Assembly (NCBI GenBank): GCA_026026165.1
Contig: JAPEUD010000001.1
Coordinates: forward strand, 434,001 to 498,000
Reading direction: 5' to 3'
Source: Sarea resinae
Lineage: Eukaryota
DNA: 64,000 nt
Below the pieces are notes generated by a model that was not told the DNA's origin, searched no databases, and worked only from the letters and a program-made list of their open reading frames with translations. Position 1 is the first letter of the stretch; each line of letters opens with the position of its first letter. Below, in pieces: positions 1-64,000 of the stretch. The translations under genes were made by a program, and so were the position numbers.

Positions 1-1447
1 CACTGCGGTAGAGTACTCCGAGTACTCCCTGCTCTGTAACGGTATCATGGATATGATGGGCATTGAAGCTTGGCAGCCAGCCGGCCAGCAGCCGGCCAGC
101 AGCCAACCCCCCGCAGGTCGCACCGCCACATGTCGCATCTGATTACTCAAGCGTGACGATCCCCGTATCTTCAATCCCTCCATCGCAACAAATCGATCTT
201 CTTTTGACGGGTGGCGGCGTGCAAATGATTCATACTTGTCTGGCCAAGAGAAGCACTATCACTTCTTCTCCTTTTCTCGTTGTTTTTTGGCTCGTCGCCT
301 GCAGGCCCCCAAGATTTGGAGAGGCTAACGACTCCTAATAGCGTTGGAGTGGCCACTTGGACCGCATTGGGTAGGCACGCTGGGCAAGACTCGGCGCGTT
401 GTACGCATTGGGCTTCGCTACTTTGCTTCTGGGCCCTTCCTCCAGTCCTCTCCTCCTTCCTTCCTTCCTTCCTACCTTCCTTGCTCACTACTACTGCGCA
501 GTACGGAACTCCTGACCTTTCAGCTCAACAGCTCCTCCACTATTATTTCCCCCTCCTTCCCACCTTGCCTAAGGGACCTTCCCAAACCCTTACAATACCT
601 TACCTCACCTTACCTTCCGTAGGCTACTCGTACTCTACATGACTCTACCGATCACTCCCGTCTCTTCTTACCTATTTCTTCGCTAGTGGTGGCAGCCACA
701 GAGGAACAAACACTTCCAACACATCGATACGTCTTGCTCAAGGTACACGCACATCAAGAGTCTCACGATCCACTCACGACAGGTACCACTACGTACCCGC
801 TACAGAGTACTCTCCAGGGCTGTCGAGTACCTCCTGCTTGTTACTCCCTACTGTAAGGTGTTACCGGCCATTCTCGTTCCTCCAGTACTTCGTAGTCCTT
901 CCAGGCTACTACTTCGTACATTCATCACCATCACTACCACCACTACCACCACCACCACTCGCCATTCACTCTCCACATACTACTCACTCAGCACTGCTTT
1001 CTTCGTGCATACCCACCACATATTGCCCGTACTTACCTACTTATACCACACTTGTCGTTATCACTCCCTTACCCACTACTGCAGTTCCCGGCAGCTGGCC
1101 ATCCATCTCACCACGAATCTCACCAGACTTTCCTTCCATTATAGTCCTGCCTTGTCTCATTTGGGGGGGCATTGCGCGTTCATCCTGGGATTGCTCGAGA
1201 TCCAAGCGATCCCAACCTATCGAATATCCCCGGGGTCATTCTTTCCCTTGACCTTCTCCCATCCATCGATGCCTTCCCGAACGGTCTGATTACCCGTATC
1301 TTTGCCCTCCGGGCTCAGCTGCGACCGGCAAAGTCATAGCAACCAAACTACCCCCATTCCATACAAGCATTCTCGCTCGACACTACCCAGATCTGAGAAC
1401 GCTCCGATCTCTTTCGTTTGACGAAGCTTGTTTGTACTCACATCATA

Positions 1448-4400
1448 ATGTCTGCGGCCTCATCAGCCTCACCCGCTGTCCCTCGTAGCCACTCTTCATC
1501 GCACCGGCAACAATCATCTTACACGCCCCCCACCACCGATCGGCCACACCGGGCACAGTCCACGACGGCTAGACCATCGACACTTCCTTCTACTCCACGT
1601 CGATCCAACTCTCAGTCCCATTCCTTTCATCGCCCCACGTCGTCATCGCAGCAAACTCCTCTTGCCAACGTTGCTCGAAAGGATTACGAGACCTCGAATG
1701 TAGCTCGACCTCCGTCTTCGTCGCGCCGGAGTTCATCACACGATCAGAGTTACAGCGCAGCACCTACACCGGTGCATACCGAATCTTCACGCAGCCATCA
1801 CCACACTCCATCCAGGTCTAGTCATACGAGATATACATCCGACATGTCTGGGGTTGCACCAGCTGCTCCCAATGGAGTGTCGACTCCCGCTCAAGCCCCA
1901 CCCGCTTCTGTCGAGCACGGCGACCGATCAGTGCCGGCAAACAATGGAGCTGCCAAAAGAAGGACGACCATCACGGCGCAGACGGGTCAATGGGCATTAG
2001 GGAGAACTATTGGAGCCGGCAGCATGGGCAAGGTTAAGCTTGCGAGGAATATCGAGACTGGCGAGCAAGTAAGGCATACACACAAATACCATCAAGTTTT
2101 GGAACTAATCATGCTTTCTGCCTTCACAGGTCGCGGTCAAAATAGTCCCAAGGCAGTCGACCGATGATCATCACAACAACCGTGATCGCGAACGAGCAGA
2201 TCGTTCCAAAGAGATCAGGACCGCCAGGGAAGCAGCGATCGTCACACTCCTCAATCACCCCTACATATGTGCCATGCGGGATGTGGTCCGAACCAACTAT
2301 CATTGGTATATGCTGTTCGAATACGTCAATGGTGGTCAAATGCTTGACTACATCATCTCTCATGGAAGGCTGAAGGAGAAACAAGCAAGAAAATTTGGAC
2401 GACAAATCGCAAGCGCTTTGGATTACTGTCATCGAAACAGCATCGTACACAGGGATCTTAAAATCGAGAACATCCTTATTAGCAAGACTGGCGACATCAA
2501 GATCATTGATTTCGGTCTCAGCAACCTCTTCTCGCCCAAGAGTCATCTCAAAACGTTCTGTGGCAGTCTTTATTTCGCTGCTCCCGAGCTGTTACAGGCC
2601 AGGCAGTATACCGGCCCAGAGGTGGATATCTGGAGCTTTGGCATCGTACTCTACGTGCTTGTGTGTGGGAAGGTACCGTTTGACGATCAGAGTATGCCGC
2701 AATTGCATGCGAAGATAAAGAAGGGAATCGTGGATTATCCTCAATGGCTATCTGGAGGTGAGTAATCCGTTCCGTGGGTGCATTCTGCTATTGCTGACAC
2801 ATCACAGAGTGCAAGAATTTAATATCCCGCATGTTGGTCACCGATCCTTCGCATCGAGCAACGCTGGCTGAGATCATGAACCACCCCTGGATCACCAAGG
2901 GTTTTAACTCTCCTCCCGAAAACTTCCTCCCGAATCGGGAGCCCCTTCAACTACCTCTCGACCCCGATGTCATTGAGAAGATGACCGGTTTCGATTTCGG
3001 TTCTGCGGAATTTATAACGACTCAGCTCACCAAGATAATTGACTCAGAGGACTATCAACACGCTGTCCGCGTGGCGGCTCGCGAGCAGCCTGCTCACCCC
3101 CAGGGGACGGAGAGAAAAAGAGGAGTCTTCGACTTCTACAAGAGGAGGAACTCGGTCACAAGCAGAGATACTTTGACGAATATTTCTACTGAGGCGTTAC
3201 AGCTGGGTTCGGACCCTGTGAATGCTTTCAGTCCCTTGATTTCGATTTACTATCTTGTTCGAGAGAAGCAGGAAAGAGAGAAGAACGAGACCAACCCCGG
3301 GGCTCTCAGCATGCCGAAATCTCCTGGTCAAGAACCTCTCAAGATACCTGATCTACCAGCGCCAGAGGCTGCTCACACGAACGAGGGCAGCTATGAGATG
3401 CCAGGCGAGAGGGTCACTGGGGGGCGCGCTAGGCCACGTGCAAGAACGCATGGGGAGGATGAGGTGGCTGAGGGAATGAGAAAGGTCAATCTCGGTGTCC
3501 CAGCATCAGGTTCACCCGCGATTGTCACGCCTCCAAGCGAGCAGCCTTCCCTGAAAAAAGAAAGCACCGCAGCTGGATTGTTGAGACGATTCAGTACTAG
3601 AAGACATAGAGAGCCCGATACTCAGAGGACGCCTATTCAACCGCCTTCGGTAGCCCTCCAACCGCCAAACGATCTACCGACGCCTCCGAGGAAGAGCGTC
3701 AGTGTTCGTAGAGCTCGAGATCGTGAGGAGTTTCAACCGGCGACGTTTCAGCAGTCTGGCACTCAGCCTCAGGATTTCCTTGCGCCTCCAGGTTCAGCCG
3801 GCCCAACGACTCGAGCGAAGGGAGGGTTGGGCAGGTCCACGAGCGTCAATTCAGCTGATCTGAGGCGGCGTGCTGCCAGAAGAGGAGTTGCCGAATCTTC
3901 TGCAAGTGCGAATTCCAATGAACCTCCACTTACCAGTGGCTCGGATCGGTCGAGTGCTAGTGGACAAAAGCCTGTTTCAAGCCAAGCGGATTCTGCAGAA
4001 CTTCAGCCGAAGCTCAACGCTCGTGGTGCGACAACTCGAGCGAAATCCCTCGGTCATGCGCGGCGCGAAAGCATTCAAGCCAGACGTGCAAGAAGGGAGG
4101 AAGCGCGGGAGGCAAATGTTCCTGAAGAGACCGATCAAGAGCTCGCCGAGAATGGCGAGATGAGCGAGAGGGCTGACGCAGGTGAAAGCATGAAGCCTGT
4201 CTATCTCAAGGGACTGTTTAGCGTGTCAACTACAAGCACAAAACCACTCCCGGTCATCAGGGCCGATATCATACGCGTTCTGAAGCAGCTCGGCGTGAGC
4301 TTCACTGAAATTAAAGGAGGCTTTAGCTGCCGTCACGCTCCCAGCATAGATCTCAACAAGGTAGCCGACAATGGACCCCCGAGCCCTGAACGACAGGCCA

Positions 4401-4783
4401 TGATGCAGAGTCCTAGTCACCGGCGAAAAATAAGTTTCGGTGGCGTTATGACCAACGATCGTGAACGAGAGGATCTTCGAGATAGCGACAAGTCTGCTTC
4501 ACGCGCAGCTCGCAGGCAGGCTGCCGATTACAGCTTCACAACAACGAACTCGGAAGATTCATATGAGGACGTTGGAAGAGATGCAAGTGGGAACAGGGCA
4601 GTTGGAGAAACCAGCACACACGTGCAGAGCGATCTTGGCGGAAGTATGGTCCTGAAATTTGAGATCTTCATCGTCAAGGTTCCTCTATTCTCCCTGCATG
4701 GTGTGCAATTCAAGAAAGTCGCTGGCGGCACCTGGCAATATAAGAACATGGCTCAAAAAATTCTGAATGAACTACGCTTGTAA
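1448..4783 (+). CDS. kin1: Kin1/MARK-family Ser/Thr protein kinase with C-terminal KA1 domain (3 exons: 1448-2068, 2130-2757, 2808-4783)
   Basis: Kinase motifs [13 protein letters not shown] (restored by splicing), [11 protein letters not shown] and APE. C-terminal KA1 motifs [12 protein letters not shown] and [16 protein letters not shown] introns at 2069-2129 and 2758-2807 join the ORF pieces in frame. Confidence 0.95.
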
Positions 4784-5896
4784 CGCAATCCGGAAGTTGA
4801 GGTCATTTGTCGGATCCAGTTACTGGCTGAGCAAAGTCAAAGGTCACTTCAGGGACAGGTTTTCATCATTTTTCCTTACTCAGAGCCGTCTTTCAGCGAG
4901 ACCATTGCAATGACGAATCTCTTTTGTTAAAACCACATTCTCATTCGGTCATGAAAGAGCCACAACGCTTTCGGACAAGAAATGCCTGTGTTACTTGTAA
5001 TTGTTTCTAATAGCATTAAACCGATACCGCCCATTTGTTCTTTTTCTTTCCTCTGTCGGCGAATGGAACGGTCATCTCTCTTTCTTATCATCAGGTCAGC
5101 CAAAGGTCATTCAGAGCCAGTAGCCTTGGCGAATGAACTCGGCGAAGGTGATGAGGCACGTGTCACCCTGTGGACTTTTGATCTTGGTTAGAGATGAGGT
5201 TTCCGGATCGCATGCATCCTCAACGTATATGGTATGAGCATGCATTCACTGTCTAGAGGCAAATGATATTCTTTTGTGATGATCGAGAGGCTAATGATCA
5301 TATGTGACTTAAGTGACAGTGCAAAGAATAGTATGAATGGGGTCATGTTGTCAATCGTAAATGGATGTGAAGCGGTATTAGAATGCGCTGCAATGACTAT
5401 CGAAGATTTCTAGACCTACCCATAGATCTCTGCAGTGTCTCACGTACCAGTGATAGCCGCAAAGGCGCCTCGAGGATCGGATGAGATTTTGAGTTCGTAG
5501 ATTTGGATTCCGATATGCTGCCGCTGGGCCCTACTGGATATATCTCGTGAATTGGGCCCATCATGCAGCCAAATCTACACGTGAATTTCGTATATCACCA
5601 AACGCTCCGGCCTAAGTAATACAATCTCAAAGGTGGCAATTTGAAGACCTAACATCCCATACGTATTCCCAGCTCCGCTGCTGGGCCGTGGCTTGCCGAG
5701 ATTTCGCACTGCAGGGCAGGTAGGTAGCCGAAGCGAGAAGCTTAACGACTGTCGAATGCACTCAACTCCCCGCCTTTCGAACCTCAAACAAGCTACAACT
5801 CCTGGACTACCACCGATTCCCTTTCATCAGTCTCCTAGGTCCCACTTCACCCTTCTGAAAGGTCCTCTTGCCTGTCACTCGGGCAGACTTCCGAAG

Positions 5897-6013
5897 ATGC
5901 TGCAGTCGCAGCACGTCTTCTCACACCAACATCAGTATCCCCAAGCCGACCCGTCATGGATTCATCAGCAGCAGACCCATCATCAGCAACAGCAACAACA
6001 GCAACAACAACAG

Positions 6014-6045
<32 letters not shown>

Positions 6046-7259
6046 ACAGCAACACTCGCATCAGCAGCATTCGCATCAAGCCGCGCAGCAGCACGCACAA
6101 GCTCAAGCCGCTGCCGCCGCTGCCGCCGCCGCGCAACAACAACACTATGGTCGCATAGCGGCAAGCAACCACACTCCAGCCCCGGCGATGATGACTGAGC
6201 TCAACTCGGGCATAGTGCCCATCGAACATGGCATGAGTGATGAGAATAGGCGCGTCCTAGGATGGATCGCTGATCTGATGAATGGTAATTCAAGGGAAGC
6301 TGCGTTATTGGAGCTGAGCAAGAAGAGAGAACAGGTGCCCGAGCTGGCACTGATATTATGGCATTCTTTCGGTAAGATTGAGCCTCCCGCATAGTCTTCG
6401 TCATAAGTAGAGTGCTAACAAGCTCTACGAAGGCGTCATGACTTCTCTGCTCCAGGAGATCATCTCGGTCTATCCTCTCCTCAACCCTTCGCAACTCACC
6501 GCGGCTGCCTCTAACCGCGTCTGCAACGCGCTCGCGCTTCTACAGTGTGTTGCCTCTCATAACGATACAAGGGCTCTGTTCCTCAATGGTGCGTTACCTT
6601 CACTCCTCAATTCACCCGTTTTTTGCCCAGCTCGACTAACCATTTGAATAGCTCACATCCCTTTATTTCTATACCCGTTTCTCAACACGACCTCCAAATC
6701 GCGGCCGTTTGAATACCTCCGTCTCACATCCCTCGGTGTCATTGGCGCGCTCGTGAAAAATGACTCCTCCGAGGTCATAAATTTCCTGCTCACTACGGAG
6801 ATCATCCCGTTATGTCTTCGCATCATGGAAACAGGATCAGAACTAAGCAAGACTGTGGCTATATTCATTGTCCAGAAGATCTTACTTGACGACGTTGGAC
6901 TCGCTTATATTTGTCACACATACGAGCGATTTTATGCCGTTGGAACTGTCCTCAGCAACATGGTCACGCAATTGGTGGAGCAACAGACTGTCCGTTTGCT
7001 CAAACACGTTGTTCGCTGTTTCCTTCGGTAAGTCCATCCAAGGCAGCTCAAGCATTTCTTGCCCCTAACTTGTTGTTGCAGGCTGAGCGATAATGCGCGT
7101 GCTCGCGAAGCGCTTCGGCAGTGTCTCCCAGAGCCTCTTCGTGACGCTACCTTCTCTTCTGTCCTCCGTGACGATGCGGCTACCAAACGCTGTCTCGCTC
7201 AGCTTCTTATCAATCTTTCGGATAATGTGGTAGATTCTTCGAACAATCAGGGGCTGTAG
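5897..7259 (+). CDS. rcd1: CCR4-NOT subunit Rcd1/Caf40/CNOT9 (exons 5897-6371, 6433-6588, 6652-7027, 7082-7259)
   Basis: Typical Rcd1 segments [54 protein letters not shown] and [19 protein letters not shown]-terminus has polyQ and polyA tracts. Confidence 0.95.
5984..6052 (+). repeat. Coding CAG/CAA trinucleotide repeat (Q23) in rcd1
   Basis: 23 consecutive CAG/CAA codons, followed shortly by an Ala9 run. Confidence 0.95.
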
Positions 7260-8226
7260 GTTGAGCCTCTGGTATTTCTTCGCGTGTATCATATGCATGT
7301 CGGTGGACACAGGGTCATCTGCGGGTTTCATAGAAATATTTTCGGCATGGATGGGCATAAGATGATACGATCTTCCAAAAGTGGGTGATTGTCATTTTCT
7401 TCGGGGGGATGGTGTTCAGTCCTAACTTTTGCCTCTCTTATTTTCTGGCCTTGCACACACATATTCTGTCTTTGGCAGTTGCATGATGGACGGAGCTAAG
7501 GTTTTGAAGATGGAAAGCCTTCTTTGATTTGGGCCCGGTTCTATTATCCATGGCGGATTACGCCTTTTTTTTTCTTTTTTTTTCTCGGGCGCTTGCTTCA
7601 ATCATGTACTTATAGTCAAAACATGCCTGCATCGGCTAGTATCAAATCACTGTCATTCTCCCTAGCTTCCTGTTCCCTTCCCAGCGCATCCATCTCTGTG
7701 CAGTCGGCGATGAGCATCTCCCATGATCCGATCTGAGGTCCTGAAGCAGATCCACTTCAGTACTCCGAGTATAAAGATGATTATGTAAGGTAAGTTAGAC
7801 GAGAAGCATCCGATCGGCATTCACCGATCGCGTCTTGAGCTACCTTACCTAGGTAGGTATGCAGGTACTCTTGAGTACAGATCAGGCCGCTGAGTTGCAA
7901 CAAGAACCCTGTTGTACTTCTGCAAAGGTCATCTTTTTGGCAGGGCGGCTCTTATCCATCTCGTGCAACTTGCGACACGTCCGGTTAACTTTCACAATTC
8001 AATAGCTCTTTACTACTAGTAAGGCACGCGTTGAATTAACTATTCTCAATCAAAAGATCCCTTGTATCATTCACTCCACAATCTCAAAGAGGCTTTCCAT
8101 TGCGGGTCGTCTCTACTACGCTCCGTCGGAAGGACTTCTCGATCTGCAATCCTGTTAAGACTTCTTGGAGTCATCTTCAATTTCCCATCCTCGGCGCGTC
8201 GCCTCGCCTTCACAAACCTCGAAAAC

Positions 8227-10894
8227 ATGGTATCACGAAAGAGAGACCGGCGGGAAATGGAGTCCGCGGAACCCCCGCCTGAACCGAGCACGCTTGACAG
8301 AATACGAAATATGTGGCAGTTTGCAAATCTCATGCAATACATCTTCATCTTTGGTAAAGTGGTCAAGATCGAAGACGAATTCGATATTGAGGTATGTCTC
8401 TGCTTCACCATCTGGGTGGGCCGACCGCTCCATTTCGGAGGATAACTGACAATAAATGTGTATGCTAGGACCTCGAGACTGAGCTGCTGAAGCCAAGTCA
8501 CTCACAGAAGCTCTCAGAAATTGGCCTCGCATTACTAAAATTTGTGTCGTCGCATCGGGGCTTGACGTAAACGGCCATTCCCATACCATCCCTGAGCTTC
8601 CTCACTAATTGTTTTTGGCAGGCCTGAGCTATTCGACGAATATACACGACGCCAATATCAAGCAAAGCTGCCTACATTCAACCCATTCGGCGATGACGAA
8701 GAGCCCAAAAAGTTCTCCGAGCTTGACGTATTCACCAAAGTCAAGGTTCTATATCAACTCTCTCAGTGGACATTGGTGAATAGCGAACGTATACGGGAGC
8801 GCATGCCCGAAGTCAAGGACACCGAGCAGACTCAATGGGTATGTCCCTGGACAACTGCAGAGGGCAAACGCTGACAGGCATAAATAGAGGGTAGAAGAGG
8901 TTGGTTACGACGCTCAAGACCGCCTATATTATGTACTTGACGATAATCGCCTCTACCGCCGAACCGATCCGCCGACACCAACGCCAAAGCCGAAAGCCAA
9001 CTCAAAGAAGGCGAGAGCTGCAGCAAGGGCTAGCAAGCGAAGAAGAGTCTCCAAAGCAATGTCCACAGATGGACCGGAAAATGAGGACGGGGATGGTACT
9101 CCAGACAAGGTGGAGGCGGCGGACGATGGGTTTGGCGGTATGAAGTGGGAATGTCTGGCTGTCACCCTCAAGCAATACCAGAACTTCTTGGAGAGCATCC
9201 GCCGGAGCAAAGATCCAAATGAGAAATATCTTCACGACCGACTCACAGAAGAGGTATTACCGGTCATTGAAAAGTTTGAAGAGGAACAGAAGCGGAAAGC
9301 CCTCAAACGCGAGAAAGAGCTGTTAAACCTTCAGAAGCTAGCGACCGCAAAAAGGTCGAGTAGGATTGCAAGCAAAATTGACAGACAACGAGAGGAAGAA
9401 GCAGCCGCTGAAGCCGAGAAGAAGAGGCAGGCCCTCTTGGTCGAGGCGAAGAAGGAGAAAGAGAGACGGAAGAAGATGGAAGAGGTTGGTTCTTTCTCGT
9501 GCCACTCCCTGCACATGCTAAGACTTATACTAGGAGCGTGACCACCGCATGATGACTCGCGAGCGACGCCTTAGAGACCGAGAACATCGACGCATACTGC
9601 ATGAAGAGGAGCTCGCCAATCTTTCAGAAGAGAACGAGATGCTTGAAAAAGGTCTGTCTCGAAAATCCGAACGACACATCAAGCTCGAGATGGAAAAGGC
9701 CAAGCTGGAGCTCGAGAAACTGGCAGAGGAAGACAATTGGATCTTTGACTGCTCGGTCTGTGGTGTCTATGGAGATAATTTGGTAAGCTCTTCAGTCATA
9801 ATCCCCACTTCCGTTTACTAATGTCTCAGGACGACGGCTCTCATAGTGTGGCCTGTGACAAGTGCAACGTTTGGCAACATAGCGCTTGTCTGGGTATCAG
9901 CCAGCAATCGGCCGAACGCGAAGACTTCCATTTCATATGCAAAGACTGCAAGCGCCGCATTGAGGATGCTAAGAAGCCCAAGATCCCGTCACTAAAATTC
10001 CACGTTGGACTCTCCTCTTCTCCTCCGACGGTCAAGACCAAATCCAATGGAGAAGTCCGAGACGTTGTCATGACAGATGATCAGGATGCGGATCGAGCTT
10101 CTGCTTCTCCAACGCGAACCCGGCAAGTGACTTCGACTTCGTCTTACGGGGGAAACGCAAACCCATCTGGCATCATGAATGGACCGAGTTTATCGCCACA
10201 CGGTCAGAGCCCTGGCCCGCCGGGCGTAACGAACGGTGTCGGAGTCTACCCTACGTCCACCCCAAATGGTACGACTCATCTGCCTCCGTCAACGCTATTT
10301 GGCCTACCAAATGGCAATCCGTCTAGGCCATCTACTTCTGGGGATGGCATCCCTCATTTCAATTCCTCGTTGAGCAACAATGGGGTAAAGTGGTACGATA
10401 ATGAAGATCCTCATGGAAACACTCCATCCCGAGCGCAAAACCCTTTTCTTGACTCCCTTGACCGTCAACGTCCCTCGTCGTCGCATTCGGTCCCTGATCT
10501 GCCGTCGCCTATTAAGAACCAGCATTCCATGTCACCTGCAGCTAGAAACAAAGACGTTGGACCCCTGGCCTTTCCCGGACCCGGCAGTCCAAATGGGACC
10601 TTCGTTCCTCCGGCAGCTCAGCCACCTTCTCACTCACCCATGAAACATTCTTCGTCTCCGATCCAAATGCGCTTTTCATCGCCGTCGGCGATCCCCCCTG
10701 CCAGTTCCGGTATCTCGCCGATCAAGCATTCTCCGCCTCGACCGGGATCTGGCTATGGTATATCAGGCACACCCATCCTACCTCCCATAGCTTCTTTGTC
10801 TCCGAGTCCATCTCAGCAGATTCTTAGTGCACCGAGCAAGGTATTAACGCCGGAGCAGGCAAAGACCGATGTGCGCCACATTGGCCAGTCATAA
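8227..10894 (+). CDS. PHD-finger / WHIM-type chromatin protein, probably ISWI-associated (introns 8392-8468, 8567-8621, 8839-8887, 9485-9533, 9783-9829)
   Basis: N-terminal IRNMWQFANLMQYIFIFG; WRVEEVGYDAQDRLYYVLDDNRLYR (WHIM3/WSD-like); KRSSRIA coiled region; PHD finger CSVCG...VACDKCNVWQHSAC...FICKDC split by an intron; Pro/Ser-rich tail. Confidence 0.85.
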
Positions 10895-13817
10895 GTTGAT
10901 CGTCTGGGCTGTTAACTAAGGAGTCTACTGGGGCATAAAGGAATTTGAATTGGGTCGAGGTTGAAGTCTTTGAGACATCGAATCCACCTGTGTCTTCAGG
11001 GCATTTGTTCTTATGGCGTCCTTAGTGGGGATGTTTGCATGCGTTACGTTGATTCATTCTTGTTCCTCCCCTCTCTTCCTTGGTTGTCCTTCGGATTTGG
11101 ATTGACAAGAAATAGAGACAGCTTGAGACAAGCACATAAGGGACGAACATTTCACCCGTCCTTAGTGGGAATGTACACAAATGCCACATTAGCAGTTATA
11201 GAAACAAGTATATGGTAGATCACTTTACCTCAATGAATAGGAACCCAAGGTTTGCTGCAAGGAACTCGGAGATAGCGTGGGCAGAAGACAAAGGAAGCGA
11301 GATAGAAGTCAAATGCTTGTGTGGTGTTCCAAGTGTGGCGCGTTGGTTTCTTCTGCAAGGGATCTTTTGCACACTTACTCAGACAGAGCTATTCTACTCC
11401 GATGCTAACTGTTGGTCATATTGTTCTCCTTCGACACGATTCTGGCAATGTAACACGATTTCCTCGAGATATCTCAAACTAAACATTCTATTTCGGCATG
11501 GGTTGGTTGGACCAGTATGTCTTCCAGAGCTACTCTAACATTCTGGACTGTGATATTTCTCCTACGCTTTTACGACGTACAGATCTTCATCTCGCGAGTG
11601 TGACAAGAGGAAGTTATGGAATGGTAGATGCGACTATAGAGGTCTTGAAAATGATCGTCGTTTCATAGCGATGATACTATTGAAGGCGTGAGACGGGTGG
11701 ATCTAGTGAGCTACAATTGGTACTGTTTGAATTGATTACTTTTCGGGTATTGATGTTGTCTCACTTCAAGTTTTTTTTCGTTGACCAGATGTGCAGTCGG
11801 CTGTAATCGATGTCCTGGTCACTTCCACATTTCATCAAGTAAACTCGATGATCTTAGTATTTACAAAAGAGATCTCAGTGTTGTTGGATGATGGATCTAG
11901 TATTAGAAATAGGAGTAGTCCTCGATGAAATTGACCACAAGCTCATAGAGCGCCAATCTACACCGGATATTGTTTCCACCATTCATGAATGTCGGCAATA
12001 AATCTCAGATCTTGAAAAATCATTCAACCGCGAGAAATGAAGGAAGACAATCACGATGGCTCAGAAGTATTTCTGCGTATGAATTGGGTGCATGTGTACC
12101 TTGCAACGGTAAGGTATGGAGGGAGAAACCTCTGTCGTCCCACCAAAAATACACACATTCGGGTTCCTTCATGTGCGCAAACGAATGCGATTCAAGCCCG
12201 GAGCACCCGAAATCTCCATCGTTTCCTTTTCTCTCGGCGGCCCATCGCCCGTCGCTCTCTACTGCGCAGTAATCGCCGAACCCTACTAACTGTTTCGCTC
12301 CTACGGTACGTTGGACGTTGCCCGGGCTCGTCCTCCATTCACTAGCGTCCTCGGCGTCAAACGAGGGCCGAACGAGACGAGATGCGCGCCTAACCAAAGG
12401 CCGAGAGACGAGACATGCGATCAAATCAAGGTTTCCCCACCGCAGTGTCATGTAACTTCGTACATGGGGGGCGTGGCAGCATCAGCCACGAGTCCCTTTT
12501 GCGCGAAACTCTACTACTCCGGAGTACCTACGAAGTACGTGGAAGTCTGTTGGCAACAGACTTTCTCGCTAATCTGAGCCCGTGGACCGCATTGGGTCGT
12601 GGAAGGGGATGAAAGGGGAATGGCGAGAACGGGTGCCAGGCTGGAAAGGTTTAGATTCATTGGCCTTGGGATTGGAACCGAATTAGGTATGGACATCTCA
12701 CACTTACATACCCAGGACGTCAGTCGATGATGGATATTCCCCTACCTTAAGTGCCTAGCATCATGTCGACGCAGCGTGTTCGGAGCCCGACGCGCGCTTT
12801 AGTCGCTTCGACCGCTTCATGCTTGAGTCAATCCCAGACCAGGGGGCCTCGGAAACAAGCGCGCATACTGTTCTTGCTACCTTGGCTCCACTCGACCTCA
12901 CCAGATATCGTGCCCTCGCTGGCTAAAAACCAAACCGTTCATCCAGTCTCATCCGGTCTCGGCCTTCCCGGACTCTTTACAGACCAGCCATGTCCCTTTA
13001 CATCCCCATCCGTCGCTGCCTTTTTACTGAAGAACTCGGGGTCGGTTCGCGCTCTTGATGAGCGCAAGGCCCGAACATTGCCTGCTCGTCTTTGCTGCGC
13101 CTCTTCAGATCCTGCGAATCTTTAATATCGCCAGTTTCAAGAGTAGTGCACTACTAGCGTCCTGATTCTCTACAGGACCTACCTTACCTACGAGGCCAAG
13201 GTGGGGAGGATCTATCTCCTACGGGGTCGTGTATCGTTCGCTCGGCCCGGCCCAAGTTGCGCGCGCAGAGCGACGGGCCTTGTGCGATGATCTACCCCAG
13301 GGTATTGGCCGGCCCTATGTATGACCCTCTGTACTCCTGTACAGGCTATGGAGAGTCAAGCACTGAGCAAGCTAGGGGACCTGCACAGAACGCGCTAGCT
13401 TCAGAACATCTCGATTGTTGATGGTACGGTACGGTAGCGTAGCTCTTGGCCGTCGCTCTCGGGCTGTGTCTCTCTGTCTGCGCTTCTCGATCTCCGACCT
13501 CAATATGACTAGTCTTCTGTCTGCCAAGCTTTCTACGGGAGGAGAGATCCAGTACGATCGGCCAGGCCATTCGGCTGACTTGGGTCAGAGTGAATCCGAT
13601 TGGCTTCGGTTCCGGCCTTTCCCCTCCAGCTCCTACAGTATCCATCCATACCGTCCACGAACCCCAACAGCCCGTAGTTCGATCTGCATCTTCTTCCAGC
13701 TCGGAGATTGGGCAGCGCGAAGGAGGAGCCGTCTCCGGCCACCAAGGTACTGTACCTCAGGTTGGCAAGGCGTTGGATGAGTGGCGCACGGCGTCTGTCG
13801 CTCGCCGAGATCTGCAT

Positions 13818-13850
13818 CGATACGATACGATACGATACGATACGATACGA
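13818..13850. repeat. (TACGA)n pentanucleotide microsatellite
   Basis: cga followed by six perfect tacga units. Confidence 0.9.
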
Positions 13851-16800
13851 CAGGATCATCTCCGCAGCATGCGATAGACGACGGAACGCCGCGGACGAAC
13901 ATACTCTTGAATCAACTATCCCTTTGGCTAATCGAAGCTAGTCGAGAAGGGATACCAACGCAATACTAACGGCCAATTGTCGAGGCCCGCCCTCTCGCGG
14001 TTTGATTGCTGCGATTGACCGTGACGATATGCGGTTGGCTTCTCACCCCACCAACACCTCGTCCATCGGCTTCATAGGTGCATTACTGCCACCAAATTAG
14101 AGCGATATCCTGACTTCATACGGCGAACTAGATAAGCCTGATAAGCGCCCATTCCCAGACCCCAGGTGGCCAGTGTCCTTGAAAAGGTAGAGTTCCGTTC
14201 GTTGCTGGGTGAGCGGGCTGGCAAGATAACGCAAAGCAAGACATTCTGGAAGGCAAGCAGGCAGGGCCGGAGAAACTCAAACACCGACCACCGATGGGAA
14301 AGGTGGGGGTCGGGGGTTGGGGGTTGGTGGGCAAGAAAGAGAGGCCTTGATCGCTGAATGATATTACTCCATTCTGTACGTACGCTAAGCCGCCCAAGTC
14401 ACAACGGAAAAGGGTCATTGGTCTGCGAACACGCATCGTACTTCTTCTTGGCACACTTGCGGCGAGCAGGTGAGCTAGGTAGGGATGCTGCCCCGAGGTC
14501 ATGTAGCCAGCATGATTGCGTATTGACCCTTCATGTGACCGGACCGCTATGCCACCTCCCTGCCTGCCTTTCTCAGTGCACATGCGCAAAGGAATTGCTA
14601 AAATACCGGACTAGACAATCTTCAGAGGTGCAGGTAAGATGGCAGAACAAGAAAGGGAAGGAGAAGCGAAAGACGGACGGACGGACAAGATCGAGGAAGG
14701 GAGAGAAGAAGCGGGATTCCAAATAAGATTCCGCTTGCGGATTGCTAGCTGGTTGTCCTCGATTTCGTTTGTTGTGCTTCGGGGTCTGGAGTAAAGTAGG
14801 CCGAGTTCCCAAAGGAAAGGTAAGGTCCTAGGCAGTGGAAGATTCTAGCCTTTCGGACTTAAGAACGAGCGGCCGGAAATAGGAAAAATTGGTGTTCTTC
14901 CCCCTCAAAGGCGCACCGACACGAACGAAGGCCGTCGTTGGGAAAGTGTCTGTTACCAACAGACGGATTGACGGTCTAGACGGACGTCCTGACAGACAGC
15001 CCAGTAAGAAAAAGCCGGACTCGGTACTGAACAAGCCTACTCTAGCTCCAGCAACCTCCTCTGTGGTCCAGCGCCTTGGGGCGCCCTCAACCGGTCTACC
15101 TGCATGCAGGCTGCTCTGCTGCACTGCCCTGGCAGAACAAGAGAGCCCCCATCTACCTAGGTAGGTATCCGAGGGATTCCCGAGATAGCTGGATATCGTA
15201 GGGCTAGGACAAGCCAAGACGACGGACGAGATAGGCGCCGACAGCACCGACGACAAAGCCACCCGAGCTAAGGCAGGTCAATAGAGAGAAAAAGGGTTCG
15301 AATTGTGTGATGGTGATGGTGGTGATGGTGGTGGCGGTGGGGGAGAGTGAGGAGGGGGACACCACTTGGCCCCACAAACAGCAGGGCAGCAAAAACAGAT
15401 TGACTCAGGACATTATTCTTGAATCCAGGGCTAAGGAAAACGCGACTACGATCAGGCACACAGCGCCGCACCTTGAGCGCGCGCACGCGAGCCGAGAGCA
15501 CGCGCTCCGAGAGGAGCACGCGCACACATACTATGTACCTTGGGTATGTATTCGTAGGCCGGTCGATTAGATCAGCCGTTTGGCGCGTCTAGCTAGCTTA
15601 AATTAGCGCAGCGCTGACTTAGCGCGATTGGGGCGAGAGGGTGGGCAGCGATAGGTGGGCTGCTAAGTACCTAGGTAGGTAAATAAGCAGGCGCAAAACT
15701 GATAGAGATGAAGAGACGACATGAGCTGGACTAGCCCAAATGATAGAGAGACAGAGAGAGAGAGTGTGTGTCTGTGTGGGGGGGAAAAGCGCACCCTGGC
15801 CTACAGACGGGTCGATCATACCCAGATCTCGAAGCAACGAGGACCGACGAGATCTGGAACTGGACCGCCTGGAATAGCTCTTCCATCGGCGCTCAGTGAC
15901 CTTACCTTGGTAAAATGATTGTGACTGAGATGAGATAGTCATGTTGACAGGGGGCTTAGGTAGGTAGGTAAGGTATCTGGACTACGGAATCCACCTACGC
16001 ACCTACGGTTCAGACAATCGAGTAACAGCAGTAGCCTTCCCCCGCCTAACCTTGAAATGTTCCCTTGAAAACGATAAAGTCCGACTAATCGAATGCCCAG
16101 ATACTCAGACGGACGATATCCTGGTCATAAAACAAAATTCGCAAATTAGCAATATGTAAAGAAAAGCTCACCCAAAAAAAGCGAATTTCACAGACCCTTA
16201 CACATACCCCAGTGCCAGTTCCAAGTTCCCGAAATTCGAAACGCCCCTCCATGTACTAGCCCTACCTCCATCTCTCTCTTACTGTCGCCCCTGTGCGGCC
16301 GTCCAGCATCCCAGCATCCCAGCATCCTAGCAGCCTAGTAGCCCAGTAGTCCAGTGCAGGACTAGGGCGCCAGCGCCCCGGCTCACCTCCCCTGGGAGTA
16401 ATTTCGGCTATCTTCATGCGCCTTAGACGCAGCACATCATCTTGCATTTTCCGACCTACTCGTAGCTATGCCACACACATCCCAAATCAAGCCAGCCTAT
16501 CGATCTTGACAACCCTGCAGATGTAAGACGCAAGACAAGAAAAACAACCAAACCAAATCCTGTCAACCCTGGCTGGCCACCGACACCAAACCAAACGGTT
16601 TAGTACATACCTAATTATGAAAGACGCCACCATGATCCATGGATCCAAGCAGTCGGTCCCTTCCTAAATTCATCTCTGCTTGTGGATTTCGCGGAGGTCG
16701 GCGAGTAACAACCTCCGGCTGCCGCAGCAGCAGCAGCAGCAGCAGCCAAACGAATTGGTTAGCTAGCCAGGCAGGTCATTCGATCAATCACTATTTATCG

Positions 16801-18491
16801 ATCTCAGCAGGACGACCTTGGCTGGTCTGCGAACGATAGGCAGGCAGATAGGCCGATGCATGGACTATTCTCCTGAACGCTAGGAGAAGGAGCGAGAAGG
16901 CATGCGAGTTTGGTTCGGTTCCTTCCCTCCTATTCCCTACCCGCCTCTGCTGCACGTCCATCAGCTTGTAGCTTTAGCACCAATCGTACCTTGCTGGATG
17001 TTGTTCGAATGCGGCAATCAGGGCGAATAGGAGTCAACTCAGGCAAGGAGCCGCGCATGGATGCATGCAAGCGATGATGATGATGATTATATCCCTAACC
17101 CAATGGAGCCGAACGTGCACCAGATTGAGGCGAGGACAGAGGACAGAGCGAGAAGGCAAGAAACGTGTCTGTCATTGTTCCAGCCCTGAGCTCTGGAATT
17201 TTTATTTTCCCCGCAATCGCGGACTCACGGACTGGTGTAACCGATGAGTGTACCTTAATGAGGTAACATAGTTGGAGAAAAGTAGATGAAGAGCTGACTA
17301 TACATGTGGTGCTCTGCATGTGAACTTGCCTCTTGCGTATTTGCCTATAATAAACAGTAAGAACGAACGGCCATCAAATCATTGCCCATCAACTTCAGTC
17401 TCATCCAACCTGATGAGTATTGCAAATCGCGAGCTGGTTTAAAGAGACATGCTGGACGGACCCTTACGACACTGAGGAAAGCACGCTGTGGTCCTGGCAG
17501 ACGCCGCTTTCGGATAGCTGCGCAAGAGCTCCTTCACCGCCGCCACCAAACAGAGCAGAACTGAGCAGAAGACCTACTTAATATTATCCTTCTGAAGAGC
17601 TTCCTATCGACGTGACCAGCAAGCAGATTCAACACGGACCAACAGTGGATCATCTTCAATTTGTTCAAAGCAAATTAGCACCACACAGAAAACGCATCTG
17701 GAAAGGCACGCTCCCGAAATATACTGCGCCAGGAACCCACCAGAGGTGCTTCGCGAGACTCGTGAACGGCCAAACATCTCCAAATCGACAGCTGTTGCAG
17801 ATAAAGAACCATCGCTGCATTCTTTCAAACCATCCTTCCCTTCTATTCCTGTCAGCCCTATTCCTGTCAGCCGAGAGCGATAACTCAGGAACAAAGAACG
17901 ACGGGCCAAAGCGAAGGCGTCACCTACCCATAAGGCGGTCCAAACAACCATCTCTCAGCTTGATCTATCCTCCAGCCGTGCTATTTCATTTCCATCTCTG
18001 GTAAGCTAGGTGAACTGGTTGCAGATCGGGTCGCCGCAACAGGTTCGTTCCAAGATTCCTGCCCATGTCTGTTAGGCGGAACTCCCGCATCTAAAGACAA
18101 ATACTTTCCCGCGATTGATTTCCCGGATCAATGGATAACCTGAACTTCTTCCATTTGCAGAAAACTTCCAGAACATTTGAATCAACAGTCGAACCATCCT
18201 TAGGCCTCTGTGTCTTGACGCCCGGAGCATCAGCTATCCTCCATCTCACACGTTCCGTTCCAGCGTTGATCAGCTGTTGATCCAGTTAAGGGCAGGGAAG
18301 GAAGGAGACTGCTTCAAACAGTCTGATCCTTCCATGAGCATCATTTGATCCAGCGGTCAGCGAGAAGACTCTCACGTAACCGGTCACCAAACAGCATCAA
18401 TTTGACCACCTCTTCGTACTCATCGCCGACTGCAGCGCCTAATCTTGGTCTCAATTAGTCCAAGACCGTTCTCCCGTTTCAATCCTCAAGA

Positions 18492-20162
18492 ATGTCAATA
18501 GGAGGACTACTCAACGCACAGCCGCCAACGCTTTTCCTACCCGACGACACTGAATCTCAGTACAATATTAACCATCTGGTCCGTCCGCTATACAAAACCA
18601 ACGAACACCCATACGGGCAACAATCATCTTTAGGAGCCCCTACCTCGACGTCTCAAGACAGAACAATGAGACAGACGTTGCGGCGTCACCCCAGTGACAT
18701 GGTGAGTGTCCAGCTAACATGAACTGCTGTTGGATTCAGCAAGCACGGACGAGCAGAAGCTGATCCGCCATAGCAGGGCTCTAGCATCTCTCCAGCAAGC
18801 ATGATCGAAGAGCTAGACTCGCCTTCGACACCTGGCTCGACCGCTAGTTTCGAAGCAAGACACACAAGAAGCGGCCGCCCAGTTACGGGAAGGTCACAAG
18901 ACAGAATGGCCGTACAGACAAAGCCGAGAACAACCAAGGTCCCAAGAATGAGAAAAGCGGCCAAACAGGGCAAAGCCGATAAACGGAAAGTGCCCAAATT
19001 GGAAGCGCCTCTGAGCGTACTCACCAAGGACTATAATCACATTCCCGTCCGCGATATGAAAGCATGGGTCAATAGGTCCATCGAAGTCCGTAGACAGGAG
19101 GTGGAAAAACTGAATGGATACATCAAGAGACCCATGAACTCATTCATACTTTACCGGTCCGCATTCGCCGAGAGGACCAAGCTCTGGTGCCTCCAGAACA
19201 ATCATCAGGTCGTCTCGTCAGTTTCAGGAGAGAGCTGGCCTATGGAGCCCGTGTCCGTTCGAGATGAATACAACGAGATGGCCAGAGTAGAAAGGATAAA
19301 TCACCAAGACGCCCACCCTGGATACAAATTCTGTCCCAGCAAAGCACAGACAGCTAACCGAAAAAGGAAGCAATCATCCGATCTCGAAGAGGACGAGCAC
19401 AGCGATCTGGATGATGGTGATTCCGAATGGGGCCGGAGCAGTCAGCGACAGCTCAGGACGAAGCCTAAAAAGAGGCAGATAAAAGAGGTAGAATATGCCG
19501 CCAGCAGCGGATCTGGTGACGATTCGTGGCAAGATGGATCCGGATTCAATACACCCGGATATGTCTTTCTCAACGAGGGACCACAAAAATCTTCATATCA
19601 AGCAAATAATCCCGGCAAGCCGCTCCCAACCGCCATGTCTGCTGTTGACATGCCAGGTCAGTATTATCAGACCACTGTGCATCCAAATGCAGCCGTGCCG
19701 AATGTGGAAGATGTGAGGATCCGAAGGACTGAAACCCCAGGAATGCTATATGGAGGCACTCCGCCTCTTCTTGGCCTACCTGGAGGTTCGCATTATGATT
19801 TGATGCAACCCCAGCCATATCGCACTAGCAATGGGTTTGCAACAGACCAATCTCAAGTCGATCCGTTGCTGCTCGCATATGACAGCAGCCATCTTGCATA
19901 CACTGATGGCCAAATGAGTGAAGCATCCAATGGGAGCTTCCATCACATGGACCATGGAGCTCATTTTGACTCGTCTTATGGGATGGTAGATCGAGGACTC
20001 GGCCCGGACGGTCTCGGTCGCTACATCAGCAGCGCCCCACAATATTCCCAATACCACCAACATATGTCAGCTTATCAGACTCAGATGCCGATGTTCAGTG
20101 AGGTAGACGACCATTTTGACTCAGGCCACTTCCAAGACTGGATGGGGGTCAAGAATGACTGA
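18492..20162 (+). CDS. HMG-box transcription factor, MATA_HMG/SOX-TCF-like class (exons 18492-18701 and about 18774-20162; start uncertain)
   Basis: HMG box IKRPMNSFILYR...NHQVVSSVSGESW...HQDAHPGYKFCP followed by a basic RKRK tail. GTGAGT donor at 18702 and TAG/CAG acceptor at 18773/18776 keep the frame. Confidence 0.85.
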
Positions 20163-21021
20163 GCCGGCTTTTCAAGGCCAATTGGAGAATTTAGGTCGAA
20201 GGAAGGCGTATGAAATGGTGGCGTATAGTATGTGGCGTCCGCGGAGATTCATCATGAGTATCGAGAGGATCGAGCTAGCCACGGCGACTCCTTACAAAAG
20301 CTAGACGATTCGGGATTCTTCTTTGGTTTTTTTTTTTTGCTTTTAGACTTTCTTTGATTCTTGGAGGCTTTCTGTTTATCAGCGGATAGACGTGGGTTGA
20401 AATGGACATTTTGTATTGACGCGGCGTTTTCGTTGGTTTATCGTCGCTGTATTTTGATTGTAGAAAATCCTGCTTCTCAAATGGCCTTGACAAGATCGAG
20501 AAATATGGCACCTGAGCGTGTAACAATTCCGCTGCGATCGAACGAGGCGCATCGTGATCTTTAGTCCTTGCTCAGTTCTTGACACGAACCTTTTCTCTGC
20601 GGTCATTAGGAGGATATTAGGAAGACGCTGCAAGAGTAACAAAGAAAGCCCTTGTTAGCTCATGCAATGCGGAGAGGGGATGATCCCATTGTCTGAACGT
20701 GTGAAGCTTCAGCTTGGCTGAAGGACGGCGGATGGCTGCATGACGCGGAAGCGTGGGTGATGACGATTGGCTTTGTTGATGCATTTGCAGGTGACTGCCC
20801 GATGAGAGTGCACTCTGCCGCCGTAAGGAATCCCGTACCGTATTCGAACATTCAACGCGAGAAACGCGTCTTCCGACCTCTATCAACCTGCAGTGTGGGT
20901 AGTTGCTTCAATATTCCCCTTCATTACTCACGTTCGAACAGAAGAGGTGGCCATAACTGATGTCTCCAGCGGCGTCAAGACATTCTCTGACCTCGATAGA
21001 CTCTCCTGCTAGACTCTCCTA

Positions 21022-21839
21022 ATGTACGGGGAGTTGGGAAACAAACTCGTAGGCCTCACAGCACCCCTCCCTCGCTCTACCACCACCACCACCACAAACG
21101 CACTCAGACTCACCCCAGATAGGTTCAACATGCCAAACGCACGCAATCGCTCGCGCACCTACCCCCCTACCAGACGGAATACGTCCGGGCCGTGACCCGC
21201 GAGGTGCGCGACCTCGACAAAGACGTCTCGGCCATCCTAGCCCCCTTCGCCGGGTCATTCGACCCCTCCTCCGAGCCCGCCACTGCCTGCGCTCTTCTCG
21301 TCGATCACCTCTTCATGCGTCGCAACAAGCGATGCCTGCTCGCCTACCACCGTGTGCGCTCGGATAAGCTGGAGGAAATGTGCTGGAGTGGTGTAGACGT
21401 ATTGGAGCAGCAACAAGCACAGCAGCAACAGCAGGCGGAGAGAGCGAGGAATGGCGAAGCTGGAGCCGTTGCAGGAGCGGGCTTGGGAGTGGAGGGAGGC
21501 AATACGAGCTCGTTGAGTCCAGAGGAGGAGGAATACGTGCGGCAGTACAGCGACATGCTCGCAGCGTACAAGGGGCAATGGACGGACATTGATTTGACGG
21601 GAAGTCTAGAACCGCCGCGGGATTTATTCATCGACGTGCGTGTGCTGAAGGATGCGGGTGAGATACAGACGGAGTACGGGTAGGTTTTATCCCCCTTAGA
21701 ATGACTCCCTTGGTACTTCGTGGCATGATCTCTTACTCGTCACAGGGCCATCACCTTGAGCAAAAACAGCCAGTTCTACGTCCGCCAAGGCGATGTCGAG
21801 CGACTGATAGCTCAAGGGTATCTCCAGCGACTAAGCTAA
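21022..21839 (+). CDS. psf1: GINS complex subunit Psf1 (exons 21022-21048, 21123-21679, 21746-21839)
   Basis: MYGELGNKLVQHAKR start, MRRNKRCLLAYH, IDLTGSLEPPRDLFIDVRVLKDAGEIQTEYG and KNSQFYVRQGDVERLIAQGYL. Confidence 0.95.
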
Positions 21840-22158
21840 CATTTGCTATTGAAAGAGTATTACGATTGTCATCTATTTTGTTCTCGGGGGGACTGGACTG
21901 GGTCAGGCTCGTCATAGATAGGGGTTTTGGAGTCTCGGCCTCTCGCATACACATTGACATCAACGACCTCGTCAACTCTTCTAACACCTCATCAATATGT
22001 CAAGACGGTATCTCCGCTGATTTCAGACCCAATATAATTTCCCCAAAGACTCCGCATTCATGTCAAGAGCCTTATTCAACACCCCAAGACGCATCCTCCT
22101 TGGTACCCAATCAATAACCCTTACCACTCTACCCCCGCCCAGCGAGGATAGAAGCCAT

Positions 22159-22695
22159 CTAGAAGCTCCCAAAACCACCCTCCAAGATCTCAAAGATCCC
22201 GCCGGCCTCATCTCGGCGCGGTCTCGGTTCCAATATAGAATCAGACGATACTCCCACCGAGTAGCGGCATCCAGGTCTCGGCCCCGGTCCCAGCTTGCTG
22301 TTGTTCTTCTCCCTTCTCAAATCGCCAGTCCGTGCTGATGCATTGAACCTTCTACTTGTGCGTCTTGAGATGAGGGGATTGAAATGGTTCCGGAAGGCCA
22401 CGAGGGGTCGGAGAGACCTGCGGTGGGTGATGGGCGGGTGGTATAAGGAGGACACCGAGGAAGAGGACGAAGACGATCGTGATTTGATAGTCGACGTGGA
22501 AGAGAATATGGATGCCGATGTGGATGCCGAGGATGAAGTTGAAGTCAAGCTAGATGCGTCGGCAGAGTCTTGATGTGCTTGGCTGCCGGTATGAACGTAG
22601 CTCTGTTGTCTTTGCTGCCACTGTGCCTCCTCGACACTCTCGGTCATGGAGGCGAAAGCACGAGATGTAGGCGGAGATATTTGAATTTCAGTCAT
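22159..22695 (-). CDS. Small Ser-rich hypothetical protein (178 aa)
   Basis: Single ATG-started ORF with a low-complexity Ser body and an ordered-looking C-terminal motif SILEPRP...GIFEILEG. No family recognised. Confidence 0.5.
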   Translation of the reverse strand: MTEIQISPPTSRAFASMTESVEEAQWQQRQQSYVHTGSQAHQDSADASSLTSTSSSASTSASIFSSTSTIKSRSSSSSSSVSSLYHPPITHRRSLRPLVAFRNHFNPLISRRTSRRFNASARTGDLRREKNNSKLGPGPRPGCRYSVGVSSDSILEPRPRRDEAGGIFEILEGGFGSF

Positions 22696-24055
22696 GTCGA
22701 AGCCGTATTTGCTGTATTTGATCGGCTCGTTTTGTATCTCGCCTCGAATTATGAAAACTATTCAACCCTTCGAGTCGCTTGAACGTAGACCTGATCCAGG
22801 ATGCTGCAAGAGGATATCGGATACGGTATGGCACACGAGTGAGAAAGCCGTGAACCAATGTTCCTTGAGGCGGATAGGCAAGACCAGTCGTAGAAAGAGG
22901 AGAGGTGTATGTGTTTGGCAGGCGCAAAGAAAATATAAGGATATTAATTGGTCGGCGCTTCCCAATATTCTTCTAAGGATCCAGCCCTCAACTTGCCGTA
23001 TCTTTCCGTCCTTCCTTCCAGACTTGAATGGCAGGAAGTAGGCAGCCAAGTAGAAGGGAATGCGGTGCCTGCTCTCCGTTGTACGTAGGCAGAAGAAGAA
23101 TTATCAAAGAGTGGGTGATCGTAATAGCACAGCTATAAATTTTCTTGCGATACAAGATCATCAACTGTCTCTGTCTCTGAGAGATATCAGATTGTTGGAA
23201 ATTTTGAAAAGGTCAAGTATGAGGAGAGCTGTCCTGGATTTTGAGAGGAAAGAGAGACTCTAGAGAGAGGGAGCCAGAAAGGGGGATAAGCGTTCTAGGA
23301 TGAGCACGAGGCATCAATTGCGGATCGGAATGCGTAAATAGTCAACAAAGCTAAATCAACAAGCCCCCCCCCCCCCCGGGTGCCAACAGACAACGACCCC
23401 GGGGAAGCATCCATCAGGAATGCGACAACCCTGTAGGCATTCGTAAACGAACAGACCTTGGTGGAGTTTCGCTCATGTCTGTTCTCATTCCATTTCTCCT
23501 CTCCGCAGGCAGGATCATATCCGATCTACGCCGTTTCCATTGTTCTTGCAGTAATCTGAAGTGGGTGATGGTTGGCGGGTACACGCATAGACGCATACGG
23601 ATGGCATGAGTCTGGGTTGGATCGCATAATCTGGCATGACTGCATACCTCGCATGTCTATGCATGGGTGCCTGTTGCTGGTAACAATGGAGCACATTCCG
23701 GTGAAACGAGACCATTTAGATTAGCACATTGATGGGAGTCTGAAACGATGGCCTAGACATGAAATGATTAGAATCGTACTATGTACACGCAGATATGTGC
23801 GAACGGCGAACCAAAACTCAGGCCCCAGGGGCCCGGTCGGTTGAGTGAGGTTCGAAGCTTTTTCCTTGATTTACGAACGCAGTATAAGATTTGTACGGAG
23901 AGCGAAGAGAGTCATTATACAGATCGTGCCCAGAGGGATATCATGAATTGTAACGCCTTCGGAGAACCGGGGTCTGTAGCCACAAACCCGTATTGAACAT
24001 CACAAGGGATAGTAAAAATAAATGTTTATTCTGTGTATTCGAGTGCGACTGTGAA

Positions 24056-26370
24056 TCAATCACCACCATCCCCATCATCATCGTCGTCGTCGTCGTCGTC
24101 ACTCCCGAAGATTGCTTTGAAAACAGCATCACCCGCCCTCTCACCCTCTAGCGCCTCATTTCGCTCGGCATCGACAACCACAGCGTCCTTCGCTTTCAGG
24201 CCACCAGCATCAGAAGCCGTGGTCCCTCCGACCTCACGAATGAGCTCATCTATCGCAGTCTGGGAGACTAGGTCTAGTTTGGAATTTTTAGACCGGGCCT
24301 CAGGCTCAGGCCCCAGCCCAGTAGACGGCGATGAGGAAGTCTGGAATCCCGCGTCCTGAAAGGGATTCATAGGATCAGCGCCATTGCGCCCAGCAGCTCC
24401 AGAGGCTTCTCTAGAGGCTGGAGGATGAGAGTCCGAGTCTGGCTGGACATGCGCTGGGGGCTTGACGTTGAAGCGTTTACAGAGCAATCTCGTTGGCATG
24501 AAATGCTGGACGGACCGCGTCATGGGCCCGAACATGCCTAATTTCGCTGCTGCTTCCGCGGGATCCTCCGGGGGTTTTGCTGGCTTGTGCAGAAGCGAGT
24601 CTGGCTGGGCATCGGAGGAACTGTCAGTGCCTGCTTGAGTGGAAGAAGAAGATGAAGACGTGAATCGTGAAGCCATCATGCCGGACATAGGTTTGAATAT
24701 CTGAGCAGCGTGCGCAAACTCCTGAAGTTCTTTTATCCAGTCGTCATGAGAGAGGCCCGGCTTCCGTTCCGGAAGTGTATCAGCACGCAGACCGGCATTG
24801 ATCTCGAGAAAGGCGCGATAGCGGGCCCGTTTTGCTTCGTCCTCTGCGTATGGCATAAAGCCACCAGCACTACTTCGGCTCAAGGCTTGAGCAGCAATGG
24901 CTTTGTCGACCTTGGGGATGGCCTTCCATAATTCCTGTTGCTTTTCGTCCTCGGTCAAGCTGTATCCTGCTGGTGCGGGCTCATTGAGGGCCGCTGGGAG
25001 ATTCGACTTCCCAGAGGCCGTCACAATTCGATCGCGAGCGGACTGTGTCAGGAAATCAAAGACAGACTTGCCCTTGAGTTGCTCTTCACCTAGGAGTGAA
25101 GCGCGGGCTTTGGGATCGAGTCTAGATGCCTTAGCAGCATCCGCAGCAGACTGATAAGTGGATATCCCTTGAGGAGATGACACCTGCTTTGATGATACCC
25201 AGTCTTCTGGAACCTTCGGAGGAGGATATCTTCCATCTTGATTAACGATAGACGACAAGGGATCCGAGTCGCTTGATAATATGAAACCCTCTAATGGTAG
25301 ACGCCCGTCGTGGCATTTGCGGAAGGATGTTGCCGCTACTGCCTTTTTCGAGATGAAGACCGGAGCAGATCCTAAAAGAGGATTTGCAGCACCTAGGGAT
25401 GGCCTCCCAATTTCGGCCTTTTTCTTCTTTTTCTTGTCTCCAATGACACGATTGTAGGAAATGCGCGGACCCATCTCATAGGGGTCCTCATCGTCTGACC
25501 CGGTATCATTCAATATTCCAACGCCTAGGCCGCCTCTCCGAGGTGCCTTTTTCTTCTGCTTTGCAGTACTCGTGCCAAAATGGTTATCGTCCCCATCCTC
25601 CTCCTCGCCTTTACTGGAAGATGCATCCATCTGTGCAGATAATCGGGCCTCACCAGCGTAGCTCAAGCCCTTGCGGTCAGTCTTCCGTGTGAACGTAACC
25701 ATACTCGGATTCTCCGGAGCGAAAAGATGCGCAGTCTCGTTGGCCTCCCCTTCATGTCTGTCTTCGTCATCAAGTCGCGCTTTTCGCCTGACTCGGGGAC
25801 CGACTCCCTGTCCTTCCCTCCATCCCATCTTACGCAGCAGTTGCACACCCATAGTATCGCCTCCGGACTTGAGCAAGTCCATTAACACCCCTCGGCGAGC
25901 CTGTTCTTCGTCGGTGGAACCCAAGCCAGCAAAGGAATCAGTAGTTTGTAGCCGTTGTGCCTCTGCAGCATCGGCCAGATCCTCTTCGTCCATAAAGTCT
26001 TCTGGCCGTTGCTGCGCTGTCTGTGAAGCGTCCTTTTTTCGAGCTGCACGAGATGAGACAAACGTCGAGGGCGTCCAACCTTCCTTGGATCCAACGGTGT
26101 TGAAATATCTATCATCTGATGTCAGATCCTATTATAAAGCAGACTCGCATTTTAAAAGCCTTACCCAGCGCTGAATCCACCGGTGAAAGCGCCATGCAGG
26201 CGTTTCCTTCCACGTTCGTCTCTCACCTCCTGTTTCCAGACCGGAACATAAGATCCATCGTCGCGGATCTCGGGATCTACTGGCGGTAAGGCGGTGCCGT
26301 AAAGGACGAAGGGAGATTGACGAGTTTGCAGGTCAGCCTCATAGGCCGCGCGCGATCTCTTCTGAGCCAT
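24056..26370 (-). CDS. G-patch domain protein, GPATCH1/DUF1604-like (exons 26370-26165, 26108-24056)
   Basis: [34 protein letters not shown] (DUF1604-type), G-patch [38 protein letters not shown] and C-terminal [10 protein letters not shown]. Confidence 0.9.
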
Positions 26371-27400
26371 CGCGGGCAGTGGGACATTGTCATCAACACA
26401 CTTCACGTTCGGCGCTGCTCATCAAACTTGAAGTACGGCACGGATGGAGCTCTCGATGGACTTGATCTCAGAGATAAGATACGATTTGATCAAGTCCGAG
26501 AGTCCATGGAGTACTCTGGAGTACGAAGTCACATCTGGATACTACTCTGTACCTCCACTACTTTGCGTACTGCAGTACAGAGTACGCTGTAGTAGTGTAG
26601 ACATAGGTAGCGACTGCCTAAATAGCAACTCTTATCTTCTGATTCCTCAGGGCTGCAATAGAAGTCCACAACGTATCCATTCGTAATTCCTTCCTATCTT
26701 CTATTAGCAGCAAGTCGCTGCACGCAATTAAGGAATAAATCACATTTAAGGGCCACTAGCATTCTGAGGCTTAGCCACATATACTTGAGAGTACTTTTAG
26801 TGCAGCATGCAGGCTGGTCTAGGAGAAAGCATTCTTGTTACATTCTATTACTTTATCACCACATTCACTCTCACATCATAATCTCTGCCATCTGGCCACA
26901 ATACGATTCGGCAGGCTATAAAAAGCTTATGATAAAGACAGTTTTTCGTTTTTTTTGTGATTTAATAATGGAGCCGCGAACGTTTGAACAATTAAGAGGG
27001 CCACGAGTCAATCCCATACCTATTTGTAGTAGAGGGAGACATCAGAACCGGCCGGTAAAGTAGGATAGCGAGACTGGCAACGAGTAAGTGAACCCGTGAA
27101 GAAGGCTGGACAGTGTAACATATGACAAAACACGCATAATGCAAAAACGACTTTTGAGCGCGAACAGGCCGCCTATGACCCGTTGATTACTTTTCTGCTC
27201 CTCGGTCGGAAGCGTCATCGCCATGCACCCACAGATGGCTGCTACTTCCGACCTCACGATGGATGTCAAGGGGAAGGGATGTAGGACAGCTTGTTAGAGC
27301 CATGATTCCTACTCAACCCCCATCCACTACTCGTATCAAAGGTCTTGCTGCAATTGCGTGGGCGTGCCAGATCTGGGGACCAGACTGGCAACCCCACCCT

Positions 27401-28189
27401 TCAGACGGTTCCGCCTTGGGCCATAGCAATTCCCTTCCAGTGCTCCACTTGCCCTTGCAACTCCTCCACCTGCTTCTCTAGCTCCTCGAGTCGCTGCACC
27501 CTCCGCTGTCGAGACTTGCGGGCCGCCTCAGTATTACGGGCACGCTTGACCGACACGATATCATCCGGATTGTACGAAACTGGTGGTAAAGGCCGGTTTC
27601 GCTTGGAAGCACCGACGCCGGAGATAGACGAGTGCTTGGAATGACTTCGGGCCATGGGTGAAGACTGCCCAGGCGATGACGACTTACGACGGGGACCAGA
27701 TGTGTTGATATTTGTCAAGGCAGGCGAGTCAAAAGCCTCGGGCGCATCGGCTGGCGAGGCGTCGCCCTCAGCCGTGATGGCGTCAAACAGAGGGTACCAA
27801 TTGTCTTGAGGTGGGAAGAGGTCGGCATCGCCCGTTGGGTACAGAGGGGATGTCTCAAAGCTGTCGACAAAGTCGGGAGAATCAAACATGGAAGGAGAGG
27901 TTAAATTCGTGAATGCGGTTGACGGGGGCGCAGATGCCAGCGGGTCCCTCAATAGATCCTTGGGGGACACGGTTGCAGGGTTGGAGCTGAAGGATCCCAT
28001 CGAGTCGTTGCCAGAGGTGGAATGGGAAAAGTCATGCTCCATGACCTGCGACTCCGGGGCGAGGTCGCCGCCGAAGTCGGCCGAGAGATCAAATAGATTG
28101 CTCATGTCTGTTGAATCAACGTTTAGTGTCGACAGCTCAAGGTTCACGAACTGAGGTGATTTACCAGAAGACATAGCGTTCAGATCCAT
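27401..28189 (-). CDS. cpcA: Cross-pathway control bZIP activator CpcA/Cpc-1/Gcn4, AUG-initiated form (exons 28189-28165, 28107-27401)
   Basis: bZIP KRARNTEAARKSRQRRVQRLEELE; TVSPKDLL; SAPPSTAFTNLTSPS; WYPLF activation motif; uORF-containing leader. Confidence 0.95.
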   Translation of the reverse strand: MDLNAMSSGKSPQFVNLELSTLNVDSTDMSNLFDLSADFGGDLAPESQVMEHDFSHSTSGNDSMGSFSSNPATVSPKDLLRDPLASAPPSTAFTNLTSPSMFDSPDFVDSFETSPLYPTGDADLFPPQDNWYPLFDAITAEGDASPADAPEAFDSPALTNINTSGPRRKSSSPGQSSPMARSHSKHSSISGVGASKRNRPLPPVSYNPDDIVSVKRARNTEAARKSRQRRVQRLEELEKQVEELQGQVEHWKGIAMAQGGTV

Positions 28190-28493
28190 AGAATTCCTCG
28201 GGCGCTGAGCTGAGCGATTCACGGTTCCAGTGCTATCAGAAAATAAGGGAACCTGAGGACGGCGAGTGCTGTATTGCTGTTGCTGAAGAGCAGAAGACGA
28301 CGATGGCGCAGAAGACGCGTAGAACGAGGGCTTCTGGCCAGATGAACTAGACCGACGGAAAGACGTTGACGATGTGTTATGCCCGGTACCTTGGATGATC
28401 TCCGTCACTCTCGGGTTCTGCACGGAAGATACAGAATACTGTTGTGTAGAGTTTCGTCGATATGGACCTTGAGGGGTCGCGGGGTAGGCTTGG

Positions 28494-28661
28494 TTAAGGG
28501 CTGCGCGAGTCGTCGCGGGTCCCAGCTCGGAAAGATGACGAGCTGGTCGATGGGGCGCTGGGGGTGGGAACAGCACAAAGTCGGTCGGTATCTGAAGCGG
28601 ATAGTCCTGTTGAGTAGTATGTGCGACGGAGTGCGTCGATGATGGGGGTTGAGAAAGCCAT
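28494..28661 (-). promoter_or_regulatory. cpcA uORF2 (55 aa, MAFSTPIIDALRR...DDSRSP)
   Basis: ATG in gccATGG context at 28661 and TAA at 28496-28494, out of frame with cpcA. One of only two AUGs between 28897 and the main start. Confidence 0.85.
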
Positions 28662-28882
28662 GGCGATTGGTGATCCGTGGTGAACAACGTAAAAACGTTG
28701 GCGGGTATGTTGGCGGTGGAGCGAGAACTTGGGCTACTGCGAGAAGCAAAGCTTGGGTTCAGAGGTCCCGGGAGAGGAGACTCTGAGGGGGTGAGGTTAC
28801 AGGTGGGAGTGGAGTCAGACGACGATGAAGTGAGTTTGGCTATCTTGTCTTTTGGACAGGATAGAGAAGTGGAGCCACGATA

Positions 28883-28897
28883 TTAACGAGCAGCCAT
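28883..28897 (-). promoter_or_regulatory. cpcA uORF1 (MAAR*)
   Basis: aaactATGGCTGCTCGTTAA on the minus strand in strong context. A short 5' uORF is typical of GCN4/cpc-1 reinitiation control. Confidence 0.85.
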
Positions 28898-29014
28898 AGT
28901 TTGGATGCTTCTGTTGATGTCTTTGTCTGTGCTTGTTATTGTGGGAGGGTGGTGAGGAGAGAAAGAGAAGAGAGAAAGAAAAGACCAGGCAGCCGAGCGG
29001 GGGGCATCAGGCAC

Positions 29015-29020
29015 TTATAA
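29015..29020 (-). promoter_or_regulatory. Candidate TATA box of cpcA
   Basis: TTATAA (TATAAG on the minus strand) just upstream of a minus-strand CT-rich tract (about 28955-28985) and uORF1. Confidence 0.45.
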
Positions 29021-29500
29021 CATTATTGGGGAGGAAGGTGTGGTGGGAAATTCACAGCCTGGCGGAAGTTGCGGCTGAGCGAGAACACGATGGGGGGGGA
29101 GGAAATGTGTGAAGGTACTCGGGAGTACAGGCGGAGTAGGCGAAGGAGTATCTGACGGCCAAGATCGCCGCGCGATCGCTCAGAGAAGTGAAGCGAGAGT
29201 ACTTGCCCGCTACCTCGGCGACCTTAATTAAACGAGGAGATAGCGGACACGACGGGCAGAACAGGCAGAATAGGCAGAATGGCGGGCGGCAAGGCCGAGA
29301 GAGAGACAGAGAGATACTTTCCGTAGTGGGCGGAGCCAGATAGAGTGAGCAAGTAGCGGCCACCACGCCCAGTGGAAAAGTGGGGGGCACTTGGTCTATT
29401 GAGAATGTTGGCGGACGGCACTCTGGCCGTTGACTGGCCAGTCCGTCCACCTTGGTCGCGTCCCACTGGGATGTCGGGCCGTGCGGACAGGGTTTCGGTA

Positions 29501-29507
29501 TGAGTCA
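29501..29507. promoter_or_regulatory. Gcn4/CpcA response element (TGACTCA) upstream of cpcA
   Basis: Perfect aTGAGTCAc about 600 nt upstream of uORF1. A second perfect site lies at 30928-30934. Confidence 0.55.
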
Positions 29508-30373
29508 CAGTCAAAGGGGCCAACCGTGGAAATGCCCACCAGGTGTTCGTTCCTTCGTGACCGGCAGATTGGCCAAACGGAGCATTCGAATGGATGCACG
29601 ATACGATTCCCCGATGCAAGTGCGGTGCAGCTGATTGTTTGGATGAGTGTTTGGATGAGTGAATGGATACATAAGGTAGGAGATCAATGTCCGGTCGACC
29701 ATCAGCAGCTCATCACCTGGAGAGCGTCGCAACTGTTCACAATGCACGTCGCTTGAAAGCGGTACATAGTGTAGAGCAATTGGTGCATGATTGCTGGAAC
29801 CCAAGGACCGGATCCATCGATCGGGATGGATCCACCATGAGATCCATGCCAAGAGCGGCAGAATAATGCCACCGAGTGCGTATGTACTCTAGCACTCGTA
29901 TTATTGCAAATTCGCTCGACGGTTGAAACAGTAGCGAGTGGGCCAAGAGAGGCCAAAGACAATCAAATCGCGATCCAAATCGGACGACGATGGATCGGTC
30001 CCTACTGCGCCCTACTGGGCTTCCATTCCTCCATTCAATTCGATCAATGCATACCTTACCCTCTGCAGCAGGGCCGAGTGACAGGCCGGCGACAACGACG
30101 ACGACGTTGACGACGACATCGCGTCCACACCAATCGCTCAGTATGAAGTACTACATACAACGGTAACTGCAGGCCCGCATAGTAGACCTTGAAACAGCAA
30201 AGTGAACAATGAACAGCGAACACCATGGCGACAACGAAATACCCTGGTACCGCGGGCGTACGTTGGAGTAAATCTTGATATCCTACAGAGTCGCTGTACA
30301 TACGTAGTAGTTCGCGACTGGCAGGAGAGAAAACCTTCGGCTCCGTTGCGCCCTCAAAACAGTGGATCATGAA

Positions 30374-30404
30374 ATCCAGGCATCCAGGCATCCAGGCATC
30401 CAGG
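30374..30404. repeat. (CATCCAGG)n short tandem repeat
   Basis: About four units: atccagg-catccagg-catccagg-catccagg. Confidence 0.85.
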
Positions 30405-32710
30405 CGCCCATGCAATTCGTCGTTATCAACACTTTCCCGTCCCGTCCATCTTTCGTTGGTTGCCTGAGGTATTCGTCCCGGACGCGCACACACATCCCAC
30501 ATCCCACATCCCTCTTCTCCTTCCCCGCACGGAATGCTGCGCTCGGCATCAGATTCGAGGGTGAGATTCATCTTTTGCGTCGAGACCTAGATCGATCCGA
30601 CGCAGCTCTCATGCGGGACGCACACAAACATCCAGGATGCACGCGTACACCGCTTCTTCCCGTCGCCTCTCCCCCTCGTCCTTTGCCCGCATTTCGTTTC
30701 GTTTCGTCTCAGGACACGGCACAGCAGGGCTGAAAGGCTGATGGCTGCGCCTCCCTTCATCCCTACAGTACCTTCTTCCGTCCCGCCCAAGCTTCGCCAG
30801 TACTACTGCGCAGTACGAAGTAGTGATAGTAGTCTCCGTCCATTTCGTATCTTTCGCAATTCGGTAATATCCCGCAATGGATCATTCATAGGGCGTAACG
30901 TACCGGGTTTAATTGAGTTTGGGGTTGTGAGTCACCCACTACTGTTTACTACTCCACCACTATTTACGGATACTTCTCCACCATCCATCTTATTATTCAC
31001 TACCGATTCCTACTCTGAGTACATGAAAATGGCTCCCCGCGCACCGATCGACTCCTAGTACTCCGTAAAAACTTGCGTACTCATTTAAATGATGAAGCGA
31101 GAGACCGCATGGTACCTAGCGCAATAATAATAATGTCCCGACCTTTAGTGGTTGCTTTTTGCTCCCCCGCTCCCCCCGCGCTTTCCGTCCCCCTGGGCGG
31201 ACTTCTCCCTGGATGGCGGGAAATGCATACCTTACTCTGGAGAAAAGCTCGGCAGACTCCATACCATAAGGTACCCATCGCAAATATCAGATTGATTATC
31301 AAATATTGGTACCGTAGCAGTGAGGCCCGAGCATCCATTGATCTTTCTATCAAAGGTATCTTATCTTGCCAGTCTTAAACGCTTAGGGGATTCAATCACT
31401 CGTCAGGAAAATCATCTCAGGTCATCTGCGAGGCGGGCGATTCACTGAGCTCTCTAAAACATCTCACACCAGCTACCATCAACCTTGGAGAGCCTGAATG
31501 CACAAATTTCCACCAGTGGCACAAGAAGCCAACGCGGAGGAAATGCGGTGCTCTCTCTCACGCGATGCCTGTGCGTTCAGAAGACGGTGCTTGCATCTCT
31601 CAACTGACGTTGACCGGCCTTCTCACGAGTCAAAGAGAGCGACGCTCCCTCAGCCCTTCATCACTTAACATTAGCTCCAGGTGTTCTACTATCCGCTCCG
31701 ACACCTTTCCACGTCGATTCGTGCTTCTCTAGAGACCAATCTTCTTCCACACTCAGCTCTTGGTATCAGCTAGCCATGCCAATGGGATCGTGTCGATGTC
31801 TATATTTGATATCCCTAGCTCGATAACCTAACGTAGATGTAAGAAACGACGATGAGAGCGAGAACGAAAAACCTATCAAGCGGACGGACAGACAGGATCG
31901 AGGTCTAGGTGGCACTATATTTAGAATTCTCGTGATGGTGCTGTTAGGAACGCCGACTCGACGAGGACGTCGTGATCCTGCTCCTTATTGAGGTGTACCA
32001 GCTGATTCACGGTGGCCATACGTGATCGCTGCCCGCCCACCTTCAATGACGGCAAATGCTTAAACCACCACGGCTGCGTGGCGGACTGTGTTATATATAT
32101 ATCGAATACTCGAACAATAAGCTCAAGTATCATCCCCTGTAGAATTTACGAGACCCTCTGCCAAGAAGTATCCGAAGAGACGCTACTCGGCCATCCTAGT
32201 GCAGTGCGGAAACTTTTGGGAGCCGCGACTCGCGAGAACGGAAAACGGGGAAATCGCAGGTTCAATAAGTTAAATTATATATAGGGAACCTTCCAATAGA
32301 AGCAGGCCATGTATATTTTGCCCCCGTTAGGCCCCTTCGTGGAGATGCTGTAGATTGAAGCTGTCGATGGAATTAAATATGAAAGAAAAGGCGATTAGGA
32401 CACAGAACGAGGAACAAAGGAAGAAACGAGCTGGCGCTTGCATGATTTTCGCTTTGGCCCATCCCACTTTGATGGAACCCCCCCAAAGATACACAATAGA
32501 ATACCAGGTTCCGCCCGCTTGCGTGCTTATTTGCTTGCTCGCTCATGAGAATGCTGATAACATAGAACAGGTCAGATAGATTGGGGAAATGAAAACACAC
32601 GGCCTCAATCCGAGGCTCATGTTCAACTCATTATGATGATGATTTGCAGAGCTTATAGAGGAAGAGCCCATGCCATGATCAGATGCAAATAGTGATCGCC
32701 CATCGACCAC

Positions 32711-33934
32711 TCAGCGCAAGCCAATCACGCTCTGCGATCCACGGTTAGCACAAGCTTGGATCTGAGTGAATAATCCGGTAAACTCACCATCTCCAACGTC
32801 CAGACTCTTCTAATCCAAACCTTTAACTTGCCCTCTACTCCCTCGACATCATGTAGCTCAACTCCTTCCCACCAGCATCGTCTGGCCGGTTTCCGCCAGA
32901 AAAGCAAGAGCTTTTGGGCCATACCAACCACGTTGCTATTGCTGATGTCGTTGCCTTTGACGTCTGTTCGTAGACGAGCCAATGCTAGACTGCAGATGAC
33001 AGCTTTGTTAGGTTCGCCGGCTCGATGACCCCAGCGGTCGTCGTGGTTAAATCCACTGCATCTTGATTAATTTCCCTCTATTCCGGAAAGTGAAGATGGC
33101 ACTTACCCAGCGGTCAACATCTCAATGAGATGTTGTTCGGTCGTGCCCGTCTCCTCGCTTTTTCTCAAACCAGAAAATATGCCGTCTTGCCTCAAAAGTG
33201 CTCTGCCTGCCGCTCTCTTAACTTCAATCATCTCTGGCTGTTCGATATCGGCTTTGGGGGGTATCGCATAAAAATCCAAGTCCTCTCTCAGCACGATAAT
33301 ACCGGCACGGTCTTGCAGCATGTCCCTCGCCGATCCCGGCATCGGCTCGATGGGTATAGCATTGGGATCGGGCGTGCCAGTCGGAGAGGGCGATCCGGAC
33401 GGTATACTTTGTGCAACGTTGCGGAAGAATTCGAGCATGTACTGAAGAGAAGCAGGATCATACTGAGAGTAATAAATTAGATCCGAAATATGTAAATCAG
33501 GATTGCTTAAGATATTCCTTGACCATTCGGCCGAACATACATCAACTGGGTATATATCTCCTTCCTGGTAGGAATTGGTATGGCCATCAGGTAATAGCCC
33601 ATTTGGGAACAGTGATAGCAAAACAAATTCGGGTAGAGTCAGTAATTCGTCTCTAGACAGAGTGAAGCGTGTGCCTCTGCGATCGAAAACTCATTAGTAA
33701 AATGCTCTCTTGAAGTAAGCGTGTAGCGAGGACTTTACCGGAGGTCAAGCGTTATGTTCTCATCCGCACCGACATCTGCAATGAAGCTCGTGTTAGCTTT
33801 TCTGCACCCAAAGGAGGACGTTCGTAGAGCGCCTTGCGCTCTCATAGAGACATACCTCCTAGTGTGTTGATCGGCGGGCCAGCTCCCTGGGATACTTGTG
33901 TGATGATACTCGCCGCACCACCTGCCGCCGCCAT
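32711..33934 (-). CDS. whi2: Whi2 stress/nutrient response regulator (BTB/POZ-like), AUG-initiated form (exons 33934-33856, 33775-33739, 33676-33541, 33462-33107, 33055-32788, 32731-32711)
   Basis: MAAAGGAASIITQV, ITLDLRGTRFTLSRDELLTLPEFVLLSLFPNG, IIVLREDLDFYAIP, EQHLIEMLTAGGF and KLLLFWRKPARRCWW...VWIRRVWTLEMSVIGLR. All five introns are GT-AG and keep the frame. Confidence 0.9.
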
Positions 33935-34427
33935 CACGTATGTGAATGCCTCTAATGGACTCGAGCCCTCGGTATAAGGAGGGGGAGGCTCTCCGTCGTC
34001 TACTCCTTTATGCGGATGGACGCCTTTGTTGTCCGCGGGTAATGCTGCCTTTGTCTCTGCCGCGGCCGAAGAAGATTCCTCAAAAGGCGGTGCAGGGGCG
34101 AATACTGACAGGGAGGCCGAGTCTGCGCCAGTGACGTTGGCTTCGTAAGCGTCGCTATCCCGCTCCGAGGGGAAGTAGAGAGACGAAAATGGAGGTGGGC
34201 GAGGCGAAGGCGGAGGAGAGGAAGACGAGGAGGCCCCCGAGGTTGAGGATGGAGGAGGGAGAGGAGGAGGCGGTGCGGTGTAAGAGCTGTCGTCCACTTT
34301 GCACGCAAGTCTCGAGGAAGTGCGAGAGAGCGTGACGGGTGGCTGGTACGGCGACGCCGTGGTTGGATTATCGTCGAGGCGACACCCTGACGCTCGACGA
34401 CGCTGAAGCAGTTGGAGGAGTGCGATG

Positions 34428-34515
34428 TTAGGACCGCTGTCGAGATGTAGATGGAGATGTCATGCGAGTCGCGTCACAATGGCGATCGCTTGGGCAACGA
34501 GGAGGGAGGTCTCAT
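34428..34515 (-). promoter_or_regulatory. Two candidate uORFs upstream of whi2 (34515-34474, MRPPSSLPKRSPL*; 34463-34428, MTSPSTSRQRS*)
   Basis: These are the nearest upstream AUGs on the minus strand. Both close quickly and are out of frame with whi2. Whether they are in the transcript is unknown. Confidence 0.45.
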
Positions 34516-35303
34516 TCGCCTTTGATGGCCGGAGAACAAGGCAAGGTCGGTCGATGAGCACCGGCAATTGATCGAAAGCTGGACGTGTCAAGATTCAAAG
34601 AGGATGGGTTCGTGATGGGATCACGGTTTCTTCGGCGAGACGAGGTGCGTTGAGCTGTCGGGGGAGATGTTTGGTGTTTCGAGATGGCCGACTGACTGCC
34701 CGTGGAGTTTGAATCCAATGAGCAGTGAGCGAGTGCGAGCTGCGAGGTCCGGCTGCGACCACGGCAAGAACCGCCACGCTACTTGGGTTTGGTGTGACGA
34801 GCCCGCATGGATGGAAGTATCCCTGCAGTACCGCCTCTCCCCTCCGAGGTTCCTTGCTGGGTAATGCATCAACATGCACTGGATGTGTACTCGTCGAGTA
34901 CTTCGCACACGGTTGATTGTCCACCTCGCGCACCTCGATTTGACCGTATCTCCATGTAAGGTGACAGCCGCGCACAGAGCATCAAGTACCTACCGAGTAC
35001 CAGAGTCAGGTAGGCAGCTTCACGTCTGACCGCCTCTTCAGATGTCCACGTCTCCATCGTGATGTCTTCGTACACCGTAGCCATGATCACAGATAAGATA
35101 AGATCACTGCCCATCCATCACCACTCAGTTACCCTGCACCGCGGCCACAACAACTGCATTGCGCCCTGAGCTGGTACAGATCGGATCCAATATCTCGTAC
35201 TATTCCATTAATTGCTGCTTGTGGACACGGCGTGCTTCCTTCCCTATTACCTTATTCACCACCGTAAATCCATGACTGCGAGCCATTCGCAACCTATTCA
35301 ACC

Positions 35304-36641
35304 ATGGTAAGCAGACTCGCGGACTTTGCGCCCTTACCCGTTTTAAGAGCTGACACAAACCCTTCCTCCTCTACAGGCTCAAGTCATATCGAATTCCGGC
35401 CACGAAGAGATGATTGTACGTTTCCTCCCCGTTATCGTCCTCAGAGCACCGTCATCGCAGCTGCATTGTCGCATCAATCTTCTCACCCTTGATCAGAAGC
35501 CAGCAGCTAATTGTCTCTCTGCTGCCTTGCGTTCGCGACCGATAGCACGACGCGGTTTTAGATTATTATGGAAGACGGCTGGCGACATGCTCGTCGGACA
35601 AGACGATCAAGATCTTCGAGGTGGAGGGAGATTCACATCGATTGATTGAGACGCTCAAGGGGTAAATCATTCCACCGCTGCCCTCTCTGCAAGAGCTTCT
35701 TGCTGAACATAACTAACGGAATTCCACAGTCACGAAGGCGCAGTCTGGTGCGTCTCGTGGGTCAGTAAACCATTGCCCTCCCACCTGAACCGCACACTGA
35801 CAGTCAAAGGCCCACCCGAAATATGGCAATATTCTCGCCTCGGCCTCGTTTGACGGCAAAGTCTTCATCTGGCGCGAACAAGCCGGCGCCTGGCAAAAGG
35901 TCTTCGAACACGCGCTGCACACCGCGTCCGTCAACAGCGTATCGTGGGCGCCGCATGAACTGGGCTGTCTCCTTGCCTGCGCCTCCTCGGACGGCAGTAT
36001 CAGCGTCCTCGAATTTGCCAACAATAGCTGGTCCCACAAGATCTTCCCCGCGCACGGAATCGGCGCCAATGCCGTCTCCTGGGCCCCTGCCACGAGTCCG
36101 GGTAGCCTGGTGAGTAGCGCCACAAACACCAACGCTGCTGGAGCGGGCAAAGAGCGTGAACGAAGATTCGTGAGCGGTGGAAGTGATAATCTGGTTAAGA
36201 TCTGGGAGTGGAAGTACGTCTCCAAAACCCCCACCAACCCTAATACCCCTGTCTCCCTATGCAGAAAAGAAAAAGTCAGGATCGAAACGCCCCTAACAGA
36301 CTTTCAACTGCCCTAGTCCCGAAGCACACACCTACACGCCGGTGCAGACCCTCTCAGGCCACACAGACTGGGTACGCGACGTCTCCTGGGCGCCCACGAT
36401 CCTCAGCAAATCCTACATCGCCTCGGCCTCGCAAGACAAGACGGTGCGCATCTGGACGACGGACCCGTCGCGCCCGGGCGAATGGAGCAGCACCGTGCTG
36501 AACTTTGAGTCGGTCGTGTGGCGCGTCAGTTGGAGCCTGAGCGGGAACGTGTTGGCGGTCAGCGGGGACGAGAGCAAGGTCAGCCTGTGGAAGGAGAATC
36601 TCAGGGGCGTGTGGGAGTGCGTTAAGAGTATTGAGGAATGA
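35304..36641 (+). CDS. sec13: Sec13 WD40 protein (COPII / nucleoporin / SEA complex); exons 35304-35306, 35377-35415, 35546-35661, 35730-35760, 35810-36213, 36317-36641
   Basis: [60 protein letters not shown] and [26 protein letters not shown]. Confidence 0.95.
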
Positions 36642-36682
36642 GTGCGGTTCGTTTTGATTTAGTTTGCCTATTTGCATTTGGT

Positions 36683-36709
36683 GGGGGGGGGGGGGGGGGG
36701 GGGGGGGGG
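36683..36709 (+). repeat. G27 homopolymer in the sec13 3' region
   Basis: 27 consecutive G about 40 nt after the sec13 stop. Confidence 0.95.
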
Positions 36710-37324
36710 AGTGGGACGTTTAAGAGTGCATGTTATACAAAACATTATAGTTGCCAAATCTTTTCTTCTGCTAGTTACTGGAGTGACGGGACTGACTCTC
36801 TTACATTGGTCTACTTCACCTTTCCAGCTCCGACCAAGTTCTGCTGCCTCTGTTGAACGAAATAGAGATTCAGGTCCAAGACACATGCAATGAGGCACTT
36901 CTACGGTGAATGGGAGATTGGTTCATCAGCTGCAGTATTAGGCATCTATCTGACGTAGCATTATCTCCACAATCATCAACGAAATCGTCGTCCATAGAAC
37001 CATCATCATCGTAAATCGTAGCGAAAAAGCGGACGAAAGAAAGAACCGGAAACATGGGCCGACCGAATAAGTAGAGTCATGACGAGAAACGACGCAGATA
37101 CGAACGAAGAAAGATGCGGGGAAAAGGGGGGACTTATGACTCGTAGATGGAGCGGCCCGCTTGATGATCAGACCTCAAGTGGTTTCAACCAAGCCCAGAT
37201 GTGAAGTCGTGGCCAAAGTGAAGAGAACGATGAACTGAATGAATGACTGAATGAAGGAATGAATGAATGAATGAATCAACGGATAGGTGAAACAATTTTC
37301 ATTCAAGCCTCATTGATGCCCACT

Positions 37325-38880
37325 CTAGTCAATGCACCAGAACAGAAAAGGGCCACTCTCCGCAACATCTGCGTTGGCCATATTATTGGCGAGCCACCAG
37401 CGGCCCAACATGATGTTACCGCCCGGAAGGACAACGCCCTCGTAAGCCCAGATATGGGTTTCATCATGTACCGCAGGGAACACATGCGCAGGCCGGGGTG
37501 GCCTCATGCTCTTGGTGTAGTATTTCATCATCGTTATGCGCTGGAAGCCGGGAATACTATGTTGCAAGGGCAACTCGTGCACATAGCCGCTTGCGCGAAA
37601 GGCGCTATTGTTGTCACTTCCGGATGCCATGAAGCGCGCGGCCTTTGGAGTAGATATGCTAGAACGTTGACGAGGAACGAATTTGATACCATTGGGAACT
37701 GTGTGAAGGCGGATCTCGAAATGATTCGGCCAGGCGGGCATGTTGGGATCGTCAAATTCGAGGAACATGGTCTATCGGATGTGTGTGAGCCACGTAGGGA
37801 GTGAGGTGGTAGACTAAGGCTAGACTGTGGTTTGAACTTACCTGCAAGCCGTCTTGTGAGTCTAGGTTATCTACGAAGACGTCGTTTGGTGAAGGTCCAT
37901 TACGAATCGCCTGAATGTCCCCCGAGAGCAAGTAGGCTGATGAGTTGTGAAGTCAGCGCTTAGGAAAGGATACCGGGATTGGACGGATATGTGCTTACCA
38001 TACGCCCCTTTCCACTTCCTACCAAGTTTCTTCAACCCGGGTTCGAGTTTGGTTGTCCACCCTTTTGGATATTCTTTCTTGTCGAGCGCCGTATACTCGT
38101 GGAACAGAGTCCCCTCGTATTCGCAAAACAAATGGTAACGAAAGAAATGTCCTGCCAAAAGGAGCCATTCCACATTGACGACGCTATAAGATTTCTGGAA
38201 CACTGGAGCGTGCGCGGAAGTTTGATACACGGCTCTCTGAGCTTCGAAGGATGGATGCACTGGGATCTGAAGTTCGAGGTCAAGAGCAATGTGGTACAGT
38301 GCCAACTGAATTGCCATCATTTTCAATAGTGGCTTTCCCCCACGGATCGAGGAAGCAACGACGGTGTTCAGAAGATGAGATTTGACGGTAGCTTGCTTTA
38401 TCACATCCAGGTTTAGGCTCTCTGACAGAGTAATACCCGGGGTGACTGACGAGAAAGATTCTGTTGGAAGTTTCGAATTAGCCTGCTTTCTCTCAACAAG
38501 TACGAAGGGAAAGAGGCTCGCCGTTGATCAGTTTGCAAATCAAATTGAGATATCGCAATCCAAGCCGATGTGACTGGCCGGGAGCAAAGGAGATATCCGA
38601 GTGCAGGAGCCCTTGTCGTTTCTTATAGAGTTCAACTAAATCTTTGCCAGACATATGAGAGGTCATGTCGAAGACACAAGCGAAGCGCTTCTTCCAAAGT
38701 ATTGGACACTGTAGGACCTCGTGATAAGTCGTTTTGCAGATTGCGCCAAAGTTGACGAAATCCTGGTCAGAGCCAACGAAGCTGGCGATGTTTTGATTCA
38801 TCTAATTTGCCGTATCCTTAGAAGACAGTTTACATAGGCAGAGTCAAACGTACCTCAGCCGGCAGGTTATTGAACGCCAT
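37325..38880 (-). CDS. F-box-like domain protein (exons 38880-38854, 38801 to 38522 or 38504, 38460-37999, 37936-37842, 37771-37325)
   Basis: N-terminal F-box-like FNNLPAEMNQNIASFV...LWKKRFACVFD. C-terminal IPGFQRITMMKY...WAYEGVVLPGGNIMLGRWW...GPFLFW resembles a fungal F-box family tail. Confidence 0.75.
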
Positions 38881-39887
38881 CGTGGATATTTTCAGGAACT
38901 TTCTCGACTCTGAGTGAGCTCAGAAATTGAAACAGCGGAACAATAAGCTGAATATAAAAGTCAGTATACTAAGGATAGATGGGAGGCTCATGGGCAATGC
39001 CCAACCGCCTAGTAAGAGATAGAGATCAGAATGATGGAAGATGGAGCGGCACTTACGTAGCTGCAGTTGGTACACTCTGTTCAATCAAGTCAGGGCAGAG
39101 ATACCAACAAAGAGCTGAAGGCTATTCAGCTAGCTGTTGCTCAGAGGTATCTTCTGTGGCTTGACAATGGAAGAAGGACCGGGCAACCTTAAATTGTAGA
39201 GAGGTTGCGAGGATTGCGGGGCGGGTGAGGAAGAAGAGGTGAAGAGGTGAGAGGAGAAGAGGTGAAGAGGACGAGAGGCGATTGACAAGTAGGGACGGAC
39301 GAAGAAGAGCCCGCGGGCAGGGGTGAAAAGATGATATGCTTAGTCGACGATGGTTGGGAAGAACAGCAAAGCCCCACGACCGAGAAGGCCTGTCCAGGCG
39401 AAGGTGGTAGACAAGGACGAAGGAGAGATCATTGCCAGACAAGTCGTGGAAGACCTTCGTGAAGACCAGTGAAATTTGCACGAGGAGGATGACTGTTGGT
39501 TTGTAGATGTCAGGGCGTGCAATTATCATTCTCAGAATAGGTGATAACCAATGAACAGCTTGGGCATTACAGCATACTCAAACATAACATAAAGACCGCC
39601 TGGAACGAAGATCCCCCGAGACGATGCTAGCTAGCATTGAGGAATTAGATAGCTGTAACCAGAGAATAGAGCACTATAGATGGTATGAGTACGTACGGGA
39701 CGCACTGACAAAGCGATGGAAACCAGCATGGCAGCAATAAAGAGCAGCTCGCAGGGGAAACAGACTGAAAGAGTATCAGGACATGTGGAGTAGATTACTT
39801 CAGTTCTCGAAGTGGTCGTTGCTACCCCTATTGCGCCCCTTATTCAGATATTCACCGCATGACGAAGGCCCAAATAAGCGCAATCTC

Positions 39888-41505
39888 TCAATTAAACCGT
39901 TGTAGTATATAGGCCGCAAAATGAACGAAAATGGTAGCCGTGCCAGACCAATATATTTTGGATGTCTGGGCAGCGCCAGCGGCCCCCGAGGAAGTCATGC
40001 TGCTGGTAGACCCACTGGGGTTACTTGAGATACCGCTCGTCTGAGACGGACTCTGACTGCTGCTCATACCAGATGCCTCTCCACCAGAAGTTGTGTTGGA
40101 TACATTCGACGTAGTCTTCAAGACAACGTATATCTCGCCTGTGGCGTCAGAACTCATGTATATACGGCCTTGACTATCACTGGCAAGGCCTACTGGCCTG
40201 AAGCAATCGTTCGGGCAATTTGAGTTGTTTGCATTCGTAACGATATCCAGTGCTGCAGTGGTGCTATTTGAAGGCTCAACAGGAGACCCATTCGAAAAGT
40301 GGATCAGGGAGAGCTTGTATCCAACAGGTATGGTCCGATCCCTATACCAGTAAGCAGTGCTGAGAGCTTTCGGTTTCTCGGAAAGGCTCACCAGCTTCCA
40401 TGAAAGGTGACATATGCTTCTGTTCCGTTGTCGAGAAAGAGAATATCTAGGGGAGCCATGTGGGCTTGAAAGGTGAGCCGCGGCGCGACTCTGTCAGATT
40501 GGCAGAAGCTGTCGTTCACTGTATTATTGGCGGATCCTATAGCAAACTGACTTCCGACACTGATACCAGAGTTGTTTGGCAGCTCGCTAGGTGCCCAAGC
40601 GGCGAAGCAAAATGGATAGCCATAGTTGCCAGCTTGCGAGTCCCCATACGCATCCGCTAGAGAGCCAAGAGAATTCAACTCCTCACCCGGGTTGTCTTCA
40701 TGAATATCTTGGCCGTCGCGGGACAGTTGGTCGACAGAATTCTCGACGCTGAAGATGTTCCCTGTGACGGGTTCTTCTGCAACGCCCACCGAATTTCTTA
40801 GACCCCATCCCAATAATTTGCCATCCGTGTCAAAGTTATAGACGGCAGTCCTGTTGGTAAGATCAAAAGCCTTGACCTGACTGTGACCGGTCGATTCAAC
40901 CTCCGCAGCTGGATCAACGTTCGCCGTACTTCCTCGACTCACTATCAACGTTCCATTCTGTTTCCGAGACATGAGAAGCGTCCGAGTAGTGTGGTCGCTC
41001 GTGCTCATGCCAGAGACTAGCGTCTCGTTCGCGGTGCCAACTTGACTGGTAGCGGAATCATAGTCCCAGGAAAAGGCAGCTTCAGCAGACGAAGCATACA
41101 AAGTCTTTCCATCGTTCGACAAGGCGATTCCGTGATTCAGCTATGTGAGAGTGGCGTTAGTGAGGCCCAATCATGAAAACATAAGACTGATTTGGTTTCC
41201 CATACAGAGCTACTGCTTATAACTTGCTTGGTAGACCCGACGCTGATACAAGAACCACCATCGTCGTTCAGAGACAAGCTAACGATGCCGTTTCCTGCTT
41301 GGACTACAAGGAGATGCCCTTCTAGATCGAATGTGATAGACCGAGGGCTGACCAGACCCGTAGCAACCAGTTTTGCTTCGTAACCAGAAGCTACGGATGG
41401 AGCTGGGTAGTGTGGAGTAAGTGTAGAGTTGCAAGCAGCTTGCCCTGGTATCGGCAACACGAAAAGTGTTATGAATGCAATAACGGCCACAGGGTTCAGA
41501 TACAT
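39888..41505 (-). CDS. Secreted PQQ-dependent sugar/sorbosone dehydrogenase-like beta-propeller protein (AA12-like) with Ser/Thr-rich, hydrophobic (possible GPI) tail; exons 41505-41206, 41140-40392, 40341-39888
   Basis: Signal peptide; HTTRTLL; LGWGLRNSVG; SVENSVDQ..HEDNPGEELN; PRLTFQAHMAPLDI; FHGSWDR; CFRPVGLA.DSQGRIYMSSDATGEIY. Confidence 0.85.
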
Positions 41506-42662
41506 GACGAAGGCTATAGGAGCTCAGACGTGCTTCCGTAGATGTTGAAGGATTATATTGCCATAGTCGACAAGCTAGCAGTCGAAAGTAAGCTCTATAT
41601 AACATTTTGCCGCTGGCCTGCTGGGGGACATGACGGGCATCAAGCAGACGCTAGCTACTGTGACAACCTGGAAGCACTGGGCAGGTAGGTCGGCTCCTTG
41701 CAGTTAGATGTTTCGATAGTAAAGCATGACAGGAAGAGCCAAAGCCCATCCATTGAATTGGAAGGTCATTAGGCCATGATCCTCTCGATATCGATGTTCG
41801 GTTGTCGTCATGACTGCAATTGGAGGAAGCACGGGCATAGAAGTACTTCAGTAGCTTGAGTAGGTGGTACGAAGTACTTCGTACTTCCTACCTGAGCCAA
41901 GTGCGGGGGATCCAATGTTGGGGGAACAGGGAATTCTTGGTCTCCTACTGCGCAGTACAGATCTATCTCCAGTTGCGGCTCACCAAAGGGATCATAGGGA
42001 TGAGACAGTTGACTAGTCATACATTCAAGTTGTTTTTTTCGTATCAAAGCTACGACTTCATGTCTAGTTAAAACACTAACGCAACCATGCTGCCGCCTCG
42101 ATGCTGCCTCGGTGAGAATACCACCGTCCTTTTCCACCCCGGTGACTGATATGGTCACATTCACTCAAAACGAAAGACCACCTTCGAGCCCGGTGTCGTA
42201 GATGCCAACTCATAACAGAGGTGTCTGTGAGGAAAAGTGAAGATGCTGGAAAAGGAAAAAGAACCCGACAGCCTGAGTACGCAAAATGCCCTTCCGGTTT
42301 GTACCATATCCCCCAACCCCAATAGAACCCATAAAGAAAATTTTGTGCTTCTAGCAACGATTCCGAGGCCAAGACCACGGGCAGACAGCAAAGTCTGATA
42401 ATTAGAAAAGAAAATGAATAGACGCTCGTAAGCCATTCGCGTGATGAGACGCTCAAAACGAAGTATCGCCGCAGGCAACGTTGTGGTGATCTCGCCCAAC
42501 ATGCATCCGTTCAAGAGAACATCATGCAGCCCATGCAAGAATAGATATACAAGAATAGAGAACGAAAGTTCGTGATTGTGCGGTCCTTCAGTGATCGAAG
42601 TGTCGCTGTCACGAACTGATATCTGGGAGACCTAGAGACGACAGAAGTAGAGGTCGCGGGGC

Positions 42663-45600
42663 CTATAGGACTACCATCCTGTCCATGCGCCCATGCAAAC
42701 CTCTTCCATTTCCCTGCAGTGCGATGATGGTTCCCGTGCCATCCTTGCTATTTGGGGAATTTTCTTTCCCGTTTGAAGAGTCGAGAGGAATGTCTACAAA
42801 AAGATCAGGGAAGGGCGTATCAGGACGATTCGGACCGAAATCAGGGCTCGACGGCACGCTATCAACACTGCGTACGATCTCGGAGAGATTTCGTGCAAGC
42901 ACATTGACGTGTGCTACCAGGTCTCGGAGGGTAGTCGTATCGAAATACATTCTCTTATGCTGTGGCTGTGATTTGTTCGCACTCATGAGCTGATTCGAAC
43001 CATCCCTTCTCTGGTACATGTTTGCTAGTACAGACTTTGCCATAGCTGTGGAATCTTTCCGATTTCGTCCAGATGGGGAAGCTTGTGTCTTGTCGAGTTT
43101 CGACGCTGGATTCGCATAATAGTGCGACTTTGCTTTGCCTTCACCAAATATATCGTCATCAGGTGACAGAACCGACTTGCGTTGAAATCGGACTGGCTGA
43201 GCTGGCGTGGCGTCGTCTTCGAAAGGATCGAAGTTGAAATCCGCAGATGATGGAGAGTGTGGAGGAGATAGCTCTTGCTCGTCGTCGTCTAGAGTCGCTA
43301 AGTTGATTATTCCTTCCGCCTCCGTCCAGAGACTCTCCGATGGACCATTCAAGATCCCCTTCGCTGTTGCGCGGATTCGAAGTCGCTTCAAGTCTTCGAC
43401 AAGAAGAGCAAATTCTCGTACATGACCCAAATGACCCAGTACATTGGCCTGCTGCTCTTGGATAGCCTTTGGCACAATCATCGCAACTCCGCTATCCACC
43501 CGAGTGTCATCTCCGTCTTTCCCACCTTTCTTCTCAAGAGCGTTACTGTCATCAAATTCGAAATCGTCATCCCAATCTTCGGTTGGGACCTTGCTAGAAT
43601 TTCCCCAGGTGCCGAACCGATTCGCACCACCGGACGGGTCACGCTTATTTCCAGACTCTGGAACAACAGGTACGCTTTGACTTCGAACATGTGCAGCGCT
43701 TGGCCCGCGACGCCCACTCGCTCTGCTACCCCTAACATCGGTCCCTTGTTTTCCATGAACCGTGTTTGGTCGAGCAGATGAACCCGTGGGAGAGTCCTTT
43801 CGGATTGGCTGCTGCTCGGACCAATCGAAAAGACTGCTTCTCGCGTCTTTGTCGGTATGTTCTATGCTCAGTGTCTGGGAGCTATCATTGGGGCTTTCGT
43901 GATTCATTCCCGAAAGATTTGCGTGCGGTGACTGGGGAAGTGACAAAGAGTTGCGAGCATCTGAGCTTCCCGAGTACTTGATCGGGGATTTGATTGGGGA
44001 GTCATAGTCTCTGTCGAATGACCACCCATCAAAACCTTCGGCCTCAGCGTCGCCGTCGAAATACGGACTGTCAAGATTTGACTTCAGGAATTTGCCTTGA
44101 AAGGTCGAGAGACCGTCAATCGTAGGACCGGGGACTTTGGCCCTGATTGGGGTAGACAAGTCATCTTCAGAACATTTGGATGATTGAACAGGCGTTGACA
44201 AGCTGCCATTGTCTTCCTCAATGCAAGCACTTTTATCAACAGCAGTGATGGCGTGGTCGGGAAACAGGCCGTCACGTAGGAGATCTTGGAGGTCGATCAA
44301 TGAACCTTTTGTGGGCAGCTGAGGGGGAGACTCGTCAAAGATAGTGTCAATTCGAGGACCACGAGGCCCAGAAGATGATGCTCCGGTTGTGACTGTCCGC
44401 AAAGAGTCGAATACAGTATCGCTTTGAAAATCCACATCGTCTTCATCGCCAGAGTTGAACGTCATCTCATTGTCAGATCCTACCAATGTTGAGGCACGAT
44501 CGGAAGGCCCCACAGAGGTTCGACAAGGCCGATATGAGTGGACTGGTGGCGATGAAGGGCCTGTAAAGCTAGCGCTCTGTGATAGCCTGTGCGATCCCGC
44601 GTTGGATGTAGGAGGGAGAGCATGTACATCGATAGGTTCGGATTCCTGGTTGCTACTTGGCAGTGGTGCCGAAACATTCCGTGGCCTTACCGGCACAGTC
44701 GTTTCTTCAGTTGACGCGTGACTGTTACATGGGATAGTGACACTCTCTTGAAAGATTGAGGGATCCGTAATATCGGGGCGTTTGAAGCCTAGGCTAGAAT
44801 CTACGCGCCGTGGTTGATCCCCGGGATGCTCGTGCGGAGTTGTAAAAGGCGCAGAAGAGATTCTCAATCCTTTGCTAGACCCAAGGCGACCTTTCATGGT
44901 AGTCCTAAAGCTTTGCGAGCGGGACAAGTCCGGAGACGATGACTTTGAAGAAAGCATGTCGCTTACGGAAAACGAGTGTCGAGGTCTACGACCACTTCCT
45001 TTGTCTTCAGCTTGTGATGGCCCGTCAGAGGCAACGGACAGAATGGCGTTGATGGCTGCAGGTGTGACAGGCCTGCTACTCCCAAGAAAGATAGAGTCCC
45101 CATCAATGCTCAACGAGTCATCTTTCGCATCAGCTGGAGCGATATCATCTGCTAGTAGCAGGGTTGGTGGATGTTGGCTGTCAGGATGTATTCGCTTCAT
45201 GACTTTCAGCTCTATAGCATTTCCTGCTGGCGTCTGACTTGTCTTGACTGTCTTTGGGCGAAAACACATGCGCCATCCCTTGGAGGGCTGAAGTGACACG
45301 ACCTCTTGAGAGGGGATTCTGGATTGGCTGGCCCACTCCTCAATAAGAGCATGCTGATCTCTTTCCTCCGCAAAGGCATGATGGTGTTTGAGTGTTGCCG
45401 AGCGTTGATGGCTCGTTGCGGGTCTGCGTAACGTAGGACCTTGTGGTCTAGAACCCGTGAAAGAGAAAAGGCCTCCATTTTGCCCAAGCTGCGAAGAGCT
45501 CCGCTTCACCAGCTTGTTTGGCGGCAAAGTGGATTGTCTTTCGCCATCTCGAAGAATTGGAGCTGCAGAGCCGTTTGAGAAGATCGAAGGTGTCTCTGGG

Positions 45601-46244
45601 CGTATACTCGACGAAGGACTGGCGCTGTGCGAGGAATGGAATGATGAGAGACGTCGAACCCATGAAGACCTTGATGCGATTGAGGCCCGTGGGTCGAAAA
45701 CACTTGGCTCATTTTCCGCTACGGTAGGGACATCATGATAAGTGATTGTGGAAGATCTCGTTGAATCTTCTAACCCGGCACTCGTCGCACGCCTCGCCCT
45801 CGTGAAAGATCCTAATCGGCTTTGGGCAAAATTGGGAGTAGTACTGGGTATTTCGGTAGGAGTTTGGATCCTACGAGATGATGGTGTACGTCGAGCGTCC
45901 GGGAAGGGATGTGTTATCTCATTTGTATCGTGATACGTGGTCGCTCTCCTCTTCTTGAACGCATGTTCGGGGACGGGTGATGACTCTGGAATACCAAAGG
46001 AGAGGCCAACGGCGGCCGCGCCGATCGTGCTTGTGGCACACAGCTATAGCCCAGTCAGCTACCATCCATGAATGAGTTAATGAAAGGTGCCCATGGCAGA
46101 GCAACAGACAAGACGAGACCACCACGGCCAACCACGCGAAGGAGCCATTTCAACCGTGCTCGCGGGAGATAGAAGGAAAAGAGGCAATCATGAGGAAGAT
46201 GGAGTGAAGTGAAACGAAATCCGTACCGTGGGCACTGTCTTCAT
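42663..46244 (-). CDS. Large Ser/Pro-rich hypothetical protein, about 1130 aa (exon 46244-46227 MKTVPT, intron 46226-46044, exon 46043-42663)
   Basis: The frame is open from 46043 to 42663. A GCTGAC branch site with TAG acceptor at 46044 and an ATG...ACG|GTACGG phase-0 donor supply the start. Ordered motifs include FQSDTVFDSLRT, HVRSQSVP, EDWDDDFEF and FALLVEDLKRLR. Confidence 0.8.
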
Positions 46245-49200
46245 AGTTCTTCTCACGACAGATGCCCGTCTTCAGCGAAGAACGGAAGGGATGTTGTGAG
46301 AGAGAAGAGAGAGGCACGAAAGGAGCCGTCGCGTAAGATCATTAGCATCGTGAAGCCAAATCAACAAATCTTCAATTGGCCTGATGGTCGAGGCAAGAGA
46401 CGCCTGGGCAAACGAAGAGGCCGTGGAAGGAAGTCACGAAGGAAGAAGGAAAGAGTCGTCGGTGTCGGTGTCGGTGTCGGTCAAAGTCAAGGTCGAGGTC
46501 GTGAGTCGTCGGCGACTGGAATGGAAGGAACGAAGGAATCCCCATACAACACAGTACCGTCTAGTAGTATCCGTAATGTCTTCCCTCATTCCAACTCTGC
46601 GGGTGCTGTGACCTTCATCTGGCTCTCATGAGGGAGGTGCACACACGAGGACGAGAAGGTGAGGAAGAGGGTCAGGTTCAGGTGAAATGAGTACGAGGGA
46701 GTTACTTGGCCGTGAGCCGTTCTGGTAGGGCGGAAGGGGTACTCGGTAGTATGTAAATAATAGAGGGTGGTTTGCGAGATGAGTGGCCAGTAGCAGTCAA
46801 CGCGGTGTAGCGTAGCGTCTGGTAGTGTGTATGTACCTTTCTTGCGAACAACAAACCTACTGGAAGCTCGATCTCCTCGAAATATGACGGATCCAATACT
46901 GAGATCACCGAACCTACGGAGACGCACAAAAGGAGAGGCTACGGATCGTTGCTCTGCTCTGCTTTGCTTTGCTGTCCTCTGCCCACATACATGTCCTTCT
47001 TTGCGGAAGCTGCTGACCTTTGGAAGGGGAAGAAGAGCCGCCCAAGGATGGCAAGCTAAGGCAGGAAGTAATTAAGATGCTGTCCTCGTACGCATTACAC
47101 TCGGGGAGCAGTCCTCTGGCGTAAGGTAACAAGAATGATGTCTAGAAGGATTCCAGGTTGTCCCTGTCCCTGGTCGCTTACAACTAACGGGAAAGTGAGT
47201 ACCTTAGGTAGTAATCATTCGTATCTCAAGGCTAGTAGCTGTCAGGTAGAGGGAGGTAGCGCCCATATGCTACGTAAGTAGTTGCAGCCAAAAGAGACTC
47301 CTGAGATGAGATGATTTACCACACCTGGCCGTAGGCATTTGAAAGGGAGAGGGCGTCCAGAAATGAAATCCGGCCACTGTTTACTGCACACACTGCACGC
47401 ACTACTGTAGCAGCCGAAGTATGTTTGCAGCTCAGGTACCTGACCTGGCCTACTACTGTACATACTTTCCCAAGGTCGCAAGGCGCGAAGGTAGACACCC
47501 TTGAGAAGCCACCACTCAATTTGCTGTGATTCCTGCAGTTTGATGATTCTGCTGCCTCTTCCCAAACGCGAATCTGCAAATCTCCACCTGCGTGTCCGCG
47601 ACCATTTCACACCACGGGCTCCCGTCTTACCAAATCGCCATCCATCTTCCCGTGTTCACTTTGGGGTTCCGAAGATGTTCTTTGCTTCGTGCCATGCTTC
47701 ACGCTTGACTGTCCAAGCGTCCCGACTCTCTACCTCAAGTCCGCTCGATCGGACCCAAGGCCACGATACGCGTCATTAGTACCGTGTCACCTTGCCCTTT
47801 GCCTTCGAGCAGTACCTTACCTTACTTTGCCTTACCTTAACTTGACCAACCACCAAGACTACCTACATTGTTTGCAGCATGCGAAGCTGGGACGGTGGTC
47901 TGCATTATTGCATCACCAGATCGCGGCACATCTACGGATATGACGGTAGGAATTGTATCAAATGTACTTCGTAGAGCTCGGCGGGTCGGCCTCTGCTTCC
48001 ATAAAGTAACTTCGTACGGGAGCAGGGACATGCCAGCCTTCTCTTTCCACCGGGGAGGCTCTTCTAGGCAGACGGAGCAGGTGCACGGCTGAAGCATTGC
48101 CCCTCAGTATTACGCCGCTAGGCAGGGTCATCTCATCCTCTTAAGCTCGAGGCCTCAGGCTTGGACATGGAGACGGGGCATAGAGCGGTTCATATTCAAG
48201 TTTTTCACAGGCCGGTGCTCGTATCCCATTTCCCGTCTATTGCCTTAGGTAAGTCGCGTCTGACGCCTTTTCGGAGTCGGAGGCACCCATCCATGGATGA
48301 TTGACACTACGCGGCAACGACACGCGCAAATGGCATTGCCAACACAGCGAATCTGGAGGCATCTTCCCGGTCGATAGACCGCCCCTGGAGGGGAAATCAT
48401 CGAAAAGGTGTCAAGAGCCGAAGTCGCGATGACGCCCAATTGGAGCGAGCGGTGCGCTCAGCGGACCCTCAGCCGCCCACTGTGTGTGAAAGAGACGGCA
48501 AGGGCATCATTGCAGGGTGCCAGGGTCCAGGGGCAGATCGCTAAATTAACCCCGGAGCCCTTTCCTCTCACCGCGTCGGATGCGCAGAAAGTTGCTGAGA
48601 GGAATCCGACCCAGTTGACTTTACAACAGCACCGAAATTAGCGGAGAAAGAATGGCGCTGAGAATGCCGTCGAGTCTGTTCATTTGTTGCTCCCTCTGTT
48701 GTTATCAGCTGGACATTTAGAATGGGCGAGGTAGTACTAGAGTAATCGTACCTGCGAAGGGAGAGTGAGTGCAAGAGGGCTCCGGGCAGAAGGTGACAAG
48801 ACGCCAAACAATGGACGTGTGTGGAGACGGCCAGTCCCGGAGAGGAAAAGTACTGGCTAAACCGGACTGAAGCTCCCTGACTTCCATGCTCGCCTTCCCG
48901 CGCCTGAGAAGATCACTGTCCAGGGCGACTGCAAGTTATCTGCAAGTTATCTGCAAGCTCCATCTCTCCACCATGCATCTCGGCCACTCCAGTGCCTAAA
49001 GAGGTCGCAGCAAGGAGGAGAATGAGACGCAAGGTGCGGTTCCCTTGCTGACCTTTGCCACTGTCGCACCCACGCAATCAAGATAGCGAGGCCCGTCCAA
49101 TCACTGCCAATGATAATCGGATGCTCGCTCGTTTGACTGGGCCGGGTGATTTTTCGGGAGTCGGGACCCATTGAATAATCATCGAGGGAGCTCTTAATTG

Positions 49201-50529
49201 ATACCACTGCACACGGCGCAAAGCAAAGCAAACCCTACGAACGTAAGGTACTTCGTACAATGCTCCCCTCCTCCGAGTACTTCATCATCCATCGTACTCC
49301 CAACATCGCGATATTGCAGATCTCGTCAAGTGATTTCCCTGCAGGGATTCTAAAAATGGATCGGAATTGGATCGGAAATGGAACGTCATAACTGATTGCC
49401 TCCTTCCGATTACAGAGGGACTGCTAACTACCTTATCTAGGTAGGTATTTAAGGTACATCTGGCACCGACAGCACTTCTGGCAATGCTTCTAGAAGCGAC
49501 AGGGGCATGATATGGATGTCCGTCCTGATGTCTGATGTCGAGCAGGTCAGCCTTTGAAGTGAGGATTAATACGTCCAGAGACCCTATATACAGAGGTACT
49601 CTCATTTGCAGCTACAGTATGTGCCAGAGTTCCAAGGTTGGTGGCGACGATTGCGTCAAATCCCGTGGCGATTTACATTCTCCCGCCGCCCTAGAAGCCG
49701 GGTTGCTCCTTGCTCCTCGCTCACATGTTTCCGAATCCCAGGGATTCATTCGTAAGATCCGTAAGAGCATCTACTCCGAGTACTCTACTCCGAAACATCC
49801 ATGGATTCGCATATTCGTTGTCTTCATACTCCTGTGTGAAGACCGACCGCACAGTCCGTTCTTCTACGTACTCATCAGCGTAGGTGTTCCGAAAGTGCTC
49901 TCGTTCTGTACAATTGGTGATACGATATGTGTTTGATTCGAGTCAGACGAAACGACGCCCTGTCCCATTGTGGAGGTAGCCTACAAATATCTTCGGACAC
50001 GAATGGCAAGACCCAAGGTTTTCATTCCCTCAGGAACCCAAATGCGCCGCAATGCTTTCCGTGGTGACAAATGGGTCAAAGCATCAGGTACGACGTATAT
50101 TGCAATTCGGATGCATTAAGTCATGATTGCCTACCGCGATCGTTAATAGTAGAGTGAGCTGAGTGAACAGCGCGCTTCCCTTTGTAATTGCATCTCTTTA
50201 TGTGCAAGGTAAGACTACAGATCTCGTTCGTACGCAGACGGAGATCGAGTATCGGGCATCGAGCATCCCCACTGCTCCTGCGGTTCATTGAGGGTTGATG
50301 CTTTTCACCCACACCGTACTCATTCGTACCGGACGGCTTAGTAAGCATTCGCGATGTAGATCCCGAATGCGATCTATTGGCCAAGCCGGGGATCAAAAGG
50401 TGAGATGAACCTTTGCCAGATCTCAGTGGACGGTCTTCCTGCCAGAGAAAATTTCGAAGATTTTGAATCAACGGATCTGAAGAAATTCATCGTTCCTTTC
50501 CCGGCCATCTCTGGTGTTGATCGTTGAAG

Positions 50530-52867
50530 ATGGAGGGAGAAATCAGGACCCAGATTCCCAATATCGACCCAGTGGTATCAGAATATTCCGTGGGATATCT
50601 AACACATGCTTCGAATAACTTGACAGAAGAGAGCGACACCAGTGGGCCTCCTCCACTCGAGGAAGCCATATCGACAATTACTGCCCTTCTTGTTTCAGCC
50701 TCTGGCGACCCTTCACCTCAAAGTGAGGCCTCCATCCATAACTTGGTAGAAAAGTTCGTTTCGAAGCTCAGTGCCGCAAATGGAGTCGATGGCGAGAGGA
50801 GGCAGATCGCGTCCCATACGAGGAAACTGGAGCAAGCGATACAAGTGGGAGCGCAGCGAAACATCTCTTCTACTTTGGGGCTGGCTGGCGGTGGGGTCGA
50901 TCTCGAATCTGCGAATGCCAGAAAGGTCGAGTCCAAGGTCGACAGGAAAAAGTTAGAGAAGGCAGAACGGAAGATTCGGGCTAAGCAAGACAAAAAGGAA
51001 ATGAAAAATGTCGAGTACGAGGCCTCGAGGCTGCTCAACGAGCCTTCCGAGGCCCAATCCTACGAGGAGTTCTTCATGGCTGTCAATCCTCTACAGTTGG
51101 GGGCTGATGCGGCTTCAAAGAGCAAGGACATCAAGGTCGACGGGGTGGATGTCTCGATCGGCGGCAAGCGTATACTGAGCGATACATCTTTGACTCTTGC
51201 CTATGGGCGAAGATACGGTCTGGTTGGGCAGAACGGTATCGGAAAGTCTACTCTTTTGCGAGCGCTCAGTCGGAGAGAGCTTGCTATTCCTACCCATATA
51301 TCAATCTTGCATGTCGAACAGGAGATCACAGGCGATGATACACCTGCTCTGCAGGCGGTTTTGGATGCTGATGTTTGGCGAAAACATCTTCTCCACGAAC
51401 AAGAGAAAATAACCCGGGAACTTAACGAGCTTGAAGTAGAACGATCATCTATGGCTGATACGTCGGCTGACGCGGCGAAGCTCGACAAGCAGAGGGAAGG
51501 CCTCGATACTACCCTCACAGATATCCATGCCAAGCTCTCTGAGATGGAATCGGACAAGGCCGAATCGAGAGCTGCCAGCATCCTTGCTGGCTTGGGTTTT
51601 TCTGCGGAACGACAGCAATTTGCCACGAAGACGTTCTCTGGTGGTTGGAGAATGAGACTGGCATTAGCCCGAGCTCTGTTCTGCGAGCCGGATCTCCTCT
51701 TGCTCGACGAACCGTCGAACATGTTGGATGTCCCCTCAATCACCTTCCTTTCAAATTATCTTCAAGGCTACCCCAGCACCGTGCTTGTGGTATCTCACGA
51801 CCGAGCATTCCTGAACGAAGTTGCCACAGACATCATCCACCAGCACTCGGAGCGCCTCGATTACTACAAGGGTGCCAACTTTGATTCATTCTACAACACT
51901 AAAGAGGAAAGAAGAAAGACGGCCAAGCGCGAATACGAGAACCAAATGGCAGTACGGGCACATCTCCAAGCCTTCATCGATAAATTTAGATACAACGCGG
52001 CCAAATCTTCCGAAGCCCAGTCGCGAATCAAGAAGCTCGAAAAGATGCCTGTCCTCGATGCGCCCGAGGCCGAATACAGCGTGCACTTCAAATTTCCCGA
52101 AGTCGAGAAGCTGTCTCCGCCCATCATTCAGATGACCGACGTCGCGTTCGGCTACACGCCCGACAGGCCACTCCTCAAGCACATCGACCTCGATGTCCAG
52201 CTCGATTCACGTATTGGTATCGTCGGACCTAACGGCGCGGGTAAGACCACTGTACTCAAACTGCTCATTGGGCAACTAGAGCCGTCATCTGGCCTGATCT
52301 CCCAGAATCCCCGTCTGCGTATTGGTTTCTTTGCTCAGCATCACGTCGATGCCTTAGATCTCAACACCAGCGCTGTTGGCTTCATGACCAAGAAATTCCC
52401 GGGGAAGACGGACGAGGAATATCGAAGACATCTTGGCGCGTACGTACAACGAGACTCCCCATATCCCTAAAATACATAGTCGCATTGCATACTAACTCCC
52501 CCACTCCAACAGCTTCGGCATTACAGGAATGACGGGTCTGCAAAAAATGGACCTCCTTTCCGGTGGCCAGAAATCCCGTGTAGCATTCGCCTGTCTCTCA
52601 TTGACAAACCCACACATCCTCGTGCTCGACGAACCCTCCAATCACCTCGATATCGAAGCCATGGACGCCCTATCTTTGGCCCTCCAAAACTTCCAGGGCG
52701 GTGTCTTGATGGTCAGTCACGACGTCACCATGTTGCAGACCGTCTGCAAGAGCCTGTGGGTCTGCGATAATGGCATCGTCGAGAAGTTTCCCGGTGACGT
52801 CAATGCTTATAAGAGAAGGATTGCTGCGCAGGCGAATGATGCTGGCGTTGTGCAGGCGCAAAAGTAG
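50530..52867 (+). CDS. gcn20: ABC-F ATPase Gcn20/ABCF3 (exons 50530-52439, 52513-52867)
   Basis: Two NBDs (GQNGIGKST / FSGGWRMRL / LLLDEPSN; GPNGAGKTT / LSGGQKSRV / LVLDEPSNHLD), no TM segments. Gcn20-type N-terminus (IDPVVSEYSVGYL; RKVESKVDRKKLEKAERK) and linker FIDKFRYNAAKSSEAQSRIK. Confidence 0.9.
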
Positions 52868-53169
52868 GGGGCTCTTGTACGAGGTTGCTTGCTTTGTGCA
52901 TGGTGTATGTTGTGCATATGTTTGCGCTTGTATCCAATTGGGCTTCTTTTGTGCATATCATGGTGCTATCTCATCTCTCTCTTACTTGCTCGACAAAGGC
53001 CCTTCAATATCTTTTTTAGACGGATTGTGCAAAGCGTCCCCCAATCTTGACGAGCATATTGAACGCAGAAACACGACCAACTAGCTATCCTATCCACTCA
53101 GGTATTGGAACCCAGAGACACCTAGTCTAGCAGATCCATAGCCCATTTTATCTCTTCAACTTCCATCAA

Positions 53170-56100
53170 TCACGCATCCACCAACATAAGTCTAACCCGT
53201 CTCTTCCCTGTGCCTTCCTCAACCTCATCACTAATCCTGACTCTACACCTCTCAAACAACGCAATGGCCCGCTCGGCTTTTCCAGCCTCCTTGACCTTGA
53301 GCACGTAATTATCGGCCTCGAAGACGGCCTCGGGTTCCGGAGTGCCCATCTCCCTTAGCCTGATCACGCCTTCGATACCGAAGCGGGGCACGAACACGAC
53401 GAATCCGTTCGAGAAGACCTTCATCACGAACCCCTCTTCCTCGACGACGCGGCCCTTGAGAGCCTGGCCAACGTAATACTCGATGCTCGCGCGACCGGCG
53501 AGTTGCGCGTTGCGGTGCCGCGTGTTGATATTCTTGCACACGCCCTCCAGCCGTCTCTTGCTCCTGAGACTGGCATCCAGCTCCTCGTAGCCAATAGCTG
53601 CCGCCAGCTGCCGATGGGCGACCAGGTCGGCGTAGCGTCGGATGGGCGACGTAAAGTGCGTGTAGATCGGCGTGGCGAGGCCGTAATGTCTGTATTCCTG
53701 GGCCGGGTGCGCGCCCGACGGGAAATATTCGGCCGACATCATACAACGGGTCGCGAGGATACGGATGAGGGTGTTGAAGAACGGTTCTGTAGGGTCGACG
53801 CAGGTATCTAAGGAAGAGGCAAGCGCGGCCGAGGAGGTGGTGGAAAGGGAGAGGTGACGGCGAACTTTGAGCTGGTTTTGAAGCTCTTCGAAATTAGTGC
53901 TTGGGGGTGGAGCGTGGCGTCTGTTGTTTGGGTCAGTCGTGTCAGATTCAATTGAAAGGCAAGTGGATGGACTTACCTGAGCATGGCTGTTTGGGGAAAC
54001 GCATCATATATCCTCCCTGCGACGCTGATGTTGGCGAGCAGCATAAACTCCTCCACCAGCGAATTGGTATCCAGCATCTTCTTTGTTTCGACGTCAACGG
54101 GATCCGATGTTTCGGACTCGGTCTGGATTTTCACTTCGGGGCTGGCGAGATTCAGGGCTCCGGCGTCCATACGCTTCTGTCGCAGCTTTTTCGAGAGCAT
54201 CAGAAGTGTTCGCATACCCTGTGTCAGCTCGTCCGTTTGTGCGCTGTCGTCAATCCGGAGCTGAGCCTGCTCGTAGCTGAACGCCTCGCGGGACCGAATG
54301 ACGGATTTAGTGAATTTGGTGTTGACGATCTCTGCATCAGGTGTTATCTCCCATAGTGTGGAAAACGAGTACCGCTCGACATATGGCTTTAGAGAGCAAA
54401 GGTCGGTGCCCAGGAGCATCGGAAGCATGTCAATCCGCTTGTCTACCAGGTAGACCGTCGTTCCTCTTATGCTGGCCTCAGTGTCCATGGCATTGTTCGG
54501 CTTAACAAAGTGCGAGACGTCGGCGATATGCACGCCAACCTCGAAATTGCCATTTGGTAAGGGACGAGCATGGAGCGCATCATCAATGTCTTGACACCCA
54601 GGGGGATCTATACTGCAAACAAGCAAGTCTCTCAGATCCTGACGCCCAATCCATCCAGGGTCTTCTGTGCTCGCGGGAACCTTCCAGTCGTGACCCTCCT
54701 TTGGTAGACAATCCAGCACCCCTTTGGGAAAAGGGCGATATTGAACGTCGTATTCGAGCAGCAGAGCTTCAGTCTCGGCGTCCTTTGTCTCCAGCGCACC
54801 GAGCGATCTAACGAAATGGCCAACTGGGTACCGCGATTCCCTGTCCCAGGCATCAATGGTGACTAGAATTCGCTTTCCCATCAGTTCACCGGCCTGCCGA
54901 GTGCGTACACGAATCTTAGGGATCCGTTTATCCATTGGTATCAGGAATGCCGTATGTTGCTTCCGACTCTGCTTGGAGGATGCGCTGATCGAACTTGAAT
55001 CAACATGCCCTACATACTGCCGCCAATTTCTCTTGATGATTCCGACGACGCGAGCCGTGGGTTGCGGGCGCCCCTCGATGCTTTGACCTTGTGTTTGTTT
55101 CACTTCCTCTTGCAGTGCCCTCCGTTCTTTCTCCGTGACCACGGCCTCGGCATCTTCCACTTCAGCATTTTCATTTTTGTTTAGATTCTCCTCGTCTATT
55201 ATCTTGGTTGACGGGGCTTTCCATTGGTCTTTGGGTAGAATCTCAACAACCACGATGTCGTCTTGAACTGCACGATTGCTGTTCTCTCGACCGAGGATAA
55301 GGAGAGACTTTTGAAATGCCGGAACACGGATGGAGCCTTCGAGGTAATTGTAGGGTGACACGTTGAAGATGCCTTGATGTAGAGTGCCAGCTTTGATGCC
55401 GGTCATCATCTTTGAAAGGGAGTAGTACTGGAAGAACTTTAGTAGTCTGCTCTTCTGGCTGAAGGGGTTTGAATCTTACCTCGGGATAGAGGAGCTCTGT
55501 CTTGGCGGTCCGGACTTCCTGGTCTTTCTGGCTAGCACTGATCATGTCGAGTAATCGATCAGCATCTGGCAAGCCAGAAACGTAATCAGACACTGGGCCA
55601 GAGACATTAGCTGTGCTGGCCTCGTTCGGAAGGGGCAGATGCATAACCTACACGAGCAAGCGGTAATTTTGTCCGCCTTTGCCTTGCGCAAGTTCTCCTT
55701 GTCGTCACTAAGCATGACAATCGCGGGGCACTTCTTTGACGCGCCAGCAGTGTTCACAGCCTGTTGCAAATGTTCTGCATACCACTTCACCGCCTGGCGA
55801 ACCGCTCGGTCATTCCGATCATTGATCGTCTCGCCCTGACCCCGAAGCGTATAGGTCTCCAGTCTAAAGTCGTTGAAGAAAACATAGAATCGCTTCTGCT
55901 CGCTCTTGGTCAACGCGATCAGTCTATTATAGAGAGGGAGCGATCGATTTCGCGTCTCCTCCAGAACGGTTTGCAGGATAATGACATCGTAAAAGGCCGA
56001 GCTGAGCTCGAAAAGGTCCATGCCATTGAGAATGGCGTTGGTATCGGGAACCAGATAATGGCCATTCGGAAAGGCCGTGGTTTGGCCGGGCCGGTCGGCC

Positions 56101-56365
56101 AGGACGAAGGGGGCAACTAGAACACTGTCAATTTCATTCCCAATTTACCCAAGGGCAAAGCGTCCATACCGACGCCGTTCGCATCTGCTGGCGCAGTCGA
56201 CAAGCAAGCGGAGCAGAGCTTCGACGAGCACGGAATATCTTGTCGCAGGTACAGCTCCCTCACGATCTTCTGGACTTTGCCACTTTTCGTCGACCTCACG
56301 TAGACTTTGCTGGAGATATTCGGAGCATGCAGATCCGCCGCCAGACTTCGTTTCAAGCTCGTCAT
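53170..56365 (-). CDS. dis3: Exosome catalytic subunit Dis3/Rrp44 (exons 56365-56170, 56116-55652, 55592-55480, 55427-53977, 53920-53170)
   Basis: [22 protein letters not shown]-domain PDTNA, RNB catalytic [15 protein letters not shown] and [21 protein letters not shown]. Confidence 0.96.
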
Positions 56366-56622
56366 GACGGGTGGACGTGCTCAGAGAGGGTGGTGTTGAG
56401 TTGGATATGATTTTCTATCGATTTGCGTCGGTGCTACCGCGGACGGGGACGGTGATGCGACGGCTAATTCCGGGCCAGGTACCTGATGCTGCCGAGCTGC
56501 CTGCTCGTCCAGTTGTTGATTGAGGTGAGTTGCTTCATCTATGACGACCACTCCATCTACTCCTCCACTCCAACCTCCAACCTCCAACCTCCACCTCTCC
56601 GCTCTTGCATCACACCCTCATC

Positions 56623-58191
56623 ATGTCGCTTGATCCGCCCACCTACCTCTCCTCCCTTCAGAACAACATCCGCGCTCGGCCAATACCATGGGAGGGTGCG
56701 GTGCGAGCCGGTACCATCACCGAGTCCGATCTGAACAAGATCCGCTCCGTCGACAAGGTCCGGAAAGAGCAGCGAAAGCAGACGGTCGAGGCCGATCCGG
56801 CGGGCTTCTGTGCGCTCTTGCTAGGGGGCAGCGGTGCGCAGAGTGTGCTTGAGTCGGCGGGCAGGAGGGGAGATGTGGTGCAGTATATACTCGTGCTGGC
56901 CGGAGACCTGATCGATGGTATGAATCACAAAACACCACTACTCTGCTCAAGAACAGCAGCCTGACTTGCCTATCAAGATATTCCTACCTTCACCACGGCG
57001 CTCCTCCGCCACTCGGATCCCTACAAACCTTTCGTCCCACTCCTGACGCAGTCCGCGAACCCCGAAGACGCAATCCCGCTCCTGGCATCTTCAGTCCTGA
57101 CGTCGCTGATCTCGCACGCCCTCACCACCATCTCCAAGCCTTCTCCGAAGACCAAAGAAGCTCTCCCCAAACTCTACGCCTACCTATCCATTCTCGCCAA
57201 GAGCTCCGACACGGGTCTACAAGACATCGCCGTGCAAGAATACTCGGCTCTGCTGCGCACCACCACCTCGCGCGAGCTGTTCTGGGCCCAGAGACAAGAG
57301 ACGGTCAGCCCACTCATTGACATCCTGCGCGCTGCGGCGGGCAAGGAAGCCGACGTGGCCACGAATGGGACTTCGGGCATGAGTGTACGCAGCATGAATG
57401 ACAGCAGCGGCGTTGCTGGTGGAGTCGGGCTGCAGCTCTTATACCACGTGCTCCTTGTGCTCTGGCAACTCAGCTTCGACGGTGCCCTTGTAGGCGAAGG
57501 TCTAGACGAGTACGTGTGTCTTCTCTGCAATTCCAACCTTGGCTTTATTAAGCCGTCAAACTAACGGCTCATTACCAGAGAATACAATCTCCTCCCCCTC
57601 TACGCAACCCTGCTACGCTCCTCACCCAAAGAGAAAACTACGCGTCTCCTTCTATCGACCCTCCATAACCTCCTCTCCTCCAACCCATCCACGCTCATCC
57701 CCCTCGCCGTCCTTGCGCGCCTCCCCTCCCTCCTCAGCAACCTCCGGTCCCGCCACCTTACCGACCCCGACCTCCTCGAAGACCTCAACGCCCTCACCGA
57801 CCTCCTGAACGATTACACGACGAAACGCACCACGTTCGACGAGTACGCGGCCGAAGTGCGCTCCGGCCATCTGCGTTGGTCCCCACCTCACCGCAACGAC
57901 GAGTTCTGGCGCCAGAATGCCCGCAAGATCCTCGACGACATGCACGGCGACCTGCCCAAACGACTCGCCGAGATCGCGTCCAAGGCATGGGAGAACGACC
58001 CTCAGGTCCTCGCCGTGGCCTGCAACGACGTCGCCTGCCTCGTCAAAGAGGTTCCGGAGCGACGGATGCAGATGGAGAAGGCCGGGCTCAAGGCACGGGT
58101 CATGGCGCTCATGGGTCATCCGGATGAGAGCGTCCGGTGGGAGGCGCTGAGGGCGGTGGGCGAGTGGTTACGGTATAGTTTTGACGAGTAA
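56623..58191 (+). CDS. vma13: V-ATPase V1 subunit H (exons 56623-56917, 56978-57509, 57579-58191)
   Basis: NIRARPIPWEGAVRAG, LQLLYHVLLVLWQLSF, KEKTTRL, TFDEYAAEVRSGHLRWSPPH..FWRQNA and VLAVACND. Confidence 0.93.
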
Positions 58192-58740
58192 AGACGACGT
58201 GGAGTAGAGCGAGGGGGGGGGGTTCATTCTAGCTTCACGGGCCTACCTTATCTTGTCTGATCTCGTGACCCCGGGGGGGCCACTGTATTTTATTGCTTCT
58301 CTATCTATCTACACATGTCTTCTATAGTCCGTGGACTCAGCAACGGAAACGGAGATCCTTCATCCAGAGAAAACGAAGAAACCCATATCTTGTCATCAGC
58401 TGTATATCCGGCTTTTGTCGTTAAAGAAAACCTCTCTATGCATGCATGTACTCACTCAATGATCACCACCACATCCCGAGCATCTTTTTGAAATGTTGCA
58501 GCGAAGGCTCGTTTGTTTGTTTGTTTGTTTGTTAGTCTGCTTGTTAGTAAATTCGGGCACCAGCCAACATCAATCGTCAATCGTCGAACGTCCTTCAACG
58601 ACGACGCCTTCTGCCATCCTGATCCATACATGCATGCATGCTCGACGAAGATTGATGATTCGGGGTTGGGTCTGGGGCTGCAGTACAGTACTGTACACCT
58701 ACCTACCTGACCCCCGGCCATAAGATAGGGGGCCTTGCCC

Positions 58741-59056
58741 ACCCTACCTTACCTTACCTTACCCTACCTTACCTTACCTTACCTTACCTTACCCTACCTT
58801 ACCTACCCGCACCTAGTAGATGCCTTATTCCCATCCCTCACTCACTCACTCAATCAACCAAAATCAAGGGCGTAAAAGTGGCCAAGGTCCGGTGGAAAAA
58901 AGGGGTCATCCGCACGTTTCTCTAGCACAGCATAAAGTTGCATGCATGATTGATCTGATCTCTAGTGATCTCTAGCCGAGAAGGTGAAGGATTGAGATCG
59001 GTCGGTAGGCTTTGTTGATTGATTGGGTAAGCAAGTAAGCAAGTAATCAGGCAAGT

Positions 59057-59087
<31 letters not shown>

Positions 59088-59144
59088 TAAAAGGGGCATC
59101 TATCTAGCCAACGTCTGTCTCCGCGAGGAAAACCACATACATAT

Positions 59145-59194
<50 letters not shown>

Positions 59195-59620
59195 AACAAG
59201 AAACAGAAAAGAGCAGAAAAGCGTAGGCCAGCCACACTCTTAGCAGAGGAATAGTTCTACTACTTTACTTTACTTTGCATGATATCACTTTACTTTACCT
59301 GAGGCCGAGTTAGACATGGTAGAAGGGGTGGGATGAATTATCGACGTGGTAGGATTATGGAAGTTGTAGGATTCTAGAAGATTATAGAAGTTGGTAGAAT
59401 TGTAGACCTATAGAATTATAGAATGATAGAATTATAGAATTATAGAAGGAAAGAAAGTAAACAAATACAATTAGGACTTAAGAACACTATAATCGCTCCC
59501 TACCTACCTACATAATACATTGATTATCATTATTATTATCATTATTATTATCATCATCCTTATCATCATCATCATTATTATCCGCCGCAAGTAAGTAAGT
59601 AAGTAAGCAAGTAAGCAACA
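58741..59620. repeat. Cluster of microsatellites: (TACCT/TACCC)n 58741-58807, (AAGT/AATC)n about 59027-59086, (CT)n 59146-59189, (TACTT)n, (ATAGAATT)n-like about 59375-59447, (ATT/ATC)n 59517-59582, (AAGT)n about 59588-59616
   Basis: Directly visible low-complexity tracts between the convergent vma13 and LIM genes. Confidence 0.9.
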
Positions 59621-60072
59621 AGATCATACACACACTACCTTATCTACCTATTACTGCCTTTGTAAACGCCAACGCCTTGTTACCCCAATCGTTTCTCATC
59701 TCGACCCTTTTGACATTTTCTTCTTTTCCAACATTCTCATTTTACTTTTTTTTTATGGTTCGAAGATTCGCCGAATTGCAATACCGATATCGTAGAAAAC
59801 TAAATGTAGATCGATCAACGGAGAAAAATCCCCGGGAAAGAGAGATACGAGCAGGACCCCTATCACACCGACGCAAAATGCCAAGACGGACGAAAACAAA
59901 GGAAAGGAAGATTTAGAGTCAAGGTTAGCAGGTAGATAGATTGATAGTCCTCCTTTTCTTTGCTCGTCATTCAACCCTCGACTTCTCCTCCTATACGAAA
60001 TCAAAGCCAATCCAACCACAGGGAAATGCAGAGTTGCGGTAGTCATAAGGACATGTCAATCTCAAATCAAAC

Positions 60073-62830
60073 TCAAGCCTTCAATCGTCTCTCTTCGCAC
60101 TTGACGCACACTGGATCTTGGGACTCGCCACGGAGGAAGTACCGCCCATCGTCAAAGGGGCCACCGCATTCCTGTGTACCAGACCAATGGATTAGTACAT
60201 AATAGGAGAGAATCATCAACTCGACAAGGAAGCCCAAGAGCGAGAACGAAAATAAGAACAGAAATCATACCAGACAGCAAAAGCAATCATTATGCCACTC
60301 AGATCCAAGAGCCTTGACCACCATATCCGTGACAGGCTTACGGCACTTCTTGCATCGCGTCGAGTAGCGGTTTGTGTGGCAATTGACGCACCACGCGTAT
60401 CCGTCCTTTTCCACAAACGGCGTCGAGGGGTCAAATGGCTACATCATATCATGTGTTGTCAGCCTTTGGAAATCATGGTCGATCATTACGGCGTAAAGGG
60501 AAAAAACTTACATCACCACATTCAGCACAGAAAAAGTGTCCAACGTGCCACTCAGCTCCACACGCCACTACAACTTCTCCCTCAATTGGCGTCTTGCAGC
60601 TCTTGCATCGTGGGCTAAACAGCTCGTGAAAGTCTAGATGGCAATAGAACCGTAATGCCTCACTTCCATCATCTGCTTCTCCTTTACCGTCTACCTCGTC
60701 GACTGGCTCTCCACGCGCACGTCGTCGGATACGATCGACGCGTTCGGCCCGCTTGGCGTCTGGTTCGGGATAGAATGCCACGCATTCGAGGCCTTCGCCG
60801 CAATTGTAACAAACAAAGCATTCGGGATGGAAGCGCTGGCCAGCAGCAGAGACTGTGCGACCTGTAATCGGAAGGCTACATTGCGTGCAGGCTGCCGTTG
60901 GACGCCTAACAGAGGGCGAGTAGTGCGGTGTCGAAGAAGGGGCGGTAGCTGCGTGACGGGGAAATGGCCGAGAAGATCTGCCAGTCGGCGTCGGAAGAGG
61001 TCTTGTGCTGCTTCGGGGAGGAGCGCCGACTTTCGAAGGAGCGGCTGGGCCCGCGTTGTCCGACGAGTCTGGGACATTGATTATAGGAATAGGTGGCGCT
61101 GCAGTATCATTGACTCGAATTGAAGGAGGCTCGGAAACGTTGATCGTAGGAACAATGGGTGCTGACGCCGCTGGTCTAGAGGCGAATGACTTGCCCGGTC
61201 TCTCCGGCAACGCTCGCGTACTTGAGTCAGTAGGTATCCGTGATTCCTCCTGCTTTGATTGCGTCTCTCTGGGTTTCCAGGAGGGGTCGAAGCTAACAAT
61301 AGGCTGGCTGGCTTTGTCGCTGACGATCGTAGGAGTCGGTAGCTTGGGGCTTCGGTCTTTCAAGCGCATGCTTGTCGCCGCTCGAATCTCATCGCTCCGT
61401 ACTTCAATTCCATTCTTCATCGGAACCATTTCATCGTTTTTCTTGTCCTCCTTATCCAGAGTATCAGCTGAGCCAGAAGATGTCGGTGGAAAAGAATTGG
61501 AGGAATATTCCGGATTTCTGGATTGAGAAGGAGGATTCCTGTGTATTTCGTATCGGTTTACTTTCTGGTTCTCCACAGGCTGTGCATTGTTGGACCGCTC
61601 AAACGCAGATGCGGCGAATTGAACTTTTGATAATGAATTTCGAGGCTTCACCTTGAGCGGGGCGGGCATAGGGAGCTTTCCGTCCGAACCTCCATCGGGT
61701 TCACCAGATTCTTCCTCTGGCTCTTCGTATATCTGATCATCTGGGTTGCGGAAGATGCCTCGCCCATTCTCTGTGACCAAGTTGCCATATTTGGAGCCGC
61801 TGCTTGTCCTCCGATGTGAAGAAGTCGAGGGCTGATGAAAGGATGCCCAGTCCTTGTAGCTCTTATTGTCCTGCCCATCAGCCCCAACATTGACACCCCG
61901 ACGCTGAGCCCCGTGAGAGTCGTGCCCTGCACTGTCCGGTAGACCCACCGAAGAGTCACTGGAGATTCGGCCACCTTGAGAGCTATCCGTGGCCGAGGTC
62001 GATGTGCTTGAATTCGAGACGTGCCTGGAGTTCCGACCAGGCCCGGAACCATCCTCTGAACCGGAATATTTTCCGATGCTTTGGCTTCGTGCATGGCTAC
62101 CTTTCCGTAGATGCTGCTTGTAGTCGTAGTGTCCTCCCGAATTCCTCGAGGGCAGCCCACGATTCTGATGCTTCAATATCAATTCCGACGCCTCGTCTTG
62201 TGCTGCTGAATGTAAACGAATTTCATCCTTCAAATCCATATCCTCCAGAGCCTCTCGAAGAGATCGAGCCTCCTGCCTTTCCATCCATCGCTGCCCGCTC
62301 TCCCTATACATGTCGGTCGGTTGGACGGTTGTGGAAGCAGCTGACGAGGCCGAAAAGTCCCTGGCAGTCACGCCGGCATGAGGTTGTTGAACGAGAGGAC
62401 GGCCACCATTGCCCGATAAGGAGCTTCTCATAGATGAGGCTGATTGCGCCCGTCGGTGCGACTGCGCGCTGGCGGATCGTGGTGGAAGTTCGGACGCTTG
62501 AGTAGATACAAAGGTTACTGCCGAAGGCACCCGGGACGAATGGGCGGTTTCTGAGGTTGGGTTTGGCGTCATTGCTCGGCCAGGTACACCGATCGAAGGA
62601 AATGGTCTCGCACCACTTGGCCGGGCAACGCGATGAGAGCGCAGGTCGGAAAGATAATTGGCTGTCCAATCTCTTTGTGAGTCGTGGGAACTCGATACAG
62701 GCTTTGTAGTGGCAGGGCCCGGACGATTCCATGAAGAACCGTAGGGTCTGGCACTTGCAGAAACATTCGAAGGAGGAGGCTGCTGACCAACTTGCTCAGA
62801 AGTCATAAAAGATGGGCCCGGAGCCGCCAT
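60073..62830 (-). CDS. LIM-domain (paxillin-like) protein with three C-terminal LIM domains (exons 62830-60512, 60438-60271, 60171-60073)
   Basis: CTQC...FHPECFVCYNC...FYCHLDF; CKSC...WHVGHFFCAEC...WCVNCH; CKKC...WHNDCFCCLEC...CVKC. Long disordered N-terminus. Confidence 0.88.
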
Positions 62831-63712
62831 GGTTCCGGTCGGGTCTTGACTTCTGGATTAATGGGTAATGATGGGTGATGGCGAGGTTACGAGGTTGAAT
62901 TCCTGATCTTGATATGCGAATGCCAACAGCACCGGGGGATGCCAATCCGAAACGAGGCGAAGAATCGAAGGGTAATGATTTTGGAGACGGCTGGGTAAGA
63001 CTAGGATTACAATAAAGGTCGTCAAACGGGCCTCGTTAGCCAAAACGAAGGTGGAGCGGGTAGATCGGAGAGATTGGTGATGGTGACGGAGCGGATGGCA
63101 GGTTTGGGAGGATGCAGTTGAATGCACAAGAGAGCGGTGGGAAACGAACGACGTTGTTGTTGATCCGAGTGCAGGGAGTGCAGATGCAGCAGTAGGGGCA
63201 TGGATGTCCAAATGTGGAGCCGTGTCGACGATCAGGTCAACAACAACATGAACAGGGCGCCCAGGTACCTGATGGAGACATCAGCGTTGTCGGTCCCGTC
63301 GACTCCTCTTGGGTGATCACGTCAGTAGCCTGGTGTCTTGTGAGGCGACAGGTCGTGTGTACACTTGGAGTATGCCATGCCAATGCTAACGTTGTGATGA
63401 CTGATGAGGGTGAATTATTGGTTGACAGAGCAACAGCGAGCAAGCGCCATAGGAGCCGTGTATCGGAGTACTTCATAACAATACACAGTCACTCGGTTGG
63501 TCAACGAGCGATCCGTGCTCCTTCGACTTCGTTCCCGCGCCCTAGTCCAAGCGAGATGGCCCCTGCCCTCTCTTCACCGATGATGGGCCCGGCTTTACTG
63601 AAGTACGTGGAGGAATAGATGACTTGGACATTCGACACTCGCTTTACTTCTGATGGATGATGCGCCGCATGATAAAAGAGTAGAGCATTGCATTGCGTGG
63701 CTGAGCCTGCAC

Positions 63713-64000
<288 letters not shown>

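Follow-up and report, generated by a model that had tools for sequence, protein, structure and literature searches.

The whi2 locus and the open frame upstream of its AUG

The window, by which we mean the whole 64-kb stretch of Sarea resinae DNA that was analyzed, carries on its reverse strand a gene whose core appears to belong to the Whi2/WHI-2 family. This assignment was made by homology to proteins so named by their sources, with homologues at E-values down to 1e-47 labeled 'general stress response protein Whi2', 'WHI2-like protein P4H10.16c', or 'BTB/POZ fold'. A Pfam search (E ≤ 1) of the database proteins P0001, P0003, and P0125 and of the window exons returned no family, BTB/POZ included. 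The main features of the locus are as follows.

32711..33931, (-) strand: remainder of the whi2 coding region, made up of exons and short introns, with the stop TGA at 32713-32711 (from P0001 and an RNA contig)
33932..33934, (-) strand: first AUG of the mRNA region, predicted to start the short Whi2 core of ~294-300 aa (ATG in 55 of 55 loci)
33935..34459, (-) strand: ATG-free open frame of 525 nt (175 codons), in frame with the first whi2 AUG (from the ORF list and the sequence)
33974..33988, (-) strand: PPPPY, a PPxY (PY) motif 13 codons 5′ of the AUG (from the translation, with coordinates set by hand)
34169..34195, (-) strand: PPFSSLYFP, the extension's best-conserved motif (columns P64-L70 of alignment A1 invariant or nearly so)
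34428..34463, (-) strand: second short uORF of 11 codons, whose own ATG shares bases with the TGA at the 5′ limit of the Whi2 frame
34474..34515, (-) strand: short uORF of 13 codons, 130 nt 5′ of GTG 34385

The preliminary description of this DNA had claimed that the whi2 frame stays open for 525 nt 5′ of ATG 33934, as far as a TGA at 34462-34460, and that ATG is absent from these 525 nt in every frame. Reading of the ORFs confirmed the former, with the TGA as the 5′ limit of the frame that continues into ATG 33934, and the sequence bore out the latter, the ATG count of 33935..34459 (-) being zero in all frames. From stop to stop, the ORF in the Whi2 frame covers 33842..34459 (-) and encodes 205 aa. 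When the 525 nt were subjected to 20,000 mononucleotide shuffles, 0.85% of the shuffled sequences were ATG-free, 1.1% had an uninterrupted frame, and 0.025% combined the two properties. Of the 726 blocks of 525 nt taken from both strands of the 64-kb window, 2 were devoid of ATG; other ATG-free runs within the window measured 630, 616, 562, 522, and 519 nt. Because comparable ATG-free runs occur elsewhere in the window, the window by itself is suggestive only; given the comparative data presented below, the upstream frame is far more than chance. Upstream of the frame, the uORF at 34474..34515 may sit in the 5′ leader, and in many relatives a short uORF was similarly found ~90-140 nt 5′ of the near-cognate start.

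Conservation of the extension in Pezizomycotina

Related loci were collected into a set of 81 sequences (80 metagenome loci and the window), of which 69 had the anchor running from the PPxY motif to the Met and fell into 55 non-redundant groups. The extension was found to be kept as protein in Lecanoro-, Eurotio-, Dothideo-, Leotio-, and Sordariomycetes, with 342 database proteins matching it at E ≤ 1e-3 and 520 matching a Leotio-/Sordariomycete-type query at E ≤ 1e-5. Within the extension, pN was lower than pS in 666 of 666 pairs, the median dN/dS was 0.24 (336 pairs with finite dS), and identity by codon position was 0.65, 0.70, and 0.35; the sequences counted share phylogeny, so these raw numbers, like the other counts given here, overstate their independence. 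Pairs of the window with a relative displayed a median pN of 0.351 and a median pS of 0.777. On these comparisons the amino acid sequence of the extension is under purifying selection, and the stretch that had been proposed to encode protein in spite of its lack of ATG is coding across Pezizomycotina. In the window, homology with relatives in the Whi2 frame begins at about KVDDSSY, and the protein conservation of the extension runs from about KVDDSSYTAPPP on. At a minimum, by this alignment, the region from ~34312 down to 33935 is a conserved N-terminal extension of Whi2, and an upstream extension of ~120-150 codons is, as far as the loci compared indicate, a family-wide feature of filamentous ascomycetes.

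The extension is probably a disordered tail of ~120-150 residues; an AlphaFold2 model built on alignment A1 had no predicted secondary structure in it, but was of low confidence (mean pLDDT 51, pTM 0.32) and too poor for fold searches. RNAalifold found no consensus pairs in the region downstream of the TTG in 32 sequences. The PPPY motif noted earlier in the extension is present, and a PPxY no more than 30 residues N-terminal to the anchor Met was detected in 213 of 222 homologues (PPAY in 119, PPPY in 94, none in 9). PPxY motifs are classic ligands of the WW domains of Rsp5/Nedd4 ligases, and the PY-motif partners of these ligases (e.g., arrestin-related adaptors) likewise carry PPxY in an apparently unstructured segment. 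The PPxY of the extension may thus bind Rsp5/HulA. To our knowledge Whi2 is not among the known Rsp5 partners, and no Whi2-Rsp5 interaction was reported in the titles or abstract openings of the literature matches listed.

At the 5′ edge of the extension, a single column of the alignment was found to hold a near-cognate codon. Among the 43 loci aligned there, this column read TTG in 33, CTG in 3, CTC in 3, TCG in 2, TTA in 1, and TCC in 1, and the base at -3 was a purine in 41 of 43 (A in 30, G in 11). Three other conserved Leu columns contained TTG in 0 and CTG in 1 of 143 codons, and across the extension TTG made up 36 of 288 Leu codons. In six loci (L040, L051, L077, L012, L033, and L027) an in-frame stop lies only 5-11 codons 5′ of this near-cognate codon, and protein conservation begins there. 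Loci outside the start column, when read by eye, also displayed NTG with a purine at -3 at their 5′ edge, in the form of (i) aaaTTGg in L026, L037, and L054; (ii) acgGTGg or aacGTGg in L045, L022, L064, and L062; and (iii) aaaGTGt in L075 and aaaCTGt in L031. In L018, L032, and L077 this first site is missing and an ACG/TTG second site alone is kept. By these alignments, a near-cognate codon in good context marks the conserved 5′ limit of the extension in relatives.

The extension was also depleted of ATG. An in-frame ATG 5′ of the anchor was absent from the open frame in 53 of 55 non-redundant groups, the two exceptions being the aberrant L056 and the L028 group, whose ATG sits 244 codons upstream, well outside the conserved part. 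In the span from the near-cognate codon to the AUG, 15,953 nt from 37 loci contained 3 ATG, compared with 148.5 ± 11.3 expected from mononucleotide shuffles and 62.3 ± 6.2 from codon shuffles of the same loci; per 100 nt, the density of ATG was 2.07 on the 3′ side of the AUG and 2.2-2.7 farther than 400 nt upstream. The anchor column itself read ATG in 55 of 55 non-redundant loci, with G at -3 in 42, C in 12, and A in 1, and G at +4 in 53 of 55. The lack of ATG in all frames, together with an invariant AUG, agrees with leaky scanning that would yield a long and a short form. The comparison proposed in the preliminary description thus found each of its three signals in relatives, namely dN/dS < 1, depletion of AUG, and conserved near-cognate codons. 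Its interpretation is partly supported: it held for the coding nature, the lack of an AUG, the PPxY motif, and the near-cognate edge in relatives, and one of its candidate codons, ACG 34360, is weakly favored as the start in the window itself.

Start codons and transcript structure in the window

The following candidate start codons and associated sites were considered in the window.

ATC 34426, (-) strand: near-cognate codon, context cctaacATCgca
CTG 34411, (-) strand: near-cognate codon, context ctccaaCTGctt
34383..34385, (-) strand: GTG-TCG, probable counterpart of the conserved TTG-TCG, shifted by one base from the frame of AUG 33934
34368..34370, (-) strand: TAA closing the reading frame of GTG 34385 after five codons (from the sequence)
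34358..34360, (-) strand: ACG in optimal context ccaaccACGgcg, giving a 142-codon extension, with weak homology to the second conserved site
34331..34333, (-) strand: ACG in weaker context cccgtcACGctc, a minor candidate start (from the sequence; absent from the preliminary description)
34295..34297, (-) strand: GTG in strong context tgcaaaGTGgac, giving a 121-codon extension, at the 5′ edge of clear Whi2-frame homology

The near-cognate codons and contexts proposed earlier were all found in the sequence as given, and comparison with relatives separated them: ACG 34360 is favored by weak second-site homology, while ATC 34426 and CTG 34411 drew no comparative support. When a nucleotide profile of the start region (35 loci) was run against the 64-kb window, its best match was 34390-34329 (-) (E 0.023), and 5 of 8 pairwise DNA alignments placed the NTG of the relative on 34385-34383. 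GTG 34385 is thus the probable, though weakly evidenced, window counterpart of the main TTG of the family, lying out of frame. Further downstream, 34366-34349 resembles, in the Whi2 frame, the second site CCN-A(C/T)C-ACG-GCG-TTG of Eurotiomycete-like loci; here the alignment to L005 scored 44 against 25.2 ± 4.0 in shuffles (maximum 38), and an nhmmer search with the second site gave the window's top match at E 0.7, which is not significant alone. Since GTG 34385 is out of frame and stopped after five codons, the likeliest start of a long form in the window would be ACG 34360, with GTG 34297 as the next choice.

Protein HMMs of the N-terminal region (TLS...PPFSS and PTTAL...PPFSS) had no significant match in the three window frames, nor was the TLS...DGSSV N-terminal motif recognizable by protein HMM in any window frame; tblastn of the relatives' N-termini against the window gave marginal matches in alternative frames (E 0.019 and 0.15). 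As the protein HMMs gave no match, the question of frame at the 5′ edge in the window turns on weak DNA-level matches. Two further placements were rejected. The window sequence PVTLS (CTC, after ACG 34333), which the protein alignment set in the TTG column, was judged a chance match of four residues because the DNA profile points elsewhere (34390-34329). A +1 ribosomal frameshift at CGA-CGA-TAA, which would join GTG 34385 to the Whi2 frame, was likewise set aside; the site is absent in relatives, and the codon pair is its sole support.

With respect to transcripts, five intron-free contigs of relatives (L001-L005) carry an unbroken ORF of 294-300 aa from the AUG and were for this reason taken as spliced; they are presumably cDNA, judging by the absence of introns. 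Their leaders of 384-817 nt contain no in-frame ATG, an in-frame stop lies upstream in L001, L002, L003, and L005, and the uORFs 5′ of the TTG are all short and out of frame. For relatives, these contigs argue against the spliced AUG exon that the preliminary description had named as a refuting outcome. For the window itself, one metatranscriptome run holding 5% of its words gave contigs that span 32600-33821 only. One of these joins 32731 to 32788, making the last whi2 intron 56 nt; a second joint skips 58 nt in a contig <90% identical to the window, probably from a relative. The database model P0001 matches the window ORF with 100% identity across the 72% that it covers, and as a gene model it starts at ATG 35084, crosses an intron of ~700 nt, and enters the extension at an acceptor just 5′ of GTG 34297. 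Among the 120 best matches to the window ORF, 59 are of at least 700 aa; many of the 120 include Pfam domains that belong to unrelated genes, ABC-F among them, and several are marked as 'partial'. We read the models of at least 700 aa as probable fusions with neighboring genes. Annotators evidently could not find a start for the extension.

The P0001 model raises the question of whether an upstream exon with a normal AUG is spliced onto the extension, a reading of which the CTAAC...CAG at 34403 pointed out in the preliminary description is a variant. The window does provide 22 stop-free sets of ATG, GTRNGY donor (34993, 34975, 34933, or 34910), and YAG acceptor, the acceptors scanned giving exon 2 starts at 34402, 34386, and 34342, with a CTRAY branch-like site before those at 34402 and 34386. 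However, the introns needed would span 508-607 nt compared with the 56 nt confirmed by RNA for this gene (58 nt in the probable relative), the putative exon 1 peptide is unlike the N-termini of all relatives, and in the five cDNA-like contigs, all of them from relatives, the leader is contiguous with the extension and has no AUG, with in-frame stops in four. An AUG start would also give no reason for the depletion of ATG in all frames or for the conserved TTG, and we regard an exon of this kind as very unlikely.

The displaced GTG 34385 can in turn be read as a sign that the long isoform has been lost in this lineage or persists as a relic only, such that the AUG form alone is made and the ATG-free frame is inherited rather than maintained. 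Consistent with such a loss are the out-of-frame counterpart with its TAA, the failure to detect TLS...DGSSV in all frames, and the report that WHI-2 of N. crassa is found at the size of the AUG form (PMC4184795). Yet the frame has stayed open across 175 codons with no ATG (0.025% joint chance in shuffles), the downstream motifs PPFSSLYFP, AETKAALP, and PPPPY are all intact, median pN remains well apart from median pS in comparisons of the window with relatives (0.351 vs 0.777), and both ACG 34360 and GTG 34297 are still in frame in optimal context; L018, L032, and L077 are likewise without the first site while keeping the second. Loss is for these reasons considered unlikely, if less so than the upstream exon. 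Since the main start is out of frame and TLS...DGSSV was not detected, the extension may nonetheless be shortened or partly decayed in the lineage of the window. The same out-of-frame GTG and TAA would have a technical origin if they were assembly errors in a metagenome-assembled genome, in which case the true GTG 34385 would be in frame and start the extension. The source record is indeed labeled MAG (in the name of P0001), GTG 34385 on the family TTG is the best profile match of the window, and by the L005 alignment one indel of ~11 nt near 34367-34371 would account for both the frame change and the TAA. The site is, however, free of the long homopolymers usual for indel errors, and other lineages are naturally without the first site; of the explanations weighed here, we hold this one the least probable. 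The reading we prefer, at a probability of roughly three in four, is that the 5′ region is a real, translated, AUG-less N-terminal extension of Whi2 that starts at a near-cognate codon.

A proposed two-isoform Whi2 and its relation to known systems

Under the preferred reading, scanning ribosomes would encounter, where the extension begins, at least one near-cognate codon in good context; a minority would initiate there and produce a long Whi2 with a disordered tail of ~120-150 residues carrying PPFSSLYFP, AETKAALP, and PPxY. The majority would continue along a leader from which AUG is excluded in all frames and initiate at the invariant AUG (33934), giving a core protein of ~300 aa. In most Pezizomycotina the start would be the conserved UUG, replaced in some by CUG or GUG, and position -3 would hold a purine, most often A; Eurotiomycete-like lineages would have the second site ACC-ACG-GCG-UUG. 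In the window, the first site would remain as GTG 34385, out of frame and closed by the TAA, leaving ACG 34360 as the most likely start and GTG 34297 as an alternative. Initiation at near-cognate codons, an output of two isoforms, and the start used in this organism are what we infer from the sequence comparisons.

Yeast Whi2 restrains TORC1 under low amino acids. We offer, with low confidence, the broader idea that for >300 million years filamentous ascomycetes have made two Whi2 proteoforms per transcript, a minor long form (from UUG or ACG, with a PPxY tail engaging Rsp5/HulA) and a major short form (from AUG), and that the ratio of long to short makes the activity or stability of this TORC1 restrainer a read-out of translational status, which a uORF ~100 nt upstream could tune further. 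As near-cognate initiation depends on stringency and on the initiation machinery, this ratio would report translational status. Dual isoforms from a weak non-AUG start upstream of an AUG are made by the yeast genes ALA1 (ACG-ACG) and HFA1 (AUU), which are similar to the proposed Whi2 in that one mRNA encodes a long form upstream and a short form from the AUG, with the region between them free of AUG. Their extensions are short-to-medium mitochondrial presequences, whereas that of Whi2 is 120-150 residues with linear motifs and no targeting signal seen.

A closer parallel in the same subphylum is cpc-1 (CPC1), for which a near-cognate-initiated N-terminal extension was demonstrated in vitro and by ribosome profiling (Ivanov et al. 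2017, mBio, PMC5487733). As with whi2, the cpc-1 extension is in frame and stop-free (~180 residues, conserved to the same degree as the main ORF), and its near-cognate codons are deeply conserved in near-optimal context with A at -3 (PMC5487733). The two cases differ in that (i) the cpc-1 leader holds two AUG uORFs, which the extension bypasses, while the Whi2 leader, from near-cognate start to AUG, is almost devoid of ATG in all frames; (ii) the conserved codons are ACG, AUU, and CUG in cpc-1 and mainly UUG in Whi2; and (iii) initiation was shown experimentally for cpc-1 (PMC5487733) and is proposed from sequence for Whi2. The literature searched on Whi2 with non-AUG starts and on non-AUG starts in Pezizomycotina gave no report of a Whi2 extension.

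Whi2 of filamentous fungi has been linked to TORC1 restraint and is required for cell fusion, conidiation, and plant infection (PMC4184795 and PMC8295519, among other literature); in M. oryzae, binding of MoWhi2 (MGG_11241) to MoPsr1 and restraint of TORC1 were reported (PMC8295519). The published WHI-2 of N. crassa and MoWhi2 both start at AUG, and in the available parts of these papers neither an upstream extension nor a non-AUG start is mentioned (PMC4184795, PMC8295519). WHI-2 of N. crassa (NCU10518) is 298 aa, to which the core of 294-300 aa from the AUG in the relatives' cDNA-like contigs corresponds (PMC4184795). When HA-tagged internally and expressed from its own promoter, it was described as 'very close' in size to the 32.2 kDa of the AUG form, with no long form noticed in the text available (PMC4184795). 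The extension itself was seen in Sordariales other than N. crassa. As the tagged WHI-2 was reported near 32.2 kDa, a long form in N. crassa, if it exists there, is probably minor.

If a third of Whi2 has been missed, a large fraction of genomes carry a wrong gene model at this locus, and constructs, tags, and complementation that begin at the AUG may be missing a conserved functional module. Together with cpc-1, Whi2 would then be the second deeply conserved near-cognate-initiated regulator in the nutrient signaling of Pezizomycotina, which would strengthen the idea of start-codon stringency as a regulatory input in these fungi. The conserved TTG provides a clean single-codon handle on this question in N. 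crassa or A. nidulans.

Open reading frame and annotation of the whi2 locus

The stop-to-stop ORF 33842..34459 (minus strand) continues uninterrupted across ATG 33934, the first AUG of whi2, and from TGA 34462-34460 to this codon the 525 nt (175 codons) are devoid of ATG in all frames. The open, ATG-free frame of the preliminary description was thus confirmed by an ORF and ATG scan, and the near-cognate codons and contexts it had listed were found to be correct on re-reading the sequence; ACG 34333 (minus strand) is an additional in-frame near-cognate codon. When the 525 nt were shuffled 20,000 times, 0.85% of the shuffles were ATG-free, 1.1% kept the frame open and 0.025% did both, and among 726 window blocks of the same length only 2 were without ATG. 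As ATG-free runs of 519-630 nt were also present elsewhere in the window, its own statistics are suggestive of a non-AUG extension, not decisive.

The ORF was found to be 100% identical, across the 72% of it that was covered, to P0001 (a 449-aa database model of this locus from a Sarea resinae MAG), and 50-68% identical to hundreds of Pezizomycotina proteins named Whi2, WHI2-like or BTB/POZ by their sources; a Pfam search with the window exons and full-length proteins recognised no family. The Met of P0001 is ATG 35084, joined through a predicted intron of ~700 nt that ends right before GTG 34297. Among the best 120 database matches, 59 were at least 700 aa; many matches carried domains of unrelated genes or the names dipeptidyl-peptidase III, ABC-F or G-patch protein, and several were flagged 'partial'. 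Annotation pipelines clearly struggle with this locus.

The mis-annotation was observed to be systematic across Pezizomycotina, with hundreds of models that are merged with the upstream neighbour, have made-up 5′ exons or are marked as partial, and its cause appears to be the need of gene callers for an ATG. Among the neighbours, Dothideomycetes show an ABC-F gene, Eurotiomycetes one whose product is named dipeptidyl-peptidase III in several sources, and Sordariomycetes a G-patch gene. In the window, a divergent WD40-repeat ORF, which we take to resemble a Sec13-type protein, lies upstream of whi2 at 35801-36316 (plus strand); the intergenic region of ~1.2 kb must accommodate the promoters of both genes together with the putative exon 1 of P0001.

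Conservation of the extension and of a near-cognate codon among relatives

Protein alignment of 113 homologues and the window revealed strongly conserved extension motifs directly before the invariant Met:

PPFSSLYFP
AETKAALP.DTKG
DDGEPPP(P/A)Y(T/S)EGSSPL.SFTY(V/L)

Comparison of database proteins found the extension to be conserved in Lecanoro-, Eurotio-, Dothideo-, Leotio- and Sordariomycetes, with Met occupying 18 of the 26,160 residues that make up the 120 positions before the anchor Met of 218 proteins. A metagenome scan for relatives' DNA identified 80 loci; the anchor, the segment from PPxY to the Met that starts the Whi2 core, was present in 69 of 81 sequences (loci and window), which formed 55 non-redundant groups. 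The frame upstream of the AUG was open for 123-257 codons in nearly all 5′-complete loci, and an in-frame ATG was confined to the L028 group, where it lies 244 codons up and past the conserved segment, and to the aberrant L056. The extension is coding: pN was below pS in 666 of 666 pairs, median dN/dS was 0.24 (336 pairs with finite dS), and identity at codon positions 1, 2 and 3 was 0.65, 0.70 and 0.35. Between the near-cognate codon and the AUG, 37 loci contained 3 ATGs in 15,953 nt, with 148.5 ± 11.3 expected from mononucleotide shuffles and 62.3 ± 6.2 from codon shuffles (out-of-frame only). Per 100 nt, ATG density was 2.07 downstream of the AUG and 0.44 over the 100 nt that precede the near-cognate codon, recovering to 2.2-2.7 more than 400 nt upstream. 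Depletion of ATG in all frames is the pattern of a scanned leader, not of an ordinary AUG-started coding region. Both the coding constraint and the AUG depletion for which an alignment of upstream regions had been proposed were thus found.

Protein conservation starts at an (I/V/G)(T/K)LS motif, the Leu codon of which was TTG in 33 of 43 aligned groups (CTG 3, CTC 3, TTA 1, non-Leu 3), with A in 30 and G in 11 at position -3; near-cognate conservation across Pezizomycotina, the further point of that comparison, is therefore borne out by TTG or CTG in these relatives. At three further conserved Leu positions of this alignment TTG accounted for 0 and CTG for 1 of 143 codons, and across the extension TTG made up 36 of 288 Leu codons. 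Six groups had an in-frame stop 5-11 codons upstream of the conserved codon, and two of the loci (L040 and L051) had no other near-cognate codon in common between stop and conserved codon. Groups outside the aligned column displayed, by eye, an NTG at the 5′ edge that is preceded by a purine at -3 (aaaTTGg; acgGTGg or aacGTGg; aaaGTGt; aaaCTGt). In Eurotiomycete-like loci a second site, CCN-A(C/T)C-ACG-GCG-TTG, follows ~10 codons downstream of the first, and in L018, L032 and L077 it is the only one remaining inside the open frame.

Near-cognate Leu codons were avoided within the extension of the 37 loci, where CTG was 0.51% of codons compared with 5.0% in the conserved blocks of the core. These blocks are Leu-rich, and among Leu codons CTG was 27/288 in the extension versus 112/498 in the core. 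The avoidance may be due to internal starts being selected against where a leader is scanned, or to base composition, the extension being rich in C and poor in G (36.5% and 22.1%). About 33-47 nt downstream of the TTG, the D-G-S-S-V codons frequently take the form GACGG-N5-CCGT, which could fold into a hairpin of 4-5 bp; L068 shows what looks like a compensatory change (TGCGG...CCGCA). RNAalifold found no consensus pairing in the region downstream of the TTG, and the pattern may be mere codon conservation.

Transcript leaders and the possibility of an upstream AUG exon

A spliced upstream exon could supply an AUG to the extension, the first scenario named at the outset as refuting non-AUG initiation, and the window sequence alone permits 22 hypothetical combinations of this kind; every one, however, requires an intron of 508-607 nt, compared with 56 nt for the RNA-confirmed intron. 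The single RNA run identified for the window covers 32600-33821, downstream of the extension. In relatives the scenario is contradicted by five cDNA-like contigs (L001-L005), in which an intact ORF of 294-300 aa connects the AUG with the conserved C-terminus. Since genomic whi2 loci need introns and these contigs have none, they are taken to derive from spliced RNA. Their contiguous leaders of 384-817 nt lack an in-frame ATG, so that an AUG exon fails for these relatives; an in-frame stop precedes the extension in L001, L002, L003 and L005, and the sole ATGs belong to short uORFs in other frames, 5′ of the TTG.

That a conserved PPxY-bearing extension is initiated at a non-AUG codon, as originally suggested for the window, is well supported across the family by conservation, ATG depletion, the conserved TTG and AUG-less cDNA-like leaders, and is probable in Sarea resinae; but the exact start here, a link to Rsp5 and a regulatory use of the isoform ratio are what we would infer. 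No report of a Whi2 extension or non-AUG start was found in the literature matched for Whi2 together with non-AUG initiation, for Whi2 in filamentous fungi or for non-AUG initiation in Pezizomycotina, nor was a Whi2 extension reported in that on near-cognate N-terminal extensions in Aspergillus, or found in the passages covered of PMC5487733 (the supplements of which might bear on it) and PMC7498311. The mechanism class is already known, with cpc-1 of the same fungi as the closest case; the Whi2 signature is unusually clean, in that it has one conserved UUG and next to no AUG in the leader. In the covered portion of PMC4184795, N. crassa WHI-2 is given a length of 298 aa and a mass of 32.2 kDa; an internally HA-tagged version, carrying ~1,500 bp from upstream, was able to complement the mutant and was reported, in the text, to be 'very close' to the predicted size. 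The size described argues against an abundant long form and is consistent with leaky scanning in which the AUG form dominates; a long form, if present, went unnoticed.

In many relatives the ATG of a short uORF (2-14 codons) is located ~90-140 nt before the conserved TTG; the cDNA-like contigs L001, L002 and L005 contain this ATG as well. The 65-90 nt directly preceding the TTG are ATG-free. The uORF could be a conserved regulatory one or mark where selection against ATG begins. The window has counterparts:

34474-34515 (minus strand), short uORF
34428-34463 (minus strand), short uORF

L003 and L004 are nearly identical from a PFSSLFF motif on; L003 diverges upstream and has its in-frame stop only 89 codons before the AUG, which could be explained by an alternative transcript, by alternative splicing inside the extension or by a chimera of the assembly.

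Candidate start codons and the PPxY motif in the window

The window appears atypical at the 5′ end of the extension. Protein alignment offered PVTLS (CTC) as the counterpart of the TTG column, a candidate rejected because the nucleotide profile points elsewhere. This profile of the start region (35 loci) had its best match in the whole window at 34390-34329 (E 0.023), setting the TTG-TCG of the family on GTG-TCG 34385-34380 (minus strand), a placement shared by 5 of 8 pairwise DNA alignments. GTG 34385 is shifted by one base from the frame of AUG 33934 and reaches TAA 34370-34368 after five codons. The second site of two Eurotiomycete-like loci aligned to 34366-34349, in the Whi2 frame, setting ACG 34360 (ccaaccACGgcg) on the conserved ACG; the L005 alignment scored 44, higher than all 200 shuffles, that of L080 scored 38, inside the shuffle range (maximum 49), and the second-site profile ranked this match top in the window at an E-value of 0.7. 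Protein HMMs of the N-terminal region matched none of the window's three frames significantly and did not discriminate between them. In our reading, an indel between the two sites that is not a multiple of three, in the lineage or in the assembly, would have uncoupled the first start. ACG 34360 (142 codons) would then be left as the likeliest start, followed by GTG 34297 (121 codons); we put this reading at roughly even odds. Every candidate start retains the conserved motifs. The pair CGA-CGA, strongly stalling in yeast, lies at 34371-34376 (minus strand) before the TAA that closes the five-codon frame of GTG 34385; a +1 frameshift at CGA-CGA-TAA into the Whi2 frame found no support and was dropped.

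The PPPY motif first noticed in the extension proved to be conserved: it lies at 33974-33988, 13 codons upstream of the AUG, and a PPxY is present in 213 of 222 homologues. Rsp5-type WW domains bind PPxY; no Whi2-Rsp5 link was found among the literature matches listed for both terms, as far as these sources were covered. The AlphaFold2 model was poor (mean pLDDT 51) and gave the extension no secondary structure, which would be compatible with a disordered tail bearing linear motifs and proves nothing. A second PPxY further upstream was detected in 89 of 222 homologues, frequently in Leotio- and Sordariomycetes (lineages assigned by inspection).
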